This document shows, in pieces, positions 1 to 64,000 of a stretch of DNA of 64,000 nucleotides; the first letter of the stretch is position 1, and each line of letters starts with the position of its first letter. The stretch covers positions 67,264 through 131,263 of the forward strand of contig JBEPZV010000004.1 in NCBI GenBank assembly GCA_041640655.1. The letters run 5' to 3'. The position numbers were made by a program, and so were the translations under genes. This DNA comes from a bacterium. Lineage in GTDB: Bacteria; Acidobacteriota; Blastocatellia; HR10. The notes beneath the pieces are model-generated. The model did not search any database. It had not been told where the DNA came from and was given only the letters and a program-made list of their open reading frames with translations.

Positions 1-2126
1 AGATTGTTCCGATCCGGATGCACGAGCGTGCGCGAGAAGAGCCCTCGCCCCTTCGGCGCCGGCTGGATCGGCGGGAAAGGATTCGGCGCCGCCGTGATCA
101 ATCCCCCGCGCCCGCCATTGGCCGAGGGATCGAAGTTCGTCGTCAGGTCCTGCCGCTCGATGAATGGCGTGAAGTACTCATAGCGCACGCCGTAGGTGAG
201 CGTGAGCTTCGGAGTCGCGCGCCAGCTGTCCTGGGCATACCACATGAACCCATCAATGTAGTTGTGCACGACATGTGGGGTCGTCGTCTGCTGGAAGAAC
301 GCCTGTCCGAGCAAAAGGTTCGCGAAGCTGTCGCCGATCCAGAACGTGTTGAACGCCAGCTCGCCATGGGGCGCGCGCACGTCGAGGAAGTTGTTCACGA
401 GCCGCTTGTACTCGACGCCGAATTTGTACGCGTGAGCCCCGCGGATGTAGGAGACGTTGTCGAGGAACTGATAGACCTGCGAGACCTGGAATTGCGGGCG
501 CCAGCCGGAGGTCCCCAGGAAGCTGTAGCCCACGACGCGAATCCAGGGCAGTCCGTAGACGAACTCGTTATTGGGCGCGTTCTTGAGCCCGAACTCGGCC
601 GCCGCACTCCCTTTCGGCGCGAGCGGTCGGGACCAGCTCTTGATCCGATTGAACCCGAAACGGAAGTCATTGAGCAGGTTCGGGGAGAACGTGTGATCCC
701 ACGTGACGGAGAGCACTTGACCGCGCACCTCGCTGTTGGCGCTGAACCCACCCGTGGCCAGTGGGTTCGGGAACGGACCGCGCTCGATCATCGCGCGCTC
801 GTCGAAGAAGTCGTAGACCCCGAAGATCAGGTCCTTCTCTCCGATCCGATGGTCGAGGCGCGCATCGAAGGAGTCGTTGTTCGTCGGGATATTGATCGAC
901 GAGACGAACGTGAACGGCGAGATGCCCGGCGCATTCGGCAGCGGGTAGAGCGCGGCGAGCTTCATCCCGACCGGGTCGGCGCAGGGACGGCCATCCGTGC
1001 GCATGGCATTCAGGTTGAGGCGATTGGGCGGTGAGACGCAGGGCGCGATGACCGAGAGGAAATCCGGTGGGGCCGTCAGAACCGGGCGCTCGCTGAAATC
1101 CCCTTGACGCATCTTCGCCGTGGGCACCGTGCCCGTCAGCGTCGTCTCCCGTCGCGAGCGCAGGCCCTGGTAGTCGAAGAACCAGAAGGTGCGATCCCGA
1201 CGGATCGGGCCGCCAATGGCGAACCCCGCTTGGTTGCGGAGGAATTCACCCTTCGGGATCACGCGCGAGCCATCGGGACGCCGTCCCGCTGCGTTGGAGA
1301 AGAAATCCGCCGCGTCCAGATCATCGTTGCGATGGAACCACCACGCCGTCCCATGCACGGTGTTGCTGCCGGAGCGAATCTCGGCGTTGATGACTGCCCC
1401 CTGGAACCAGCCGAATTCGGCATTGTAGGTGCGCGTCTGCACGCGAAATTCCCGAAGCGCGTCCGGAGGAGGCTGCACGACCTGCGGACTGCGCTCTTGT
1501 GCGTTGGTCGAGAACGAGTTGTTGTCCACGCCATTCAACGCGAAGTAATTTTGGAGCGAGAAGTTCCCGTTCACGTTGATCTTCGCCTCACGGGGATTGC
1601 CGCCGCTTGGCGTCGGCACGGCTCCCGGAGCGAGCAGGATCAAATCCGAGTATCGCCGCCCATCGAGCGGCAGATCCACGATCCGTCGCTGCTCGACAAC
1701 GGCCCCCACATCAGCGCTCTGCGTTTGCAGAATCGGGACCGTCTCGGTGATGACCAGCTCCTCCGTGATCATCCCTGGCTGCAGCGTCACATCCACGCGC
1801 AAGCGCTCTTGAACATGGAGGATGATGTTGCTGCGAATGGCAGTTTGGAATCCGGGAGCGGTGACCCGAAGCTCATATGGCCCCGGCTGAAGCGCCGGCG
1901 CGATGTAGGAGCCGGTCGCATCCGTCGTGACCTTCACGCTCGTCCGCAGCTCCTGATGCGTGATCGTCACCTCCGCGTTCGGGATCACGGCTCCGGTGGG
2001 ATCCATGACCGTTCCGAGGATCGTCCCCGTGTTGATCTGAGCGCGCGCCCCGTGAGGGCAGTGCAGCAGCACCATCACGGTGAGCGCAAGGATCGCGCCG
2101 TATCTCATCCATGTGCTTCCTCTCAT
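1..2126 (-). CDS. TonB-dependent receptor with N-terminal carboxypeptidase regulatory-like domain (3' end outside window)
   Basis: Translated by hand, since it is absent from the ORF track: MRGSTWMRYGAILALTVMVLLHCPHGARAQINTGTILGTVMDPTGAVIPNAEVT...IVDLPLDGRRYSDLILLAPG...DALREFRVQT...NQAGFAIGGPIRRDRTFWF. Signal peptide and GGAGGTG RBS present. Confidence 0.9.
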   Translation of the reverse strand, partial: MRGSTWMRYGAILALTVMVLLHCPHGARAQINTGTILGTVMDPTGAVIPNAEVTITHQELRTSVKVTTDATGSYIAPALQPGPYELRVTAPGFQTAIRSNIILHVQERLRVDVTLQPGMITEELVITETVPILQTQSADVGAVVEQRRIVDLPLDGRRYSDLILLAPGAVPTPSGGNPREAKINVNGNFSLQNYFALNGVDNNSFSTNAQERSPQVVQPPPDALREFRVQTRTYNAEFGWFQGAVINAEIRSGSNTVHGTAWWFHRNDDLDAADFFSNAAGRRPDGSRVIPKGEFLRNQAGFAIGGPIRRDRTFWFFDYQGLRSRRETTLTGTVPTAKMRQGDFSERPVLTAPPDFLSVIAPCVSPPNRLNLNAMRTDGRPCADPVGMKLAALYPLPNAPGISPFTFVSSINIPTNNDSFDARLDHRIGEKDLIFGVYDFFDERAMIERGPFPNPLATGGFSANSEVRGQVLSVTWDHTFSPNLLNDFRFGFNRIKSWSRPLAPKGSAAAEFGLKNAPNNEFVYGLPWIRVVGYSFLGTSGWRPQFQVSQVYQFLDNVSYIRGAHAYKFGVEYKRLVNNFLDVRAPHGELAFNTFWIGDSFANLLLGQAFFQQTTTPHVVHNYIDGFMWYAQDSWRATPKLTLTYGVRYEYFTPFIERQDLTTNFDPSANGGRGGLITAAPNPFPPIQPAPKGRGLFSRTLVHPDRNN

Positions 2127-2188
2127 GGCTCTCACCTCCACTGCTTCGTTCCTCCCGCCATGTCGTGCGGGGATCTCGGAACGCCCCC

Positions 2189-4081
2189 TCAGCGCCGGGC
2201 GTTCGGTGGGGGACAGGTCGCGAGGAAGAACCGTTCGCGCTTCCTCGCCTCCTCGTACTGCGCGCGCGCACGGCGCACCGCGTCCATCTCGGAGACCTCG
2301 GCCACGGGCACGTCCCACCACGATTCGTAGCCGGGGACGCGCACCTCTTTGTCCACCTCGACGACGATGACGGTCGTGCGCGCCTGCTGCCGGGCCTCCT
2401 CCAGGGCGCGCTCGAGATCGTCGCGCGTTCGGGCGCGAAGCGCGTGCGCGCCAAGGCTCGCGGCGTTCGCGGCGAAGTCCACTGGGATCCAGTCTCCATC
2501 CAGCTGTCCGGTCTGCGGATTGCGGAAGCGATAGTCCGTTCCGAACCCCCCTGAGCCGATGGACTGCGAGAGCCCGCCGATGCTGCTGAAGCCGTGATTG
2601 TCGAGCACGAGGATCACGAGCTTGTATCCCTCCTGCAGCGAGGTCACGATCTCCGAAGACATCATCAGGTACGAGCCGTCGCCCACCAGGACGTAGACCT
2701 CGCGCGAGGGGTCAGCCATCTTCACGCCCAGTCCACCGGCGATCTCGTAGCCCATACAGGAGTAGCCGTATTCGAGGTGATACCCCTTCGGATCGCGCGT
2801 GCGCCAGAGCTTATGCAGATCGCCCGGAAGGCTGCCAGCTGCGCAGACGACGACATCGCGCGGACCGACGAAACGGTTGAGAATACCGATGACCTCGCTC
2901 TGCGCCATCGGCGGACCATGATGGAGATCGAAGAGGCGCTCGACTTCGGCCTCCCATTCCGCCTTCAGCCGCGCGATCTCCTCCGCATACTCCGCCGAGA
3001 CGCGATGGCCCGCGAGCGCTTCCCGCAATTCCTCCAGCGTGAGGCGCGCATCGGCCACCAGCGGCCACGCAGCCTGTTTGTACGCATCCATCTCGGCCAC
3101 GTTGATCGTGATGAAGCGCACATCGGGATGTTGGAATGCCGTCTTTGAGGCCGTGGGGAAATCGCCCAGGCGCGTGCCGATGGCGATGATCAGGTCCGCC
3201 TCGCGGGCGATCACATTGGCCGCGCGCGTCCCCGTCACGCCGATGGCGCCGAGGTTCTGCGGATGGTCGAAGGGGAGCGAGCCCTTCCCCGCCTGGGTCT
3301 CGGCCACAGGAATCCCCGTTTGCTCGACGAAGCGCGCCAGCGCCTCGGTCGCTTCGCTGTAGATGACCCCGCCGCCGGCAATCACCAGCGGCCGTCGTGC
3401 TACGCGAATCCACGCGACGGCGCGGCGCAACCGTTCCCGATCGGCCGGAGGGCGGGGGATGTGCCAGACGCGCTTCTCGAACAACTCTTCCGGGTAGTCC
3501 CAAGCTTCCGTCTGTACATCCTGCGGGAGCGCGAGCGTCACCGCGCCCGTATCGGCTGGCGAGGTCAAGACGCGCATCGCTTCCAACAGCGCGAAGGGGA
3601 GCTGATCCGGTCGGGTGAGGCGATCCCAGTAGCGGGAGACCGGTCGGAAGGCGTCGTTCACCGAGATGTCTTGCGTGTGCTCGGATTCCAGCTGCTGCAG
3701 CACGGGCGCGACGTTCCGGCGGGCGAAGATGTCCCCAGGCAGCAGCAACACAGGCAATCGGTTGATCGTGGCCGTCGCCGCTCCCGTGACCATGTTCGTC
3801 GCTCCCGGACCGATCGAGGACGTGCAGGCGAAGGTCCGCAGCCGATTGTGCATCTTGGCGAAGGCCACAGCGATGTGCACCATCGCTTGTTCGTTACGCG
3901 GCAGATAGTAGGGGAAGTCGGGGTTCTGCTGGAGCGCCTGGCCGATCCCCGCCACATTCCCGTGTCCGAAGATCCCCCACACCCCGGCGAAGAAGGGGAT
4001 CTCACGCCCGTCGCGTTCCACATACTGGTTCTTCAAGAACGCAATAAGCGCTTGCGCCATCGTCAATCGCCGCCTTCTCAT
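2189..4081 (-). CDS. iolD: 3D-(3,5/4)-trihydroxycyclohexane-1,2-dione acylhydrolase
   Basis: RLTMAQAL, GIFGHGNVAG, SIGPGATN, EYGYSCMGYE and TPP-binding GDGS motifs. Confidence 0.95.
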   Translation of the reverse strand: MRRRRLTMAQALIAFLKNQYVERDGREIPFFAGVWGIFGHGNVAGIGQALQQNPDFPYYLPRNEQAMVHIAVAFAKMHNRLRTFACTSSIGPGATNMVTGAATATINRLPVLLLPGDIFARRNVAPVLQQLESEHTQDISVNDAFRPVSRYWDRLTRPDQLPFALLEAMRVLTSPADTGAVTLALPQDVQTEAWDYPEELFEKRVWHIPRPPADRERLRRAVAWIRVARRPLVIAGGGVIYSEATEALARFVEQTGIPVAETQAGKGSLPFDHPQNLGAIGVTGTRAANVIAREADLIIAIGTRLGDFPTASKTAFQHPDVRFITINVAEMDAYKQAAWPLVADARLTLEELREALAGHRVSAEYAEEIARLKAEWEAEVERLFDLHHGPPMAQSEVIGILNRFVGPRDVVVCAAGSLPGDLHKLWRTRDPKGYHLEYGYSCMGYEIAGGLGVKMADPSREVYVLVGDGSYLMMSSEIVTSLQEGYKLVILVLDNHGFSSIGGLSQSIGSGGFGTDYRFRNPQTGQLDGDWIPVDFAANAASLGAHALRARTRDDLERALEEARQQARTTVIVVEVDKEVRVPGYESWWDVPVAEVSEMDAVRRARAQYEEARKRERFFLATCPPPNARR

Positions 4082-4134
4082 CGTCGGTGCCCTCCTTTCG
4101 CGCGATCGCCTCCGACGTCCGCGCCACGAGGCGC

Positions 4135-5148
4135 CTACAATCCCCCGCGCGCTTGGATGAATGAGAGGACTTCGGCTTCGTACGGCATGAAGTTCGCGCA
4201 GCCGTGGCGCGTGACGACGATCGCGCCGCAGGCATTACCCATGCGCGCCGCCCGATACCAGTCCCATCCCTTCAGATAGCCGTAGAGGAATCCGGCCGCG
4301 AAGGCATCGCCAGCCCCCAGGACATTGAGGACCTCGACGGGGAAGGCGGGCGCCGTGATCACTTCTCCGTGGGGCAGATGAACGGTCGCGCCCTCGGCCC
4401 CTCGTTTCACGACGAGCGCTCGCGGGCCGCGCTCCAGAAGCAGGCGAATGGCGTGGTCCAATTCGCCCGCGACGCGGGATTCGGAGACCTGCGCGTGCTC
4501 GATGTGGACCTCTCCGGCCTCCGCGAGAGCGGCCGCCTTCACCTCATCGGCCGTTCCGAGCACGACATCCACAAGCGGCAGCGCCAGGCGGATCGTCACC
4601 CCATAGGCCCGCACATCGTGCCAGAGCGGGGGGCGGAAATCCAGATCGAGAAAGACACGCACATCGTGGGCGCGCGCGCGCTCGGCGGCCAAGAGCGTCG
4701 CGCTGCGGCTCGGCTCTCGGCTGAGCCCCGTCCCGCTGATGAGCAAGACGCGACACTCGGGGATCGGCGCGGCGAGCACATCGTCAATGTCCAGTTCCAT
4801 GTCGGCGCAGTTGTCGCGATAGTAGACCAGCGGGAAGCGATCCGGCGGCTCCACGCCGAGCAGGACAGCGCTCGTCCGACGCCCCGGCTTTCGCGGGATG
4901 AACCGCGTCTCCACACCCTCCCGTTCCAGGAACCGCAGGACGAAATCGCCCACGAGATCGTCGCCGACGGCTGTGAGCAGCACCGCGCGCAAGCCCAATC
5001 GTCGCGCGCCCACACTGATGTTCGTCGGACACCCCCCCACATAGGCGGCGAAGCTGGTGATCTCCGGAAACGGCGCGCCGATGTCCGCCGCGTAGAGGTC
5101 AATCGAGCTGCGGCCCATGGCGAGGAGATCGTATTGCCGTTGGGGCAT
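4135..5148 (-). CDS. iolC: 5-dehydro-2-deoxygluconokinase (PfkB family)
   Basis: GRSSIDLY, YVGGCPTN, DLDFRP, NVLGAGDAF; GAGGAGGAG RBS before ATG 5148; iol context. Confidence 0.93.
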   Translation of the reverse strand: MPQRQYDLLAMGRSSIDLYAADIGAPFPEITSFAAYVGGCPTNISVGARRLGLRAVLLTAVGDDLVGDFVLRFLEREGVETRFIPRKPGRRTSAVLLGVEPPDRFPLVYYRDNCADMELDIDDVLAAPIPECRVLLISGTGLSREPSRSATLLAAERARAHDVRVFLDLDFRPPLWHDVRAYGVTIRLALPLVDVVLGTADEVKAAALAEAGEVHIEHAQVSESRVAGELDHAIRLLLERGPRALVVKRGAEGATVHLPHGEVITAPAFPVEVLNVLGAGDAFAAGFLYGYLKGWDWYRAARMGNACGAIVVTRHGCANFMPYEAEVLSFIQARGGL

Positions 5149-5174
5149 CCGCTCCTCCTCAATGTGCGCCCTGC

Positions 5175-6026
5175 TCATCGCACGAGCGGGACGCGCGGAT
5201 CTTTCTCCGTCCATGTCGCGCGCACCCACGCGTGCGCCGGATCATCGGACGCCGCCATCGAGCGCGCGCTCCCGGCCAGAGCGTTCAAGTAGTACACGTT
5301 GTAGCCGTGCGCCGCGACGACCGGATGATACCCCTCCGGGATCAGCACCAGATCCCCATCCTGAACGGTGAGAGTCACGTCCAACCGGCGATCCGGCGTG
5401 TAGATGCGTTGAATCGCGTACCCCTCCGGGCGATCCACCTTGTAATAGTAGATCTCCTCCAGGTCCACTTCGTCCGGCGGATTGTGGACATCGTGCTTGT
5501 GCGGGGGATAGCTCGACCAGTTCCCGCTGGGCGTGTAGACCTCGACGAGCATCAGGCGATCGGCGGGGAAATCCGGTGGGAGGATGTGATTGATCTGCCG
5601 CGTGGCATTCCCCCCGCCCCGAATCTCGATCGAGACGTCTTCTGGGCGGATCAGCCGAGCGGGGAACATGCGCTCGGCGCGCGCTCGACAGAAGGCGAGT
5701 TCGCCCTCGGTCTCGGCCGTGATGGTGTAGGACGTGCCGATGGGGAGATACAGAGCGGTCGGCAAGCCATCGAACACGTGTGCACGCGAGCCGATGTGAG
5801 ACCACGAACCCGCCGAAGAGTGAATCGTGAAGCGCCCGCCCAAGAGCACAATCCCCAGCTCGTCCCGCCCCGTCTCTCCCGAGACGGTCTCTCCAGCGGC
5901 CATGGCTCGAACGGCGAAGCCCAGATACTCGAAGCCCACGACCTCCGGCGTGATGGAGATGCGCTCGCCCGCCCCTCCATCGGAGGGGCGCGACCGGATC
6001 AGAAGCTCATGAGTACGCGACAGCAT
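5175..6026 (-). CDS. iolB: 5-deoxy-glucuronate isomerase
   Basis: EVYTPSGNWSSYPPHKHD, LEEIYYY, GYHPV motifs. Confidence 0.95.
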   Translation of the reverse strand: MLSRTHELLIRSRPSDGGAGERISITPEVVGFEYLGFAVRAMAAGETVSGETGRDELGIVLLGGRFTIHSSAGSWSHIGSRAHVFDGLPTALYLPIGTSYTITAETEGELAFCRARAERMFPARLIRPEDVSIEIRGGGNATRQINHILPPDFPADRLMLVEVYTPSGNWSSYPPHKHDVHNPPDEVDLEEIYYYKVDRPEGYAIQRIYTPDRRLDVTLTVQDGDLVLIPEGYHPVVAAHGYNVYYLNALAGSARSMAASDDPAHAWVRATWTEKDPRVPLVR

Positions 6027-6037
6027 GCGAATTCTCC

Positions 6038-7042
6038 TCATCGAGGTGGGGCCGTCGAATGCCGAATGATCAGCTCGCCCTGCATCCAGATCGTCTGCTG
6101 CGAGTTCTCCCCTCTGAGGAGTTGCAGCAGTAGCTCCATCGCGCGCCGTCCCATCTGTCGCTTCGGCTGCCGGATCGTCGTCAGCGGAGGCTCCGTGTAC
6201 GAGGCGATGAAGAGATCATCGAATCCCACGAGCGAGATGTCTTCCGGCACCCGAAGGCCTCTCATGCGGATCATGCGCAGCGCGCCGAGGGCCGTCATGT
6301 CGTTGTAACAGAAGACGGCCGTGGGAGGCGAAGTGAGCATCAGCAAGCGCTCCATCGCGCGCATTCCCTCCTCCGGCTTCCCATCGCCGTGGACGACCAG
6401 CTCCGGCTGAAACGTGAGCCCGGCGCGCTCGAGCGCCTGGCGGTATCCGGCGAAACGCTCAGTATCCGACTGATAGCCGAATTGATCGCCGATATACGCG
6501 ATGCGCCGATGGCCGAGCTGAATCAGGTGATCGGTCGCGGCGCGGCTGGCCGTGACGTTATCAATCATGACCGAATGCACGAATTCCCCAGGATGCTGAT
6601 TGTTGATGAGCACGATCGGGACCTTCATCTCGCTCAGGTGATCCATGTAGAGCGCACCGACGCGCGAGGCCGTCACCAAAATTCCATCCACGCGCCGCTC
6701 GTGGAAAGAGTGGACGACTTTGATCTCCCGATCCGGATCTGCATTGGAATTGGCCAGGAAGACCGAATAACCGTGATCGTTGGCCACCTCCTCGATTCCG
6801 CTGACCACCTCGGCGATAAACGGATCGGCGATCGTCGTGACGACGACGCCGATGGTCTTCGTCTTGCGCGTGACTAAGCTACGGGCGACAGCGCTCGGCC
6901 GGTATCCCATCTCCTCAGCGATCCGGCGGATGCGCTCAGCCGTCTCACGGCGAACGAGGGGACTGTTGTGCAAGGCCCGTGAGACAGTCGAATGCGAGAC
7001 CTTCGCCACGCGCGCGATGTCTTTGATCGAAACGGAGCTCAT
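6038..7042 (-). CDS. LacI-family transcriptional regulator (likely iol repressor)
   Basis: SIKDIARVAKVSHSTVSRAL HTH plus sugar-binding domain (GFDD, PPLTTI). Confidence 0.95.
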   Translation of the reverse strand: MSSVSIKDIARVAKVSHSTVSRALHNSPLVRRETAERIRRIAEEMGYRPSAVARSLVTRKTKTIGVVVTTIADPFIAEVVSGIEEVANDHGYSVFLANSNADPDREIKVVHSFHERRVDGILVTASRVGALYMDHLSEMKVPIVLINNQHPGEFVHSVMIDNVTASRAATDHLIQLGHRRIAYIGDQFGYQSDTERFAGYRQALERAGLTFQPELVVHGDGKPEEGMRAMERLLMLTSPPTAVFCYNDMTALGALRMIRMRGLRVPEDISLVGFDDLFIASYTEPPLTTIRQPKRQMGRRAMELLLQLLRGENSQQTIWMQGELIIRHSTAPPR

Positions 7043-7046
7043 AGGC

Positions 7047-7060
7047 TGCACACGTTTTCA
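7047..7060. promoter_or_regulatory. Probable LacI-type operator TGCACACGTTTTCA
   Basis: Pseudo-palindrome TG-N4-CG-N4-CA immediately upstream of the LacI gene start. Confidence 0.6.
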
Positions 7061-7143
7061 AAAGCTGGCCAAAGAGAAAATGGGCTCAACTCTCTGTTGA
7101 AGCTCATTGTCAACCCACGCCCTCCTCATCCTTGGAGCTTTTT

Positions 7144-7171
7144 ATCATATCGCGGATCTCCACCTTGTCAA
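7144..7171 (-). promoter_or_regulatory. sigma70 promoter of the lacI-iol operon
   Basis: TTGACA(7171-7166)-N16-TATGAT(7149-7144). Confidence 0.7.
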
Positions 7172-7185
7172 GATGGAAAAAATCA

Positions 7186-7213
7186 TTGACATTGCGAGGA
7201 ATTCGGCTATAAT
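7186..7213 (+). promoter_or_regulatory. sigma70 promoter of the TPR-HTH/peptide cassette
   Basis: Perfect TTGACA-N16-TATAAT. Confidence 0.8.
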
Positions 7214-7260
7214 TTGCAGTGTCTTTGGTCAAAAATCGTGAACGATCGGTGAAGGAGGTT

Positions 7261-8685
7261 ATGAGGACGACGAAGGTTCGAGAGATCGCGCTTTTGGAGC
7301 ACGCCGTCTTCTCCGGTCGGTTTCGAGAGGCCGAGCGGCTGGCCGAGGAGTTCTCGCCGACCGATTTGCGGTCGGCGGCCGCGAAGGCTCAGGTTTTGAT
7401 CTACAAGGGGGAGTTGGAGGAGGCCGGAGCGCTTCTGGAGGCCTTCGAGAAACGGCTCACCGAAGCGAACCTCAAGGAGGCGGCCGAGTTCGGTCTGGCG
7501 AAGGCCGAGTGGCATTATTGGCGGGGCGAGTATGAGGAGGCAGAGCGGCAGGCGCAGGTGGTTTTCGGGATTTACAGCCTGAATCGCGATCGCTTCGGGC
7601 TGGCGCGCGCGCTCTACGTGCTCGGGCGGGTGCATCGGCGTCAGGGGGATTACGAGCGGGCGCGACAAGAGATGCTTCAGGCGCTTGAGGAAGCTGAAGC
7701 GGTCACCGATCGGCCGACGGGATTTCTGCTTGGGCTCATCATGTTCAATCTCGGCGTGATCCATTACTTCCTGGGGGATCTCGCGCGCGCGGAAGAGGAG
7801 TTGCTGGCGGCGATCCGGGCGCTGGAGGACGAGCGGGGGCGGTACTACGGCAATGCCCTGAACTTCTATGGGACGTTGCTCATCGGGAAGGGACTGTATG
7901 AGGAGGCAGCGCGGATCATCCAGTCGGCCTACGAGTGCTTGTCCGAGAGCGCCTTCTTCGACGATTTGGCCCATGCGACGAACAATCTGGCCTATGCCTG
8001 TCTGCGCATGGGGCAATTTGAGCGCGCGTCGCGACTGCTCCATGAGAGCTTGGAGTTGCGCCGTCGGTCGAAGGACATCGCCGGAGAGTCGGCGACGCTG
8101 GAGCTCTTCGGGCGGCTTCGTTATGAGCAGGGACAACTGGGGGAGGCCGAACAGATCCTGCGGCAAGCGATCGAGCTGGCGGAATTGGGGAAGAACCCTC
8201 ATGAGAAGGCGGTCGCCTTGATCACCTTGGGGCGCGTGCTCATGGCTCAGGGGCGTCTGGACGAAAGCCAGCGGGCGCTTGAGGAGGCTCTTGATCTGGC
8301 CGTGCAGTTGAAGAACAAGTCGCTGCAGGCGGAGGGTCACGCCTATTTGGCGGAGCTGTGGGTCTATCGAGGCAACGGGATGCAGGCGTTGGAACATCTC
8401 AGGCGGACGAAGGCGTTCATCAATGGGCATCGCGATGCATATCTGCTCGCGCAGATTGAGCGCATTGAGCACTTGGTCCAGCAGCACCGGATCAAGGCCG
8501 AAGAGGGGGTCTTTATGATCCGCGGCAGCTTCCTACCGACTTGGCGGGAGGCGCATGAGATGTTGGGGAGGTTCCTTCTGGCGGAGGCGCTGCGGCATGC
8601 CGGTGAGAATCAGACGAAAGCCGCTGAGCTGCTCGGCGTCACTAAAGCCTATATCACCATGCTGCGGAAGAAGTACGGGATCTGA
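7261..8685 (+). CDS. TPR-repeat protein with C-terminal Fis-type HTH (putative peptide-sensing regulator)
   Basis: Multiple TPR-like helical repeats; C-terminus ALRHAGENQTKAAELLGVTKAYITMLRKKYGI; no AAA+ or receiver domain; AAGGAGG RBS. Confidence 0.85.
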   Translation: MRTTKVREIALLEHAVFSGRFREAERLAEEFSPTDLRSAAAKAQVLIYKGELEEAGALLEAFEKRLTEANLKEAAEFGLAKAEWHYWRGEYEEAERQAQVVFGIYSLNRDRFGLARALYVLGRVHRRQGDYERARQEMLQALEEAEAVTDRPTGFLLGLIMFNLGVIHYFLGDLARAEEELLAAIRALEDERGRYYGNALNFYGTLLIGKGLYEEAARIIQSAYECLSESAFFDDLAHATNNLAYACLRMGQFERASRLLHESLELRRRSKDIAGESATLELFGRLRYEQGQLGEAEQILRQAIELAELGKNPHEKAVALITLGRVLMAQGRLDESQRALEEALDLAVQLKNKSLQAEGHAYLAELWVYRGNGMQALEHLRRTKAFINGHRDAYLLAQIERIEHLVQQHRIKAEEGVFMIRGSFLPTWREAHEMLGRFLLAEALRHAGENQTKAAELLGVTKAYITMLRKKYGI

Positions 8686-8704
8686 TGAAGAGGAGGTGCG
8701 ATCT

Positions 8705-9073
8705 ATGAAGAGGGTACTCGCGGTCGCGTTCATCGTGTTCATGCTCGGGAGTTTCACCCTCCCGGTGCGGGCGGGGGTCACAGCGGGTGGAAAGCCCTAT
8801 GTGCCGGGCGCTGATCTCCCACTTGGAGGCGTCACGGCCGGAGGCCGACCGTTCATTGGCGGTGGCGGGGTCTTCACACCGACAGGATTCGGCTTGGGTG
8901 CTCAGTTCTATGATGACGAGGGATGGGATGCCGCATCAGATCCCTACGGGGGCATCGGTGGAGGAGCAGATCTCGGATGGGCACCCTCGTGGTCTTGGTG
9001 GGGATGGGGAGCGTGGGGCGTTCTCGACATCCTTTTCGGCATCCCGATGGCGTTCCTCTTCGCTATGTGGTGA
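8705..9073 (+). CDS. Small secreted Gly-rich precursor (122 aa) with repeated GVTAGG[KR]P motif
   Basis: GAGGAGGT RBS; Sec signal MKRVLAVAFIVFMLGSFTLPVRA; internal repeats differ mostly at third codon positions; hydrophobic C-terminal tail. Confidence 0.8.
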   Translation: MKRVLAVAFIVFMLGSFTLPVRAGVTAGGKPYVPGADLPLGGVTAGGRPFIGGGGVFTPTGFGLGAQFYDDEGWDAASDPYGGIGGGADLGWAPSWSWWGWGAWGVLDILFGIPMAFLFAMW

Positions 9074-9080
9074 GCGCCGT

Positions 9081-9110
9081 AGGGGGAATTCGCGAGAGCG
9101 AATCCCCCCT
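9081..9110. terminator. Hairpin between the convergent peptide gene and phoR
   Basis: AGGGGGAATTCGC-GAGA-GCGAATCCCCCCT (one mismatch); no U-tract. Confidence 0.55.
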
Positions 9111-9172
9111 GGAGCTTCTGCAGGGAGCCGTGGGATCTTTCGAGCGTCCCGCCGTGGGCTTCTCCCTGCTGC

Positions 9173-10258
9173 TCAGCCGGCGGTCTTCAAGCTGAAGGTG
9201 AACTCCGAACCTCTTCCGGGGTCGCTTCTGACAGTGATCTCCCCTCCGTGCAATTGGACGAGATGTTTCACAATGGCTAGGCCGAGGCCGCTGCCTCCCG
9301 TTTCCCGAGATCGAGATTTCTCGCCCCGATAGAAGCGCTCAAAGATACGCGGTTGGTCAGCCGGAGGAATGCCGATCCCGGTATCCGTGACGGCGACGAG
9401 GACGCGTTCACCGGAGCGGCGCGCCGTGATCCCCACATATCCTCCGGGCCGATTGAACTTGATGGCGTTATCCAGGAGATTTTGCAGAATCTGCGTCAAG
9501 CGGAAGGGGTCGGCTAAGACTTGTATGTCCTCGGGGACGTCGTTCGCGATCGAGATGCCGCGCTCTTGCGCCTGAGGCCGGATGAGAGCTAAGACGTCTT
9601 CGACGAGGGCGCGAAGCGGAAGGGCTTCGAGCGAGAGGGCGATGACGCCCGATTCGATCTCCGCCAGGTCGGTGATGTCGCGCACCAGGGCATGGAGGCG
9701 TTGGGCCTGTCGAAAGAGGCCCTCCAGGCATCGGCGCGCGTGCTCGGGATCCTCCAGGCCCACCTCCTGCAGGGTTTCCACATAGGCCAGGATCGCCGCC
9801 AGTGGCGTACGCAGTTCGTGCGAGAGATTGGCGAAGAAATCGCGCCGCACGCGCTCCAGATGCTCCAGCGCGGTGATCTCCACGAAGACGCCCAGAGCCG
9901 CCTGCGGTGCTTCAGAGGCGAAGCGAAGAGGAGTGATGGTGACATGGAACACGCGGGGCTCGCCGCGCTTCAGCTCAAAGCGCAGCTCACGGGATGTCCC
10001 CAGATCGAGTGCCTCACGGAATCCCTCGTGCAATGCGGGATCGCGGGTGAGGTCAATCAGTCGAAGAGGGCGGGAGGGGATCGGAGGCGGGGGGAAGATG
10101 GATTCGGCCGACGGATTTTGAACGAGGACGGTCGTCTCCCGATCCACGATGAGCAGACCTTCGCGCATAGCCGCGAGGACGGCCTGCCACACCGGATGGG
10201 GCGAGCGAACTAACTCCCGAAGGAGATCGCGATCGGCGCTCTCGGTGGCGGGTGTCAC
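9173..10258 (-). CDS. phoR: Phosphate regulon sensor histidine kinase (PAS-HisKA-HATPase, no TM segment seen)
   Basis: RRDFFANLSHELRTPL, NLLDNAIKF, DTGIGI, FERFYR, GSGLGL; pst context. Confidence 0.88.
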   Translation of the reverse strand: MTPATESADRDLLRELVRSPHPVWQAVLAAMREGLLIVDRETTVLVQNPSAESIFPPPPIPSRPLRLIDLTRDPALHEGFREALDLGTSRELRFELKRGEPRVFHVTITPLRFASEAPQAALGVFVEITALEHLERVRRDFFANLSHELRTPLAAILAYVETLQEVGLEDPEHARRCLEGLFRQAQRLHALVRDITDLAEIESGVIALSLEALPLRALVEDVLALIRPQAQERGISIANDVPEDIQVLADPFRLTQILQNLLDNAIKFNRPGGYVGITARRSGERVLVAVTDTGIGIPPADQPRIFERFYRGEKSRSRETGGSGLGLAIVKHLVQLHGGEITVRSDPGRGSEFTFSLKTAG

Positions 10259-10965
10259 GGCGCTGCGTCGGAGGGATCGTTCGATCGCGGGCGGAATCGG
10301 TATCCGATGCCGACGACCGTCTCAATGTACGCCTCGTGCCCGAGCTTCTTCCGAAGATTGTGCACGTGGACGTCAAGCGTGCGCGTGGCTCCGGAATAGG
10401 CCAGGCCCCAGATGCGGTCCAGCAGATACTCGCGCGTGAGCGTTCGACCCGCATTGCGCGCCAGCAGCACCAGCAGCGCGAATTCCTTGCGCGTCAGCTT
10501 GATCTCGCGCCCTTCGACCCTCGCGATGAAATGCGTCGGGTCCAGATAGAGCGTGCCATCGTCGTAGAGGAAATCGAGGGGGGCATCCTCCTGCGCCCGT
10601 CGCAGCAACGCGTGCAGGCGCGCCTCCAGCTCGCGCAGGCTGAAGGGCTTGGTCACGTAGTCATCCGCTCCGAGCGTCAGGCCGAGGACCTTGTCCGATT
10701 CGCTCGTTCGAGCCGTGAGCATGAGGATGGGCAGGCGGCGCGTCGCGCTCTCCTGACGAAGGCGGCGGCACAGCTCGAAGCCGTTCATCTCCGGCAAGTT
10801 CACGTCCAGGATGAGCGCGCTCGGATGGCGCTGCGAGAGCGCCCGGAGCCCTTCCTCACCCGTGCGCGCGATCTCCACCGCATATCGCCCCCCCCGCTCC
10901 AGATGGTGCTTGAGGAGGTGGGCGAGTTCGACATCGTCCTCGATGATCAAGATCGTCGGCTTCAT
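10255..10965 (-). CDS. phoB: OmpR/PhoB-family response regulator
   Basis: Receiver (IIEDD, ILDVNLP, GADDYVTKPF) plus winged helix (RTLDVHVHNLRKKL). Confidence 0.88.
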   Translation of the reverse strand: MKPTILIIEDDVELAHLLKHHLERGGRYAVEIARTGEEGLRALSQRHPSALILDVNLPEMNGFELCRRLRQESATRRLPILMLTARTSESDKVLGLTLGADDYVTKPFSLRELEARLHALLRRAQEDAPLDFLYDDGTLYLDPTHFIARVEGREIKLTRKEFALLVLLARNAGRTLTREYLLDRIWGLAYSGATRTLDVHVHNLRKKLGHEAYIETVVGIGYRFRPRSNDPSDAAP

Positions 10966-11636
10966 AGCTCCGGCCACTCGCGATGTTTGATCACTTCGCC
11001 TCGGGCCATGTAGACGATCTGCTCGCAGATGTTCGTCACGTAATCGGCGATGCGCTCCAGATGCTTGATGATGAAGAGCAACTCCGCTCCTCGTCGCACG
11101 GTCGAGGGATCGGTGGCCATGAGGTGGATCAGTTCGTCATAGATGCGCTTGTAGAGCGCGTCGGCCTGGTCGTCATGTCGGATCGTCTCCAGGGCCTTCT
11201 CCGCATCATGGCTGGTGAACGCATCCAAGCCATCGAGCAGCATTTGCTGAACGATCCGGGCCATCTCGGGAATGTCGAAGTAGACCTTCAACTGGGGCTC
11301 CTGGTTCAACCGGAGGACATGCCGGGCGATGTTCACCGCGTGGTCGGCGATCCGCTCGATCGCCGGCGCCGTCTTCACCGCGGCGATCACGAAGCGCAGA
11401 TCGGAGGCCGTCGGTTGGCGAAGCACGAGGATGTCAATGCACAATTCGTCCACCTCGTTCTCCAACTGGTCAATCTTATCGTCATCGCGGATGACCTGTT
11501 CGGCCAGCTCCGAATCGCGTTCGACCAGAGCGCGGATCGCTTGAGCGATGGCTGTCTCCGCCCGCCCCCCGAGCATCAGGAGCTTGTCGCGCAGCCGATT
11601 CAAATCGTGATCAATCGGCCTGAGGTGATCGGTCAT
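10962..11636 (-). CDS. phoU: Phosphate signalling protein PhoU
   Basis: QPTASDLR, ERIADHAVNIA, LERIADYVTNICE. Confidence 0.95.
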   Translation of the reverse strand: MTDHLRPIDHDLNRLRDKLLMLGGRAETAIAQAIRALVERDSELAEQVIRDDDKIDQLENEVDELCIDILVLRQPTASDLRFVIAAVKTAPAIERIADHAVNIARHVLRLNQEPQLKVYFDIPEMARIVQQMLLDGLDAFTSHDAEKALETIRHDDQADALYKRIYDELIHLMATDPSTVRRGAELLFIIKHLERIADYVTNICEQIVYMARGEVIKHREWPEL

Positions 11637-11659
11637 GATGACCTCTCCTTCCCTCGCCC

Positions 11660-12490
11660 TCATCCGAAGCGCCCCGTGAGATAATCTTCCGTCAGCTTCT
11701 CACGCGGCACCGTGAACAGTTTCTCCGTCTGGTTGAATTCTACAAGACGGCCCATCCAGAGGAAAGCCGTATAGTCGGAGACGCGGGCGGCCTGCTGCAT
11801 GTTATGCGTGACGATGATGATCGTGTAGTGGCGCTTCAGTTCCGCGATCAGCTCTTCGATCTTCTCCGTGGCGATCGGGTCCAACGCCGAGGCCGGTTCA
11901 TCCAGCAGCAGGACCTCCGGTCGCACGGCCAGGGCGCGGGCGATGCAGAGCCGCTGCTGCTGTCCGCCGGAGAGCGTGAGCGCGGATTCGTGCAGCCGAT
12001 CCTTCACCTCGTCCCAGAGGGCGGCCTGCCGCAGGCTCTCTTCGACGCGCTCCTGCAGCTCCCGGCGATTGCGGACGAGCCCGTTCACGCGCAGGCCATA
12101 CGCGACGTTCTCGAAGATCGTCTTCGGGAAGGGATTCGAGCGTTGGAAGACCATCCCCACGCGCCGCCGCAAGCGCACGACGTCCACCTGGGGATCGTAG
12201 ATGTTCTCTCCATCCAGCAGGATGCGCCCCTCGGCACGCGTATCCGGGATGAGGTCATTCATGCGATTGATGGCGCGCAGGAGCGTCGTCTTGCCGCATC
12301 CCGACGGGCCAATCAGAGCCGTCACCTGATTTCGGGGGAAACCCAGGGTGATCTCGTGCAAGACGCGCACATCGCCGTAGTAGAAGCTGAACCGTTCGAC
12401 TTGGACCTTCACAGGGAGAGAAGTCGTCTGAAGATCGGGAGCGCGTGCCGGCTCCCTGGCGGTCTCTCGGATCGTGCCAAACTTCACCAC
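11660..12490 (-). CDS. pstB: Phosphate ABC transporter ATPase
   Basis: [33 protein letters not shown]; start placed at GTG after AGGAGGAG (ORF is open to 12538). Confidence 0.95.
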
Positions 12491-12534
12491 CGTTCTCCTC
12501 CTTGCCGATGAGATCGCATCGTCGCCGCTCCGGA

Positions 12535-13575
12535 TCACGCGCGGAGTCGTCGCCGAACGCGGGCGCGGATGAGGACGCCGACCGTGTTGAGCGCGAACGT
12601 GAGCGCGAGCAGGACCAGGACGGTCCCGTAGAGCAAGGGCTTGGTCTTCTCCACATCGGGAGACTGCGTCGAGAGGATGAAGACGTGATAGCCAAGTTCC
12701 ATGAACTGGTCGTTCAAGCGGCTCGGCAGATAGGGGAGGAAGTACGCAGCGCCCGTGAAGAGGACCGGGGCGACTTCTCCCGCTCCTCGACTCACGGCGA
12801 GGATGGCCCCGGTGAGAATCCCGGGCAGCGCTTCCGGCAGGACGATGTGCCAGATCGTCTGCCAGCGCGTGGCGCCGAGCGCCAGACTCGCTTCACGCAG
12901 CTCGCGGGGCACGGCGCGCAATGCTTCATCGGTGGAGACGATCACCACCGGAAGCGTGAGCAGAGCGAGCGTCAGCGCCGCCCAGAGGATGGCCGGTTGT
13001 CCGTAGGTCAGCTCGCCGCCGTAGAAGAGCCGATCTATGCTTCCCCCGATGAACTGCACGAAGAATCCGAGTCCGAAGAGGCCGAAGACGATCGAGGGGA
13101 CGCCCGCCAGGTTGTTGACGGCCGCGCGCGTCGCTCGAGCGAAGAGGATCTCCACGACGTGCCCAAACCCGATCAAGCGCTCTCGCCACCGGCGAGCCGC
13201 GCGCGCGCGCGCCCAGGCGTAGGCGAGGTTCGATCCCGGCACGAACTCGCGGAGATAGACCGCCGTGGCCACACCGATCGGGACGGCGGCGATGGTCATC
13301 AGGATGACGAGCGCGACGGTCCCGAAGATCGCCGGGAAGATCCCTCCCTCGGTCATGCCCGCGCGCGGCGCTGTGGTCAGGAACTCCCAACTGAGCTGTC
13401 CGATCCCATTCCACACAATGTTCCCGAGGATGATGCCGAGCATCGCGACAATCAGCGAGCTGGCCAGTGCGAGCAAACCAATGGGGACCTGTTCGCGAAA
13501 GCGCTCCCAGAAGATCTCCCACCGCGAGGCGATGAGCGAGGCAGAGGGGCTTTCGACGCGCGGAGTGACGTTCAT
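12535..13575 (-). CDS. pstA: Phosphate ABC transporter permease
   Basis: [38 protein letters not shown]. Confidence 0.93.
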
Positions 13576-14534
13576 ATCTCTCCTCGCAAGCGGCGTTGCA
13601 CGCGATGGATGATGTACACGCCCGCGGAGTTCACCGCGAACGTGACGACGAACAACAGCGCTCCGATGAAGAAGAGCACATGATAGTGCGGGCTGCCGAA
13701 GACGACCTCGCCTAATTCCGCCGCGATCGTCGCCGCCAGCGTGCGCACGGAATCGGTGAAGCGCCAGGACGTGATCGCCGCGTTGCCCGATGCCATCAGC
13801 ACGATCATCGTCTCCCCCACGGCACGGCCGAAGCCCAAGACGAGGCTGGCGAAGACGCCCGGCAAAGCGGCCGGGAGCACGACGCGCGTCGCCGTTTGCC
13901 AGCGCGTGGCGCCGAGCGCCAGACTCGCCTCCCGAAGACTCCGCGGGACGGCATTCAACGCATCTTCGCTCACGGTGTAGATGATCGGGATCAGTGCCAA
14001 CGCCAGTGCCGTCCCCGCCGTGATCGCGTTCAAGCGCGTCTCGAATCCGAAGAGGCGGTGCATCCATGTCGCCAGGACGATCAACGCGAAGAATCCGAGA
14101 ACCACCGAGGGGATGCCGGCCAGAAGCTCAATGGCCGGTTTGATCAGCTCCCGTATCCTCGATGGCGCGAATTCCGATGTGTAGAGCGCGGCGGCGATGG
14201 CCAAGGGCGCCGCGATCCCGAGCGCCACGAGCGTCGTCTTCAATGTCCCCAGGATGAGCGGAATGAGGCTGTATTTGGGCACGAGCGCCACGGGCTGCCA
14301 CATGTATCGGCTCGCCAGATCGGGCCCCTCCATCGGATGGAAGAAATGGCGCAGGCTCGCTTCCCGCTGGATCTCGGGATCGGTCAGAATCGGCAGCGCT
14401 TCTCGAAAGATGAAGATGAAGATAAGGACGATCGTCACGATCGCCGTGAGCGAGAGCATGAAGATCACCCGGTGCGCCCATCGGTCGATCCAACGGCGCC
14501 AGCGTTCCTGCCGTGCGTCCCGACCCTCACGCAT
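13572..14534 (-). CDS. pstC: Phosphate ABC transporter permease
   Basis: ELLAGIPSVVLG, GRAVGETMIVLMASGN. Confidence 0.93.
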   Translation of the reverse strand: MREGRDARQERWRRWIDRWAHRVIFMLSLTAIVTIVLIFIFIFREALPILTDPEIQREASLRHFFHPMEGPDLASRYMWQPVALVPKYSLIPLILGTLKTTLVALGIAAPLAIAAALYTSEFAPSRIRELIKPAIELLAGIPSVVLGFFALIVLATWMHRLFGFETRLNAITAGTALALALIPIIYTVSEDALNAVPRSLREASLALGATRWQTATRVVLPAALPGVFASLVLGFGRAVGETMIVLMASGNAAITSWRFTDSVRTLAATIAAELGEVVFGSPHYHVLFFIGALLFVVTFAVNSAGVYIIHRVQRRLRGEI

Positions 14535-14552
14535 CGCGCGTCTGGCGGGCGA

Positions 14553-15467
14553 TCACTCCTGCTGCTGCCAGTGGCGCGCCACCTCGCGGCGCTTCTCCTC
14601 CGGGAGGGGGTAATACCCCACTTCCTTGACGATAGCCTGTCCCTCGGGCGAGAGGATCCAGCGGATGAAATCGCGCGCCACCGGGTTGCTGGGTTTCCCC
14701 ACCGTGTAGAAGTAGAGCTCTCGACTGATCGGATACCGACCCGTGGCGACGTTCTCCAGAGTCGGCGCGATCGCCGGAGAGGCATCGTCCTTCTTGATCT
14801 TGAGCGCCTTGATCCCCACGCCGTAGGCGATCCCCCCGTAGCCGATCGCCTTCGGATCTTTCGCCACGGCATTGATCACGGCGGCCGTGCCCGGAAGCGT
14901 TTGCGCCGCCGGCGCGAAATCGGCGTTCTCCAGCACGTGCTCTTTGAAGTAGACGTACGTGCCGGAGTTGTTCTCCCGGCTGTAGAGGACAATGGGGAGG
15001 TCTGCCCCCCCCACCTCCTTCCAATTCCTGAGACGTCCGGTGTAGATCGCCTTGAGTTGCGCGAGTGAAAGCTCGCTCACCGGGTTGGACTCGTGGACGT
15101 AGACGGCCAGACCGTCCAGGGCGACCGGCGTCTCGATCACGTCCACGCCGAACTTCGCCTTCACCTGCTCGGCTTCAGACGGCTTGATCGGGCGGGAGCT
15201 TTGCGCGATGTCTGTCGTCCCGTTGATCAACGCCGCGATGCCAGTTCCCGATCCGCCCCCCGTGACCTGAATCACCGCGCCCGGATGCTTCTGCATGTAG
15301 ATCTCGGCCCAGCGCTGGCCGAGGATCACCATCGTGTCCGAGCCCTTGACGGTGACAGCGCGCGCCCGCTCTGAAGGCGCTCGCGAAGAACACGCGCTCA
15401 TCACGACAATACTCGCAGCAGCGATCGTGCTCCTGGCGATCCGGGACCATCGAGACTCGGCGTTCAT
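14553..15467 (-). CDS. pstS: Phosphate-binding lipoprotein
   Basis: Lipobox MSAC; KGSDTM, GGGSGTG, SRENNSGT. Confidence 0.93.
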   Translation of the reverse strand: MNAESRWSRIARSTIAAASIVVMSACSSRAPSERARAVTVKGSDTMVILGQRWAEIYMQKHPGAVIQVTGGGSGTGIAALINGTTDIAQSSRPIKPSEAEQVKAKFGVDVIETPVALDGLAVYVHESNPVSELSLAQLKAIYTGRLRNWKEVGGADLPIVLYSRENNSGTYVYFKEHVLENADFAPAAQTLPGTAAVINAVAKDPKAIGYGGIAYGVGIKALKIKKDDASPAIAPTLENVATGRYPISRELYFYTVGKPSNPVARDFIRWILSPEGQAIVKEVGYYPLPEEKRREVARHWQQQE

Positions 15468-15479
15468 AAGGCCTCCCCC

Positions 15480-16919
15480 TCAGAAAGCGAACTGCACGCG
15501 CGTGAGCAAGGCGAAGAAGCTCTCGGAGCGGCGCAAGGGCGACGTCGCGGGGAAGCGTTCCACAGCCAGATCGAGCATATACTTGACGAAGGGCGTCAGG
15601 TACCAATTCACCCCGCTGGTGATGGTCTCAGCGCGCTTGGTCTCCATGCCGTCCGAGAGTTGGAGCGTCGAGTACCGGATTTTCACCTCCCACGCTCCCC
15701 ACCCACGATTCCCCGGTCCCGATGCCAGAAAGGGACGACCGGGGATGACCGGGCCATTCTCCGGCTTCCTCTCCCCGGTGAGGACATACGTGGCCTGCGC
15801 AGCGTATCCTTTCGCGACGACGGCCGGAAGGGTGGTCTGATTCGGCCCCAGCTGATACCGATCCTGGACCATTTGGTTGTATTCGGCTCGCAGGGCGAAT
15901 GGTCCGATCAGGTAGGTCAATTCACCGTTGGCGCGGAGGACTTGCCCATTCACCGGGCGCGCCGGAAAGAACGTCACGCTTTGACTCTCGGTTTGTCCGA
16001 TCAAACTCATCCCCCCGCGCTGTCGGCCGAGCGCCAGAGCACCGCCAAAGCTCAAGCCCTCCCCCCATCGCACGCTCTCCCCGCGCCAGGGCGAGACGCG
16101 CACTCTCACCACGCCCTCAGGCGTGCGCGTCGTATTCGGCGCCAACGTGCCCTTCCCGTTGAAGGCCCCGAGCTGATATTCGATCTTCCCCCCGGCGACG
16201 TCCCCCGCCAATTGAATCCCCGGGCTCCGGCTCGGCGCGATGCGCGTCGCCATCGCGCGCTCCACGAAATCTATGTGCATGGCGCTACGCAATTCCTCCT
16301 GCGAGAGTGGCTCCTTGAAATGCCCCACCTGCAGGCGCATTCCCGGGCGCACCTGCAGGCGCAGCCAGCCATCTCGCAAGAGCCCGCTCCCGCGCTCGGC
16401 GAAATCCGCCTGAATCTTGTATTCGTAACGACTCAGGATCTTCCCGAGCACCGCCAGGCGGAATCGGCGTATGAGGAAGGTGTTCGCCGGGGCGAACGGC
16501 TCCTGCCCGTAGGCGCGAAAGTCGAGCTGTCCTTCCCCGGAGAACGCGAGCTCAAAATCCCCGTCCGAACTCCGAAGCGTCGGGCGTCCGTTGGACAAGA
16601 AGAAGAGCGGAGAAGCTGTGCGCGCTCCCGAAGCCGCTGCCCGATTCGATCCTTCCGCTGGTTCGTGGGATCGCCGGACCATGGCCCGTACTTCTTCGCG
16701 CAGCGCTTCCAGCAGACGCCCCTGTGCGGCCAACTGCTCGCGCAACTGCTCGATCATTCGTTCCTGTTCCTGAACCCGTTTTCTCAAGTGCTCCAGCTCA
16801 GCCGAGGGATCTTGCTGTGGCGCAGGAGCGGCCGAGAGCGCTGTGGAGAGAAGCAGGAGAAGTCCCAACGTCCGGAGCATATCCCAGGCCAGCGCCCGTC
16901 GCCCCTTGTGGTCGTCCAT
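15480..16919 (-). CDS. Phosphate-selective porin (OprO/OprP family)
   Basis: Signal peptide, coiled coil, RRFRL, GHFKEP, DFVER, GVNWYL and C-terminal Phe; first gene of the pst operon. Confidence 0.85.
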   Translation of the reverse strand: MDDHKGRRALAWDMLRTLGLLLLLSTALSAAPAPQQDPSAELEHLRKRVQEQERMIEQLREQLAAQGRLLEALREEVRAMVRRSHEPAEGSNRAAASGARTASPLFFLSNGRPTLRSSDGDFELAFSGEGQLDFRAYGQEPFAPANTFLIRRFRLAVLGKILSRYEYKIQADFAERGSGLLRDGWLRLQVRPGMRLQVGHFKEPLSQEELRSAMHIDFVERAMATRIAPSRSPGIQLAGDVAGGKIEYQLGAFNGKGTLAPNTTRTPEGVVRVRVSPWRGESVRWGEGLSFGGALALGRQRGGMSLIGQTESQSVTFFPARPVNGQVLRANGELTYLIGPFALRAEYNQMVQDRYQLGPNQTTLPAVVAKGYAAQATYVLTGERKPENGPVIPGRPFLASGPGNRGWGAWEVKIRYSTLQLSDGMETKRAETITSGVNWYLTPFVKYMLDLAVERFPATSPLRRSESFFALLTRVQFAF

Positions 16920-17020
16920 AGATCAGATCTCCCCATGTGGCACTTAGCTATGGACTTTACTCGATGCCGGTATCGCTTGTCCATATCGGCTCCACGTTCA
17001 GAAGTCCGCAAGAGCCCCTC

Positions 17021-17074
17021 AGTTTACAGGAGCCTGGTGAAAAGCGCGTAAATGGGAGGTTAAATCTGTGTAAA
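17021..17074 (-). promoter_or_regulatory. PHO-box array plus -10 element
   Basis: TTTACA/TTAACC/TTTACG/TTCACC at exact 11-bp period (17074, 17063, 17052, 17041), then TAAACT at 17026-17021. Confidence 0.75.
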
Positions 17075-18121
17075 ATTCCGGCGGGCGCGCACCCGTTCGA
17101 CCAAGCGCTCGAACGTCTCGACCGGAAGGGCGACCTCGGAGAAGATGCGGCGCAGATCACAGGCGGTGAGGCGCTCAAAATGCTCCCGGACGGGGACGAC
17201 GACGATCCCGGCCAAATCGATGGCCGCCGGACTGATCAACAGGCGCTCTGGCTGATCGGCGAAGAAGCACGAGGGGCGATGTCGCGCGCGGGGGAAGAGA
17301 AGGACCGTCCACGCTCGGTGGCGGTCGCGCCCCTCTGGTGACGCGGTGTCCGCGAAGACGATGAGGTTGAGCATCGGTTCTTCGGTGGTGCCCGTCAGGT
17401 CCGCGAGGATCGAGAGCGTCTCAGAGATGCGGGCGCTCAGTCGCTCGCGATCCGTGGCGCGATACAGGAGCGTTGGGATCGGATAGGAGACGGTTCGGGA
17501 GATGATGAGTCCGGGTTCGCTCACGACGAGCTGGCGGTCGGCGAAATTGCGCGCGATCGGCAGACGCGCGCGCCAGGCCGCCTGGAAATGAAGGTGATCT
17601 GGGGCTGAAGCGCCGCACCTCGGACCATTGTAGAGGAGGAAGAAGTCCGGGGACAGCTCCGCTGCCAGATCAAGCAGTACGTTGCAGCGCCCTTGCAGCG
17701 CCTGCGGGATATGCTCGCGGTGGACGATCGTCAGATGACGCTCGAGAATGGGAGAGGGGTTGCACAAGATGACATACTCGTGCGCATAGGCGAGTCCCCG
17801 TTCCTCCGCGGGGAGGTTCTCGGGGCAGAGGAAACACGGACGCCGCCGCAGCGCTTCTTCGTCTACGGCGGCGGTGGTGCTCGTCAGGCGGAGCGGATTG
17901 TACTGGAGGAGAAAGATGGCCGATCCGAGCGAGACTTCTCTAACGAGCACTTGGGAGAGGGCGTCCAGGCCATGAGCGAGGGCGGGCCAGTGCTTGCGCT
18001 GCTCGTGGAAGAGCGCCTCCACGCGGGCGCGCCAGGTGAGGCCCTCCTCAGAGGGTCTCACCTCCAGGTCCTCATCTCGGAGAAGCCGCCCTTCCCACGC
18101 TCCCGACATATCGGTTGACAT
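17060..18121 (-). CDS. DUF4922-like protein (HIT-like nucleotidyltransferase/phosphorylase fold)
   Basis: RPCFLC, LCNP, YNGPRCGASAPDHLHFQ, ISPAAIDLAG. Confidence 0.75.
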   Translation of the reverse strand: MSTDMSGAWEGRLLRDEDLEVRPSEEGLTWRARVEALFHEQRKHWPALAHGLDALSQVLVREVSLGSAIFLLQYNPLRLTSTTAAVDEEALRRRPCFLCPENLPAEERGLAYAHEYVILCNPSPILERHLTIVHREHIPQALQGRCNVLLDLAAELSPDFFLLYNGPRCGASAPDHLHFQAAWRARLPIARNFADRQLVVSEPGLIISRTVSYPIPTLLYRATDRERLSARISETLSILADLTGTTEEPMLNLIVFADTASPEGRDRHRAWTVLLFPRARHRPSCFFADQPERLLISPAAIDLAGIVVVPVREHFERLTACDLRRIFSEVALPVETFERLVERVRARRNFTQI

Positions 18122-18143
18122 CGCCGGCGCCTCTCATTATACA
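18115..18143. promoter_or_regulatory. Overlapping divergent promoters
   Basis: Plus strand TTGACA-N17-TATACA; minus strand TATAAT at 18141-18136. Confidence 0.6.
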
Positions 18144-18152
18144 ACACGGCGT

Positions 18153-19130
18153 ATGCCCATCTTGAGCCTCGCCTCGATGGACGAGATTCGCGCCATTCTC
18201 GCGGAGACGCACGCTCTGTGGGGCGAGGGGATGGCGCTCGATGATTACAGGGCGTTCGTCTTCGCGCAGATGGAGAGCCCATGGGGGCGCGAGAATCTCC
18301 GGTATCTCGTGTGGAAGGAGGGGGAAGTCATTCTCAGTAGCCTGAAGCTCTACCGCGTGCAGGTGCGATTCGGCGCTCGTCAGATGACGCTCGGCGGGAT
18401 CGGCGCCGTGTATACTCCGTGTGCGCAGCGCGGGCGAGGGCATGCGCGCGCCATGCTCGCCGCTGTCCTGGATCACGTGCGCGCGGAGGGGGCCAGCGGC
18501 GCGCTCCTCTTCTCGGACATCGGGACGGCGTATTACCAAGCGCTCGGATTTCATCCGCTCCCTTCGCATGAGTTCTCCGTGCCGCTTCATGCGATCCCCA
18601 TGGGCGAGCGCTCGCCTCTGGCGATCGAGCCGATTCGGGAGGCGGAGTGGTCAGAGATCGAACGCCTCTACGAACACGCGACAGCGTCGGACCCTTTCGC
18701 CCTGTCGCGGTCTTCGACCTATTGGGATCACCTGCGGCGGAAGGAGCGCGAGCGCGCGAGGCGCCAGCCCGCCGGTGGGAAGTTGCCCTGTCACCGAATC
18801 GCTCGACGCGCGGGGAGGGGTGTGGGATATGTGCTCGCTGTGTTCGATCCCCCTGCGCTCGTCCTCCAGGAGTTGATCGTCGCCGACGGACGTCCGGAGA
18901 CCGCGCGGGCTCTCCTTGGGGCGATCCGGGAGGATGGAGAGGCCCTTGGCGGGACGCAGCTCAGCGGATGGTGGCCACCACAGGGATGGTCGCGATTTCT
19001 CCCGCGCGAGGTCTTCCACCCGCGTCCCCGAGACCGAGAGCTGACGATGATCGCGTCATTTGACCCCGCCCTCGATGTGGGCGCGCTCGCCGCGTGTGGG
19101 GATCTTTTCTGGGCGACGGACCATTTTTGA
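18153..19130 (+). CDS. GNAT-family N-acetyltransferase
   Basis: GGIGAVYTPCAQRGRGHA acetyl-CoA motif, LFSDIG..YYQALGF. Confidence 0.85.
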   Translation: MPILSLASMDEIRAILAETHALWGEGMALDDYRAFVFAQMESPWGRENLRYLVWKEGEVILSSLKLYRVQVRFGARQMTLGGIGAVYTPCAQRGRGHARAMLAAVLDHVRAEGASGALLFSDIGTAYYQALGFHPLPSHEFSVPLHAIPMGERSPLAIEPIREAEWSEIERLYEHATASDPFALSRSSTYWDHLRRKERERARRQPAGGKLPCHRIARRAGRGVGYVLAVFDPPALVLQELIVADGRPETARALLGAIREDGEALGGTQLSGWWPPQGWSRFLPREVFHPRPRDRELTMIASFDPALDVGALAACGDLFWATDHF

Positions 19131-19139
19131 GCCCGCCCG

Positions 19140-19904
19140 TCATCGCACCTTATCGGGACTTGGCGGCTTCTCGAAGAGCCTCGGATCAATGGGGACGTTC
19201 ACCTGCACCTCCTCGAAGCTCGCGCGCGAGACCTGCACATCGCCGCGGTATCGGTCTATGCGCAGGGGGAGTTTGATCCCGTCGAAGTCCTGGTAGAGGT
19301 AGAACCGCTCTTCCTCCTCGCCGTAGGCGAGCTTCACGGGCAGATGGGTGTGCGGATCGAAGTAGATCTGGATGCGGTCCACCTCATCCCCGCCGAGCGG
19401 GACGACGACCTCCACGCCGACGCCGCGTTGTCGGAACCAGAGTTCGCGCTCGCCGAGGTAGCGCAAGCGTACATCGGATCGTCGCCAGAGGTCGCGCAGG
19501 ACGGTCTCCAGACTGCGCCGCTGCGCCGTGAGGAAGCGGGCGATCTCCTCCTCCTTTTGATCGCGAAGGTTGCGGGAGGGACCGTCGTAGATCCAGCCGC
19601 GCGAGCCCACGTTGACTTGGATGAACCGATCCTTGCCGCGCCCGAATTCGACGCGTTCGCGATCGGGGTAGACGATGTACAGGGTGAAGGGGAGGAGCGC
19701 CTGCAACTGCTCGCGCTCGTTGAATTGGGAGTAGAGCCCGCGCCCGGTGAGGGATTTGAGGGCGAGATACTTCTCACCGCCGAGCGCGCGGATCGCGGCC
19801 TCCATGAGGGCACGCGCGCGATCCTCTTGCGCGGGGGGGAGTGAGATGAGGATCACCAGAGGAAGAGCCAGACGCGTCGCCACTTGAGAGCGCTCGCCGG
19901 ACAT
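19140..19904 (-). CDS. Exported hypothetical protein (LolA-like beta-rich fold possible)
   Basis: Signal-like N-terminus; AIRALGGE, YFDPHTHLP, YQDFDGIKLP, VNVPIDPRLF. Confidence 0.6.
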   Translation of the reverse strand: MSGERSQVATRLALPLVILISLPPAQEDRARALMEAAIRALGGEKYLALKSLTGRGLYSQFNEREQLQALLPFTLYIVYPDRERVEFGRGKDRFIQVNVGSRGWIYDGPSRNLRDQKEEEIARFLTAQRRSLETVLRDLWRRSDVRLRYLGERELWFRQRGVGVEVVVPLGGDEVDRIQIYFDPHTHLPVKLAYGEEEERFYLYQDFDGIKLPLRIDRYRGDVQVSRASFEEVQVNVPIDPRLFEKPPSPDKVR

Positions 19905-19916
19905 GTCGTCGTTCGC

Positions 19917-22193
19917 TCACAGGACGGCCGCTTCCAGGGCGTGCACCTGAATCTCGCCCTCTCTCACATCCACGAGGAAGTGATCGGCCTCCTTCCACAT
20001 CTGCGTGATGGGGAGCTTGACGTGCTCATCAATGGTGCGCTTGAGGAAGCGAGCGCCGAATTGCAAGCTGTAGCCCAGCTCGACGAGCCGATCCACGGCG
20101 GCATCGGTCACCGTCAGGCTCTTGTTGTACCTGGCCATTTGCGCGCGCGTCTTCTCCAGATACATGCGGGCGATCTCGCGCACCTCCTCGCGCGTGAGGG
20201 GGGAGAAGACGATGATCTCATCAATGCGATTGCGGAACTCCGGCGAGAAATGTTCCTCGGCCGCTCGGATGATCTCCCGCTTGATCTGTTCCAGCGTGTC
20301 CTGGTTCTGCGGGGCGAAACCGAGCGGATTCAGGTACTTCTTGTAGCGGTCGCTGCCCAAGTTTGAGGTCATGATGACGATGGCGTCCGAGAGATAGACC
20401 TTCTTCCCGCGCCCGTCGGTGATCCAGCCCTCGTCGAAGGCTTGCAGGAAGAGCTGCATGAGGTAGATGGACGCCTTCTCGACCTCGTCAATGAGCAAGA
20501 CCGTGAAGGGGTTATCGCGCAGCGCTTCGGTGAGGATACCGCCGCGCTCGCTTCCGACGATGCCGCGCGGCATCCCGATGAGCTTCTCGATGCCGATAGT
20601 GCCGTCTTGGTATTCGGAGCAATCAATGCGGATCATTTTGTTCTCATCGCCGAACATGAATTCGGCGACGGCCTTGGCCAGCTCCGTCTTCCCGACGCCG
20701 GTCGGTCCGAGAAAGAGCAGAACGCCATCGGGACGATAGAAGTTCTCCTTGAGCGGCCCCTTATTCAATCGGAGACGGCGAGCGACCGCGCGAATGGCCT
20801 CCTTCTGCCCGACGACGCGGCGGCCGAGCGCCTCCTCCATCTCCTTGAAGCGCTCGGTCGTGTCGCGGAAGATCATGTCCTTGGGGATGCGCGAGTCCTG
20901 CGAGATGACCTCGATGACGTGTTCGGGCCGGACGATGCGCTCTTCCGGCTGTTCGATCTCGACCTTGACGGCCGCCGTATCGAGCCAGCCGATGACCTTG
21001 TCCGGCAGATGAAGGCCTCGGAGGTATCGCGGCGCCATCTCGAGCGCCGTCTCGATGGCCTCCTCGGAGATCGTCACCGAGTAGTTCCGCTCCAGACGCG
21101 GTTTGATCCCCTTCAGGATCTGGCGCGTCTCCTCGAGCGTCGGTTCTTCAACCTTGACGACGCGGAAGCGACGGGCGAGGGCCTCATCCTCGGCGATGTA
21201 CTCCTTGTACTCGGTCATGGTCGTCGCGCCGATGATGCGAATCTCGCCCCGGGCGAGCGCGCCCTTGAAGATGTTGGCCGCATCGTTGGAGACGCCCAGA
21301 GCCGCACCCGCGCCGATGATCGTGTGGGCCTCGTCGATGAAGAGGATGATGTTCTCGCGCTCCTTGACCTCGTTGATGATGCCGTGCAGGCGCTCCTCGA
21401 ACATCCCGCGCAACATCGTCCCCGCGACCACGCCCGACATTTGCAATCCGACGATGTGAGCGTTTCGCAAACGCGGGGGGACGCGCTCGGGATGAAATTC
21501 GATGAGCTGCGCAAGTCCTTCGACGATGGCCGTCTTCCCGACGCCCGGATCGCCGACGAGCATGACCGAGTTCGCGCGCTCGCGATGGCAGAGGATCTCC
21601 ATCACTTGCCGCAGCTCTCGCTCGCGGCCGATGAGCGGCGGCAGCTTGTCCTCACGGGCGAGCTTGTTGAAGCTGACGCCGAAATGCTTCAGATAGGGGG
21701 GCAGCTCGTAGCGGCGGCGGAACCGTTCCTCGCGCTCCTCGCGCGAGCGCACGCGCGTGATGATCTTCTGCAAGACGACATCCGGGTCCGCCCCCAATCG
21801 GCGCATTAACTCGACGGGCACGCCCTCCCGGTCCTGGAAGAGGGCGACGAACAGGTCCGAGGAATCAATCTCATTGCGTCCCATCGAGCGCGCGCGATCC
21901 AACGCCAGCTTCAGGACCGTCCGGCACGAGGGATCCAGGCGCATGCCTCGCCCAGTGAACTGACGCGCCACCGAGAGCTGTTCGTTCAGGGCGCGGATGA
22001 CGGCCTGGGGATCAATGTTGAGGCTTTGCATGACCTCGTTGAAGAGCGAGCGCTCGACCTCGATGAGGGCGGCCAGAATGTGCTCGGCCGCGATGATGTT
22101 GTGATCCCGGTGGCGAGACTCCTCAATGGCTCGCCCCATGACGCGGCGTCCGCTCTCGGAGAACTTGTCTTGGAATGGGCCCAAGTCAATCAT
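19917..22193 (-). CDS. Clp/Hsp100 ATPase (ClpA/ClpC-like, two AAA+ modules, atypical pore loops)
   Basis: Clp N repeats; GDPGVGKT/FIDEAH; GPTGVGKT/IDEVEKA; LGF loop; no middle coiled coil. Confidence 0.9.
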   Translation of the reverse strand: MIDLGPFQDKFSESGRRVMGRAIEESRHRDHNIIAAEHILAALIEVERSLFNEVMQSLNIDPQAVIRALNEQLSVARQFTGRGMRLDPSCRTVLKLALDRARSMGRNEIDSSDLFVALFQDREGVPVELMRRLGADPDVVLQKIITRVRSREEREERFRRRYELPPYLKHFGVSFNKLAREDKLPPLIGRERELRQVMEILCHRERANSVMLVGDPGVGKTAIVEGLAQLIEFHPERVPPRLRNAHIVGLQMSGVVAGTMLRGMFEERLHGIINEVKERENIILFIDEAHTIIGAGAALGVSNDAANIFKGALARGEIRIIGATTMTEYKEYIAEDEALARRFRVVKVEEPTLEETRQILKGIKPRLERNYSVTISEEAIETALEMAPRYLRGLHLPDKVIGWLDTAAVKVEIEQPEERIVRPEHVIEVISQDSRIPKDMIFRDTTERFKEMEEALGRRVVGQKEAIRAVARRLRLNKGPLKENFYRPDGVLLFLGPTGVGKTELAKAVAEFMFGDENKMIRIDCSEYQDGTIGIEKLIGMPRGIVGSERGGILTEALRDNPFTVLLIDEVEKASIYLMQLFLQAFDEGWITDGRGKKVYLSDAIVIMTSNLGSDRYKKYLNPLGFAPQNQDTLEQIKREIIRAAEEHFSPEFRNRIDEIIVFSPLTREEVREIARMYLEKTRAQMARYNKSLTVTDAAVDRLVELGYSLQFGARFLKRTIDEHVKLPITQMWKEADHFLVDVREGEIQVHALEAAVL

Positions 22194-22226
22194 AGCCGTC
22201 GCAAGTCGGAATTATACACAGCCGCT

Positions 22227-22952
22227 TCAACCCGACTCAAGGCGCGGCTCATCAGCTTCGGCCGACGTCGCCGATTCGCGAGCGACCCGCTCGGCAGCGC
22301 GCCCGACACGCACGCGTGCCGGGCGGATCAGGGTCTTCTCCCCGAGGCGATACCCAGGCTCGACGACCTCCAGAATCATGCCGTCCTGCTCCGGCCCCAC
22401 CTCGAGGACTTCGACGGCCTCATGCTGCGACGGGTCGAAGGGCTGATGAAGTGGAGCGATGAGAGTGATCCCGCACTGCTCCAGGCGACGTTCGAAGAGC
22501 GCGACGATGGCGCGCATGCCCTCCAAAAGGGCTTGGGCATTCTCGGTCTGCTCAGCAGCGCGCACGGCTCGCTTCAACTCGTCGAGCACATCGAGCACAG
22601 GACCGAGAATTTCCGCCAGGCGGCGCTCGACGCGCTCCTCCAGCATTCGGGTCTGCCGTTCGCGAAAGGCTTCGACCTCCGCCCGCATGCGCTCGCGCGC
22701 TTCTTGGAACGCGCGCTCGATGGCCTGTGCCCGCTCCTCGCTGATCCGGAGTCGCGTCTGCAGCTCCTCGACGTAGGTGGGATACCGGGGCGTCTCCTCC
22801 GCCGGCGCCTCAGCGGGGGCCGCTTCGTCCAACCAGCGCGCGAAGCGCCGCTTATCTACAACGCGAGGCTGAGAATCGTCCGATGCGAGCTCCTCGACCG
22901 TCGGTTCTGCGGAAGGCTCCTTTGGTTCTCTCACCTCGTCCGGTCGCATCAT
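22227..22952 (-). CDS. grpE: Nucleotide exchange factor GrpE
   Basis: PFDPSQHEAV, GYRLGEKTLIRPARVRV. Confidence 0.88.
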   Translation of the reverse strand: MMRPDEVREPKEPSAEPTVEELASDDSQPRVVDKRRFARWLDEAAPAEAPAEETPRYPTYVEELQTRLRISEERAQAIERAFQEARERMRAEVEAFRERQTRMLEERVERRLAEILGPVLDVLDELKRAVRAAEQTENAQALLEGMRAIVALFERRLEQCGITLIAPLHQPFDPSQHEAVEVLEVGPEQDGMILEVVEPGYRLGEKTLIRPARVRVGRAAERVARESATSAEADEPRLESG

Positions 22953-22996
22953 GATTCTTCCCCCCTCACGTCGTTTGAGCGCCGGCCGATCTCACC

Positions 22997-23848
22997 TCAC
23001 GCGCGGGAAGCGTGCTCCAGCAGCCGCCGGATCCGCTCGCGAATGGGCGGATGCGTGCTGAAGAGCGTCATGAAGGTCTCCCCGGCCAACGGATTGACGA
23101 TCATCATATGCGCGGTGGCCGGATTAGCGTCGAGCATCGGAATGCGCGAGACGCCGCGCTCCAGCTTCTCCAGGGCTCGCGCCAGCCCATAGGGATTGCC
23201 GGCGATCTCCGCGCCCGTGGCATCCGCCTGAAATTCCCGCGCGCGCGAGATGGCCATCTGGATCAGAAGCGCCGCCAGCGGAGCGAGGATGAAGAAGAGC
23301 AAGCCGGCCACGCCCCGCAGCGGATTGTCGCGCTCATCGCGCCCCATGCCGCCGAAGAACAGCCCCACTCGCGCCAGCATCATGATCGCGCCCGCGATCG
23401 TCGCCGCCACCGACTGGATGAGGATATCGCGATTCTTGACGTGGGCCAGCTCATGCGCGAGGACGCCCTCCAGCTCTTCGCGATTCAGGAGCTGCAAGAG
23501 CCCTTCGGTGACGGCCACCGCGGCGTGCTCCGGATCGCGCCCCGTGGCGAAGGCATTGGGCGAGAGGCTGGGGATCAGATACAGCCGGGGCATGGGCAGC
23601 CCCGCCCGCGTCGAGAGCCGACGCACGATCTCGTACAACTCCGGCGCTTCCGCTTCGCTCACCGGGCGCGCGCCGTAGCTCGCGAGCGCGATCTTGTCCG
23701 AGAAGTAATAGGCGGCGAAGTTCAGCAGGGCGGCGAAGAAGAAGGCCGCGATCAGCCCTTGCCGACCCCCGATCACCTCGCCGGCCAGCAGGAAGAACAC
23801 TGTCAGCAGCGTCAGCAGCAGAACGGTTCGTACGGTATTGCTCGTCAT
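22997..23848 (-). CDS. htpX: Zinc metalloprotease HtpX
   Basis: [29 protein letters not shown]. Confidence 0.95.
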
Positions 23849-23884
23849 CGCCTCACCTCCGCGTTCCACCGATGGTCCGTTAAT

Positions 23885-23951
23885 AGTATGGTCGCACCGG
23901 GGCGAAAATTCAACTCCCGCGCTTGACGAGAGCTGAGTGGCTCGTCACAAT
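23885..23951. promoter_or_regulatory. Divergent promoters with an inverted repeat
   Basis: Minus TTGAAT-N17-CATACT; plus TTGACG-N17-CACAAT; TGACGAG-N10-CTCGTCA at 23924-23947. Confidence 0.55.
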
Positions 23952-23990
23952 CAAGCGTGACTGACATAACGCCGACACCTGAGGCGCACG

Positions 23991-24329
23991 ATGATGAGGC
24001 GACAGAAAGCGCGAAAAAGGCCCATGCCGCTTGTTGAGGCGATCGTGGGACTGCCGTTCTACACGCGGGAGGAGTTTCGAAAGCAGGTGCAATATGCGGA
24101 GGACAGTCTCGGCTGCGAGAGTTATGAGCAGTGGGTTCGCGCGCATCACGAGTTGAAGCGGAGGCTGGAGGCGCTGGGCGTCGTCGTGGTCGAGGTCCCG
24201 ATCAACGTCGAGGAGATGCAGCAGTACTTCCTGCAGTACGGACTCCGAAACGATGCGGCGAATCGCAGCCAGTATGTCGCCCGAAAGCTCTTCGAGCGAC
24301 GCGATCTCGTGTCGCTCGTTCGTCGGTGA
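23991..24329 (+). CDS. Small hypothetical protein
   Basis: 112-aa ORF with normal composition, downstream of a promoter. Confidence 0.65.
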   Translation: MMRRQKARKRPMPLVEAIVGLPFYTREEFRKQVQYAEDSLGCESYEQWVRAHHELKRRLEALGVVVVEVPINVEEMQQYFLQYGLRNDAANRSQYVARKLFERRDLVSLVRR

Positions 24330-24339
24330 GCCCATCGCG

Positions 24340-25416
24340 ATGTGGAGAGACGGCCCACGTGCGTTCGCCGTTGGGAAGCTCCCGCCGGACGTCCTTCAGC
24401 GCGCGCTCGCCACAATCCCCATTGAGGACAAACGGGTGAGAATCGGGCCACGACTGGGTGAGGATGCGGCCGCGATCGCCTTCGACGACGTCTATCTCGT
24501 CGCGAAGACCGATCCGATCACGTTCGCCACCGAGCGCATTGGGTGGTACGCCGTGCACATCAATGCGAACGACGTGGCCGTCATGGGCGCGCGACCGCGG
24601 TGGTTCCTCGCCGCGCTGTTGCTGCCGGAAGGGAAGACGGACGCGGCGCTCGTGGACCACATCTTCCAGGACATCCTGAGCGCGTGCCGTGAGCTGGGGA
24701 TCACGCTCTGCGGCGGGCATACGGAGATCACCTATGGGTTGGATCGCCCTGTGGTCGTCGGCCACATGCTCGGCGAAGTGCCTCGGGAAAAGCTCGTCGA
24801 GAAACGGATGGAGCCGGGGGATCGCATTCTGCTGACCAAGGGCATCGCTATTGAGGGGACGGCGATTCTGGCGCGAGAGAGAGCGTCGGAGCTGGCCTCC
24901 GTGTGCGAGGCCGGGCTTCTGGAGCGCGCTCGGCGCTTGCTCTTTGATCCGGGCATCAGCGTGGTGCGCGAGGCGCTCCGAGCGGTCGAGGTCGCGCGCG
25001 TGCATGCCATGCATGATCCGACCGAAGGGGGACTAGTCGGCGGTCTCTGCGAGCTGGCGGCCGCCGGCGGGGTCGGCCTGCAGATCTGGCGGGATCGCAT
25101 TCCTCTCCGGCCGGAGACCGATGTCCTCTGTCGCCACCTTGGGCTGGACCCGCTGCGGCTCATCGCCTCGGGGGCGCTCCTCATCGTCGCGCCGCCCGAT
25201 CAGTGTGCGAGGATCGAAGACGCCTTGCGATCAGAAGGCATCGAGGTGGCCGAGATCGGGGAAGTGCGAGAGCGCGCGTATGGGCTTAAACTCGAGGTGG
25301 AAGGGGAGCCTGTCGAACTGACCTTCCCCGAACGCGATGAGATCGCGCGCGTTTTCGAAACCATCCCTTCCGAGCCCCACGGTGAGGAAGGGCATTCCTC
25401 CACGCATGAGCCATGA
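24340..25416 (+). CDS. AIR synthase family (HypE/ThiL-like) protein
   Basis: GKLP, GEDAA, NANDVAVMGA, GGHTE, MHDPTEGG; start uncertain. Confidence 0.85.
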   Translation: MWRDGPRAFAVGKLPPDVLQRALATIPIEDKRVRIGPRLGEDAAAIAFDDVYLVAKTDPITFATERIGWYAVHINANDVAVMGARPRWFLAALLLPEGKTDAALVDHIFQDILSACRELGITLCGGHTEITYGLDRPVVVGHMLGEVPREKLVEKRMEPGDRILLTKGIAIEGTAILARERASELASVCEAGLLERARRLLFDPGISVVREALRAVEVARVHAMHDPTEGGLVGGLCELAAAGGVGLQIWRDRIPLRPETDVLCRHLGLDPLRLIASGALLIVAPPDQCARIEDALRSEGIEVAEIGEVRERAYGLKLEVEGEPVELTFPERDEIARVFETIPSEPHGEEGHSSTHEP

Positions 25417-26294
25417 ATCGCCGGGTGTATCCTCTTGTCCTGCGGGAGCGCGCACTGGAGCTTGGCGCGCGCACGTTGATCATGGGCATCCTCAATGTGA
25501 CGCCCGATTCGTTCTCGGATGGAGGCGAATTCTTCTCAGTAGAGCGAGCAGTGGCTCGCGCTCTGGAGATCGAAGCTGAGGGAGCGGATCTGCTGGACAT
25601 CGGCGGGGAATCCACGCGCCCCGGAGCGAAACCGGTTCCTCTTGAGGAAGAGCTGCGCCGCGTCCTTCCCGTCATCGAGCGCCTGCAGGGGCGCCTCCGC
25701 ATCCCCATCTCCGTGGATACGACTAAGTATGAAGTCGCGCGCGCGGCTTTGGAAGCCGGAGTCGCGATGCTTAACGATGTGAGTGGGCTCCGGCGCGATG
25801 CACGGCTGGCCGATTTGGCAGCTGAATTCGGCGCCGCTCTCGTCCTCATGCACTCGCGAGGGACGCCTGAGACGATGCAAGACCTGCCTCCGAGTCCGGA
25901 TATCTTGGGGGAGATCGCCGAGCATTTCGCTTGGGCTCTGGCCCGCGCTCTCGCGCGCGGCGTGGCCCCGGAACAGATCGTGCTTGATCCCGGGCTCGGC
26001 TTCGGCAAGACCATCGAGGATAATCTGCTCATCCTGAATCGGCTCGACCGCTTCGCCGAATTCGGGCGTCCGTTGCTCGTCGGCCCTTCGCGCAAATCCT
26101 TCATCGGTCATATCACGGGGAGAGAACCTCGCGAACGCGTCTTCGGCACGGCAGCGGCCGTCGTCGCCGCCATCTTCAGAGGGGCGCACATCGTCCGTGT
26201 TCATGACGTGCGCCAGATGCGCGATGTCGTCCGCGTCGCCGATGCGATCCTTCGCGCCGGAGAAGCCGAAGCCTCGCGCCAGCCGATATTCTGA
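25413..26294 (+). CDS. folP: Dihydropteroate synthase
   Basis: MGILNVTPDSFSDGG, GGESTRPG, DPGLGFGK, SRKSFI, RVHDV. Confidence 0.96.
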   Translation: MNRRVYPLVLRERALELGARTLIMGILNVTPDSFSDGGEFFSVERAVARALEIEAEGADLLDIGGESTRPGAKPVPLEEELRRVLPVIERLQGRLRIPISVDTTKYEVARAALEAGVAMLNDVSGLRRDARLADLAAEFGAALVLMHSRGTPETMQDLPPSPDILGEIAEHFAWALARALARGVAPEQIVLDPGLGFGKTIEDNLLILNRLDRFAEFGRPLLVGPSRKSFIGHITGREPRERVFGTAAAVVAAIFRGAHIVRVHDVRQMRDVVRVADAILRAGEAEASRQPIF

Positions 26295-26388
26295 GGAGCC
26301 GTGGTCCTCAGTAGGCCGCCCGTCCTTGCGCCCGGGGAATACGCGGGGCCGTGTACGGGAACTCCCCACCGTCACGAAGGAGGAATGA

Positions 26389-26472
26389 GTACGGGCGGGT
26401 GCGTTTGGACGCCCGGTGGGTGGATTGGGAGGTAAAGGAGGATGGGGCATGTTAGGAGGTACCCGCCCGTAC
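26389..26472. repeat. REP-like inverted doublet
   Basis: GTACGGGCGGGT ... ACCCGCCCGTAC (12 bp perfect); each arm has an internal GGGCG..YGCCC palindrome. Confidence 0.55.
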
Positions 26473-26499
26473 GATTCGCCGTCAGGGTGGAGCTTGGCC

Positions 26500-27381
26500 A
26501 AAAGGAATGGGAGGCCGGTTGCTGCTCGAAGGAGGAAGCTACTGTCGCCACCTCAGCATGAGAGCTTCTCGCGAAACTGCAGCATTCACCGGCACTCCCT
26601 CCCTCCGCTCGGACCTCTTGCCTCAGGCCGTCCGAGTCGATCGGGAAAGGAAGGCTGAGAAGATGGCCCTGCCATCGGCCACCACATGAGCCCGCACATG
26701 GAGAATCAGTCACATCCGCCGCCGCTCGGAGAGGAGCACGTGATCGCAGCGCGCGCGCCCGCCCGTGCGTTCGGACTCGCTTCCGCAAATGTCGCTTCCT
26801 GAAAGCACCGCCGCCGGAGAGGGAAGCCAGCGCCTGATCTGCCGCTTGACCGAAGACGATGGCAGGGCCAATCCTGGTAAGGAGGGTGGAGCACGATTCG
26901 ACGAGAATAGAAGAAACATGCCGCAGCTCGGCCCGCCTTCGGTCCGCTGGAGCCATCACCGCCGATGCTGCGAGCTTGACCTCCGCATCTGCGCCCACTC
27001 CGCTGCGAGCCATCACTCTCGCTTGAGCATCCGAAGGAACATCAGACACATAGCGCCGGAACCCGAACTGCCACATCCGCTGCATCTGGCATCTGAGCTG
27101 AGCTCCCACCGCTGCCGGTACCCACTCTTGAACCTTCCGCTTCATCCGATCACCCGAATCAGGCAAAGCTGCGGCAATTCCGTCAGGCCCATCCAAAGGC
27201 ACTAGGTGCAAGACCTTGTGGACTTCGCGGACGCCATTCTGCAGCTCGCTCTCGAGCCCAATCGCCCATTTGCTCTTTCCGCTCAAGCCTTGCATCACCT
27301 CTGCGCCTCCAGAGGGGCCACTCGATATTCCGTTGCGCCTCTCGCCCGCCCGCCGTCTCAAAGATCGCCTTGCCGACGGTC
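26500..27381 (-). ncRNA. Candidate large structured non-coding RNA (unclassified)
   Basis: Strong upstream promoter; long-range perfect helices (14 bp 26664-26677/26857-26870; 10 bp 26919-26928/27167-27176); terminal multi-stem followed by TTTT. Confidence 0.35.
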
Positions 27382-27387
27382 GCGCAT

Positions 27388-27416
27388 GTTATAGCACGAG
27401 TCCGGCAGAAAGTCAA
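27388..27416 (-). promoter_or_regulatory. sigma70 promoter with extended -10
   Basis: TTGACT-N17-TATAAC with TGn immediately before the -10. Confidence 0.7.
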
Positions 27417-27706
27417 GAAAAAAGTTCAAGTAATTTCTCAACTCTGCCCGACTAAGGCATGGCGAATTAAGGACTAATATCGAGGACGACCATAACCCTT
27501 TCCCCTGCTACGACTTAACGATGCTTGAAGCCTGTCTGAAACCTGCCGGCCCCACAGGGCAGGTTCATCCAGATGCAGATCTCAAGAAGTGGGACCCAGG
27601 CCGGAAGGGAGCGAGCTCGGGCCAGATGCTCAGCTTATCTTCGCTCAGATCAATAGCTTGCAGTAAGAGCGTCATGAGGACCCCTCGCTTGATCTCCTGC
27701 TGTTGC

Positions 27707-29068
27707 CTAGCGGCCAAGATAGAGAAAGACCTGACCGGCTCTTCGCGAAGCGCCCGGTGCTCCTACGGCCAGATCAGGTTTCCCGTCCCTATTGAGATCA
27801 CCGATGGCCATAGCCGTGCCAAATTCTGCACCGGCCTCCGGGCTCGGCGGTTCAAGGATGAAGTTGGGGTTCGGACCGATGGCAGGTCCCCCGTAGAAGA
27901 GGTACACTCGTCCGGCCCTTTGGCGATTGCCGACTGTCGCTCCGATGGCGCTGACGGCGAGATCGGCCGTACCGTCACCGTTGAGGTCGCCGACAGCCAG
28001 TGCGTATCCGAATGCCGAAGTGGCTTGTGGATCAAGCTCTTGCAGGATGAGGTCGGGCGCGCTGTTTAGAGTGGGGCCGCCGAAGTAGATGTAGACTCGT
28101 CCCGGTCGGGATTCTGTGGGGTCACCTTCACTTGTATTCGGTGATCCCACGATGGCGTCTGCGTACCCATCGCCGTTGATGTCGGCCACGGCGAGGGAGG
28201 AGGCGAATGTGGGATCGGCGACTTCCGGGTTTGCCGGAGGGTGAGGATTAGGCAGCATCACATTTGGCCGGCCGCTCAGAGACTTTCCACCGAGGAAGAT
28301 GTATACGACTCCGGCTCCATTCGGTCCTCCGAATGGAGCGCCGATGAGAATGTCGGCGAATCCATCTTTATTGATGTCTCCGGCGGCCACGGCGAAGCCG
28401 AATTGCTCTCCGACAATACCCCCCCGCAAGATGGTCCGTCGCGACCCGATCGTATTTCCTCCGTACAGAACGACGACGGTGTCCATGAGCCAAGCGCCGA
28501 CGATCAAGTCGCTCGTCCCATCGCCGTCCACGTCACCGCTGGCCAGGGGCTCGCCGAAGCGGCCACCTATCAAGAAGTCAGGATCCGGCGGAAGCGGGCT
28601 CCGCACGGTCGTTGAGTTCGCTCCGAAGTTTGAGGCTCCACGATAGATGATGACTCTCCCATCCAAGAGGGATTCTTCGCTATTGCTGGCCTCGGGGGCG
28701 CCGACGGCCAGATCAGTCCGGCCATCTCTGGTCCAATCGCTGGCGGCGAGTGCGAACCCGAAACCGATTCCCGCCTCGCGGGTGGACAACGTCACGTTGG
28801 GCGTCCGTTGAAGCGTCTGACGCCCGTAGAAGATGAAGACTCGTTCAGCGCGGTTTTCCAATGTGCAGGGAGCTGAGACCGCCAGGTCCGAGGTCTTATC
28901 GTTGTTGAAATCTCCGACGGCCAAGGCCCAACCGAAGCAAGCGTCGGCGACAGGCCGTGACTCGGTCAGGACAAGGGGCTGTGGTTGAAAAGGGGAAGAC
29001 TGCGCGAGCATCGTGCTGCTAATGAGCAATAGCCCAATCATGAACCGGCGGACGATCTGTCCCTTCAT
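27707..29068 (-). CDS. Secreted FG-GAP repeat (integrin-alpha beta-propeller) protein
   Basis: Signal peptide; seven FG..(G)DxNxDGxxDLAVGAP repeats; GGAGG RBS. Confidence 0.92.
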   Translation of the reverse strand: MKGQIVRRFMIGLLLISSTMLAQSSPFQPQPLVLTESRPVADACFGWALAVGDFNNDKTSDLAVSAPCTLENRAERVFIFYGRQTLQRTPNVTLSTREAGIGFGFALAASDWTRDGRTDLAVGAPEASNSEESLLDGRVIIYRGASNFGANSTTVRSPLPPDPDFLIGGRFGEPLASGDVDGDGTSDLIVGAWLMDTVVVLYGGNTIGSRRTILRGGIVGEQFGFAVAAGDINKDGFADILIGAPFGGPNGAGVVYIFLGGKSLSGRPNVMLPNPHPPANPEVADPTFASSLAVADINGDGYADAIVGSPNTSEGDPTESRPGRVYIYFGGPTLNSAPDLILQELDPQATSAFGYALAVGDLNGDGTADLAVSAIGATVGNRQRAGRVYLFYGGPAIGPNPNFILEPPSPEAGAEFGTAMAIGDLNRDGKPDLAVGAPGASRRAGQVFLYLGR

Positions 29069-29342
29069 AAGACTCCACCTCCGTGTTGAAGGGGTTGGCG
29101 TCGTGGACGCGACGTGCTCGGATAAAGGATCGCTGAGTCTCTGGATGAGGCCGCGTGGTGCGTACCGTCCTGTGAGACCTTCGCCTTGAACGAGTGCAAT
29201 CGAAGAACTTCATCGCTTCGCATGGCCTCTTTTTACCCCATCTTCCGAGCCCTGGCAAGGGGATTTCACAAGGGGTTCTTCGCAAGCCGACTGGCATTTT
29301 CCACGAGAATGTGGTGGACTAATGCTCGGGGAGGGGAGCACC

Positions 29343-30755
29343 ATGGAGAGGATTGAGCGAGATAGCCTTGGGGAGAAGGCGGTCCCGGCCGAGGCGTATT
29401 ACGGAATCCAGACGGTGCGCGCCGTGGAGAATTACCCCATCAGCGGATGGCGTCCGTTCCCGGAACTGATTCGGGCGGTCGTGCGGATCAAGAAGTGCGC
29501 AGCTCAGGTCAATGCCGAGCTGGGGCTTCTGGAGGAGTCGGTCGCGCGCGCGATCATGGTGGCGGCCGATGAGGCGCTGGCCGGGCGGTTCGACGATCAC
29601 TTCGTCGTGGACGTCTTCAATTCCGGTGCCGGTGTCTCCTTTCACATGAACGTGAACGAGGTATTGGCGAATCGCGCCAGTGAGATTCTGGGGGGACGTC
29701 GCGGCGAGTACGCGCGCGTGCATCCGCATGATCATGTGAACCGGGGACAGTCCACCAACGATGTCATGCCGACGGCGATGCGCCTGGCAGCACTGGAAGC
29801 TGCGCGTCCGTTGCTCGATGGTATAGAGGGATTGGCGCGGGCGTTTCGCGAGAAGGGGGAAGAATTTCGCGATGTCGTGAAAGCCGGGCGCACGCATCTT
29901 CAGGATGCCGTCCCGGTACGTCTCGGTCAGGAGTTCCACGCCTACGCGCAGATTATCGAGGAGCACGGGCGACGCATACGGCGAGCCGTCGAAGAGCTGC
30001 GCGTTCTCGGCATCGGCGGCACGGCCGTGGGGACGGGATTGAACGCGCATCCCGAGTTTCGCTTCCGTCTCATTGAGGCGTTGAAGCGCGAGACAGGGGA
30101 GGCGTTGATCCCCGCCGAGGATCTCATGGCGGCGATGCAGAGCATGGCGCCGTTTGTCGCGTTCTCCGGAGCGATGAAGAATCTCGCGCTGGACCTGGTG
30201 AAGATCTGCGATGACGTGCGGTTGATGGCCTCGGGGCCGGTCGCGGGATTGGCTGAGATCGAGCTGCCGGCCCTCCAGCCGGGTTCTTCGATCATGCCGG
30301 GCAAGGTCAATCCCGTCATGCCGGAGGTGCTGACGATGGTCTGTTTTCAGGTCGTTGGCAACGACGCGACGATCACGTTGGCAGCCGCTCATGGGGAGTT
30401 CGAGCTGAACGTGATGATGCCCGTAATCGCCTTCGATCTGCTCTTCTCAGTGAGGATCCTGGCCAATGCCCTGCGCGTCTTCACCGAGAGAGCTGTCGTC
30501 GGGATCCGCGCCCATGTGGAGCGATGTCGGTATTATGCCGAGAGCAGTCCGGCTCTGGTGACGGCGCTTGTGCCGTATATCGGCTACGAGCGCGCCGCCG
30601 AGGTGGCGCGCGAGCTTCTGGCGACGCGGCGGACCATTCGGGAGATCGTTCGGGAGCGGGGCTGGATGAGCGCGGAGGACCTCGATCGCGCGCTCGACAT
30701 CGAAGCGATGACGCGGGGGGGGCTTCTTGGTGGGGAAGCGGAACGATCGTCCTGA
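29343..30755 (+). CDS. aspA: Aspartate ammonia-lyase / class II fumarase family
   Basis: RIERDSLG, GQSTND, GRTHLQDA, GSSIMPGKVNP. Confidence 0.8.
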   Translation: MERIERDSLGEKAVPAEAYYGIQTVRAVENYPISGWRPFPELIRAVVRIKKCAAQVNAELGLLEESVARAIMVAADEALAGRFDDHFVVDVFNSGAGVSFHMNVNEVLANRASEILGGRRGEYARVHPHDHVNRGQSTNDVMPTAMRLAALEAARPLLDGIEGLARAFREKGEEFRDVVKAGRTHLQDAVPVRLGQEFHAYAQIIEEHGRRIRRAVEELRVLGIGGTAVGTGLNAHPEFRFRLIEALKRETGEALIPAEDLMAAMQSMAPFVAFSGAMKNLALDLVKICDDVRLMASGPVAGLAEIELPALQPGSSIMPGKVNPVMPEVLTMVCFQVVGNDATITLAAAHGEFELNVMMPVIAFDLLFSVRILANALRVFTERAVVGIRAHVERCRYYAESSPALVTALVPYIGYERAAEVARELLATRRTIREIVRERGWMSAEDLDRALDIEAMTRGGLLGGEAERSS

Positions 30756-30786
30756 TGGCCGCGCGCGGAGCGAGCCCGTCCGCCGC

Positions 30787-32325
30787 CTATCGTTCCGGTC
30801 GCATGTGGGGGAAGAGGATGACGTCGCGGATCGAGCGCTGATTCGTCAGCAGCATCACGAGCCGATCAATGCCGATCCCTTCGCCAGCCGTCGGCGGCAT
30901 CCCGTAGCCGAGCGCGCGAATGAAATCTTCGTCCATGACCATGGCCTCTTCATCGCCGCGCTCGCGCAAGCGCATCTGCTGTTCGAATCGGCGATACTGT
31001 TCGACCGGATCGTTCAACTCGCAGAACGCATTGGCGATCTCCAGCCCGCCAATGTAGAGCTCGAACCGGTGCACGATGTTCGGGTCTTCTTCGCTCTGCT
31101 TGGCCAGCGGGCTCAGCTCCGTCGGATAGCCGAGGATGAATGTCGGCTGGATGAGCCTCTCCTCGGCGACGTACTCGAAGAGTTTGCCGAGCATCTGCCC
31201 AGGACTCCAGCGGGGATCATAGCGCCCGCCCACGGCCTGGAGCAGTTCGGGCAATCGCTCCGCGGCCTCCAGGTCTTCCGGCGCGGGTGCCGGCGTCGTG
31301 TCGGGCCAATACTGAAGGATCGCCTCTTTCACGGTGAGGCGGCGCCACGGACGCGTGAAATCAATTCGGTGGTCTCCGTACTCGATGACGAGCGAGCCGC
31401 GCACGGTGCGCACCACATGGGTGATCAGCTCCTCGGTCAGCTCCATGAGGTCGTGATAGTCGCTGTAGGCCTCGTAGAACTCGAGCATCGTGAATTCGGG
31501 ATTGTGCTTTGTGGAGAGCCCTTCATTGCGGAAATTCCGATTCAGCTCGTAGACCTTCTCGAAGCCGCCGACGATCAACCGCTTCAGGTACAGCTCCGGG
31601 GCGATGCGCGCGTAGAGGTCCATGTCGAGGGCGTTATGGTGCGTGATGAAGGGACGGGCGGCGGCTCCCGTCGCCAGCGGGGTGAGCATCGGCGTCTCCA
31701 CCTCGATGTATCCGCGTTCGTCGAAGAAGCGCCGAATCTCCCGGATGATCTGCGCGCGCCGCACGAAGACCTCGCGCGAGGCGCGATTCGCGATCAGGTC
31801 GAGATAACGCTGCCGGTAGCGCGTCTCGATGTCCTGCAGACCGTGCCATTTCTCCGGCAGAGGGAGGAAGGCTTTCGCCAGGAAGTGGAGCCGCTCGACG
31901 TGCACGGTCAGCTCCCCGGTGCGCGTCACGAACAGATACCCCTCGACGCCAATGAAATCGCCGAGGTCCAGGTGGTTGTACAACTGCCACTCCCGCTCGC
32001 TCACCTCGTTGCTTCGGATATAGATTTGAAGTCGCTCCTCGCCGTCCGAGAGATGGGCGAAGGCCGCGCGTCCCATCAGGCGCGTCGTCATCATCCGACC
32101 GGCGATGCGCACGGTGATCGGCCGCAACGCGGCGTTGACGCGGTCCAGCTCCTCGGGCGGTTTCGCTCCCGCGTAGTGGCCGTAAGTCCGAACGATCTCG
32201 GTGATCGTATGCGTGCGCGCGAACTTATGCGGATAGGGATCGAAGCCAAGGGCGCAGATCGCCTCGAAGTTCTTCCGCCGTTGGCGGATCAAGTCGTTCT
32301 CCTCGCCGAAGATGCTCCTGCTCAT
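30787..32325 (-). CDS. lysS: Lysine--tRNA ligase (class II)
   Basis: [36 protein letters not shown]. Confidence 0.97.
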
Positions 32326-32401
32326 GCCGCCTGCGCCTCCTCTGCCGTGATTCGTGACGTGATGATGCTAGTGGGGGAACGGGGGGGCGGTCAAGAACGC
32401 C

Positions 32402-32650
32402 TCACTCCCGCTCGATCCAGGTCCAGAGCGGACGCGACAGCAGCCAATATTTCTCGCGCAACCGTCGCACGCGGTCCGCGTACTCGTGCTTCGGGAATTC
32501 TCCGGCCCGCCGCCGATCGCGCAACCGGCGCAGCTCGTAGCAATAGAGGTCATTGAGCTGCTCGCGCACCAGCTCCGGCGGCGTCTCCGGCGTCGGGAGC
32601 AAGCCAAAGTGCTTCAGTTCGTCCAAGACGTCGGCCCGATAGCGCGCCAT
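32402..32650 (-). CDS. Small hypothetical protein (82 aa)
   Basis: MARYRADVLDELKHFGL...; extended -10 TGcTATATT 9 nt upstream of ATG. Confidence 0.7.
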   Translation of the reverse strand: MARYRADVLDELKHFGLLPTPETPPELVREQLNDLYCYELRRLRDRRRAGEFPKHEYADRVRRLREKYWLLSRPLWTWIERE

Positions 32651-32798
32651 CGCCTCGAAAATATAGCATGAGATCGTCGGCCGCGCGGTCCCGGCGCGCG
32701 GGATCGGACTGCGGCTGCGTCTCGCGAGAGCGATGTTGACCCACGTCGGCAGCGATGGTATTTTTGCCCCTTTGGGAAGCGAGGAGGAGCGATGCGCT

Positions 32799-33836
<1,038 letters not shown>

Positions 33837-33879
33837 GTCCGATAGTGCGTCCCCAAGAAGAGCACTCGCGCTTCCCCTC

Positions 33880-34587
33880 TCAGAAGAGTCGCCCCGTCAT
33901 AGGTCCCGGGCTCTCACCACGGCGGAGCCGATTCACGAGCAGGTGCGCTTGGCGCGTCGGCTCCGGTTGGCGATGTCCGGCCACACAGCGCATGACCAGA
34001 GCGATCGCGCTCTCAAGATCAATCTTGTGGCCCGGCGAGACGAAGATCGGGCTTGTGCGATCTTTCGTCCGCAGGGCGGCGCCGACGATCTCGCCGCGAT
34101 CCAGCAGAGGGGAGAAGCTGCCAGCTTCCGGAGCGGGCTCCTCATAGGTGCCGACGAGCACGCTCTTGGCGCAGCCAACGGTGGGCAGATCCAGGAGGAG
34201 CCCCACGTGACAGGCCAAGCCCATGCGTCGCGGATGCGCCAGCCCCTGGCCATCCAGGAGGACGGCATCGGGCCAGTGCGTGACTTTCTCAAACGCTTGG
34301 AGTACAGCCGGCACTTCCCGAAACGAGAGCAGGCCCGGGATGTAGGGGAAGCGCGTCACCGTCGTCACCGCAGCTTCTTCGACGGGCGCCAGGTGGGGTA
34401 ACTCCAGCACCACGACGGCGGCGAAGACCGTATCCGATCCCTTGTCGAAGGAGACGTCCGCGCCCGCGACCCATCGCACGCGATCCGCCGCCAGCGGCGT
34501 GAACTGCAGGTGCGCGCGCAGCCGATTTTGAATCCGCATGGCGTCCTGCGGCGAGACGTCCCAGGGATGCAGGTTCTTGATCTTCAT
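33880..34587 (-). CDS. nfi: Endonuclease V
   Basis: AGADVS, FPYIPGLLSFRE, DGQGLAHPRR, PEPTRQAH. Confidence 0.95.
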   Translation of the reverse strand: MKIKNLHPWDVSPQDAMRIQNRLRAHLQFTPLAADRVRWVAGADVSFDKGSDTVFAAVVVLELPHLAPVEEAAVTTVTRFPYIPGLLSFREVPAVLQAFEKVTHWPDAVLLDGQGLAHPRRMGLACHVGLLLDLPTVGCAKSVLVGTYEEPAPEAGSFSPLLDRGEIVGAALRTKDRTSPIFVSPGHKIDLESAIALVMRCVAGHRQPEPTRQAHLLVNRLRRGESPGPMTGRLF

Positions 34588-35597
34588 CGTTCCGATCTCT
34601 CGCGTGATGACGCTTCGCCCTCCACCACCTCACTCGGGGTCGCCTCCACAGCGGGGGGATCGGCCGCTGGCGCGGCGGCGATCTTCGCCGGCCGCAGGAT
34701 CGAGAGGAGGACGGAGGCGGCCAGGATGCCCGCGACGACGCCGAGGGCGATCCCAATAGGGATCTTGTAGAGGTCCGAGATGAGCATCTTCACCCCGACG
34801 AAGACGAGGATGGCCGAGAGGCCGTAGTGCAGGTAGTGGAAGATGCGCATGAGACCGGCCAGGGCGAAGTAGAGCGCGCGCAGGCCCAGGATGGCGAAGA
34901 CATTGGACGTGTAGACGATGAACGGATCGTGCGTGATGGCCAGGATGGCGGGAATCGAGTCCACGGCGAAGACGAGATCGGTCGTCTCCACGACGAGCAC
35001 GACGATGAAGAGCGGGGTCGCGAGCGTCCGCCCCATCTTTCGGATGAAGAAGCGCCCGTCCACGTAATCGCGCGTGATCGGAATGAGGCGACGGGCGAGG
35101 CGGATCACGGGATTGCGCTCCGGATGGATCTCCTTCTCCTTCTCGCGCGCCATGCGCGCCCCGGTCACGATCAGCAGGGCGCCGAAGACGTAGATCATCC
35201 AGTGGAACTTCTGAATGAGGGTGACGCCGGCCAGGACGAAGATGAAGCGCATGATCAGGGCGCCGAGGATGCCCCAGAAGAGGACCTTATGCTGATAGAG
35301 CGGAGGGACGCGGAAGTAGGTGAAGATGAGCACGAAGACGAAGATATTGTCCATGCTGAGCGATTTCTCGATGAGGTACCCGGTGAGGAACTCCAAGGCG
35401 GCGGTCGTGCCGAACCAGAAGTAGACGCCGACGTTGAAGAGCGCGGCCAGGACGATCCAGAAGGCGCTCCAGCCGAGCGCCTCCCTGAGCTCGATGACGT
35501 GCGCGCGGCGGTGAAAGACGCCGAGGTCCAAGGCGAGCATGGCGAGGACAAAGAGCGCGAAAGCGATCCAGAGCCAGAGCGTGTGTCCCATCATCAT
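34584..35597 (-). CDS. TerC/Alx family membrane protein
   Basis: EKSLSMDNIFVF, DLVFAVDSIPA, SNVFAILGLR. Confidence 0.92.
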   Translation of the reverse strand: MMMGHTLWLWIAFALFVLAMLALDLGVFHRRAHVIELREALGWSAFWIVLAALFNVGVYFWFGTTAALEFLTGYLIEKSLSMDNIFVFVLIFTYFRVPPLYQHKVLFWGILGALIMRFIFVLAGVTLIQKFHWMIYVFGALLIVTGARMAREKEKEIHPERNPVIRLARRLIPITRDYVDGRFFIRKMGRTLATPLFIVVLVVETTDLVFAVDSIPAILAITHDPFIVYTSNVFAILGLRALYFALAGLMRIFHYLHYGLSAILVFVGVKMLISDLYKIPIGIALGVVAGILAASVLLSILRPAKIAAAPAADPPAVEATPSEVVEGEASSRERSER

Positions 35598-37153
35598 GCG
35601 AAGACCTCCGTCCCGATGGGGTGTGTGAAGATCCCGCGTTCGCGATGCTGAATCGAGTGGCAGCGCCACTGCGCATCATTCGGGGCGGGGAAATCGGTGC
35701 GGAAGTGGGCGCCGCGGCTCTCCTCGCGAAAGAGGGCGGCGCGCGCGACGAGCCACGCGACCGTCGCGAGGTGGCGTGTGGCCAATGTCGGGGCTGCCCT
35801 CCGCAACGCCTCCAGGTCGTCGAGGGCCGAGCGCAACCGCTCCCCGTGGCGAATGAGCCCCACGGCCTCCCACATGATCGTCCGCAGGCGCCGGGCGATC
35901 GCGCCATCCAACGTCGCTTCCTCGGGACTGAGGTTCGATTCCCGAAGCGCTGGCGGTGTGGGAGCCGAGGAGGCGAACGCCAGAGCGCGCCGCGCCGCCC
36001 GCGCGCCGAAGACCAGGCCTTCGAGCAGCGAGTTGCTGGCCAGGCGATTGGCGCCATGCACGCCCGTACAGCTCACTTCGCCTGCAGCGAATAATCCCGC
36101 GATCCCCGTCCACCCATCGAGATCCGTGCGCACACCGCCCATGAAGTAGTGCGCGGCCGGACTGACGGGGATCCAGTCGCGCGTCAGGTCCAGCCCATAG
36201 TGCCGGCACGTCTCGTAGATGCGCGGGAAGCGCTCCCGGACAAAATGCGCCGGCAGGTGCGTGAGATCGAGGTACACGCAGTCGGCATCCGTGCGCTGCA
36301 GTTCGGTCACGATGGCGCGCGCGACGACATCGCGGGGAGCCAGTTCGGCCGCGTCGTGGTATCGCGGCATGAACCGTTCGCCAAACCGATTGCGCAAAAC
36401 GCCGCCCTCCCCCCGCAAGGCCTCGCTCAGCAGAAAGCGCGGGGCGCCCGCTCGATGCAGGGCTGTCGGATGGAACTGCACGAACTCCATATCGGCCAGG
36501 AGCGCTCCCGCCTCATACGCCATCGCCATCCCCTCGCCGGTGACGACGTCGGGATTCGTCGTGTGGAGGTAAATATGCCCGGCCCCACCCGTCGCCAGAA
36601 TGACCGCGTGTGCCCGCACCGTGTGTGACGTGCGCGCCCGTGTCTCCACATATTGGACGCCGAGACAGCGACCGTCGTGGATGAGCAAGCGCAGGGCGAA
36701 GGCGTGCGGGAGAATCTCGACACGAGGGAGCTCGCGCACGCGTTCGAGCACCGTGCGCACGATCTCACGGCCGGTCGCATCGCCCCGAGCGTGGACGATG
36801 CGGCGCCGCGAGTGCGCCGCCTCCTGTCCGAACGCCAGCTGGTCCCCCGCGCGATCGAAGCGGCAGCCCCAGGCGATCAGCTCCTGCACGTACTGCGGTC
36901 CTTCCTCAACGAGCACGCGAACGGCTTCGGGATCACACAACCCGGCCCCGGCGCGCACCGTGTCTTCGAAATGCAAGGCGATCTCATCATCATCGCTCAA
37001 GGCGACGGCGACTCCCCCTTGGGCATATCGCGTGCTCGACTCGGTGAGTTCGTCTTTGGTCAGGATGAGGACCGATCCCGCTCGCCCCAACTCCACCGCC
37101 GCGCGCAGGCCGGCGATCCCGCTGCCGATGACGATGAAATCCACCTCGCGCAT
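35594..37153 (-). CDS. nadB: L-aspartate oxidase
   Basis: GSGIAG, AQGG, QFHPT, SEALRGEG, HGANRLASNSLLE. Confidence 0.95.
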   Translation of the reverse strand: MREVDFIVIGSGIAGLRAAVELGRAGSVLILTKDELTESSTRYAQGGVAVALSDDDEIALHFEDTVRAGAGLCDPEAVRVLVEEGPQYVQELIAWGCRFDRAGDQLAFGQEAAHSRRRIVHARGDATGREIVRTVLERVRELPRVEILPHAFALRLLIHDGRCLGVQYVETRARTSHTVRAHAVILATGGAGHIYLHTTNPDVVTGEGMAMAYEAGALLADMEFVQFHPTALHRAGAPRFLLSEALRGEGGVLRNRFGERFMPRYHDAAELAPRDVVARAIVTELQRTDADCVYLDLTHLPAHFVRERFPRIYETCRHYGLDLTRDWIPVSPAAHYFMGGVRTDLDGWTGIAGLFAAGEVSCTGVHGANRLASNSLLEGLVFGARAARRALAFASSAPTPPALRESNLSPEEATLDGAIARRLRTIMWEAVGLIRHGERLRSALDDLEALRRAAPTLATRHLATVAWLVARAALFREESRGAHFRTDFPAPNDAQWRCHSIQHRERGIFTHPIGTEVFA

Positions 37154-37165
37154 GATCGCGGGGCG

Positions 37166-38227
37166 TCACTCCGCCTTCTTCGCTTTCGCCTGCGGCGAAG
37201 GTTCCGGCTCCAGCGCTCGCGCGGCCTCGCGCCGCGGCAGGCCAAGCACCTGTCGGATCTCATTCTCGATGGTGAGCGCCAGATCGGGATTCGATTTCAG
37301 GAAGAGGCGGGCGTTCTCGCGCCCTTGACCGAGCCGCTCGCCTTTGTAGGAATACCACGCGCCACTCTTCTCGATGATGCGGTGTTCGACGCCCAAGTCC
37401 AGGATCTCCCCCTCGCGCGAGATGCCTTCGCTGTAGAGCATATCGAATTCGGCCTCTTTGAAGGGCGGCGCGACCTTATTCTTCACCACGCGGACCTTCA
37501 CGCGGTTGCCGATGATCGTCTCGCCGTCTTTGATGGCATTCGTTCGCCGCATGTCCAGGCGCACACTCGCGTAGAATTTGAGCGCCTGCCCCCCGGTGGT
37601 CGTCTCCGGCGAGCCGAACATGACGCCGATCTTCTGTCGCATCTGGTTGATGAAGATGAGCGCCGTGTTGGAGCGGTAGACGGCTCCGGCCAGCTTCCGA
37701 AGGGCTTGCGACATCAGGCGCGCCTGCAAGCCGGGCAAGGCATCGCCCATCTCCCCCTCCAACTCCGCGCGCGGCACCAGCGCCGCGACCGAATCAATGA
37801 CGAGCACGTCCACGCCCCCGGAGCGGACCAGCGCTTCGGCGATCTCCAGTGCTTGCTCGCCGCTGTCGGGCTGGGAGACGAGCAGATCGTCAATGCGCAC
37901 GCCGATCTTCTCGGCATATGCGGCATCCAGGGCGTGTTCGGCGTCAATGTACGCAGCCACGCCGCCGAGCCGTTGCGCCTCAGCCGCCACATGCAGAGCA
38001 AGCGTCGTCTTCCCGCTGGCCTCCTGGCCGAAGATCTCCGTGATGCGCCCGCGCGGGATGCCGCCGACGCCCAACGCGGCATCCAGACTGAGGCTGGTCG
38101 TCGAGATGACCGGGATCTCCTCGACCTTCCGATCCCCGAGCCGCATGATCGCCCCCTTGCCGAATTGCTTCTCGATCTGGGCGAGGGCGATCTCGATGGC
38201 CTTGGCTTTCTTCTCCAGTTCGCTCAT
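37166..38227 (-). CDS. recA: Recombinase A
   Basis: [39 protein letters not shown]. Confidence 0.98.
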
Positions 38228-38303
38228 ACCCATCTCTCCCAGAGGGGCTTCACCCTCGCGCAAGTTTACTTCGAGATGGACGCGCGCGTCCAGCAGGCGC
38301 TCG

Positions 38304-39161
38304 TCATGCTCCGGGCGCCAGATCGAGGCGCTCGGCCCCCGCGTAGACGTTGAAGCGTCCATCCCGGAGGAAGCCGATCAGCGTGAGCCCGAAATCGCGC
38401 GCCACGGTGACGGCCAAACTGCTCGGCGCGCCAATGGCCGCGACCACGGGGATTCCGGCGACCAGCGCCTTCTGCACCAATTCGAAACTGGCCCGTCCGC
38501 TGAGCAGCGCGATCGTGCCGGAGGCCGGAACGCTTTCGGTGAGCACCAGGTGTCCGACCACCTTGTCCATCGCGTTGTGGCGGCCGACATCCTCGCGCAC
38601 AAGGAGCAAGCGCCCGTGTCCGTCAAAGAGCGCCGCGGCGTGAACGCCACCGGTGCGCGCAAACAGCGATTGCGCGTCTCGCGCGCTCTCCGAGAGCGCG
38701 AAGAGCACATCGCGCGCGATGCGGGCCGCATCCGCGAGCGGTCGCCGAATGAGCGCGCGCACCAGCTCGAGCGAGGCCTTTCCGCAGATGCCGCAACTGG
38801 AGCTCGTGTAGAAGTTCCGGCTCAGCCGTGCCGGATCCACCTGCACACCTTCGGCCAGCACGACGTTGACGATATTTCGAGGCGCTTCCCCCTCGTGCTC
38901 GGCGCAGTAGTGAATGTCGAGGATATCTCGGCGGCTCGCGATCACCCCCTCGGTGAAGAGAAAGCCCACGGCCAGCTCGAAATCGTGGCCCGGCGTGCGC
39001 ATGGTCACGGCCAGGCTGTGGGCGACCCACTCCTTCCCCTCGCGTCGGAGTACCCGCACCTCCATCGGCTCTTCAACGGCCAGCTCATCTTCGCGCGCCT
39101 CGATACCCCCTGGATGGATCGAGAGCACGGAGGCGCAGCGGATCGCGTCCGGAGTCTCCAT
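38304..39161 (-). CDS. fdhD: Formate dehydrogenase accessory sulfurtransferase
   Basis: [25 protein letters not shown]. Confidence 0.93.
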
Positions 39162-39193
39162 CGCCCTCACCTCGGTGCGCACCGGGAGCGCCT

Positions 39194-41386
39194 TCACGTC
39201 GTCCGAGTGGCATCCGGGAGGACCTCGACGATCTCGCTGCGGAACGCGGGCATGCCGCATTCGGGATCGCGCGCCTCACGCCGGATGAGCACGTTGGCTT
39301 CGGGCCAGTAGAGCATCACCACGCCGGGGCGGACCGCTCCCGAGCGCGCGCGTCCGCGAAATTCTCCAATTGCCGATCGCACGCGGACAGGATCACCCTC
39401 GCGGAGGCCGAGACGCTCCAGGTCCTCCGGAGCTAGGATCACATCATCGCGCCGCGCATCGGCCAGCACGTCGTGATCGCCGAAGCGCATGCTGTTGAAC
39501 TGCTTGCCGCGCCGCGTCGTCAGTTGGAACCGGCCCTCGGGGATTTCGCGCTCCTGAGGGACAAGCGGTGTGAAGCGCGCCCGCCCCGTCGGTGTGGGGA
39601 ATCGCCCATCTTCCCCCAAGCGCGGGCCGCCCCACTGCAGCTGATCTCCCGGGCGTCGCAATCGCTGGATGCCGTCGTAGAAGGGCACGATCCGGGCGAT
39701 CTCCTCCCGAATCTCCGCCGTTGAGGCGAAGGCGATCTTCGCCGCCAGATCGGGGCGCACGCGCTGAGCCAGCTCCACGAGCACGCGCCATTCATCGCGC
39801 GCTTGCTCCAGGCGCGGGCCCGGGATCTCCGGATTGAAGATGATGCGGCGCTCGGTCGTCGTCTCCGTATTCCCTCCGGCCATCTCGTAGCGCGTGGTCG
39901 CGGGCAGGATCAGGACCACATCGGCCGGTTCCACGAGCATCTGCGGATTGAGGACGATGTCGTGATGCACGCGCAGCGGGATGCGCGCCAGGGCCTCGCG
40001 CACGAATCGGCTATCGGGCAATACGCCGATGAGGTTGCTGCCGATCAGGTAGAACACATCCAGCGCTCCCCGATGCGCCGCTTCGATCATCTCCGCGACG
40101 ACGTATCCGCGCCAGGCGGGAACGGGAAATCCCCACTGCCGCGCCAGCTCCTCCGCGCTCTGCTCCGTGATCGGAACGCCGCCGGGGAAGTGATGGGGGA
40201 CGGCGCCCATCTCCGCTCCCCCTTGAACGCCCGAGTGGCCGCGAATGGCGACGAGCCCACAGTGGGGGCGTCCGATCATGCCGCGCGCCAGCGCCACGTT
40301 GACGATGGCTTTGACGTTGGCCACGCCGTGCTCGTGCATGGTCACTCCCATGGACCAGATGAAGACGGCCGTGCGGGCGCGCGCATACAAGCGCGCGAAA
40401 TCGAGCATCCGCTCGCGCGTCGTGCCCGAGAGGCGTTCCAACTGCTCGAAGCTCTGCCGCTCCAGCTCGCGCACCAGATCCTCCCACCCGTCCGTGTGCC
40501 GTGCGATGAAGGCGTGATCCACCCAGTCATGAGCGATGAGGTGCTTCAGGACGCCGTTCAAGAACGCGATGTCACCGCCCACGCGAATCTGGAAGAACTC
40601 GTCGGCGACGCGCGTTCCAAAGAGCGCCGAGTCCAGCGCGGAGGGGACCCAATAGCGCTCCAGTCCCGGCTCGCGATACGGATTGATGACGACGACGCGC
40701 GTGCCCTGCTTCTTCGCCAGGTGGATGTACTTCATCGCCACCGGCTGATTGTTGGCGAGGTTGCTGCCGATGAGCACGAGCAGGTCCGTCCCGATCCAAT
40801 CCCGATAGCTGCACGTGGAGGCCGCGTAGCCGATCGTCTGCTTGAGCGCCGTCGTGCTCGGCGCGTGGCAGATGCGCGCCGAATTGTCGATATGGTTGGT
40901 GCCGAGCGCGCGGGCGACCTTCTGCGCCACGTAGTAGGTCTCGTTCACCGTCCCGCGCGAGACCAGGTAGAAGGCGATTCGTTCGGGCACCGTCGCGCGC
41001 ATCCGTTCGGCGATGAGATCGAGCGCGTCATCCCAGGAGATCGGTCGGAAGCCGCCCTCGCCCCGACGGCGCCACAGCGGCACGGGCACACGTCCGAGCC
41101 GACGCAATTGGGGCTCACTCATCTGCTCCAGCTGCGTCGCGTCGCGCAGCAGCTCCGGGTCCAACGGCCCCATCGTGTTCACGCGGAGCAGATTGAGCCG
41201 AATCCAGCAGAGGTGAATCCCCGGGATCGTCCAATCGCGCAATCCGCTTGTGCCGAGCGCGCATCCGTCGCACACGCCGCGCGTCAGGATCCGCCAGGCG
41301 TAGCCGAGGCGGTCGCGATTCTCCCAGATGGCGCGAAAGACTTCCAGATAGGAGTTGATCCGTCGCCTGTGCTCGCCTCTCATCAT
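39194..41386 (-). CDS. FdhF/YdeP-family molybdopterin oxidoreductase
   Basis: CDGCALG, NSARICH, RGHSGVQG, TRRGKQFNS; adjacent to fdhD. Confidence 0.9.
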   Translation of the reverse strand: MMRGEHRRRINSYLEVFRAIWENRDRLGYAWRILTRGVCDGCALGTSGLRDWTIPGIHLCWIRLNLLRVNTMGPLDPELLRDATQLEQMSEPQLRRLGRVPVPLWRRRGEGGFRPISWDDALDLIAERMRATVPERIAFYLVSRGTVNETYYVAQKVARALGTNHIDNSARICHAPSTTALKQTIGYAASTCSYRDWIGTDLLVLIGSNLANNQPVAMKYIHLAKKQGTRVVVINPYREPGLERYWVPSALDSALFGTRVADEFFQIRVGGDIAFLNGVLKHLIAHDWVDHAFIARHTDGWEDLVRELERQSFEQLERLSGTTRERMLDFARLYARARTAVFIWSMGVTMHEHGVANVKAIVNVALARGMIGRPHCGLVAIRGHSGVQGGAEMGAVPHHFPGGVPITEQSAEELARQWGFPVPAWRGYVVAEMIEAAHRGALDVFYLIGSNLIGVLPDSRFVREALARIPLRVHHDIVLNPQMLVEPADVVLILPATTRYEMAGGNTETTTERRIIFNPEIPGPRLEQARDEWRVLVELAQRVRPDLAAKIAFASTAEIREEIARIVPFYDGIQRLRRPGDQLQWGGPRLGEDGRFPTPTGRARFTPLVPQEREIPEGRFQLTTRRGKQFNSMRFGDHDVLADARRDDVILAPEDLERLGLREGDPVRVRSAIGEFRGRARSGAVRPGVVMLYWPEANVLIRREARDPECGMPAFRSEIVEVLPDATRTT

Positions 41387-41494
41387 GCCCTCCCGGTGAA
41401 CAGAGAGAGTGTACAGAGGCCTCCGCTTCGGGTCAACGAGGGGGAGACCGCCGCGCCGACCGGCGATCTTCAATCCGGCGCGCGCCGCCTCCGT

Positions 41495-42196
41495 TCACAG
41501 TTCGCCGTGGGCGGCGAAGCTCCAGTAGCGATTGTGTCCGATGATGAGATGATCGAGCAGCGCGATCTCCATCAGGCGGCAGGCCTCTTTCAACTCGCGC
41601 GTGAGCATTCGGTCTTGGGGACTCGGTTCCGGATTCCCCGAGGGATGGTTGTGCGCGCAGATGAGCGCCGCCGCGCCGTGATGTAAGGCCCGCTTGATGA
41701 CTTCGCGCGGGTGGACGGCGCTGACATTGATCGTGCCGCGGAACAGCTCCTCGATGGCCAGGATCTCGTTCTTGCTGTTCAGGAAGAGGACGGTGAAGAC
41801 TTCGCGATCCAGATCGCGCATGGAGTGGGCCAGGAGCTGATAGACATCGTCGGGATTTCGAATCGCGCGACGCTGTTCGAGTTGCTCGCGCAGGTATCGC
41901 TTGCTCAACTCGATCGTAGCCAGCAGCGTCGCGATCTTCGCATCGCCGAGCCCCTTGACGGCGCGCAGCTCGCGATAGTCGGCGGCGAAGAGCCCGCGCA
42001 ATCCCTGGAATCGCTGCAAGAGCGCGCGCGCCAGGTCCACGGCGCTGCGACCGCTGACGCCCGTGCGCAGGAAGATGGCCAGCAGCTCTGCATCCGAGAG
42101 CGATTCGGGGCCGTGCTTGAGCAAGCGTTCGCGGGGCCGCTCATGGCGGGGCCAATACTTGATGGCATCCTCGCGCAGCGGTTCTCTCCTCGTCAT
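41495..42196 (-). CDS. radC: RadC (JAB domain) protein
   Basis: RPRERL, LSDAELLAI, HNHPSG, LLDHLII. Confidence 0.93.
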   Translation of the reverse strand: MTRREPLREDAIKYWPRHERPRERLLKHGPESLSDAELLAIFLRTGVSGRSAVDLARALLQRFQGLRGLFAADYRELRAVKGLGDAKIATLLATIELSKRYLREQLEQRRAIRNPDDVYQLLAHSMRDLDREVFTVLFLNSKNEILAIEELFRGTINVSAVHPREVIKRALHHGAAALICAHNHPSGNPEPSPQDRMLTRELKEACRLMEIALLDHLIIGHNRYWSFAAHGEL

Positions 42197-42206
42197 GGGC
42201 GGTCAT

Positions 42207-42234
42207 CGGAGGGGATCGGTGCCGATCCCCTCCG
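42207..42234. other. Perfect GC-rich hairpin between the aldolase gene and radC
   Basis: CGGAGGGGATCGG-TG-CCGATCCCCTCCG; no U-tract. Confidence 0.6.
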
Positions 42235-42244
42235 GAAGCGAGTC

Positions 42245-43327
42245 TCAGGCGCGGACGCCCGCTTGATACCGCCGATACCACTCTTCCCCTTGATGCTGAA
42301 GGCGAATGTTGAAGCGGCCACCGAAGCGGCGATGCTCGAACCAGGGCGTCGCGCGCTCGGCGATCTCATTGAGGCGGCGGAAATTCTCCCGGGCCTGCGT
42401 CTCCAGCGCCCGCACCAACTTCGCCTCATCCGGGTAGAGGGCGACAGCATCCTTCCAGATCGCGCGCCCGCAGAGGAAGCCGTTGGCGCCAGCCTCAACG
42501 GCCAGGCGCGTGTTCTCGATGAACTCCTCAATGTCCACGCCCGCGCTCAAGATGACCCACGGCACGCCCGCCGCTTCGTTCAGCTCCCGACAGTAGGCCC
42601 TCACCTCCTCGAGCGTGTACACGGGCTCGACGTCCTTCTTCCCGAAGGGCGCCGATTGGAACTCCCGGCAGTATTTCAGATTCGCCGGGAATTCGAGCTT
42701 GAGCACATCCACCTGGTATTCGGGCTTGGAGAATTCGCGCGCGCTTCGGATGACGATCTGCGGCTTCTGCCGCGCGTACTCCGGTGTGTTCGTGCCGCCA
42801 CCGTCGAGCGCATATCCGACCGTCTCCAGCAGGAATGGGATATCCAATTCCGCGCACTCCTGGCCCACGCGTCGCACGAGGTCCTGTTGATGCTGCCGCG
42901 CCCGCTCATCCGCATCCGGGTGGTAGTAGAGCAACAGCTTCACGGCGTCCGCCCCCGCCGCGCGCGCCTTCCACGCGCTCCATCCCTCGATGAGTTTGCT
43001 GTACCGGCTCTTGCCCACAGCTTCGTATCCGGTCTCCTCATACGCCAGCAGCAGCCCCACGTGTCCGGGGATATAGGCGATCGAGTACGGGTATCCGTAG
43101 ACCGGATCGGTGAGCACGGCCGTCGCCATGGGCGCGAGGGTCTTCGTCACCAGTTGCTTCACGCGCGCGATCTCCTCAAACGTCACCTGCTCTCTGGGCT
43201 TACCCGAGGAGCGCGCGAGCGACTCAATGAGCGATCCGCGCTGATCAATGGCCATCATCTTGAATCGGCCCGCCGCATCGGCCAGCCGCATGAGCCCGCG
43301 AAACTTCCCCGCGGAGATCTCCGTCAT
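42245..43327 (-). CDS. Tagatose-1,6-bisphosphate aldolase-like class I aldolase (LacD family)
   Basis: AIDQRGSL, AVLTDP, AVKLLLYY, DVLKLEFP, LSAGV, GFLCGRAIW. Confidence 0.85.
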   Translation of the reverse strand: MTEISAGKFRGLMRLADAAGRFKMMAIDQRGSLIESLARSSGKPREQVTFEEIARVKQLVTKTLAPMATAVLTDPVYGYPYSIAYIPGHVGLLLAYEETGYEAVGKSRYSKLIEGWSAWKARAAGADAVKLLLYYHPDADERARQHQQDLVRRVGQECAELDIPFLLETVGYALDGGGTNTPEYARQKPQIVIRSAREFSKPEYQVDVLKLEFPANLKYCREFQSAPFGKKDVEPVYTLEEVRAYCRELNEAAGVPWVILSAGVDIEEFIENTRLAVEAGANGFLCGRAIWKDAVALYPDEAKLVRALETQARENFRRLNEIAERATPWFEHRRFGGRFNIRLQHQGEEWYRRYQAGVRA

Positions 43328-43485
43328 GGTCCCCTCCATGCTCGGTTGATAACACGGACAAGGATAGCGAAATCCCCTCGCCTCGTTCAAGGAACCGACG
43401 ATGTCGCCGGCGTCACGGCCCGCGCAACTTGCCACCTCCAGATGTCCCCGAGGTGGACGGAGGTCCTTATCGGTCCGAAGACCCC

Positions 43486-44442
43486 TCAGAGCGTCGCACG
43501 CCACAACTCCAGGAGCGCGCGAAAATCCTCCGGTGGAGGAGAGTGAAAGCAGAGCCACTCGCCCGTGCGCGGGTGGTGAAAGGCCAGCGTGGACGCATGA
43601 AGGAAGTGGCGCTCGAAACGACAGCCCGCGCGCTGCATCCACGCCTCGAAAGCCGCATGCGCCTCGCCCCCGTAGAGCGCGTCGCCGACCACCGGATGTC
43701 CGATCGCCGCCAGATGGAGACGAATCTGATGCGTGCGACCCGTTCGCGGTCGCGCCTCCAGGAGCGTGAGGCCGCGCGCGCGCTGGAGCACGCGCACCTC
43801 GGTCACCGCTTCGCGCCCCGCGTCCATCACGCGCCAATGGGGATGGTGATCGGGATCCCATCCGATGGGGCGCGCGATCTCCAGCGTCTCCTCGCGAAGC
43901 TCGCCGTGAACGATGGCCACGTACGCTTTGAGGACGCGACGTTCGCGGAAGTGCCGGGCCAGAACGCGATGCGCGTGTTCGGTCTTCGCGATGACGAGCA
44001 ATCCGGAGGTCAGGCGATCGAGCCGATGCACGAGTCCCGGACGCGTCCCCGGCGCGTGCTGGCTCAGGTGGTGACAGAGGGCGTTCAGCAGGGTGCCGGA
44101 GGTCACCTGGCGGCTGGGATGCACGAGCATGCCCGCCGGCTTCTCCACGACGAGGATCGCGTCGTCTTCGAAGAGGATGGGCACGGGAATCGGTTCGGGG
44201 ACGAGGCCGGGCGTCGGCGTCGGATCCAGCGCCACAGTCACCCGATCGCCCGCGCGCAACCGGTAATTGGAGCGAGACGGCTGCCCGTTGACGCGCACGC
44301 GCCCCTCGGCCGTCGCCCGCCGCAGCAGCACGCGACTCACCTGCGGGAAGGCGCGCGCCAGAAAATGGTCGAGCCGCTGTCCCGCTTCGCCCTCTCCGAT
44401 GGAGAAAGCGAAGCCCTCGTTGCACTCGTCCGCCGCGCTCAT
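43486..44442 (-). CDS. rluD: RluA/RluD pseudouridine synthase
   Basis: S4 domain, HRLD, TGRTHQIR. Confidence 0.85.
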   Translation of the reverse strand: MSAADECNEGFAFSIGEGEAGQRLDHFLARAFPQVSRVLLRRATAEGRVRVNGQPSRSNYRLRAGDRVTVALDPTPTPGLVPEPIPVPILFEDDAILVVEKPAGMLVHPSRQVTSGTLLNALCHHLSQHAPGTRPGLVHRLDRLTSGLLVIAKTEHAHRVLARHFRERRVLKAYVAIVHGELREETLEIARPIGWDPDHHPHWRVMDAGREAVTEVRVLQRARGLTLLEARPRTGRTHQIRLHLAAIGHPVVGDALYGGEAHAAFEAWMQRAGCRFERHFLHASTLAFHHPRTGEWLCFHSPPPEDFRALLELWRATL

Positions 44443-44564
44443 CGTTCTCCTGGCAGAGTATACGGGGGGGAATGCCGCGCGGGGAATGCCTCAGTCGGCC
44501 TTCGGCGCATGGTCTCCCGCGCCGTTTCTCGGTATAATGCCCCGACGAAGGGAGGCTCAGGGAC

Positions 44565-45569
44565 GTGCGCGATCGGTATCAACGTCCGGCGAAAGATCTG
44601 CGCATCTCGGTCACCGACCGCTGTAACTTCCGCTGCCTCTACTGCATGCCGCTGCCCGAATACGCGTGGGTGGAGCGCGCGGAGTTGCTCACGTTTGAGG
44701 AGATCGTCCGGCTGACCCGACTGTTCGTCCGACTCGGCGTGGAGAAGATCAAGTTGACGGGAGGGGAGCCGTTGCTCCGACGGAATCTGGAGGCGTTGAT
44801 CGCACAGCTTGTGGTCATTCCCGGCGTGCGCGATCTCTGCGTGACGACCAACGGCGCGCTCCTGGCCGAGAAGGCCGAGCGATTGCGAGCGGCTGGATTG
44901 CCTCGCGTGAACGTGAGCCTGGATACGCTCGACCCCGAGAAGTTCCGGCGCATCACGCAAGGCGGCGATCTGGCGCGCGTGCTCGAGGGGTTGTTCGCGG
45001 CCCAGCGCGTCGGCCTGCATCCGGTGAAGATCAATGCCGTGATCGAACGCGGGGTGAATGAGGAGGACATCATCCCGCTCGCTCGATTCGCGCTCGAGCA
45101 TGGGTTCGCCCTGCGCTTCATCGAATATATGGATGTGGGCACGGTGAATCAGTGGCGGTGGGAGAAGGTCGTCCCGAAGGCGGAGATCGTGCGCATCCTC
45201 GCGCGTGCGTTCCCCCTCCGCGAGGTCGGGCGCGAGCGCGAGAGTGACACGGCCGTGCGATATGAGCTGGCCGACGGACGGGGCGATATCGGCATCATCG
45301 CCTCTGTGACGGAGCCGTTCTGCGCCGGATGCACGCGCGTGCGCCTCACCTCGGATGGGAAGCTCGTGACGTGTCTCTTCTCCGCCGATGGATATGACGT
45401 GAAGGCGCTCCTGCGGGGAGGCGCCTCGGATGAGGAGATCCTCGCCGCCATTCGCCGCGTCTGGGGGGCGCGACGCGATCGCTATTCGGAAGAGCGGCTC
45501 GAGGCGTGGCGCTCCGGCGCTCCCCTTCCGCCGCGACCGCGGATCGAGATGATCCGTCTGGGCGGCTGA
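44565..45569 (+). CDS. moaA: GTP 3',8-cyclase
   Basis: CNFRCLYC, FCAGC..CL, C-terminal GG; TATAAT at 44533 and GGAGG RBS. Confidence 0.95.
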   Translation: MRDRYQRPAKDLRISVTDRCNFRCLYCMPLPEYAWVERAELLTFEEIVRLTRLFVRLGVEKIKLTGGEPLLRRNLEALIAQLVVIPGVRDLCVTTNGALLAEKAERLRAAGLPRVNVSLDTLDPEKFRRITQGGDLARVLEGLFAAQRVGLHPVKINAVIERGVNEEDIIPLARFALEHGFALRFIEYMDVGTVNQWRWEKVVPKAEIVRILARAFPLREVGRERESDTAVRYELADGRGDIGIIASVTEPFCAGCTRVRLTSDGKLVTCLFSADGYDVKALLRGGASDEEILAAIRRVWGARRDRYSEERLEAWRSGAPLPPRPRIEMIRLGG

Positions 45570-45573
45570 GCGC

Positions 45574-46113
45574 TCATTGCGATCTCGGTCGGGGAGGAAG
45601 AGTGAGGATCCTCTCGCCCGCGAACGCATTGAGGGCCTCGGACCGCAGCCGCGTCGCCGTCTTGAGGACGCGTTCGGCATCGGTCGCCAAGCCGATGGGG
45701 AGCGCGCGCGTCAGGGCTTCCAAGTTCTTGAGATGTCTCCGAAGGTGAAGAGTGAAATCCTTGTAGGCGTTCTTGCGCTTCCCCCCGGGAGGAACGGCTT
45801 CGATCCGGGAGAAAGCGTCTTCCAGAAGGGTCTGGTAGGTGTGCAAGAGCGCGAGCGCGGGCTCGAAGCGTTCCTGGTCGGCGAGGCGCTTGCTCTCCTG
45901 AAGCCGCTTCTCCGCATACCCGAGTAACAGGCGGACCTGTTTGGCCGGATTCCGCTCCCGGGTCAGTCGCGCTTGCTCTTCGGGCGTCAACAGCGCGGAG
46001 AGGTCCGCGGCCTGAGGGAAGGCGGGGACGCGCACGATCCCCGACAGAGAGAGCGCGAGGATCGCTCCGAGCGCCTCTTGTCGAATCCATGGTGCCAGCC
46101 GCGAGCGCGTCAT
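45574..46113 (-). CDS. Exported helical hypothetical protein
   Basis: Signal-like N-terminus; follows the TPR gene in the same direction. Confidence 0.6.
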   Translation of the reverse strand: MTRSRLAPWIRQEALGAILALSLSGIVRVPAFPQAADLSALLTPEEQARLTRERNPAKQVRLLLGYAEKRLQESKRLADQERFEPALALLHTYQTLLEDAFSRIEAVPPGGKRKNAYKDFTLHLRRHLKNLEALTRALPIGLATDAERVLKTATRLRSEALNAFAGERILTLPPRPRSQ

Positions 46114-46129
46114 CGTCCTCCGAATGGAG

Positions 46130-47602
46130 TCATCGCCGACGGCGCTTGCTGGCCTCTTCGAGTTGTCGGCGCAGCGCCGGCAGGCGAAAGCGCGCGCTCT
46201 CGATCTCCGTCCGATGCGCGGTCGGATCGGCGAGCGCGAGGAATCGTTCGTACATCGGGAGCGCGCGCTCGTACTCCCGCAGCCGATCATAGCAGATGGC
46301 GAGAAAGTAATAGGCGACGGCCCTGTCCGGCTGGCGTTCGATCACCCAGGCGAATTCGCGAGCCGCCTGCGCGTAGTCTCGCAGCTCGAAATAGGCCGTC
46401 CCCAATCCCGCGTGCGCCGGATAGTTGTTCGGATCGCGAGCGAGGACCTCGGTGAAGACTTCAATCGCTTCGGGGAATCGGCGGAGCTTGAGCAGCGCGG
46501 CTCCCAAGTTCGTGCGATGGACGAGATTCTCCGGATCAAGGCGCGCGGCGCGCTCGAACGCGCGGGCAGCCTTCTCAGGATCGGCTTGAAGCAGCAGCTC
46601 GCCCAGCCGCGCGTGCGCTTGGGGATCCTGGGGGGCGACGTGCGTCCACTGCTCGGCCTGCGCGAGCGCCTCCGTCGGTCGTCCCGCGCGTTCGAGCAAG
46701 GCGATCACCTGCTCGCGCGCCTCGCGATGTGTCGGTTCGCGGGTGAGGATTCGCTGAAAGAGGGCGATGGCCTCCTCGATCCGTCCGGCGAGGGCGTAGG
46801 CCTCGGCCAGGCGTTGCTCGACGGCCGTGGTGGGACGAGCGCGGGCGAGCACCTCCAAGTCCTCGATCGCGCGCGCGTATTCTTTTCGCGCCAGCCGCAG
46901 GCGGCTTCGCGCCTCGCGCGCGGCGAGCGCCATCGGATCGAGCGCGAGCGCCTGATCGTACGCCTGCAACGCGGCCTCCACATCACCCGTGCGTTCCTGC
47001 GCAAGCCCCAGCAGGATGTAGAAGGCGGCTGTCGGGGGACCCAATTCCGCAGCGCGCTGCAATTCGGCGAGCGCTTCGGTCGGGGCGTTGCGCGCCAGAG
47101 CCACGGCGGCCTTCACGATCCGCGCGCGTGGGAATCGCGGATCGAGGGCGAACGCGCGTTGCACGTGCGCCTCGGCTTCCGCGATCTGCCGGCGTTGCAG
47201 CAGCACTTCGGCCGCGAGCGTGTGCGCGCGCGCCAGGAACGCGGCGACGGCGGGATCAGGAGTCGGGTCCTCGCCCATCAGCTCGCGCTCGCGTTCGAGC
47301 AGGCGCCGAAGATCTCTCTCACTCTCCTCCCATCGGTCGAGGGCGAAATAGGCCGCCGCGCGTTGATAGAGCGCCTCGGGGAAATCCGGGAGCCGCTCCA
47401 GGGCCGCCGTGTACAATTCGATGGCCTCCGTCAAACGCCCCTGCTCATGAGCCGCCTGTCCCGCTTCGAATTTCGCCACGGCTTCCGCGCGCGCCTGCTC
47501 CTCCGAGGTCGGCCGTTGAGATGTGGTCGGCGATGAAGCGCGCGCCGAGGGGCTGACGCCGATCGGAGCAAGCAGCAGTAGGAGAAGGACGACTGTCCGC
47601 AT
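46130..47602 (-). CDS. Exported TPR protein
   Basis: Signal peptide MRTVVLLLLLLAP; many TPR repeats. Confidence 0.88.
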   Translation of the reverse strand: MRTVVLLLLLLAPIGVSPSARASSPTTSQRPTSEEQARAEAVAKFEAGQAAHEQGRLTEAIELYTAALERLPDFPEALYQRAAAYFALDRWEESERDLRRLLERERELMGEDPTPDPAVAAFLARAHTLAAEVLLQRRQIAEAEAHVQRAFALDPRFPRARIVKAAVALARNAPTEALAELQRAAELGPPTAAFYILLGLAQERTGDVEAALQAYDQALALDPMALAAREARSRLRLARKEYARAIEDLEVLARARPTTAVEQRLAEAYALAGRIEEAIALFQRILTREPTHREAREQVIALLERAGRPTEALAQAEQWTHVAPQDPQAHARLGELLLQADPEKAARAFERAARLDPENLVHRTNLGAALLKLRRFPEAIEVFTEVLARDPNNYPAHAGLGTAYFELRDYAQAAREFAWVIERQPDRAVAYYFLAICYDRLREYERALPMYERFLALADPTAHRTEIESARFRLPALRRQLEEASKRRRR

Positions 47603-48040
47603 GTTTCCCATCTCCCTCTCTGCGGAGACAATGGTAGCACAGTTCTCCGCTCGCCGCATCTCATCGCGGGCACGTGCGCATTGCGCGGCGGAGGCGCGTG
47701 GACGAGGATGCCTCGTCCCCGGCCGATCGCTTCGGTGATCCGGAGCTGAGGTCCGCCCTTCCTCCCACGTGGAAGAACGCGCGGACTCGAGAGCCATCCG
47801 AAGCAGGTGGCATTCGCCGGCGCACGAGCATCGGGTTCGCCCCTCGCGATCTCGGTGAAGCGCCCCGACGCCGGCGCGAGCGAGGGCGCGTCGTCGTCAG
47901 GCTCCTCCCCCTCCGCTCACTTGCCCCTCACCGGAAGAGGTGTGTAGAATGCCTTTCGTTCGCGGATATGGCGAAGAGGCGAGCCGAGATCACGCCTTCA
48001 GGCGAGGGGGTGCGCTCGGAGAGATCCCTGAGGGGAGAAG

Positions 48041-49708
48041 GTGGCCGTGAGTGCGAAGCTGGAGATCATTCCGCTTGGCGGGTTAGGGGAATTCGGGATG
48101 AACATGCTGGCCCTGCGCGCTGAGGAGGACATTCTCCTCATTGATGCAGGTCTGATGTTCCCCGACGAGAGCTTGCATGGGGTGGACGTCGTCATCCCCG
48201 ACTTCCGGTTCATCGAGGCGAACGCCGCGCGCGTGCGCGCGCTCATCCTCACGCATGCTCACGAAGATCACATCGGCGCGCTGCCCTATCTGTTGAAGAT
48301 CGTCAACGTGCCGGTTTATGGCACGCGCTTCACGTTGGCCGTGGCGCAGCACAAGCTGATCGAGCATGGGCTGCTGAGCGAGGCCGAGCTGCATGTCGTC
48401 GAGCCGGGGGATTTCGTCGAGACCGGGCCGTTTGAGATCGAGTTCATCGGGGCCGCGCATTCGACGATTGACTGTGTGGCCTTGGCCATTCGGACGCCGG
48501 TGGGGATCATCGTGCATCTGACCGACGTGAAGCTCGACGAGGAGCCGATCATCGGCGAGCCGACCGATCTCACGCGATTGCGCCAGTATGGTGACCGGGG
48601 CGTGCTCGCGCTCCTGGCCGATTCGACGAATGTGGAGCGGAGCGGTCGAACGCCCTCGGAGCGCGCCGTCATCCCGGCGCTGGAGGAGATCTTCGAGCAG
48701 GCGCCCGGTCGCTTGATCTTCAGTTGCTTCGCCTCCTCGATCCATCGGATTCAGATCATCATGGATCTGGCGTACGAATATGATTGTCGGCTCGCCGTGG
48801 TCGGTTCGACGATGGTGCGCATGGTGGAGACGGCGATGGCCGAGCGGTATCTCGACGTGCCGCCCGGGCTGCTCATCCCCCCGCACGATGTGCCGCGCTG
48901 GCCGCGCGAGCGCGTGGCCATGCTCGTCACCGGCTGTCAGGGGGAGCCCATGGCGGCGCTCGCCCGCATGGCCACCGGATCGTACAAGCAGCTTCGGATC
49001 GAACCCGAGGACACGGTCGTCCTCTCGGCGCGCATCATCCCGGGGAACGAACGGGCCATCTCGCGGCTCATGGACCATATCTATCGGCGCGGCGCGCGCG
49101 TCGTGGACGAGACGACCAAGCGCGTGCACGTCTCCGGGCACCCGTCGCAGGACGATTTGCGGGAATTCTATCGCGCCCTGCGTCCGAAATATTTGATCCC
49201 GATTCACGGCGATTATCGGCGGCTCTGCCGCCATAAGGAGTTCGCCTGCGCGGTCGGATTCCATCCGGATCAGGTCCTTGTCGTCGAGAACGGACAGATC
49301 GTCGAGCTGGACCGCGAGGGGGCGCGCCTGAGCGGCGCGACCGTCCCGGTCGGACGCACCTTCATTGACGAGGCGGGCTTCGAGGAGATCGAGGAGTTCA
49401 TCATCCACGATCGGCGACATCTGGCCGAGGACGGCTTCGTCCTCCCCATCGTCGTCATCAACAAGACGACGGGCGAGCTGGAGGCCGAGCCCGAGATCGT
49501 CACGCGCGGCTTCGTCGCCTCGGAGAATGGCGAGGAGCTGCTCGACCGCGCCCGCGAGCGCGTCCTGGAGACGATCGCCGCCGCCGATCCCGATGAGCGA
49601 ACCGATGGCGCCGTCATGAAGGAGAAACTTCGGGTCGAGCTGAAGCGGTGGATCGCCAAGCAGACCGACCGGCATCCGATGATCATCCCGGTGGTCATCG
49701 AGATCTGA
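48041..49708 (+). CDS. rnj: Ribonuclease J
   Basis: PLGGLGEFGMN, THAHEDHIG, HVSGH, PIHGD. Confidence 0.95.
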   Translation: MAVSAKLEIIPLGGLGEFGMNMLALRAEEDILLIDAGLMFPDESLHGVDVVIPDFRFIEANAARVRALILTHAHEDHIGALPYLLKIVNVPVYGTRFTLAVAQHKLIEHGLLSEAELHVVEPGDFVETGPFEIEFIGAAHSTIDCVALAIRTPVGIIVHLTDVKLDEEPIIGEPTDLTRLRQYGDRGVLALLADSTNVERSGRTPSERAVIPALEEIFEQAPGRLIFSCFASSIHRIQIIMDLAYEYDCRLAVVGSTMVRMVETAMAERYLDVPPGLLIPPHDVPRWPRERVAMLVTGCQGEPMAALARMATGSYKQLRIEPEDTVVLSARIIPGNERAISRLMDHIYRRGARVVDETTKRVHVSGHPSQDDLREFYRALRPKYLIPIHGDYRRLCRHKEFACAVGFHPDQVLVVENGQIVELDREGARLSGATVPVGRTFIDEAGFEEIEEFIIHDRRHLAEDGFVLPIVVINKTTGELEAEPEIVTRGFVASENGEELLDRARERVLETIAAADPDERTDGAVMKEKLRVELKRWIAKQTDRHPMIIPVVIEI

Positions 49709-49770
49709 GAGCATTCCTCCTCGCCTTCCCGTCTCGAGAGTGAGCGACGCGATCTGGAGGGTCAGCGCGC

Positions 49771-50610
49771 ATGACTCTGGTCGAAGCGATCGTGCTCGGG
49801 CTCGTGCAGGGCCTCACGGAATTCCTCCCCATCAGCAGCACGGCTCACCTGCGCATCGTCCCCGCTGTGCTGCACCGGCTCGATCCCGCGCGTCCGTGGA
49901 ACGATCCGGGAGCTCCGGCTTCGGCGGTGATTCAGCTGGGGACGCTCGCGGCTGTGCTCGGCTATTTCTGGCGCGAGGTGATCGAACTGACCGGCGCTTT
50001 CGTGCGCGCGCTCGCGCGCGGTCGCCCCTGTGAGACGTTCCCGGCCCGTCTGGCGTGGATGCTCGGCCTCGGAACGATCCCGATCGTCATCGGCGGGCTC
50101 GCCTGTGAGCCGTTCATCCTCACGCACGCGCGGTCGCTTCGGGTGATCATCGGGGCGCTGATCGGGCTCGCGCTCCTTCTGCTTTTGGCCGAGCGCGTCT
50201 CCCGGCGTGACCGCGAGCTGCGGGACGTGACCGCGCGCGATGCCGTGCTCATCGGTCTGGCGCAAGCGCTCGCCCTGATCCCCGGCGCCTCGCGCTCCGG
50301 GACGACGATCACCGCCGGGCTCTTCCTGGGGTTCACGCGCGAAGCGGCCGCTCGGTTCTCCTTCCTGCTCAGCATCCCGTCGGTCGCGTTGAGCGGCCTC
50401 TATGAGCTGTACGCGATTCGCCATCAGCTCGCGGGCGCTTACAGCGTCTCCCTCCTTGTGGCGACCGTCGTGGCCGGCGTGAGCGGCTATCTCGCCATCG
50501 AATTCCTCCTCCGGTATCTCCGAACGCACACGACCTATCTCTTTGTCGTCTATCGCCTCACCCTGGGTCTGGTGCTTCTCGTGCTCCTGAAGTTCGGACT
50601 CATCCAATAG
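49771..50610 (+). CDS. uppP: Undecaprenyl-diphosphate phosphatase
   Basis: QGLTEFLPISSTAH, PGASRSGTT. Confidence 0.95.
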   Translation: MTLVEAIVLGLVQGLTEFLPISSTAHLRIVPAVLHRLDPARPWNDPGAPASAVIQLGTLAAVLGYFWREVIELTGAFVRALARGRPCETFPARLAWMLGLGTIPIVIGGLACEPFILTHARSLRVIIGALIGLALLLLLAERVSRRDRELRDVTARDAVLIGLAQALALIPGASRSGTTITAGLFLGFTREAAARFSFLLSIPSVALSGLYELYAIRHQLAGAYSVSLLVATVVAGVSGYLAIEFLLRYLRTHTTYLFVVYRLTLGLVLLVLLKFGLIQ

Positions 50611-50702
50611 GGCGCGCCGGGCGCGTTCATCGCGGCGAGACCGGCGAGGGACGCCCCCCAGACCTCATGCGCGAGGGGCGATGTCGGGATCGGACCGTGT
50701 TG

Positions 50703-50769
50703 ACCGTCTCACCTCGCGGAGGCTCGCCCCGCTCAGAGAGCCCGTTCGGCTTTCCGCGAAGAGGCGGTC
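50703..50769. terminator. Long imperfect hairpin between convergent uppP and recG
   Basis: GACCGTCTC/GAGGCGGTC, TCGCGGA/TCCGCGA, GGCTC/GAGCC. Confidence 0.4.
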
Positions 50770-50786
50770 TCGACCATCTCCTGCGC

Positions 50787-52940
50787 TCATCCGATGGAGG
50801 TGAGGCCGTATTGAGGATGGCGGCGGATGTCGTCGAGCAGCCGCTCCAGCTCCAGGGGGCAGGGGCGCCGGGACAGGAGCCGGTGGGCTTCGCGGCGTGC
50901 CAGCTCCAGCAGATGACGATCGCGGACCAGATGCCCGATGCGGAAGATGGGCGCGCCCGATTGTCGCGTGCCCATCAGCTCGCCGGGGCCGCGGATCTCC
51001 AAGTCCTTCTCGGCGATCCGGAAGCCGTCGGTGGTCTCCACCATCACCTTCAAGCGCTCGCGCGCTTCGGGGGTCGAGAGGTCGTGGGCCAAGAGGATGC
51101 AGTAGGACGGAGCAGCCCCTCGTCCCACGCGCCCGCGCAGTTGATGCAGTTGGGCCAGGCCGAAGCGCTCCGCATGCTCGATGAGCATGACCGTGGCATT
51201 GGGCACGTCCACGCCCACCTCGATGACGGTCGTCGCCACCAGGATGTCAATCTCGCGCGCGAGGAATCGGCGCATGACCTCGTCTTTCTCGGCCGGGCGC
51301 ATCTTCCCGTGCAGGAGGCCGATGCGGAGGTCGGGGAAGACGACCTTCTGCAGGTGATCGGCCATTTGCGTGGCGTTCAACAAATCCATGCGTTCGGACT
51401 CGTCCACCATGGGATAGACGATGTAGGCCTGTCGTCCGGCGCGCACCTGATTGGCGATGAACTGATAGATGGCCGGTCGTGCCTCCTCCGTCCGAAGGAA
51501 TGTCCGAACGGGCGCGCGTCCCGGGGGCAGATCGCGGATGACCGACACATCGAGATCGCCGTAGACGGTCATCGCCAGCGACCGGGGGATGGGGGTAGCC
51601 GTCATGACCAGGACGTCCGGGTTATAGCCGCGTCGGATCAGCTCGGCGCGCTGCAGCACGCCGAATCGGTGTTGCTCGTCAATGACGACCAGGCCGAGAT
51701 TGTGAAAACGCACGCCTTCTTGAATGAGCGCGTGCGTGCCGATGACGATCTGAATCTCGCCGCGCGCCAAGGCTTCCTGCAGCTCCCGCTTCTCGGCATT
51801 GCGCAAGCTGCCCGTCAGCAGCTCGACCCGATAGGGGGTGGAGGCGAGCCATCGCGTGATGGTGCGCGCGTGCTGTTCGGCCAAGATCTCCGTGGGGGCC
51901 ATCAGGGCGGCTTGATAGCCGTTCTCGACAGCGACGACCATCGCCAGCAGGGCGACGATCGTCTTCCCGCTGCCGACATCTCCCTGGAGCAAGCGATTCA
52001 TCGGGCGCGCCGAGCACATGTCGCGCACGATCTCGCGGAGCGCTTGTCGCTGTCCGTCCGTCAGTCGAAACGGGAGGATCGAGCGCACGACGTCGCGAAG
52101 GCGGTCGTCCACGCGGATGCGCGGCCCTTTCGGCGATCGCTCGCGCTCCTGGCGTCGAAGACCCAGGGCGAGTTGGAGGCGAAGGAATTCTTCGAGGATC
52201 AATCGGCGGTGGGCGGGTGAGCGCGCCTCGTTGTAGTCTTCAAGGGGCGTCTCCTCATCGGGGAAGTGGACGCGGCGCAGGGCCTCGTATCGGGAGATGA
52301 GCTGCAGGCGGCGGAGCGTCTCCGCGGGCAGGGTCTCGGGCACGTCCTCCGGAGAGAGGCGCTGCACGAGGTGATAGAGGATCGCGCGCAAGGGGCGCGT
52401 TGTGAAGGCGCCGAGTTTCCGATAGATGGGCACGCGCCGCCCCGTGTGGATCGCGCCCGTGACGTCATCCTCTTCGGTGAGGACCTCGAAATCGGGGTTC
52501 TCGACTTCGAAGCACCGTCGGAGCGCGTTGTAGCGCCACTGCCCGTAGAGGATCACGCGCGCGCCGCGCGGGAAGGTCTTCTCCAGCCATGTGCGGTTCC
52601 ACCAGAAGGCGCGAATCTGTCCGGTCTCATCGCTGGCCGAGAGCTCGAAGATCTTCAATTGGCCGCCTTTCACGGGATAACTGCCGGTGACGCGTACGAT
52701 GACCTCCAGAGACGCCCACATGTTCTCGCGCAGTTCGGCGACGCGCGCCAGGTGCGAACGGTCTTCGTAGCGCAGGGGCAGATAGAGGAGCAGATCCTCG
52801 ACGGTGACCTGCCGGAAGTCGGAGAGGTTCAGAAACTGCGCTAAAGCCGTGGCGAGCGCGCGCGCCCGTGCCGGACCGACGCGCGGGATCTTGCTGAGGT
52901 GTATGCGATAGAGCGGCGTCTGCAGCGACAGCGCGTCCAT
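50787..52940 (-). CDS. recG: ATP-dependent DNA helicase RecG
   Basis: QGDVGSGKT, DEQHRFG, MTATPIPR, QLRGRVGRG. Confidence 0.96.
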   Translation of the reverse strand: MDALSLQTPLYRIHLSKIPRVGPARARALATALAQFLNLSDFRQVTVEDLLLYLPLRYEDRSHLARVAELRENMWASLEVIVRVTGSYPVKGGQLKIFELSASDETGQIRAFWWNRTWLEKTFPRGARVILYGQWRYNALRRCFEVENPDFEVLTEEDDVTGAIHTGRRVPIYRKLGAFTTRPLRAILYHLVQRLSPEDVPETLPAETLRRLQLISRYEALRRVHFPDEETPLEDYNEARSPAHRRLILEEFLRLQLALGLRRQERERSPKGPRIRVDDRLRDVVRSILPFRLTDGQRQALREIVRDMCSARPMNRLLQGDVGSGKTIVALLAMVVAVENGYQAALMAPTEILAEQHARTITRWLASTPYRVELLTGSLRNAEKRELQEALARGEIQIVIGTHALIQEGVRFHNLGLVVIDEQHRFGVLQRAELIRRGYNPDVLVMTATPIPRSLAMTVYGDLDVSVIRDLPPGRAPVRTFLRTEEARPAIYQFIANQVRAGRQAYIVYPMVDESERMDLLNATQMADHLQKVVFPDLRIGLLHGKMRPAEKDEVMRRFLAREIDILVATTVIEVGVDVPNATVMLIEHAERFGLAQLHQLRGRVGRGAAPSYCILLAHDLSTPEARERLKVMVETTDGFRIAEKDLEIRGPGELMGTRQSGAPIFRIGHLVRDRHLLELARREAHRLLSRRPCPLELERLLDDIRRHPQYGLTSIG

Positions 52941-53087
52941 GCGCGATCCCAACACGGGAAGTATATCCGACGTCGCCCGGTTTCTCCACCGCTTGTTCCC
53001 TCGACGTCGTTGACATCCCCCCCGGGCCTTGTAGAATTAATCACGGCGCGATCGCGCGAGAGGACGTTCGAGCGTGGCGAGGAGCGT

Positions 53088-54698
53088 ATGAGGAGCATAG
53101 GGCTGTGGGGACTTGCGTGTCAGGTGGAGATCATCCCACCGGAGCCGATCCCGGACATCGTGCGGCGCGTGCTCGGTGAAGGAGGCGCCCGTCCGAACAT
53201 CAGCTATCTCTATCGCGCGGATGCCTTCGATTGGATCGTCATGGGCACCTACTTCGGCATCCTCCTGCTGCTCTCGATCTACGGCTTCTATCGGTTCCGC
53301 CTCGTCTATCTCTTCCTCCGCTATCGCCGATGTCGGCCACACCCGAAGGGATATTTCGCCGAGGCCGAATTGCCGTCGGTGACGGTGCAGTTGCCTATCT
53401 ACAACGAGATGTATGTCGTCGAGCGGCTCCTGCGCGCGGTGACGCAGTTGAACTATCCTCGCGATCGGTTGGAGATTCAGGTCCTCGATGACTCGACCGA
53501 TGAGACGTCGGCGATCTGCCGTCGGTTGGTCGAGCACTATCGCGCCGAGGGACACAACATCGTTTACCTTCGTCGCGGGGAGCGGACGGGATTCAAAGCG
53601 GGGGCGCTCGCCTACGGCTTGCGCTTCGCCCGCGGCGAATTCATCGCCATCTTCGATGCCGATTTCATCCCTCGCCCCGATTGCCTCCGCGCGATGATCC
53701 ACTACTTCACCGATCCGCAGGTCGGCATGGTGCAGATGCGCTGGAGCTACATCAATGCGGATTACAATCTCCTGACGCGCCTGCAGCAAATCATGCTCGA
53801 TGGGCATTTCGTCGTGGAGCAGACGGCGCGCAGCCGTTCCGGCAGCTTCTTCAACTTCAATGGCACGGCGGGCATGTGGCGGCGCGCGGCCATCGAGTGG
53901 AGCGGCGGATGGCAACACGATACGTTGGCCGAGGATACCGATCTCAGCTATCGGGCGCAACTCTTCGGCTGGAAGTTCGTCTACCTCCTCGACGAAGATG
54001 TCCCCTCGGAGCTGCCCGTGGACATGAACTCCTTCAAGGTCCAGCAGCGGCGGTGGGCCAAGGGGGTGCTGCAGGTCGGCTTCAAGCTGATCGGGCGCAT
54101 CTTCCGAAGCCCGCTCCCCTGGTCCGTCAAGCTCGAGCTGTTCTTCCGATTCACCAACAACGCGAACGCGCCCCTGGTCATCCTCCTCAGCCTCTTGCAT
54201 TGGCCTGTCCTCATCGCGCGGTTCAATCAGGGATGGTTTCACCTGCTCATCCTGGATGTGCCGATCTTGCTCTTCGCCACGGCTTCGGTGATCGCCTTCT
54301 ATGGCGTCGCCATCTGGCATCTCTATCCCAATTGGAAGCAGCAGGCGAAGTACCTCCCGCTGGTGATGGCGATGGGGATCGGGCTGGCGCTCAATAATGC
54401 GCGCGCGGCGCTGGAGGCGTTCTTGGGCGTGCGCTCGCCGTTTGCGCGCACGCCGAAATTCAGGATCGAATCCAAACGCGATGAATGGAAGAGCAAGAAG
54501 TACACGTTTCGCCACGATCTGCTCCCCGTCTTCGAATTAGCTCTGGCGATCTACTTCGTCTTCGTCATCGCCTATGCCGTTCGCATGCGGATCTATGGGA
54601 CGGTCCCCTTCTTGCTGCTCTTCTGGCTCGGGTACGGCATCACGGGGGCGCTCTCGGTCGTCCAGGGGCGCGCGGTCGCGCGCGCGACCCAATCGTGA
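53088..54698 (+). CDS. GT2 processive glycosyltransferase (cellulose synthase-like)
   Basis: QLPIYNE, DDS, KAG, DAD, AED and QQRRW motifs with TM helices; promoter TTGACA-N16-TAGAAT at 53010-53037. Confidence 0.9.
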   Translation: MRSIGLWGLACQVEIIPPEPIPDIVRRVLGEGGARPNISYLYRADAFDWIVMGTYFGILLLLSIYGFYRFRLVYLFLRYRRCRPHPKGYFAEAELPSVTVQLPIYNEMYVVERLLRAVTQLNYPRDRLEIQVLDDSTDETSAICRRLVEHYRAEGHNIVYLRRGERTGFKAGALAYGLRFARGEFIAIFDADFIPRPDCLRAMIHYFTDPQVGMVQMRWSYINADYNLLTRLQQIMLDGHFVVEQTARSRSGSFFNFNGTAGMWRRAAIEWSGGWQHDTLAEDTDLSYRAQLFGWKFVYLLDEDVPSELPVDMNSFKVQQRRWAKGVLQVGFKLIGRIFRSPLPWSVKLELFFRFTNNANAPLVILLSLLHWPVLIARFNQGWFHLLILDVPILLFATASVIAFYGVAIWHLYPNWKQQAKYLPLVMAMGIGLALNNARAALEAFLGVRSPFARTPKFRIESKRDEWKSKKYTFRHDLLPVFELALAIYFVFVIAYAVRMRIYGTVPFLLLFWLGYGITGALSVVQGRAVARATQS

Positions 54699-54755
54699 GG
54701 GGGGAGTCGTGTCGTACGCGCTCGGTGTCCGCGTCGTTTCACCCGTGTTGAGGAG

Positions 54756-56123
54756 ATGGCTATGAAGACGTCTCATCGCTTCCTTCGACTGCTGCTCATC
54801 GGGCTGCTCGCGTGGGGGGTCGGGGGGCGACCGCTTTTGGTCGAGACGGCGGCGCAGAAGGGGAGCCCGAGCGGGAAGACGCTCGCCGGGATCTCTCTCG
54901 ATGAATATCGCGAGCGGCGCCAGCGGTTGATGACCCTCGCCAAAGATGGGATTGTGCTGCTGTCGGGCAAGACCGAGGACGAGGACAACGAGGTCGAGCA
55001 GAAGTTTCGGCAGCGCAGCTACTTCATGTATCTCACGGGCGTGGAGGTGCCGGGCGCCATCCTCGCGTTGATCCCGCAGGGATATGGCCCGGAGGGGGTG
55101 CGCGAGGTCCTCTTCCTGCCGCCGCGCAATCCCGCGCGCGAGCGCTGGACCGGCCCGAAGATCGGTCCCGAGGAGGCCGCGCGTGAAGTCGGCGTTGAGC
55201 GCGCGCTGCCCGCGACGGCATTTGAGGCCGAGCTGGCGAAGATGTTGGAGAAGACGAGGATCGTCTACACAGTCGTTCCCTCCGGTCCGTCGGCGCGCTT
55301 CAGCCGCGAACAGGCGTTCATCGAGCGCTTTCGCGAGGGCGTCGAAGTGCGCGACGTGAGACCCCTGCTGGCCGAGCTGCGGCGGATCAAGTCGCCGGCC
55401 GAACTCGCCCTCTTGCGCGAAGCCGTGCGCATCACGGCGGAGGCCCATCGTGAGATCGCGCGCGCGCTGCGGCCCGGGATGTTCGAATACGAGCTGGAGG
55501 CCCTCGTCATGGCCGCCTTCTTGCGAAACGGCGCGCGTCGAGCGGGATTTCCGCCGATCATCGGTTCCGGCCCGAACTCCACGATCCTGCATTATCAGGC
55601 GAACCGTCGGCAGATTGCTGCCGGTGATCTCGTCGTCGTGGACATCGGCGCCGAGTACGAATATTACACGGCTGACATCACGCGCACGTATCCGGCGAGC
55701 GGTCGCTTCAGTGAGCGGCAGCGGCAGATCTACACCGTAGTCCTCGGAGCGCAGCGAGCGGCCGAAGCGGCCGTCCGGCCCGGTCAGACCACGATGCGCG
55801 AGCTGCAGGAGGTGGCGCGTCGCTTCATGCGGGAGAGTCCGGTGCGCTCCCGCGATGGGCAGACGTTGGATCGCTTCTTCATTCACGGCCTCGGCCACTA
55901 CGTCGGTCTGGACGTGCATGATGTCGGGGATTACAGCAAGCCGCTTGTGCCCGGTGTCGTGATCACGATCGAGCCGGGTATTTATCTGCCGGATGAACAG
56001 ATCGGCGTGCGCATTGAGGATATGTACCTGGTCACGGAGACCGGGCTTGTGAAGCTCTCGGCGAACATTCCGAGCGCTCCCGAGGAGGTCGAGCGCTGGA
56101 TGGCGCGCCGGACGATGCGGTGA
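54756..56123 (+). CDS. Xaa-Pro aminopeptidase (M24B) with N-terminal signal-like segment
   Basis: DIGAE, ADITRT, HGLGHYVGLDVHD, TIEPG, RIED. Confidence 0.9.
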   Translation: MAMKTSHRFLRLLLIGLLAWGVGGRPLLVETAAQKGSPSGKTLAGISLDEYRERRQRLMTLAKDGIVLLSGKTEDEDNEVEQKFRQRSYFMYLTGVEVPGAILALIPQGYGPEGVREVLFLPPRNPARERWTGPKIGPEEAAREVGVERALPATAFEAELAKMLEKTRIVYTVVPSGPSARFSREQAFIERFREGVEVRDVRPLLAELRRIKSPAELALLREAVRITAEAHREIARALRPGMFEYELEALVMAAFLRNGARRAGFPPIIGSGPNSTILHYQANRRQIAAGDLVVVDIGAEYEYYTADITRTYPASGRFSERQRQIYTVVLGAQRAAEAAVRPGQTTMRELQEVARRFMRESPVRSRDGQTLDRFFIHGLGHYVGLDVHDVGDYSKPLVPGVVITIEPGIYLPDEQIGVRIEDMYLVTETGLVKLSANIPSAPEEVERWMARRTMR

Positions 56124-56133
56124 GGGGTGGAGG

Positions 56134-58527
56134 ATGATGCCGCTGACGTTCGACGCGCTCGAGTACGAAGCGGTGCTCGCGCTGCTCACCGAGCGGACGC
56201 AGACGTCGCAAGGCCGACGTCTGGCCGAGCAGCTTCGTCCGATGACCGATCCTGAGGCGATCCGGCGCCAGCTGCGACTGGTCAGTGATACGGCCCGTTA
56301 TCTTGGCGGGCGTTCCGGATTCGGGCTCGCGGGATTGGCCGATCCGAGCGAGGCGTTGCGGCTGCTGCGGATCGAGAACGCGGCGCTGTCGCCCACGCAG
56401 ATCCTGGACCTCATCGCGCTCATCGAGGTGGGACAGGACGTGCGGGCTTCGGTGCTCGGCGAGCGGCGCCAGTATCCGCATCTGGCGGCCTTCGTCGCTG
56501 AGCTCCCGGATTTGCGCCACCTGCTCCGTCATCTGCGCGGGAAGATTCTGCCGGGCGGCGAGCTGGACGATCACGCGAGCCCGGCGTTGGCCGAGATTCG
56601 ACAGCAGATTCAGCGTCTGCGCGCGCGCATCTACCGGCGATTGGAAGAGATCATGCGCGCGAGCCCGGAGGGCATCGTGCAGGACGAGGTCGTGACGCTG
56701 CGTAATGAGCGCTATGTGATCCCCGTGCGGGCATCGCATCGCGCGCAGGTGCCGGGCGTCGTGCACGCGGTCTCCTCCAGCGGCGCGACCGTCTTCATCG
56801 AGCCGTTGGAGACGATCGAGCTGAACAACGAGCTGGTGCGATGGCGCGAGGAGGAGCAGGCCGAGATCGCGCGCATCCTGCGGGAGATGAGCGATCGGTT
56901 GCGCGTGGAGCTGCCGCAGTTGGAGAAGTTGGCTCGCCTCGTCGCCGAATTGGATCTGTTGAGCGCCAAGGCGCGGCTGGCGCTGGACTTCCGGTGCGTG
57001 GAGCCGGAGTTGGTGACCGATCGGCACGTCCTCGTGCTCGAAGAGGCGCGCCATATGGTGCTCGAACACGTCCTGCGACAGCGAGGGGAAGCGATCGTCC
57101 CCCTCTCCATCGCCCTGGATGACGCGCATCGCGTCCTGATCATCAGCGGGCCGAACGCCGGGGGGAAGACCGTGGCCGTGAAGACGATTGGGCTCATCGC
57201 CCTGATGGCGCAATCGGGGATGCTCGTCCCGGCGCGCGCGGCTACGCTCTCGGTCTTTCGGAGCATTCTCGCGGACATCGGCGATCGCCAATCACTGGTG
57301 GCCAACCTTTCGACCTTCACCGCGCATATCACGAGCGTGAGGGAGATGGCCGAACAGTTGCAGGAGCCCGCACTCGTGCTCATGGATGAGGTCGGCACGG
57401 GGACGGACCCGGAGGAGGGCGCGGCGCTCGCCGTCGCCATCGTGGAGTATTTTCGGCGTCGCGGGGCCATGGTCGTCGTCGCGACGCACTATTCGGCGCT
57501 GAAGGCGTACGGGTATCTCACGCCGGGAGTCGTGAACGCGGCCGTCGAGTTCGACCCTGTGCGCTTGCAACCGACGTACCGCGTGCGACCGGGGGTGGCA
57601 GGAGCCTCCAGCGCCTTGGAGATCGCGCGCCGCGTGGGGCTTCAGGAGGAGATTCTCGCCGAAGCGCGACGACAGTTGAGCTCCTCGGAGCAGGAGGCGA
57701 ATCGCTATCTGAATCGGTTGAGAGAGGAGCTGGAGCACCAACAGGCCCTGCGCGCAGCCCTGGAGGAGGAGCGTGCTGCCGTCGCCCAACGATACGAGCA
57801 GTTGCAGCGAGAATTCTTCGCGCGGGAGCAGCAGCGACAGCGGCAGTTCGAGACGGCACTTCGCGAATTCCTCGATACGGTCGCTCAACGCGCCGAGCAG
57901 ATGCTGCGCGAGATCGCCGATCAGCGCGCGCGGCTGCAGGCGCAGCGCTTCGCCGAACGCCGTCTGGCGAAATTCAAGGCCGAGGTGCGACAGCATGCGC
58001 GCGCCCTCTCGTTCGAGGTGCCGCCGTCGGCGGAACCGAAGCCGCGCGCGCTCCCGGCCGAGGAGGTGGCGCTGAAGCCGGGCGATCGCGTGCGCATTCG
58101 CAGTTTGAACCAGATCGGCGTGGTGAGTGCGGTCGAGTCGGAGCGCGTGGCCGTCCAGCTCGGCGCACTCCGCGTGACAGCCGACGTGAGCGATCTGGAG
58201 GTGCTACTGGAGCCAACGCCGGAGACCGCCGGATCACCATCGGCGCCGTCGGGCATTGTCGTTCACCTCGCCCCGCGTTCGGAAGTCCCCGCGGAGCTGA
58301 ACCTGATCGGCAAGACGGTCGAGGAGGCTCTGGAGTTGACCGACCGTTTCTTGGACGCCGCCTATTTGGCCGAGCGGCGCGAGGTGACGATCATTCACGG
58401 CGCGGGGTCGGGGGCGCTCCGCAAGGCCGTGCGCGAGCTGCTGGCGCGGCATCCGCATGTGGTGCACTTTCGTCCGGCGTCGGCCGATGGCGCGACGATC
58501 GTCGAACTCCAGTCGCGCCATGCGTGA
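56134..58527 (+). CDS. mutS2: Endonuclease MutS2
   Basis: GPNAGGKT, LSTF, DEVGTGTDP; KOW and Smr domains (IHGAGSGALR). Confidence 0.93.
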   Translation: MMPLTFDALEYEAVLALLTERTQTSQGRRLAEQLRPMTDPEAIRRQLRLVSDTARYLGGRSGFGLAGLADPSEALRLLRIENAALSPTQILDLIALIEVGQDVRASVLGERRQYPHLAAFVAELPDLRHLLRHLRGKILPGGELDDHASPALAEIRQQIQRLRARIYRRLEEIMRASPEGIVQDEVVTLRNERYVIPVRASHRAQVPGVVHAVSSSGATVFIEPLETIELNNELVRWREEEQAEIARILREMSDRLRVELPQLEKLARLVAELDLLSAKARLALDFRCVEPELVTDRHVLVLEEARHMVLEHVLRQRGEAIVPLSIALDDAHRVLIISGPNAGGKTVAVKTIGLIALMAQSGMLVPARAATLSVFRSILADIGDRQSLVANLSTFTAHITSVREMAEQLQEPALVLMDEVGTGTDPEEGAALAVAIVEYFRRRGAMVVVATHYSALKAYGYLTPGVVNAAVEFDPVRLQPTYRVRPGVAGASSALEIARRVGLQEEILAEARRQLSSSEQEANRYLNRLREELEHQQALRAALEEERAAVAQRYEQLQREFFAREQQRQRQFETALREFLDTVAQRAEQMLREIADQRARLQAQRFAERRLAKFKAEVRQHARALSFEVPPSAEPKPRALPAEEVALKPGDRVRIRSLNQIGVVSAVESERVAVQLGALRVTADVSDLEVLLEPTPETAGSPSAPSGIVVHLAPRSEVPAELNLIGKTVEEALELTDRFLDAAYLAERREVTIIHGAGSGALRKAVRELLARHPHVVHFRPASADGATIVELQSRHA

Positions 58528-58599
58528 TCCTCTTGCGTTGAGCGTGAGGGCTCATCTAGAATCCTTGCCGACAGCGGCGATCGGGCCAGCAGAAGCTCG

Positions 58600-60444
58600 A
58601 TGAGCGTGAGGAGCCACGGGATGACGCCACGAGAGTTCGCCGAACGGGTGAGAGAGCAAACGGACATCGTTCGGATCGTCTCCGACTACGTCACGCTGCG
58701 AAAGCGAGGGAGCAATTACGTGGCCCTCTGCCCCTTCCATCACGAGCGGACGCCCTCGTTCGCCGTCCATCCGATCAAGCAGATCTTCAAATGCTTCGGC
58801 TGTGGGCTCGGTGGAGACGTCTTCAAGTTCATCATGCAGATCGAAGGATGCTCGTGGTGGGAAGCGGTGCGTCTGGTCGCGGAGAAGATAGGCCTTCCGA
58901 TCCCCGCGTTCACCTCGCGGGGGGAGAGCGCGCACGACGAAGCGCGCGCGGCGTGGCGGCAGCGGTTGGCTCAGATCAATGCCTGGGCCTGCGAGTTCTT
59001 CGAGCGCTGTTTGCAGGAGCCGCGCGGTGAGGTCGCGCGTGCGTATTTGGCGCAACGCGGGGTTCGCCCGGAGACGATCCGTCGGTTCCAATTGGGCTAT
59101 GCGCCCGAGGGGTGGACGGCATTGGTTGACCACTTGCTGGCCCGGCGGGTGACGCGCGAGGAGTTGGAGCGCAGCGGCCTGGTCGTTCTGCGCGATGATC
59201 GTCGGGGGTATTACGATCGGTTCCGACATCGCCTCATCTTCCCAATTCGAGACCTGCAGGGGCGCATTGCGGGCTTCGGCGGCCGAGCGCTGGGGCCCGA
59301 AGAGCCCAAGTACCTGAACTCTCCGGAGACGGCCCTTTACGCCAAGGGGCGGTACCTGTTCGGCCTCTTTGAAGCGCGCGAGGCCATTCGCCGCGCCGGA
59401 TATGCGATCCTCGTCGAGGGCTATTTCGATTGGCTCACGGTGTTCGAGCACGGGATTGAGAATGTCGTCGCCACGCTCGGCACGGCGCTCACAGAGGAGC
59501 AGGTGCGCTTGCTCCGGCGGTATGCCGAGCGCGTCGTGATCAATTTCGATGCGGATCGGGCCGGACGGCGTGCCATGTCCCGCAGTTTGGAGAAATTGAT
59601 CCAGGGTGGGCTTGAGGTCGCTGTGGTCTGTCTGCCGGAGGGCGATGATCCGGACGTCTTCGTGCGACGTGCGGGCGCGGAGGCGTATCGCGAGCGAATC
59701 CGCACGGCCACGCCGTATCTCGATTTCCTCCTGGACGAAGCGCTCGCCGAGGCCTCGTTCCCCTTGTCGCCCTCCGTTCAGGCGCGGGCGTTGAAGGCCG
59801 TCCTGCCGTTTATCGCCGGTATTCCTGATGCTGTCGAACGCGTGGCGAGCGCCGATCGCGTGGCCGCGCGGTTGGGCATGGATGCGCGGTTGGTCCGCGA
59901 GCAGGTGAAGCGGCAGCATCGGGCGCTCGGCGCGGGATCATCCGATCGCCATGCCGACGGCCTCATGGGGGAGCGGCCTTCGCCCGCCGAAGATTCGGCG
60001 CGTCCGCGTGAAGTGACCGAGTCCGAGCGTCTCTTGCTCGAAATCCTCCTGCACGCGGATGCGGACGTGCGCGCGCGAATCCTGGCGGAACTGGATCCAG
60101 AGGATGTGCGCGGCTTGGCGAGCGAGCGCGTTTTCGAGGTGTTGCGAGAAGGCGATCCGGCCCTCGCTGGCTCTGCGGCCCTGGCGGAACGGCTCGCCGA
60201 TGATCCGTTCTCCCTTGATCTGCTGGAGCGCGCCCTTGTGGCGGAGGTCTCGGGACCGCCCGAGATGCTCTGGGAACAGGCGCGCCGCAGCCTTCAGGGA
60301 TTGCGCCGAAGACGATGGCAGCGGGAATTGTCCGCGCTGCAGGCGGAGATCGAGCGGTTGCGGCCGGGCGAAGACGAACGGTTGAACCAGTTGCTGCGGC
60401 GGAAGCAGGAGGTGGCGGCAGCCCTGGCGAAACCTCTCGTGTGA
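58600..60444 (+). CDS. dnaG: DNA primase
   Basis: CPFH..CFGC zinc finger, KYLNSPET, EGYFD, FDAD, DPD. Confidence 0.96.
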   Translation: MSVRSHGMTPREFAERVREQTDIVRIVSDYVTLRKRGSNYVALCPFHHERTPSFAVHPIKQIFKCFGCGLGGDVFKFIMQIEGCSWWEAVRLVAEKIGLPIPAFTSRGESAHDEARAAWRQRLAQINAWACEFFERCLQEPRGEVARAYLAQRGVRPETIRRFQLGYAPEGWTALVDHLLARRVTREELERSGLVVLRDDRRGYYDRFRHRLIFPIRDLQGRIAGFGGRALGPEEPKYLNSPETALYAKGRYLFGLFEAREAIRRAGYAILVEGYFDWLTVFEHGIENVVATLGTALTEEQVRLLRRYAERVVINFDADRAGRRAMSRSLEKLIQGGLEVAVVCLPEGDDPDVFVRRAGAEAYRERIRTATPYLDFLLDEALAEASFPLSPSVQARALKAVLPFIAGIPDAVERVASADRVAARLGMDARLVREQVKRQHRALGAGSSDRHADGLMGERPSPAEDSARPREVTESERLLLEILLHADADVRARILAELDPEDVRGLASERVFEVLREGDPALAGSAALAERLADDPFSLDLLERALVAEVSGPPEMLWEQARRSLQGLRRRRWQRELSALQAEIERLRPGEDERLNQLLRRKQEVAAALAKPLV

Positions 60445-60560
60445 GGGACTCGTCGTGATGGCCGAATCCGAAGTTCATCGGGGATGCGAGCGTCCGTCGC
60501 GAGCGCTGCACGACGATCCGTGATGATGTGGATACCCTACTGCCGGTGAGGATGGAGGCT

Positions 60561-62291
60561 ATGTCGCGGAGCGAGAAGTATCGTGAGGAGATCGAACGAC
60601 TCCTGGAGTTGGGACGGGAGAAGTCCTATCTCACCTTCGACGACATCAATCGCACGCTCCCGGAGGATTTGGTCTCTCCCGAGGACATCGAGGCGATCCT
60701 GGAGACGATTGATTCGGCGGGGATTCAGGTGGGCGAAGCCGAGGAGATCGAGAGCGAGCTGCTCTCGGCACCTCTCCGCCCCTCAAGGAAGGAAGAGGAA
60801 GAATCGGTGCTCTCGGAGGAGGAGGAAGAAGGCGAGAGCCCGCACGATCCCGTGCGCATCTATTTTCGGGAGATGGCCCTCACGCCGCTGCTCACGCGCG
60901 AGGGGGAGATCGCGCTGGCCAAGCGCATCGAGCGGGGGCGGCGGCGGCTGCAGAAGGCGCTCTCGCGCTCGCCCATCGTTATCGAGGAGGTCCTTCGGGC
61001 GGGGCAGGAGCTGCTCTGCGGTCAGCTCAATATCCGCGACTTCATCGCCATACCGGATCATGAGCCGATGACCGATCTGGTGCTCGCGCAGCGGCAGGGG
61101 GAGACGCTGCGCGCCATCTCGGAGATCGGTCGGCTCTATGCGGAGGCCACTCGACTCGCCGAGCAGCTGCAGAAGGAGCGGCGGATGAGCCGACACGGAG
61201 GGCGGCCCCGACGCCTCGCCTTTCGCCTGGCGCGACGGCGGATCGAGGTCGCCCGCCGGATCGCTCAATTGGAATTCACGCCGCGGTTCCAACAGCGGCT
61301 GGTTCGCGCCGTGCAGCGCGTCGCTGAGGAGATCCGGGAGCTGGAGGAGCGCATCACGCAAGCGCTCCATGAGATCGAATTCGCCCCGAAGAAGAGCGAG
61401 CAAGAAGCCCGCTGGAAACGGGAGGTGCAGGCTGCCCGTCGTCGGCTCAAGGAGATCGAAGCGCATTATCACACTTCCGCCTTCGAGATCAAGCGGTCGT
61501 TGCAGGCGATCACGCAGAGCGAGGCCGAGATGATGCAAGCCAAGAATGAGATGGTGGAGGCGAACTTGCGCTTGGTCGTCTCCATCGCGCGGCGCTACGT
61601 CAATCGCGGCCTCCACATCCTCGATCTCATCCAGGAAGGGAATATCGGATTGATGAAGGCCGTCGAGAAGTTCGACTATCGGCGTGGGCACAAGTTCTCC
61701 ACCTACGCGACGTGGTGGATCCGGCAGGCGATCGCGCGCGCCATCGCCGATCAGGCGCGAACAATCCGCATCCCGGTGCATCTGCTGGAGACGATCAATA
61801 AGATCGCGCGCACGTCGCGCCAGATCCTGCAGGAGACCGGGCGTGAGCCCACGCTGGAGGAAGTCGCCGCGCGCCTGGCCATGCCGGTGCCGAAGATTCG
61901 CCGCATCTTGCGCGTCATGCAAGAGCCGATCTCGCTGGAGACGCCCATCGGCGACGATGAGACGGCTCATCTGGGGGATTTCCTCGAGGATGTCAAATCG
62001 CCGAATCCGATGGACATCGTCATCGCCAACAGCTTGCGCCAGGTCACCGAGGAGGTGCTCAAGACGCTCACCCCTCGCGAGGAGAAGGTCATCAAGATGC
62101 GGTTTGGGCTGGACGCCGACGGGACGGAGCACACGTTGGAGGAGATCGGTCGCCACTTCGCCGTGACGCGCGAGCGCATCCGGCAGATCGAGGCGAAGGC
62201 GCTCAAGAAACTGCGCCATCCCCGGCGCGTGGGCAAGCTGCGGGGATTCTACGATGGCGCGACCGATCTGGAAGGAAGCGTGAAGAAGTAG
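60561..62291 (+). CDS. rpoD: RNA polymerase primary-type sigma70 factor
   Basis: Regions 1.1-4 present; [35 protein letters not shown]; follows dnaG. Confidence 0.9.
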
Positions 62292-62465
62292 AGGCCCGGC
62301 GCATCCGGCCTTCGCTCCTCGGGAACGAGCCGCCGCTCCTCGACGTATGGGCAGGATGTGGGACGCATTCGAAGGCACGTGGGTGAAGTCGTGAGCGCGC
62401 TGTGGGAGCGGACGAGAGGGCGGATCAGCGGGCAGCAGCCCCTCCGGAGGGAGATGGTGGGGGAC

Positions 62466-62912
62466 ATGACGATCTACTGCCCACGCTGCGGGCGGCCCTG
62501 CCGTTCATCGCAGAGATTCTGCACCGGATGCGGCCTGCACGTCCCCACCATCCTTCAAGCCCTCGAGGGAGCATCCGAGCAGCTCGCCCGACGCGTGAAA
62601 GCTCTGCGATCCGGCCTTCAGACGATGTTCTCCGGGATCGGCCTGACCCTGTTCTTCTATTTCTTCTTCGACCACAGCGTGGGATTCGCCGCTATTGGCC
62701 TGATGGTCTTCTTCACCGGCTTGGGGCAGGTGCTGAGTGCGATGCTCTTCGCTCCGCCGACCTTGCGCCTTCAATGGCGCTTCCCTTCGCCGCCCGAGGC
62801 GGAGGCGTCACTCCCGCCGCCGGACGCGCGTGTTGACGTGATGACGCGCGATCTCGCGGAGCCGCCGACAATCCCCCTGAACGATACGCGCCCCTCGCGT
62901 CCACCCGCGTGA
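62466..62912 (+). CDS. Zinc-ribbon membrane protein
   Basis: CPRCG..FCTGCG followed by two TM helices. Confidence 0.75.
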   Translation: MTIYCPRCGRPCRSSQRFCTGCGLHVPTILQALEGASEQLARRVKALRSGLQTMFSGIGLTLFFYFFFDHSVGFAAIGLMVFFTGLGQVLSAMLFAPPTLRLQWRFPSPPEAEASLPPPDARVDVMTRDLAEPPTIPLNDTRPSRPPA

Positions 62913-62956
62913 TCTTCTCGCCGCGCGCTCTCTAGTCCCACGCGGAGAAGGTGATG

Positions 62957-62985
62957 TTGACTCCACTCGGAAAAAACCATATAGT
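62957..62985 (+). promoter_or_regulatory. sigma70 promoter
   Basis: TTGACT-N17-TATAGT. Confidence 0.65.
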
Positions 62986-63140
62986 AAAGCCCTCTTCGTC
63001 AGTCTGAAGGGGCGTGAGATGGCGAGAGGGCATGCCGGAGAATGTGTGAACAGCCCTCACCATCAGGGCGACGTATCACGGGACCCCCACCTCCGGTCTC
63101 TCGACAAGACCTCGACTCTGCGATTTGAGGAGGAAGAGTC

Positions 63141-64000
63141 ATGCAAGGATGGGCGCGATTCCTCTCCATAGCGCTTTTGACTGCCGCCCAGGTGGATTTG
63201 GATCCGGACGCCTTCAGCTTCGGACCATATGAAGCCGTGCGGCAGCAGGCGTGGAATACTTGCCAGGCCTATGCCGCTCAAGGGGCTGGCGCCTATTTGA
63301 GCTGCGTGCAGAGTATCCTGAACTATTTATGCCCTGTTTCGGCCCTCAATAGCCTCGCGTGCACGGTCGCCGCGACGACGCCTTATCCCTTCCCTGGCCG
63401 GGATGTGCTCACGGCGCAGGAGTATCAGGTAGAGATCGCAGATGGACTCGAACGAGAGTTGGATCCCCAAACGAAGCAGGTCAGACGCCAGCAGCGTATC
63501 CCCTCGGGGCTCTTTTACACCTTGAGCCGTCAGAGCAACGGGCTTTACCTGGGGACGGGTTATAACCGGAACGGACAGCCGACCTCCCGGTACTGGGTCA
63601 ACGCTCGGTGTGAATTGACCGATGCTCAAGGACGGCCCATTATGGACGGGCAGCTCTGCCCCTTTTTCACGGAGGACAAGCCATACCTGGTCATCCTCAC
63701 CCCTCGCCCGTCGTACAGCGGTTTGCCCCCCTTCCCTCACGACCTGCCGGGGGCGTTGATCTTTCAACGAGGGCGGCTCACGGATGATTTCGACCAGGAT
63801 GGGGTGATCGAGGTGGGATACCTGAGGACGGGGGGAACGAGCGGTCGCGAGTTCACATCGGGCACGGTGACGGTCTTCGCCTATGATCCCGGGACGAAGC
63901 TCTTGAAGTTCCTCTACTATTCTGAAGCCCGGGAGAGCGATAACCCGTACACGTCGTACGTCTACGAGCGGTGGCTCTTCTTCCGGGTCCGCATGCGTTC
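63141..64000 (+). CDS. Secreted hypothetical protein (runs off the window)
   Basis: Translated by hand: MQGWARFLSIALLTAAQVDLDPDAFSFGPYE...; open to 64000; GAGGAGG RBS. Confidence 0.75.
   Translation, partial: MQGWARFLSIALLTAAQVDLDPDAFSFGPYEAVRQQAWNTCQAYAAQGAGAYLSCVQSILNYLCPVSALNSLACTVAATTPYPFPGRDVLTAQEYQVEIADGLERELDPQTKQVRRQQRIPSGLFYTLSRQSNGLYLGTGYNRNGQPTSRYWVNARCELTDAQGRPIMDGQLCPFFTEDKPYLVILTPRPSYSGLPPFPHDLPGALIFQRGRLTDDFDQDGVIEVGYLRTGGTSGREFTSGTVTVFAYDPGTKLLKFLYYSEARESDNPYTSYVYERWLFFRVRMR

Follow-up and report, generated by a model that had tools for sequence, protein, structure and literature searches.

Does a two-gene unit in a hot-spring acidobacterium encode a TPR receptor together with the peptide that it senses? 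Signalling by peptides that cytoplasmic TPR receptors sense is regarded as characteristic of Gram-positive Bacillota and of their mobile elements, and quorum sensing in outer-membrane bacteria has largely been described as small-molecule signalling. The unit lies at positions 7186-9110 of a 64,000-nucleotide stretch of DNA (the window, meaning the whole stretch), and it had been proposed, from the sequence, to be an analogue of the RRNPP systems in a bacterium with an outer membrane. We consider it a candidate for a real, undescribed RRNPP-like pair. Our main reading, to which we assign a probability of roughly 0.45, is that the two genes make up a single, autonomous module for sensing, i.e., an RRNPP-like autoinducer loop that operates across an outer membrane.

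Organization of the locus

The anatomy in the original prediction, i.e., a promoter, a TPR-HTH gene, a small gene 19 nt further on, and a hairpin, was found in full and at the places given (Table 1).

Table 1. Coordinates of the features of the two-gene unit and of its promoter region
Feature	Position (nt)	Strand	Details
Divergent promoter-like site of the LacI-type gene, TTGACA-N16-TATGAT	7144..7171	-	11/12 matches
Sigma-70-type promoter of the two-gene unit, TTGACA-N16-TATAAT	7186..7213	+	12/12 matches; -35 TTGACA 7186-7191, spacer 16 nt, -10 TATAAT 7208-7213
Palindrome AATCGTGAACGATC in the predicted 5' leader	7234..7247	+	kept in most, not all, genus-level orthologues
Receptor-like regulator, 474 aa	7261..8685	+	ATG 7261, stop 8683-8685, AAGGAGG at 7252-7258
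Three-helix HTH of the regulator	8542..8676	+	aa 428-472, AF2 model
Intergenic gap, 19 nt	8686..8704	+	ribosome-binding site GAGGAGG 8690-8696; sequence read directly
Small protein with predicted export, 122 aa	8705..9073	+	ATG 8705, stop 9071-9073
Sec-type signal peptide	8705..8773	+	aa 1-23, by inspection: MKR, 16-residue hydrophobic core, cleavage predicted between PVRA and G
Motif copy 1, GVTAGGKP	8774..8797	+	aa 24-31, directly after PVRA
Motif copy 2, GVTAGGRP	8828..8851	+	aa 42-49
Trp-rich stretch and hydrophobic C-terminal helix	8993..9067	+	aa 97-121
GC-rich hairpin that separates the small gene from the convergent PhoR-like gene	9081..9110	+	dG -32.3 kcal/mol, z -4.06

There are 2 promoter-like sites in the region 6900-9400, compared to a mean of 0.5 in shuffled sequences, and the arrangement TTGACA-N16/17-TATAAT/TATAGT is present in 11 of 11 aligned orthologous upstream regions, those of a second genus included. 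The element TATCATA...TTGTCAAG is likewise conserved across the aligned upstream regions of 11 orthologous loci, and the inverted repeat TTGTCAAG-N12-CTTGACA, which is built from the -35 boxes of both promoters, possibly serves as an operator. The leader palindrome may be a regulator binding site as well, although any such function is a guess; a genome-wide search for it returned 122 matches at up to two mismatches, which are mostly ordinary sequence and uninformative about a regulon.

At the other end of the unit, none of 200 shuffled sequences folded as well as the hairpin, which is not followed by a U-tract (T-run) and coincides with no site in a terminator scan (0 sites). It is probably a terminator, possibly one that acts in both directions. 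Contigs of an RNA library cover both genes, and one of them bridges the 19-nt gap, which is weak support for a joint transcript; the segments that these contigs leave uncovered (7129-7256, which coincides with the promoter region, 7472-7559, and 7812-8009) do not count as evidence. In family-level orthologues the gap between the two genes is 19-26 nt.

The unit was said to sit between two unrelated operons, and two unrelated gene groups do flank it: IolD, IolC, and IolB with the divergent LacI-type gene upstream, and downstream, genes for a convergent PhoR-like kinase, a PhoB-like regulator, PhoU, PstB, and a phosphate porin. The latter bears out the porin that had been put forward as an outer-membrane marker, but the TonB receptor named with it was absent from the 27 other ORFs of the window that were scanned.

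The receptor-like regulator

The first gene encodes, as predicted, a 474-aa TPR protein with a C-terminal HTH, probably of the Fis type, and the protein has no signal peptide. In the AF2 model, approximately ten TPR pairs (aa 1-410) are followed by a beta hairpin (aa 411-420) and by the HTH. Among Pfam families, TPR_12 matches with an E-value of 9e-28, TPR_MalT reaches 74.6 bits against a cut-off of 45, and further TPR families are also above their cut-offs. The match to HTH_8 (PF02954, aa 439-461) is weak and below the cut-off (E 0.011, 15.8 bits versus 22); other signs of a Fis/NtrC-type HTH agree with it, i.e., the NCBIfam Fis match (E 0.0024), the precomputed PF02954 assignments of homologues P0008-P0010, and the three C-terminal helices of the model.

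The fold resembles those of solved RRNPP receptors, and it is to Rap proteins with bound pheromone that the TPR domain of the model comes closest, with an identity of 10-14% in structural alignments to RRNPP proteins. The best Foldseek matches are LGN complexes (E about 1e-10), and the best sequence match among solved structures is kinesin light chain (E 1e-20). No RRNPP chain occurs among the 68 PDB sequence matches with E of 0.001 or less, no RRNPP-specific family was found on the receptor in Pfam or NCBIfam, there is no detectable sequence homology to Rap, NprR, PlcR, PrgX, Rgg, or AimR, and PADLOC assigned generic TPR models to the unit and nothing more specific.

The small, putatively exported protein and its motif

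The product of the second gene has the predicted form of a small Sec-type precursor with a repeated short motif, its signal peptide being read by inspection. The Ala at position -1 of the predicted cleavage site is invariant in 13 of 13 aligned orthologues. The AF2 model has a pLDDT of 46.5, with helices only at residues 2-17 and 97-121, and the Gly-rich middle is predicted to be disordered. Searches with the small protein gave no match in Pfam, NCBIfam, PADLOC, or PDB and no usable one in the ESM Atlas, and a PDB sequence search with a profile of the family found nothing below E 0.18.

In every variant the motif starts at position +1 after an AxA site. The motif differs between genera, with both copies changed together (GVTAGGKP, GVTMGG, GQTHGGRPF, REGHTGRPGG, RESHAGRP), and the change from GVTAGG to GVTMGG occurred in both copies in two non-sister lineages. 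The two copies within a protein are identical at 7-10 of 8-10 residues in 8 of the 9 proteins compared, the exception being L061 (2 of 8), and they lie 18 aa apart (19 in one case). They have only 1-5 codons in common; since the codons used are mostly different, it is selection, rather than gene conversion, that keeps the copies alike. In six-frame translations of this genome the motif occurs 20 times and follows a hydrophobic segment in only 2 ORFs, namely the window gene and an ORF at a paralogous locus, a count that is not a blind test, as the regular expression was composed after the loci had been seen.

Several of these properties suit another role of the small protein, i.e., that of a membrane-anchored Gly/Trp-rich periplasmic protein whose motif binds some other partner in the envelope, while the TPR-HTH protein has no direct contact with it and only regulates its gene, the signal being an unrelated ligand. 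The orthologues are 105-126 aa long, and this size and the 18-aa spacing suit a protein that folds or is bound as a single unit; residues 24-71, and so more than the two motif copies, hardly vary within the family; and the C-terminal helix, the Trp-rich belt, and the last residue, which is aromatic in all variants, are conserved. We regard this explanation as possible, if doubtful, for reasons that lie in the neighbourhood of the pair, in the receptor, and in a second receptor lineage (see below).

Conservation of the gene pair

The original prediction could have failed here if homologous receptors lacked a linked small gene with a signal peptide and internal repeats. At every orthologous locus with enough DNA, such a gene was retained, and it varies with the receptor. 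In the main receptor clade (support 100/100), the small gene follows the receptor gene in 12 of 12 whole-genome loci, which represent 5 genera and receptor identities of 48-100%. Two further sets of loci were gathered with a 7-row receptor alignment: named genomes, with the small gene at 8 of 8 loci that are largely duplicates of the whole-genome set, and metagenomes, with 12 loci. In the latter, the small gene is complete in 10 loci and cut by the contig end in 1; it was not seen in the remaining locus, where 203 nt of downstream sequence are present. The family is confined to some Blastocatellia.

The flanks of the pair differ between genera, and no other gene is conserved beside it, which counts against the periplasmic-protein explanation. 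The same observation bears on the idea that the small protein is a precursor of a bacteriocin-like or RiPP-type product and the TPR-HTH protein its pathway regulator. The product is indeed Gly-rich, hydrophobic, small, and predicted to be secreted, and in NCBIfam the receptor best matches a TPR protein that belongs to a cyclophane RiPP cluster; however, that match (78 bits versus a cut-off of 1125) reflects generic TPR similarity, the neighbourhood of the pair contains no conserved modifying enzyme, immunity gene, or dedicated transporter, and RiPP precursors do not usually carry a Sec signal peptide. We consider a RiPP-type precursor highly improbable.

The Asn motifs to which the original prediction had drawn attention are present in the receptor: FNLG (N163), NALNFYG (N198, N201), and TNNLA (N241, N242). 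N163, N201, N241, and N242 are candidate groove residues. Where a clade has a linked motif gene, these four are largely retained (N163 and N242 in almost every row), and all four are replaced in two receptor clades that have no linked motif gene. This association of the Asn residues with the presence of the small gene is a further point against the periplasmic-protein explanation, although the pattern amounts to few independent events because the clades are related, and one clade without a linked small gene nonetheless keeps N163 and N242.

Covariation between individual receptor residues and the motif was rejected as a line of support. Three receptor columns, V166G (beside N163), T383A, and Q407R, have a residue that the two GVTMGG lineages share and that every GVTAGG sequence lacks, and the overlap of lineage-specific columns is 7 (hypergeometric P 0.024); however, 3 parallel changes compare to 0-4 in the control, i.e., the same lineage versus nine other clades. 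There was no recombination signal between the two GVTMGG lineages.

A second receptor lineage and clades without a partner

A second lineage of receptors, with 36-40% identity to the main receptor, is associated with short ORFs of different kinds. In the genus to which the window belongs, a 30-aa ORF that ends with GV[SG][HQN]GG is present in 7 of 7 genomes; it has a conserved ribosome-binding site, and its variable sites are distributed over the codon positions as 13/5/20. Its product lacks a positively charged N-terminus, and in 4 of the 7 genomes there is no usable signal-peptidase site (L, K, K, or N at position -1). In another genus, a 55-aa signal-peptide ORF with GDGHTGHR is present in 2 of 2 genomes. 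Between the paralogous receptor gene and the 30-aa ORF that belongs to it, Rfam matches are at chance level, and this genome yielded none of the tandem mini-ORFs that other genera have upstream. The 122-, 55-, and 30-aa products have only a hydrophobic segment and the motif in common, so the motif travels with the receptor, which argues against the periplasmic-protein explanation. In three further receptor clades, a search of 900 nt to each side of the receptor gene revealed neither a small hydrophobic ORF nor one with the motif; these may be orphan receptors, or their partners may have been missed by the ORF filters.

The three kinds of products also bear on an alternative in which the ligand never leaves the cell. 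The TPR domain could bind the unexported precursor in the cytoplasm, either where signal peptide and motif meet or, for the 30-aa membrane peptide, at its tail, and thus report the capacity for export or membrane insertion instead of cell density. TPR chaperones of type III secretion that double as co-activators provide an analogy, and the receptor has a weak NCBIfam match to the chaperone SctY (E 1.9e-6, far under the cut-off). Such feedback would need no release, outer-membrane passage, or re-import, and it accounts for the location of the motif directly behind the hydrophobic segment in all three types of products; the C-terminal motif of the 30-aa peptide could face the cytoplasm, given the N-terminus without positive charge. 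It leaves unexplained, however, the second, internal copy of the motif, which is selected at a constant spacing. The canonical AxA site exactly before copy 1 in all long forms suggests that the mature N-terminus matters, and the structural neighbours of the receptor are receptors of mature pheromones. On balance, we think secretion-coupled feedback unlikely.

Comparison with known systems

The RRNPP(A) systems of Bacillota, their phages, and plasmids (Rap-Phr, NprR-NprX, PlcR-PapR, AimR-AimP) are characterized, in the part of PMC10075063 used here, by five signature features, and the locus agrees with four of them if the Sec signal is accepted by inspection. With 474 aa, the receptor is within the size range of 250-500 aa; it has TPRs, and binding of peptides by these TPRs is predicted; the gap of 19 nt, on the same strand, is within the reference gaps of -50 to 191 bp; and the signal peptide, a putative Sec-type one as read by inspection, would correspond to export by Sec (SignalP) or PptAB. 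The fifth feature is the size of the propeptide: validated RRNPP propeptides have 21-50 aa and the upper limit of RRNPP_detector is 100 aa (same part of PMC10075063), whereas the window product has 122 aa; the ORFs next to paralogous receptors have 30 and 55 aa. The window protein carries two copies of the motif, and several peptide copies per precursor are described for RRNPPA propeptides in the part of PMC9765709 used here.

Other properties set the locus apart. The HTH of RRNPP receptors is mostly N-terminal and of the XRE type (Rap proteins have an N-terminal helical effector domain instead), whereas that of the window receptor is C-terminal and probably of the Fis/NtrC type; the RRNPP motif is at the C-terminus of the precursor, whereas the window motif is at the N-terminus of the predicted mature chain; the window product has a conserved hydrophobic C-terminus, unlike RRNPP propeptides; and the bacterium that carries the unit belongs to the Acidobacteriota, not to the Bacillota, and has an outer membrane. 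The paper on RRNPP_detector presents RRNPP systems as Firmicutes systems, and a word search for Acidobacteria or diderm in the available part of its text gave no occurrence (PMC10075063). As a curiosity, and not as evidence, the phage Rap pheromones RRGHTAS and SRGHTS resemble the REGHTGRP variant of the motif.

The 30-aa ORF of the paralogous locus, as distinct from the window gene, is reminiscent of the Rgg-SHP systems of streptococci. Mature SHPs correspond to the precursor's C-terminal part, begin with Asp or Glu, and comprise, among others, DILIIVGG and DIIIIVGG (according to the part of PMC3679016 used here); the 30-aa ORF is likewise short and hydrophobic, without a Sec-type cleavage site, and its last eight residues, D-x-G-V-[SG]-[HQN]-G-G, likewise start with Asp and end with Gly-Gly. 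The tail is polar, whereas that of SHPs is hydrophobic, and the likeness is not homology. Were the 30-aa peptide handled like an SHP, an Eep/RseP-type protease would process it and PptAB would export it.

LGN/Pins and kinesin light chain, i.e., the best structural and sequence matches of the receptor, hold an extended peptide inside a TPR superhelix; together with APPBP2, the receptor of the RxxGP degron, they are eukaryotic scaffolds or ubiquitin-ligase adaptors, unlike the window receptor. MalT and AfsR have a sensor TPR domain in common with it (TPR_MalT), but they carry ATPase modules, other HTH types, and no adjacent ligand gene, and no ATPase or LuxR-type HTH family was found by Pfam on the 474-aa receptor. 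The likeness to all of these proteins is at the level of the repeat fold only.

Proposed mechanism

In the sensing-module reading, the strong, constitutive-type promoter would yield one mRNA for a cytoplasmic transcription factor, which combines a Rap-like TPR superhelix with the C-terminal HTH, and for the small pre-protein. The pre-protein would be exported by Sec and cut after PVRA23, so that the mature chain would open with GVTAGGKP and carry the second copy 18 residues on, and its C-terminal Trp-rich/hydrophobic helix would probably anchor it to the inner membrane, on the outer face. Short motif peptides, two per precursor, may then be freed by proteases; these would accumulate and re-enter through porins and an Opp/Dpp-type importer; the genome holds 3 SBP_bac_5 (Opp/Dpp-type) genes, which is permissive for re-import and no more. 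The motif peptide would be bound in the concave TPR groove, lined by Asn163, Asn201, Asn241, and Asn242, and binding would alter the interaction of the HTH, probably in a dimer, with DNA at its own promoter region and at other targets.

It should be noted that the small protein agrees with this mechanism only in part. A product of 122 aa exceeds validated RRNPP propeptides in size and is more elaborate, which counts against a peptide pheromone; the conserved C-terminal helix and the aromatic last residue would be superfluous in a disposable pro-region; and the constant 18-aa spacing fits an intact protein bound as one unit better than free peptides. Further points against the mechanism are the 30-aa ORFs that lack a usable signal-peptidase site, the receptor clades that have no small gene beside them, and the absence of sequence homology to the RRNPP families. 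The original claim of an analogous RRNPP-like module in a diderm is thus supported in part: the pairing and the motif stood, and the second lineage, the genome-wide distribution of the motif, and the Rap-like model agree with it, whereas the size of the propeptide and the residue covariation did not speak for it.

Implications

A more far-reaching version, which we put forward tentatively and hold to be doubtful, is that Blastocatellia use encoded peptide pheromones sensed by a Rap-like TPR receptor, i.e., true RRNPP-type quorum sensing across an outer membrane, with Sec-type precursors (as in the window) and SHP-like precursors (as at the paralogous locus), and with a receptor fold distantly related to Rap. 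If true, RRNPP-type signalling would extend beyond Bacillota, and it would not depend on a monoderm envelope. The unit is small, with two genes, one promoter, and a short motif that has natural variants, and is therefore directly testable with synthetic peptides and recombinant protein; the variants GVTAGG, GVTMGG, and GQTHGG are a ready-made specificity series. An acidobacterial receptor-peptide pair would, if confirmed, widen the taxonomic and envelope range of peptide signalling through TPR receptors, and it would offer an initial point of entry to the signalling between cells or at the envelope of the poorly studied, mostly uncultured Acidobacteria.

Conservation of the two-gene unit

The unit belongs to an acidobacterial MAG of 3.1 Mb and about 90% completeness (G000, contig C4), the nearest named relatives of which are the hot-spring "bacterium HR08/HR10" and Blastocatellia MAGs. 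The anatomy described in the original prediction, i.e., promoter, TPR-HTH gene, small gene at 19 nt and hairpin, was right in every detail checked. The receptor matched TPR families strongly, and a C-terminal Fis/NtrC-type HTH weakly but with corroboration; the small protein had no family match. The latter begins with MKR, a hydrophobic core, PVRA and GVTAGGKP; GVTAGGRP comes 18 residues later, and then follow a Gly-rich middle part, a stretch rich in Trp and a hydrophobic C-terminus. The unit is flanked upstream by inositol-catabolism genes with a divergent LacI-type gene, and downstream by convergent Pho-regulon genes, including that of a phosphate porin. Two promoters stand back to back at 7144-7213; their -35 boxes form an inverted repeat, TTGTCAAG-N12-CTTGACA, kept across orthologous loci even with a different upstream gene.

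Coordinates of the unit and of small ORFs near receptor homologues
Feature	Position	Strand	Remarks
Sigma-70 promoter	7186-7213	+	12/12 consensus matches
Receptor gene, 474 aa	7261-8685	+	ORF preceded by GGAGG ribosome site
Small gene, 122 aa	8705-9073	+	Start 19 nt past receptor stop, GAGGAGG ahead
GC-rich hairpin	9081-9110	+	dG -32.3, z -4.06; 3' of small gene
30-aa ORF	L021 3275-3367 = G000:C40	-	Beside paralogous TPR-HTH gene
Tandem mini-ORFs	L009 3184-3746, L010 3121-3231, L011 3131-3241, L012 3308-3415	+	Divergently oriented, 5' of receptor gene; three other genera

Using a search of 61 related genomes, we detected full-length receptor orthologues (48-100% identity) in 12/12 genomes of the window's order (G000-G011). 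The predicted linkage to a small secreted gene held among these homologues: a small signal-peptide gene lies directly downstream in all 12 whole-genome loci, in 8/8 named-genome loci, which largely duplicate the 12 genomes, and in 10 of the 12 metagenome loci; the contig end cuts one more, and none was seen in the last, which has only 203 nt of downstream DNA. A search with the small-protein sequence recognised only the window's own family (8/61 genomes), because outside it layout and motif alone persist. A RiPP or bacteriocin reading of these loci is very improbable, as they are without any conserved accessory gene.

The receptor family is a small one of narrow range. With a limit of E 1e-40, 4 of 301 genomes sampled from the phylum had it, and these all belong to the window's class. 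The 150 best matches in a set of 1.84 billion representative proteins include about 18 full-length and 7 partial clusters that extend to the C-terminal HTH; the others are giant multi-TPR proteins. One public record with an 81%-identical orthologue (locus L040) is titled "uncultured Clostridia bacterium", but the genome search assigned the matching genome, G006, to the window's own genus; the record is probably mislabelled, and no RRNPP-like system in Bacillota should be read from it.

The window stretch, or part of it, is present as contigs in 20 public runs, mostly hot-spring and sediment metagenomes and one metatranscriptome. Contigs of a relative in the RNA library, most of them 95-99% alike (banded identity), account for three stretches of the receptor gene, and one contig of 1079 nt (8595-9400) runs from the 3' end of this gene through the gap, small gene and hairpin into the last part of the convergent kinase gene. 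Since contigs cannot prove a single transcript and DNA may contaminate RNA libraries, this is weak support for expression of the unit. Within the HTH-coding region, 34 nt (8591-8624) have a word depth about 15-fold above that of their neighbours in this run, and contigs break there; the piece is probably a word common to paralogous HTH regions of several strains.

Repeated motif and second receptor lineage

The residue behind the AxA site (+1) is always the first of the motif, which is GVTAGG[KR]P or GVTMGG[KR]P in the window's genus, GQTHGGRPF in the next genus, and REGHTGRPGG, RESHAG[RK]P or GDTHGGGP in others. The two copies within one protein agree in 7-10 of 8-10 residues and share only 1-5 codons, so that selection on the peptide, rather than recent gene conversion, keeps them alike; in one variant, from a metagenome, the first copy is degenerate (2/8 identical). 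In the receptor tree, an Ala-to-Met change of the motif, each time in both copies, occurs in two non-sister lineages, one of which groups with an Ala-type sequence as its sister (support 100/99). Residue-level covariation between receptor and motif did not rise above its control.

Two more full-length receptor paralogues are encoded on contig C40 of G000. The first (36% identity) is followed at a distance of about 200 nt by the 30-aa ORF MELWLLILFAFYRFFVQFVNVLDAGVSHGG, present at the same place in 7/7 genomes of the genus (G000 and six sisters), including one with a broken receptor copy. Its ribosome site is conserved, and its variable sites fall mostly in third codon positions (13/5/20). The ORF comes with a separate promoter-like site (TTGCCT-N17-TATAAT) and a structured leader of roughly 110 nt that matched no Rfam family. 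The matching receptor of another genus has a 55-aa ORF behind it, comprising a signal peptide, GDGHTGHR and a hydrophobic helix (2/2 genomes). The motif G[VQD][TS][AHMQN]GG has 20 occurrences genome-wide in six frames, and only two ORFs in the whole genome carry it behind a hydrophobic segment: the window's small gene and the C40 ORF. The pattern was composed after the loci were seen; therefore, this count shows specificity and is no blind test. The deepest split of the family tree separates the window's clade (100/100) from all remaining receptors, with motif genes on both sides; in three other receptor clades, no small gene was linked at distances of up to 900 nt.

These data bear on the main rival explanation, namely, that the small protein is an independent envelope protein, never contacted by the regulator. 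Its conserved C-terminus and the fixed spacing of the copies (18 aa, 19 in one case, among nine proteins compared) would fit such a role. However, the motif accompanies both receptor lineages, in products of three different formats, and we consider this explanation rather unlikely.

Other small ORFs occur near receptor homologues. The mini-ORFs, one to four in tandem and about 35 aa each (e.g., MNKIKQQLGQIDPITLLLALLLALGTGACPISF), begin with a conserved Q-L-G-Q-I-D-P, have a hydrophobic core rich in Leu/Ala and end in a lipobox-like G-x-C-P; an ECF-type sigma factor gene comes next in two loci. A search of the genome to which the window belongs yielded none. These ORFs may encode another type of exported mini-peptide, linked to the same receptor. 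A near-identical 50-aa zinc-ribbon-like ORF (MKCPKCFNPLRRVASTEDSVWFTCPLGHRFHSETGSGISDSEGHRY...) lies about 500 nt upstream of a distant TPR-HTH clade (L014-L020), recurring in several genera of another family of the window's class.

Receptor structure and proposed mechanism

The AlphaFold2 model of the receptor, based on 22 family sequences, is confident (pLDDT 91.0, pTM 0.83); about ten TPR pairs are followed by a beta hairpin at 411-420 and, at 428-472, by an HTH of three helices. Foldseek placed LGN/Pins peptide complexes and designed TPRs on top (E about 1e-10), and Rap and NprR from rank 34 on; sequence comparison with the window's receptor detected no RRNPP receptor. N163, N201, N241 and N242, the Asn residues singled out in the original prediction, are largely retained in clades with a linked motif gene (N163 and N242 in almost every row). 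Two clades without such a gene have other residues at all four positions, and a third retains N163 and N242; the whole pattern amounts to few independent events. Alternatively, the TPR domain might bind the precursor before its export, in which case the unit would serve as an export sensor; we regard this as improbable.

We assign a probability of roughly 0.45 to an RRNPP-like signalling loop, the likeliest mode of action; anatomy, conservation and fold have been shown here, and the further steps are inferred. Both genes would be carried on one mRNA; Sec would export the small protein, and cleavage would put copy 1 at the new N-terminus, with the C-terminal helix anchoring the mature protein to the membrane. 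Proteases would then set the motif peptides free, an Opp/Dpp-type importer, for which the genome encodes three candidate binding proteins, would take them up, and binding in the TPR groove would alter DNA binding by the HTH.

Full-text literature searches found no prior description of a TPR-HTH receptor-peptide pair in Acidobacteria, and word searches of PMC10075063 and PMC9765709 gave no hit for "Acidobacteria". Mature SHPs are C-terminal octapeptides beginning with Asp or Glu, several with a Gly-Gly end, according to excerpts of PMC3679016, and the C40 30-aa ORF formally resembles the SHP precursors of Rgg systems described there. The RRNPP signature has five points as excerpted from PMC10075063: the window's unit shows the receptor length, the TPRs and the adjacency, Sec export of the small protein is probable by inspection, and the 122-aa product is not a "small propeptide". 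Because of this size, the lack of sequence homology and of N-terminal HTH placement, and a host outside Bacillota, the unit is not classifiable as an RRNPP member. It would work like RRNPP systems, yet outside their membership.

Follow-up and report, generated by a model that had tools for sequence, protein, structure and literature searches.

A promoter-driven, structured ~1.0-kb RNA of hot-spring Acidobacteriota with a reading frame kept open without amino-acid constraint

A strong promoter on the minus strand, between an FG-GAP gene and folP, raises the question of what is made from the roughly 1 kb of DNA behind it: a folded RNA, a protein, or a transcript that serves as both. The locus lies within a 64,000-nt window, i.e., the whole stretch of DNA that was analyzed. 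An earlier note had read it as a large non-coding RNA of the OLE/GOLLD/ROOL class. A conserved, promoter-driven RNA of ~1 kb with long-range, domain-closing helices was recovered in our analysis, whereas the non-coding part of that reading could not be kept, as it dismissed an open reading frame (ORF) that is under selection.

The promoter (27388-27416, minus strand) consists of TTGACT (27416-27411), a 17-nt spacer, and TATAAC (27393-27388), with the TG of an extended -10 element at 27396-27395; re-reading of the letters gave exactly the elements described previously. It was absent from the list of our consensus scan because that scan demands a T at the last -10 position. From its position, transcription is predicted to start near 27381. 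All 14 full-length loci (10 distinct sequences) carried the pattern CTTGAC[AT]-N17-TATAA at a distance of 877-1152 nt upstream of the 3' motif. Sequence comparison between the families f1 and f2 revealed an upstream block at 27417-27480 (minus strand; ATATTAGTCC..TTAGTC..GAGTTGAGAAATTACTTGAACTTTTTT), which is the best-conserved stretch between the two (~82% over 45-51 nt) and probably constitutes a regulatory or UP-like region. The conserved unit includes this block and the promoter (27480-27388, minus strand), and its transcribed part is a folded RNA of ~1.0 kb running from ~27381 to ~26372 on the minus strand. The 3' end had been placed too early, since the conserved unit continues for ~120 nt beyond it, to ~26385, and the TTTT taken as the transcript end (26506-26503) is not a terminator but belongs to a conserved helix (26507-26499 paired with 26607-26599), in whose 3' arm it lies. 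The promoter/terminator consensus scan returned no terminator-like site, and no intrinsic terminator was found between the element and folP.

The 5' leader contains a hairpin (helix 2, CCGUC/GACGG; 27353-27379, minus strand), in which 96.7% of alignment cells were paired and one pair was changed on both sides. It encloses a boxA-like sequence, GAUCUUUGAGAC, at 27366-27355. Nine of 12 ungapped positions agree with the core of the rrn boxA in the same genome, GAUGUUUGAAAA(C). The motif is partly base-paired within helix 2, and in f2 it is weak; the boxA resemblance is a lead only.

Homologues were present as one per genome and were confined to one small order of thermophilic hot-spring Acidobacteriota (8 of the 401 genomes of the class), and the core pattern of upstream block and promoter occurred once each in eight of these 401 genomes. 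BLAST analysis of a 1401-nt region matched nine of 41 relatives, with G000 counted in; the matches comprised six of the seven other f1 genomes and two of the three f2 genomes, the latter at the promoter only. G003 was the only species in the genus to give no match, and folP was not matched there either; the region is probably unassembled in this genome and was not counted as an absence. Chance matches of the 20-nt motif scans were dropped from the counts (one of five genome loci and four of 11 metagenome loci: L026, L027, L029, L031, and L037), as was a BLAST match to the 3' domain in G010 (22 nt, E 0.008, elsewhere in that genome).

In f1, the element lay between the FG-GAP gene and folP, convergent with the latter, in all loci for which the available DNA extended into the flanking gene. 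A mobile element was rejected because the locus occurs only once in its genome and synteny is fixed in f1. The f2 setting differed: the element was not adjacent to folP, ~870 nt separated it from thiE, the promoter read TTGACA-N17-TACTAT, and the body could not be aligned with that of f1. The f2 element ended in a canonical terminator (GGGAGGGC..GCCCUCCC-U7), whereas f1 had no U-tract terminator.

The earlier impression that the region matches no family by eye was borne out by Rfam 15, which at gathering thresholds gave no match in the whole 64-kb window (including OLE, GOLLD, ROOL, HEARO, raiA, RsaE, tmRNA, RNase P, and 6S). At permissive E-values, positions 25500-28500 gave three chance-level hits only, all to eukaryotic families (13-20 bits against thresholds of 40-50). 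ARAGORN found no tRNA and no tmRNA, and a literature search found no description of the present RNA.

Three helices proposed earlier were confirmed in the letters, namely a perfectly paired 10-bp helix (27176-27167, TGCCGCAGCT, with 26928-26919, AGCTGCGGCA), a perfectly paired 14-bp helix (26870-26857, TGGCCCTGCCATCG, with 26677-26664, CGATGGCAGGGCCA), and a 7-bp helix (26636-26630, CTCGGAC, with 26614-26608, GTCCGAG). The direct repeats were likewise present (GTGATGGCTC(G)CAGCGGA twice and CCTCTCCG..GGCGGCGG twice), and the nested stems at 26607-26499 were recovered by RNAalifold as helices 22-24. When the 997-nt RNA was simulated with a first-order Markov model, perfect inverted repeats of at least 14 nt arose in three of 500 trials and those of at least 10 nt in 281 of 500; the 14-bp helix is therefore unusual by itself, while the 10-bp and 7-bp helices draw weight from their conservation only.

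The covariation analysis covered 176 pairs, in which 93.8% of cells were paired. Changes on both sides were seen in 41 of these pairs, as against 20.7 ± 3.2 in shuffles (none of 500 reached 41) and 11-20 in slid controls; these counts lean towards structure because prediction and counting used the same alignment. In G007, which was held out, 83 of 144 pairs were canonical versus 53-57 of 141-143 when slid, and in a simple alignment of this genome helices 3-5 were not recovered (5 of 12 and 7 of 15 pairs). Covariation above the controls thus supports the long-range helices that had been proposed. The single-sequence fold was not more stable than shuffles (MFE -427.9 versus a mean of -440.8 kcal/mol, z = +1.54), with 18 of 20 shuffles folding at least as stably as the sense RNA; the antisense strand gave z = +1.33.

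Helices 3 and 4 (26884-27351, minus strand) join 27351-27335 to 26901-26884, ~450 nt apart, through 12 mostly invariant pairs (98.6-100% of cells paired), and f2 has a counterpart in an analogous pairing from the 5' part to +475 nt. Helix 5 (27186-27319, minus strand; 27319-27305 with 27200-27186) comprises 15 pairs, three of them changed on both sides, with 95.6% of cells paired, and its 5' arm contains a GGAGG that is sequestered by the pairing. The helix 6 domain (26919-27176, minus strand) extends the 10-bp helix to 20 pairs between 27176-27155 and 26941-26919, with 100% of cells paired and two double changes; G007 keeps 14 of 16 pairs, and the enclosed hairpins 7, 8, and 11 covary with six, six, and four double-changed pairs, respectively. 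Helix 12 (domain 26661-26874, minus strand; 16 pairs between 26874-26858 and 26676-26661) is the 14-bp helix noted before; it encloses helices 13-19, has 99.3% of cells paired, and in G007 shows the compensatory arms GGUCCUGCC/GGCAGGACC with 11 of 16 pairs kept. The 7-bp helix became hairpin 20-21, which with the nested stems 22-24 occupies 26499-26636 (minus strand), the TTTT at 26506-26503 lying in the 3' arm of helix 22; pair 879-940 of this region is AU in four sequences and GC in four.

The 3' domain (26385-26497, minus strand), which lies beyond the end point given earlier, is the most conserved part of the RNA, with 96-100% identity across the genus compared to 59-84% for the RNA body, and 89% in G007; conservation ends at ~26385, short of folP. 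It is built on stems of 12 bp (26472-26461 with 26400-26389) and 6 bp (26450-26445 with 26414-26409). Its C-rich, G-poor loops carry CCUCC at 26459-26455, 26441-26437, and 26432-26428, with a fourth copy at 26383-26379. The sequence CCUCCUUU at 26441-26434 is the same 8-mer as in the tail of the 16S rRNA, which ends in ..GGAUCACCUCCUUU, so that the domain contains an anti-Shine-Dalgarno (anti-SD) mimic identical to the core of the organism's own 16S 3' tail; further motifs of this kind are ACCUCCU (26460-26454) and ACCUCC (26433-26428). Base composition changes towards the 3' end, with C rising from 0.26 in the body to 0.42-0.45 in the last 135 nt and G falling from 0.35 to 0.17-0.18, and the 3' end in genus g1 shows an excess of C over G of 18 to 32 per 80 nt. 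A C-rich, G-poor stretch of at least ~80 nt downstream of translation would, in a genome with Rho, suit a Rho loading site; in G000, two Rho homologues were identified, as was bS21.

The conserved islands of the locus are represented in unstranded contigs from four hot-spring RNA libraries. The organism in these libraries is a relative that matches at conserved islands only, which makes uncovered parts of the window uninformative. Word depth was 2048-4373 for short contigs over the 5' and middle parts and 56-208 for contigs joining the 3' part to the end of folP; the 3'-domain contigs are thus the lower-depth ones, and contig depth cannot rank the parts of the gene. The predicted transcript of ~880 nt from ~27381 was supported in that contigs of a relative cover the locus, and revised in size, the unit being ~1 kb long with a longer 3' part. 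One high-depth contig extended to 27472, ~90 nt upstream of the predicted start. This contig end led us to consider a second promoter candidate (TTAAGT-N18-TATGGT, 27520-27482), which is not conserved in f2.

The ORF occupies 26372-27298 on the minus strand and has ~307-308 codons, counted from ATG or GTG, with its stop TGA at 26374-26372. It is preceded by a putative ribosome-binding site (27293-27310, minus strand), in which GGAGG (27310-27306) is followed by GTG (27298-27296) and ATG (27295-27293). In eight of the nine distinct sequence types of the genus, GGAGG was followed 6-9 nt later by an ATG or GTG in frame, and the adjacent start codons complement each other: where one of the two is no start, the other is. 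The same sense frame was open in all 12 homologues, over 285-336 codons in the 10 f1 sequences and 393-398 in the two from f2. It contained 0-4 stops, compared with usually 4-16 in the other sense and the antisense frames (one in an antisense frame of L006). Of 1000 simulations per sequence, 0-6 produced an ORF as long as that observed, the mean longest ORF in composition-matched simulations being 118-153 codons. Permuting only the differing bases introduced 4.5-6.8 in-frame stops, and zero stops were obtained in 0-23 of 2000 permutations for the seven diverged homologues; L034, which is 97% identical, was uninformative here (1357 of 2000 without stops). Furthermore, 14 of 15 length differences between conserved islands were multiples of 3. 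The ORF had been dismissed in the earlier note, a judgment reversed by a frame that selection has kept open in all 12 homologues, usually with a ribosome-binding site. A gene on the opposite strand, with the present frame as its shadow, was rejected because the plus strand carries 4-10 stops per frame in most homologues.

One alternative is an ordinary gene for a fast-evolving, probably disordered, lineage-specific protein, whose mRNA would carry the helices and the 3' hairpin as regulatory or stabilizing features. The open frame, the in-phase length changes, and the ribosome-binding site all argue for such a gene, and the eight hits in public records were named 'hypothetical protein' by gene callers. 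A single-sequence fold no more stable than shuffles is common for mRNAs, and a sample of 10-12 sequences leaves room for a protein that is disordered and evolves fast. The substitutions argue the other way. Mismatches were spread evenly over the three codon positions (e.g., 119/124/122 in f1 and 52/52/54 in f2), with no excess at the third. In-frame dN/dS values (0.47-1.03) were those of the out-of-frame controls (0.47-1.24), as they were in f2 (0.69 in frame versus 0.73 and 0.85 out of frame), whereas folP gave 0.08-0.13 in the same diverged genome pairs and 0.36 for the near-identical L034. The codon log-odds score was 0.00, ~2.4 SD below that of 33 long ORFs of the window (0.358 ± 0.150). 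GC1/2/3 was 0.67/0.57/0.63, so that GC3 was not raised, compared with 0.70-0.74/0.44-0.47/0.71-0.78 for folP, aspA, and the ORF at 24253-25416.

The conceptual products point in the same direction. Those of f1 and f2 had no detectable similarity (best E 0.09) despite the conserved promoter, the ORF product had no Pfam match at E up to 0.1, and its relatives among 5.8 billion protein clusters numbered eight, all unnamed or 'hypothetical'. AlphaFold2 returned a mean pLDDT of 38.3 and a pTM of 0.14 from a nine-sequence alignment, a shallow depth that limits this result. The conserved 'motifs' of the frame are invariant at synonymous sites and complementary to one another, and the most conserved 110 nt, the 3' domain, are read in two different frames among the homologues. 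Codon-type conservation, named beforehand as counting against an RNA, was thus found for the frame and its openness and not for the amino acids. On balance, we consider a protein-coding gene of this kind unlikely.

Conversely, a purely non-coding large RNA would carry the frame as a by-product of composition or ancestry, and the frame would never be translated. The covarying helices and the lack of amino-acid constraint agree with this, as does the boxA-like leader, a type of signal that protects untranslated rRNA from Rho, as described in PMC4807359. Longest ORFs that average well over 100 codons already arise in sequences of like composition. As observations against translation itself, GGAGG is paired in helix 5 and L032 has no start at the conserved site. 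However, the observed length was so rarely reached in simulations, only one of the three sense frames was spared, and divergence at a neutral rate would be expected to have brought the above 4.5-6.8 stops into each lineage. Length changes also stayed in phase, a lost start codon was offset by an adjacent one, and the frame is open in f2 as well, although the body there cannot be aligned with f1. An RNA that is never translated is, in our estimate, decidedly improbable.

A third alternative is a convergent antisense regulator, in which transcription from the strong promoter would enter the oppositely oriented folP at its 3' end, and the amount of antisense RNA or transcriptional interference reaching folP would be tuned by the element. 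Convergence with folP in all f1 loci, no intrinsic terminator before folP, and the library contigs linking the 3' domain with the folP end (unstranded) are consistent with this. We nevertheless regard it as very improbable: the f2 element lies away from folP and has a canonical terminator, conservation ends at ~26385, before folP, and neither the helices nor the open frame would be explained. A DNA-level role for the inverted repeats, namely in segment inversion as in shufflons or invertons, can be practically dismissed: two perfect inverted-repeat pairs (10-20 bp) do flank segments of ~200-250 bp within the open frame, but in silico inversion of either segment shortens the ORF in nine of 10 sequences each, all assemblies show a single orientation, no recombinase gene adjoins the element in f1 or f2, and many smaller nested hairpins covary.

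The explanation that we favor, with confidence about evenly divided, is that the structured RNA is the selected product, a single-copy, lineage-restricted, abundant RNA of ~1.0 kb, and that translation serves this RNA in cis. Its C-rich 3' hairpin domain is likely the working part. Ribosomes trailing RNA polymerase would shield the long transcript from Rho, and probably from RNases too, so that the 3' domain is made; the G-over-C composition of the body and the boxA-like leader may aid this protection. With the frame extending across the 3' domain, or in f2 ending right at it, ribosome traffic would also gate the domain and set the timing of its exposure. Once exposed, the single-stranded CCUCC loops could pair with G-rich sequences of the Shine-Dalgarno type or bind a factor that recognizes the anti-SD tail of 16S rRNA. 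The C-over-G 3' end is a plausible Rho loading site, which would end the transcript before an antisense run into folP. Base-by-base conservation is not normally seen in Rho loading sites, and a Rho role as the full account would leave the near-invariance of the 3' domain unexplained. In its most specific form, which we put forward tentatively as possible rather than probable, the locus would represent a new RNA class, a long structured riboregulator whose frame, irrelevant as protein, acts as a 'ribosome track', both shielding the RNA from Rho and gating a 3' domain that mimics the anti-SD sequence.

Among known systems, OLE (RF01071), GOLLD, and ROOL are likewise large, multi-domain, lineage-restricted RNAs of extremophiles with long-range helices that stand alone rather than serving as leaders. 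Homo-oligomers are formed by other large ornate RNAs (PMC12286853). In OLE RNA, a CCUCCU anti-SD mimic binds the ribosomal protein bS21 (PMC12054373). The present RNA shares such a mimic, with three or four CCUCC motifs, one of them within the 8-mer of its own 16S tail, but these motifs are predicted to be single-stranded, whereas that of OLE is paired with an SD-like strand. It is also longer (~1.0-1.25 kb versus ~600 nt for OLE), occurs in a different phylum, and has no sequence or structure match in Rfam 15. The main difference from the three RNAs is the selected open frame with its ribosome-binding site, which to our knowledge has been described for none of them.

RNAIII/hld and SgrS/SgrT are dual-function bacterial RNAs of 200-500 nt that encode short peptides with conserved sequences. 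The present transcript resembles them in that it would be both translated and active as RNA, but its frame takes up almost the entire 1-kb RNA, and the encoded amino acids are unconstrained. RoxS/RsaE of Bacillota are C-rich-loop regulators of ~100 nt with their own promoter and terminator that pair with Shine-Dalgarno regions. As in the present RNA, stable stems display several C-rich motifs of high conservation in unpaired loops, where they are complementary to GGAGG-type ribosome-binding sites; here, however, they make up the 3' domain of an RNA of 1 kb that has no Rfam match.

The strong rRNA-style promoter, and perhaps the boxA-like GAUCUUUGAGAC in the leader, recall boxA/Nus antitermination of rRNA operons, and the change from a G-over-C body to a C-over-G, G-poor 3' end recalls Rho-dependent polarity. 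Such polarity would impose selection against nonsense codons on a translated RNA, in line with what PMC4807359, PMC12360218, and PMC13323073 describe. Unlike the usual Rho loading sites, the candidate site is near-invariant, and f2 has an intrinsic terminator instead. In f2, the stop UGA directly precedes CCCUCCUCC; potential pairing of this sequence with the terminator arm GGGAGGGC would let a terminating ribosome choose between two hairpins, as in leader-peptide attenuators of the trp type. The f2 'leader', however, has 393-398 codons compared to ~15, and no regulated gene follows closely, thiE lying ~870 nt away.

Large structured RNAs without a known function are rare in bacteria, and every new class so far has been informative. 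Since only a small order of uncultured hot-spring Acidobacteriota harbors this family, the scope for immediate experiments is limited. The locus is a clean natural case of a long frame held open and in phase while selection ignores its amino acids, and similar loci may be systematically missed because gene finders call them 'hypothetical protein' and RNA finders discard them as coding. The repeat of the 16S anti-SD core in the 3' domain links this RNA to the finding on OLE and bS21. If translation is a cis device, whether as Rho shield or as gate, the interplay of coupling, Rho, and RNA function would be directly testable at this locus. If the 'ribosome track' reading is true, selection keeps the frame open while being indifferent to the amino acids it encodes, and the RNA would report or tune the translation capacity of the cell.

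The element is a minus-strand feature of the 1.4 kb that separate folP (25413-26294, plus strand; Pterin_bind, E 4e-84) from the gene of an FG-GAP repeat protein (27707-29068, minus strand), the window being contig C4 of a 3.1-Mb genome in 128 contigs. All of the sequence features listed in the earlier note were present on that strand: the promoter (TTGACT 27416-27411, 17 nt, TATAAC 27393-27388, with TG before the -10), the three perfect helices (10, 14, and 7 bp), the nested stems on the 3' side, and the two direct repeats, each at the coordinates given there. Composition-matched simulations gave a perfect inverted repeat of at least 14 nt in 3/500 cases and of at least 10 nt in 281/500; of these helices, only the 14-bp one is remarkable taken alone. 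The single-sequence fold was not unusually stable (z = +1.54); the weight rests on comparison with relatives.

BLAST analysis against 40 relatives revealed the region in six of the seven other genomes that share the window's family (f1), and a match limited to the promoter region in two of three genomes of a second family (f2). A 20-nt motif scan, from which five chance matches were excluded, added four metagenomic versions (L030, L032, L033, and L036) and several near-duplicates. The promoter pattern matched once per genome in 8 of the 401 class genomes searched, every one of them from the same small order. In one species of the element's genus the region was probably unassembled, because the folP match was missing along with the element. 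Near relatives of the genome are hot-spring Acidobacteriota, and runs containing the region's DNA were mostly hot-spring metagenomes.

Conservation fell into three layers. The upstream block and promoter (27480-27388) are conserved even between f1 and f2; the RNA body, islands excepted, is 59-84% identical within the genus; and the 3' domain (~26497-26385) reaches 96-100% identity across the genus and 89% with the sister genus. By comparison, 16S rRNA identity is 98.5-98.9% among members of the genus and 94.5% between the two genera, folP synonymous sites are 49-61% different, and 39-46% of RNA body sites differ, whichever frame is taken. Body divergence is thus close to neutral, and the 3' domain therefore evolves at an rRNA-like pace; this domain lies wholly beyond the end of the unit proposed in the earlier note. 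The block upstream of the -35 (27480-27417) carries TTAGTC twice (27477-27472 and 27455-27450, 22 nt apart), followed by the hexamers TTGAGA, TTGAAC, and TTGACT, and looks like candidate transcription-factor operator sites or an UP element. The rRNA operon promoter upstream of 16S in the same genome (L040, contig C3; TTGACA-N17-TATAAT, TGTG before the -10, A/T-rich upstream tract) is a useful reference for this lineage's promoters; boxA of that operon is CUGAUGUUUGAAAACUAG. Two assemblies of the genus break inside the element (G002 contigs C103/C81, L002/L010, with ~90 nt overlap; G005 contig C156, L003, ending within it), and RNA-library contigs likewise break at conserved-island borders, which suggests that the variable segments differ between strains of the same population.

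RNAalifold analysis of nine sequences gave a consensus structure of 176 pairs in 27 helices, with 93.8% of alignment cells paired and the conserved islands forming arms of long-range helices. It comprises a 5' hairpin, a 5' region paired with a site ~450 nt downstream, a helix containing GGAGG, the 10-bp and 14-bp helices extended to 20 and 16 pairs, each closing a domain with covarying hairpins, nested stems, and a terminal hairpin (12+6 bp). The TTTT listed in the earlier note falls within the nested conserved stems. The covariation proposed as a check was found: two-sided changes occurred at 41 pairs versus 20.7 ± 3.2 in shuffles (0/500 reached 41) and 11-20 with slid partners, a count on the same alignment that gave the structure, which favours that structure. 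In a held-out sister-genus sequence, 83 of 144 pairs were canonical versus 53-57 when slid; it kept 14/16 and 11/16 pairs of the two main helices and 17/18 of the 3' hairpin, with a compensatory GGUCCUGCC/GGCAGGACC, and the 5' helices were not recovered in it. The f2 RNAs also have long-range complementary arms. Rfam held no family for this RNA, and literature searches found no published description.

The region's words were present at 6-7% in six hot-spring RNA libraries. In the four of these that were examined, contigs of a relative covered the promoter-proximal part, islands, and 3' domain. In two libraries, the 5' and middle parts were covered by short contigs with word depths of 2048-4373; contigs linking the 3' domain to island I4 and to the folP end had 56-156. 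Such contigs give neither strand nor ends, and their depth is unsuited to ranking parts of the gene. One high-depth contig ends upstream of the predicted start, at 27472. The element is present in RNA libraries, and the depths hint that its RNA is abundant.

An ordinary fast-evolving protein gene would explain the open frame. In each f1 homologue a single sense frame, with 0-4 stops, stays open over 285-336 codons; the remaining sense and antisense frames usually have 4-16 (in L006, one antisense frame has only 1). In the two f2 RNAs, with bodies unalignable to f1, a single frame stays open over 393-398 codons and the others contain 11-18 stops. The observed length was attained in 0-6 of 1000 simulated sequences per homologue. 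Permuting only the bases differing from the window gave a mean of 4.5-6.8 in-frame stops, and zero stops in only 0-23/2000 permutations for seven diverged homologues (97%-identical L034 being uninformative). Inter-island distances took 6, 4, and 8 distinct values, and 14 of 15 differences were multiples of three; the sole exception, L006, is offset further downstream. GGAGG precedes an in-frame ATG/GTG by 6-9 nt in eight of nine sequence types (not L032), and of adjacent candidate start codons, when one is no start, the other is. Codon-type conservation, named beforehand as counting against a large ncRNA, held for the openness and phase of the frame but not for its substitutions, which were even over codon positions (e.g., 119/124/122; f2 52/52/54). 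The dN/dS was 0.47-1.03 in frame versus 0.47-1.24 out of frame; the corresponding diverged pairs gave 0.08-0.13 for folP (near-identical L034: 0.36). A codon model scored the frame 0.00 versus 0.358 ± 0.150 for the window's 33 long ORFs, its training set, and GC3 was not raised in frame. The near-invariant 3' domain is read in two different frames between species, and conserved "motifs" are invariant at synonymous sites. The conceptual protein had no Pfam match, only 8 relatives among 5.8 billion clusters, an AlphaFold2 pLDDT of 38.3 from a shallow alignment, and no f1-f2 similarity (best E 0.09). These sequence comparisons give no sign that the encoded protein sequence matters.

A pure ncRNA would fit the structure and the even substitutions, and the maintained frame and start sites argue against it. 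Antisense regulation of the convergent folP would suit f1, where FG-GAP and folP are constant neighbours, whereas f2 elements, unlike f1, adjoin a short-chain dehydrogenase, a Glu/Leu dehydrogenase, and thiE. No partner gene (reverse transcriptase, recombinase, or other) travels with the element among these neighbours. Invertible DNA was rejected, in-silico inversion of either segment shortening the ORF in 9/10 sequences each. At the f2 locus L051 (4473-5340, G010 contig C74, minus strand), ~870 nt without a long ORF separate the element's terminator from thiE. A 387-aa ORF (24253-25416, plus strand) overlaps the folP start by four bases (ATGA), which suggests translational coupling.

The loops of the 3' domain are C-rich and nearly G-free, with CCUCC three times, once within CCUCCUUU, the same 8-mer as in the 16S tail (..CACCUCCUUU). 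In OLE RNA, an anti-Shine-Dalgarno (SD) mimic binds the ribosomal protein bS21 (PMC12054373). The last 135 nt have C 0.42-0.45 and G 0.17-0.18 (body: C 0.26, G 0.35), as is expected where Rho loads. The genome encodes bS21 and two Rho homologues, with RNA-binding-domain genes at C9:8467-8688 (L053) and C2:182111-182332 whose open frames span 442 and 485 aa; two paralogues are unusual in a 3.1-Mb genome and may bear on Rho-based regulation of the element. In f2, the stop UGA is directly followed by CCCUCCUCC and a terminator (GGGAGGGC..GCCCUCCC-U7), whose first arm could alternatively pair with CCCUCC. On the opposite strand (26416-26658, plus), the complement of the f1 3' domain in the window gives three strong SD-like sequences, GGGAGGU, AAGGAGGAU, and UAGGAGGUA, preceding ATG/GTG codons that open an 80-aa ORF; they probably just mirror the CCUCC motifs, but plus-strand transcripts from folP would include them.

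The RNA itself is the selected product. We infer that translation is also selected and the peptide is not, and translation is therefore read as a cis device. It would shield the long transcript from Rho and nucleases and govern when the 3' domain is exposed, the frame passing through this domain (f1) or reaching up to it (f2). The 3' domain would be the probable effector, either base-pairing with SD-type sequences or binding a factor that recognises the anti-SD, and possibly also a Rho entry site halting transcription ahead of folP; a Rho role alone does not account for its near-invariance. The element represents a new family of large structured RNA which, as an unusual additional trait, maintains a reading frame without amino-acid constraint.
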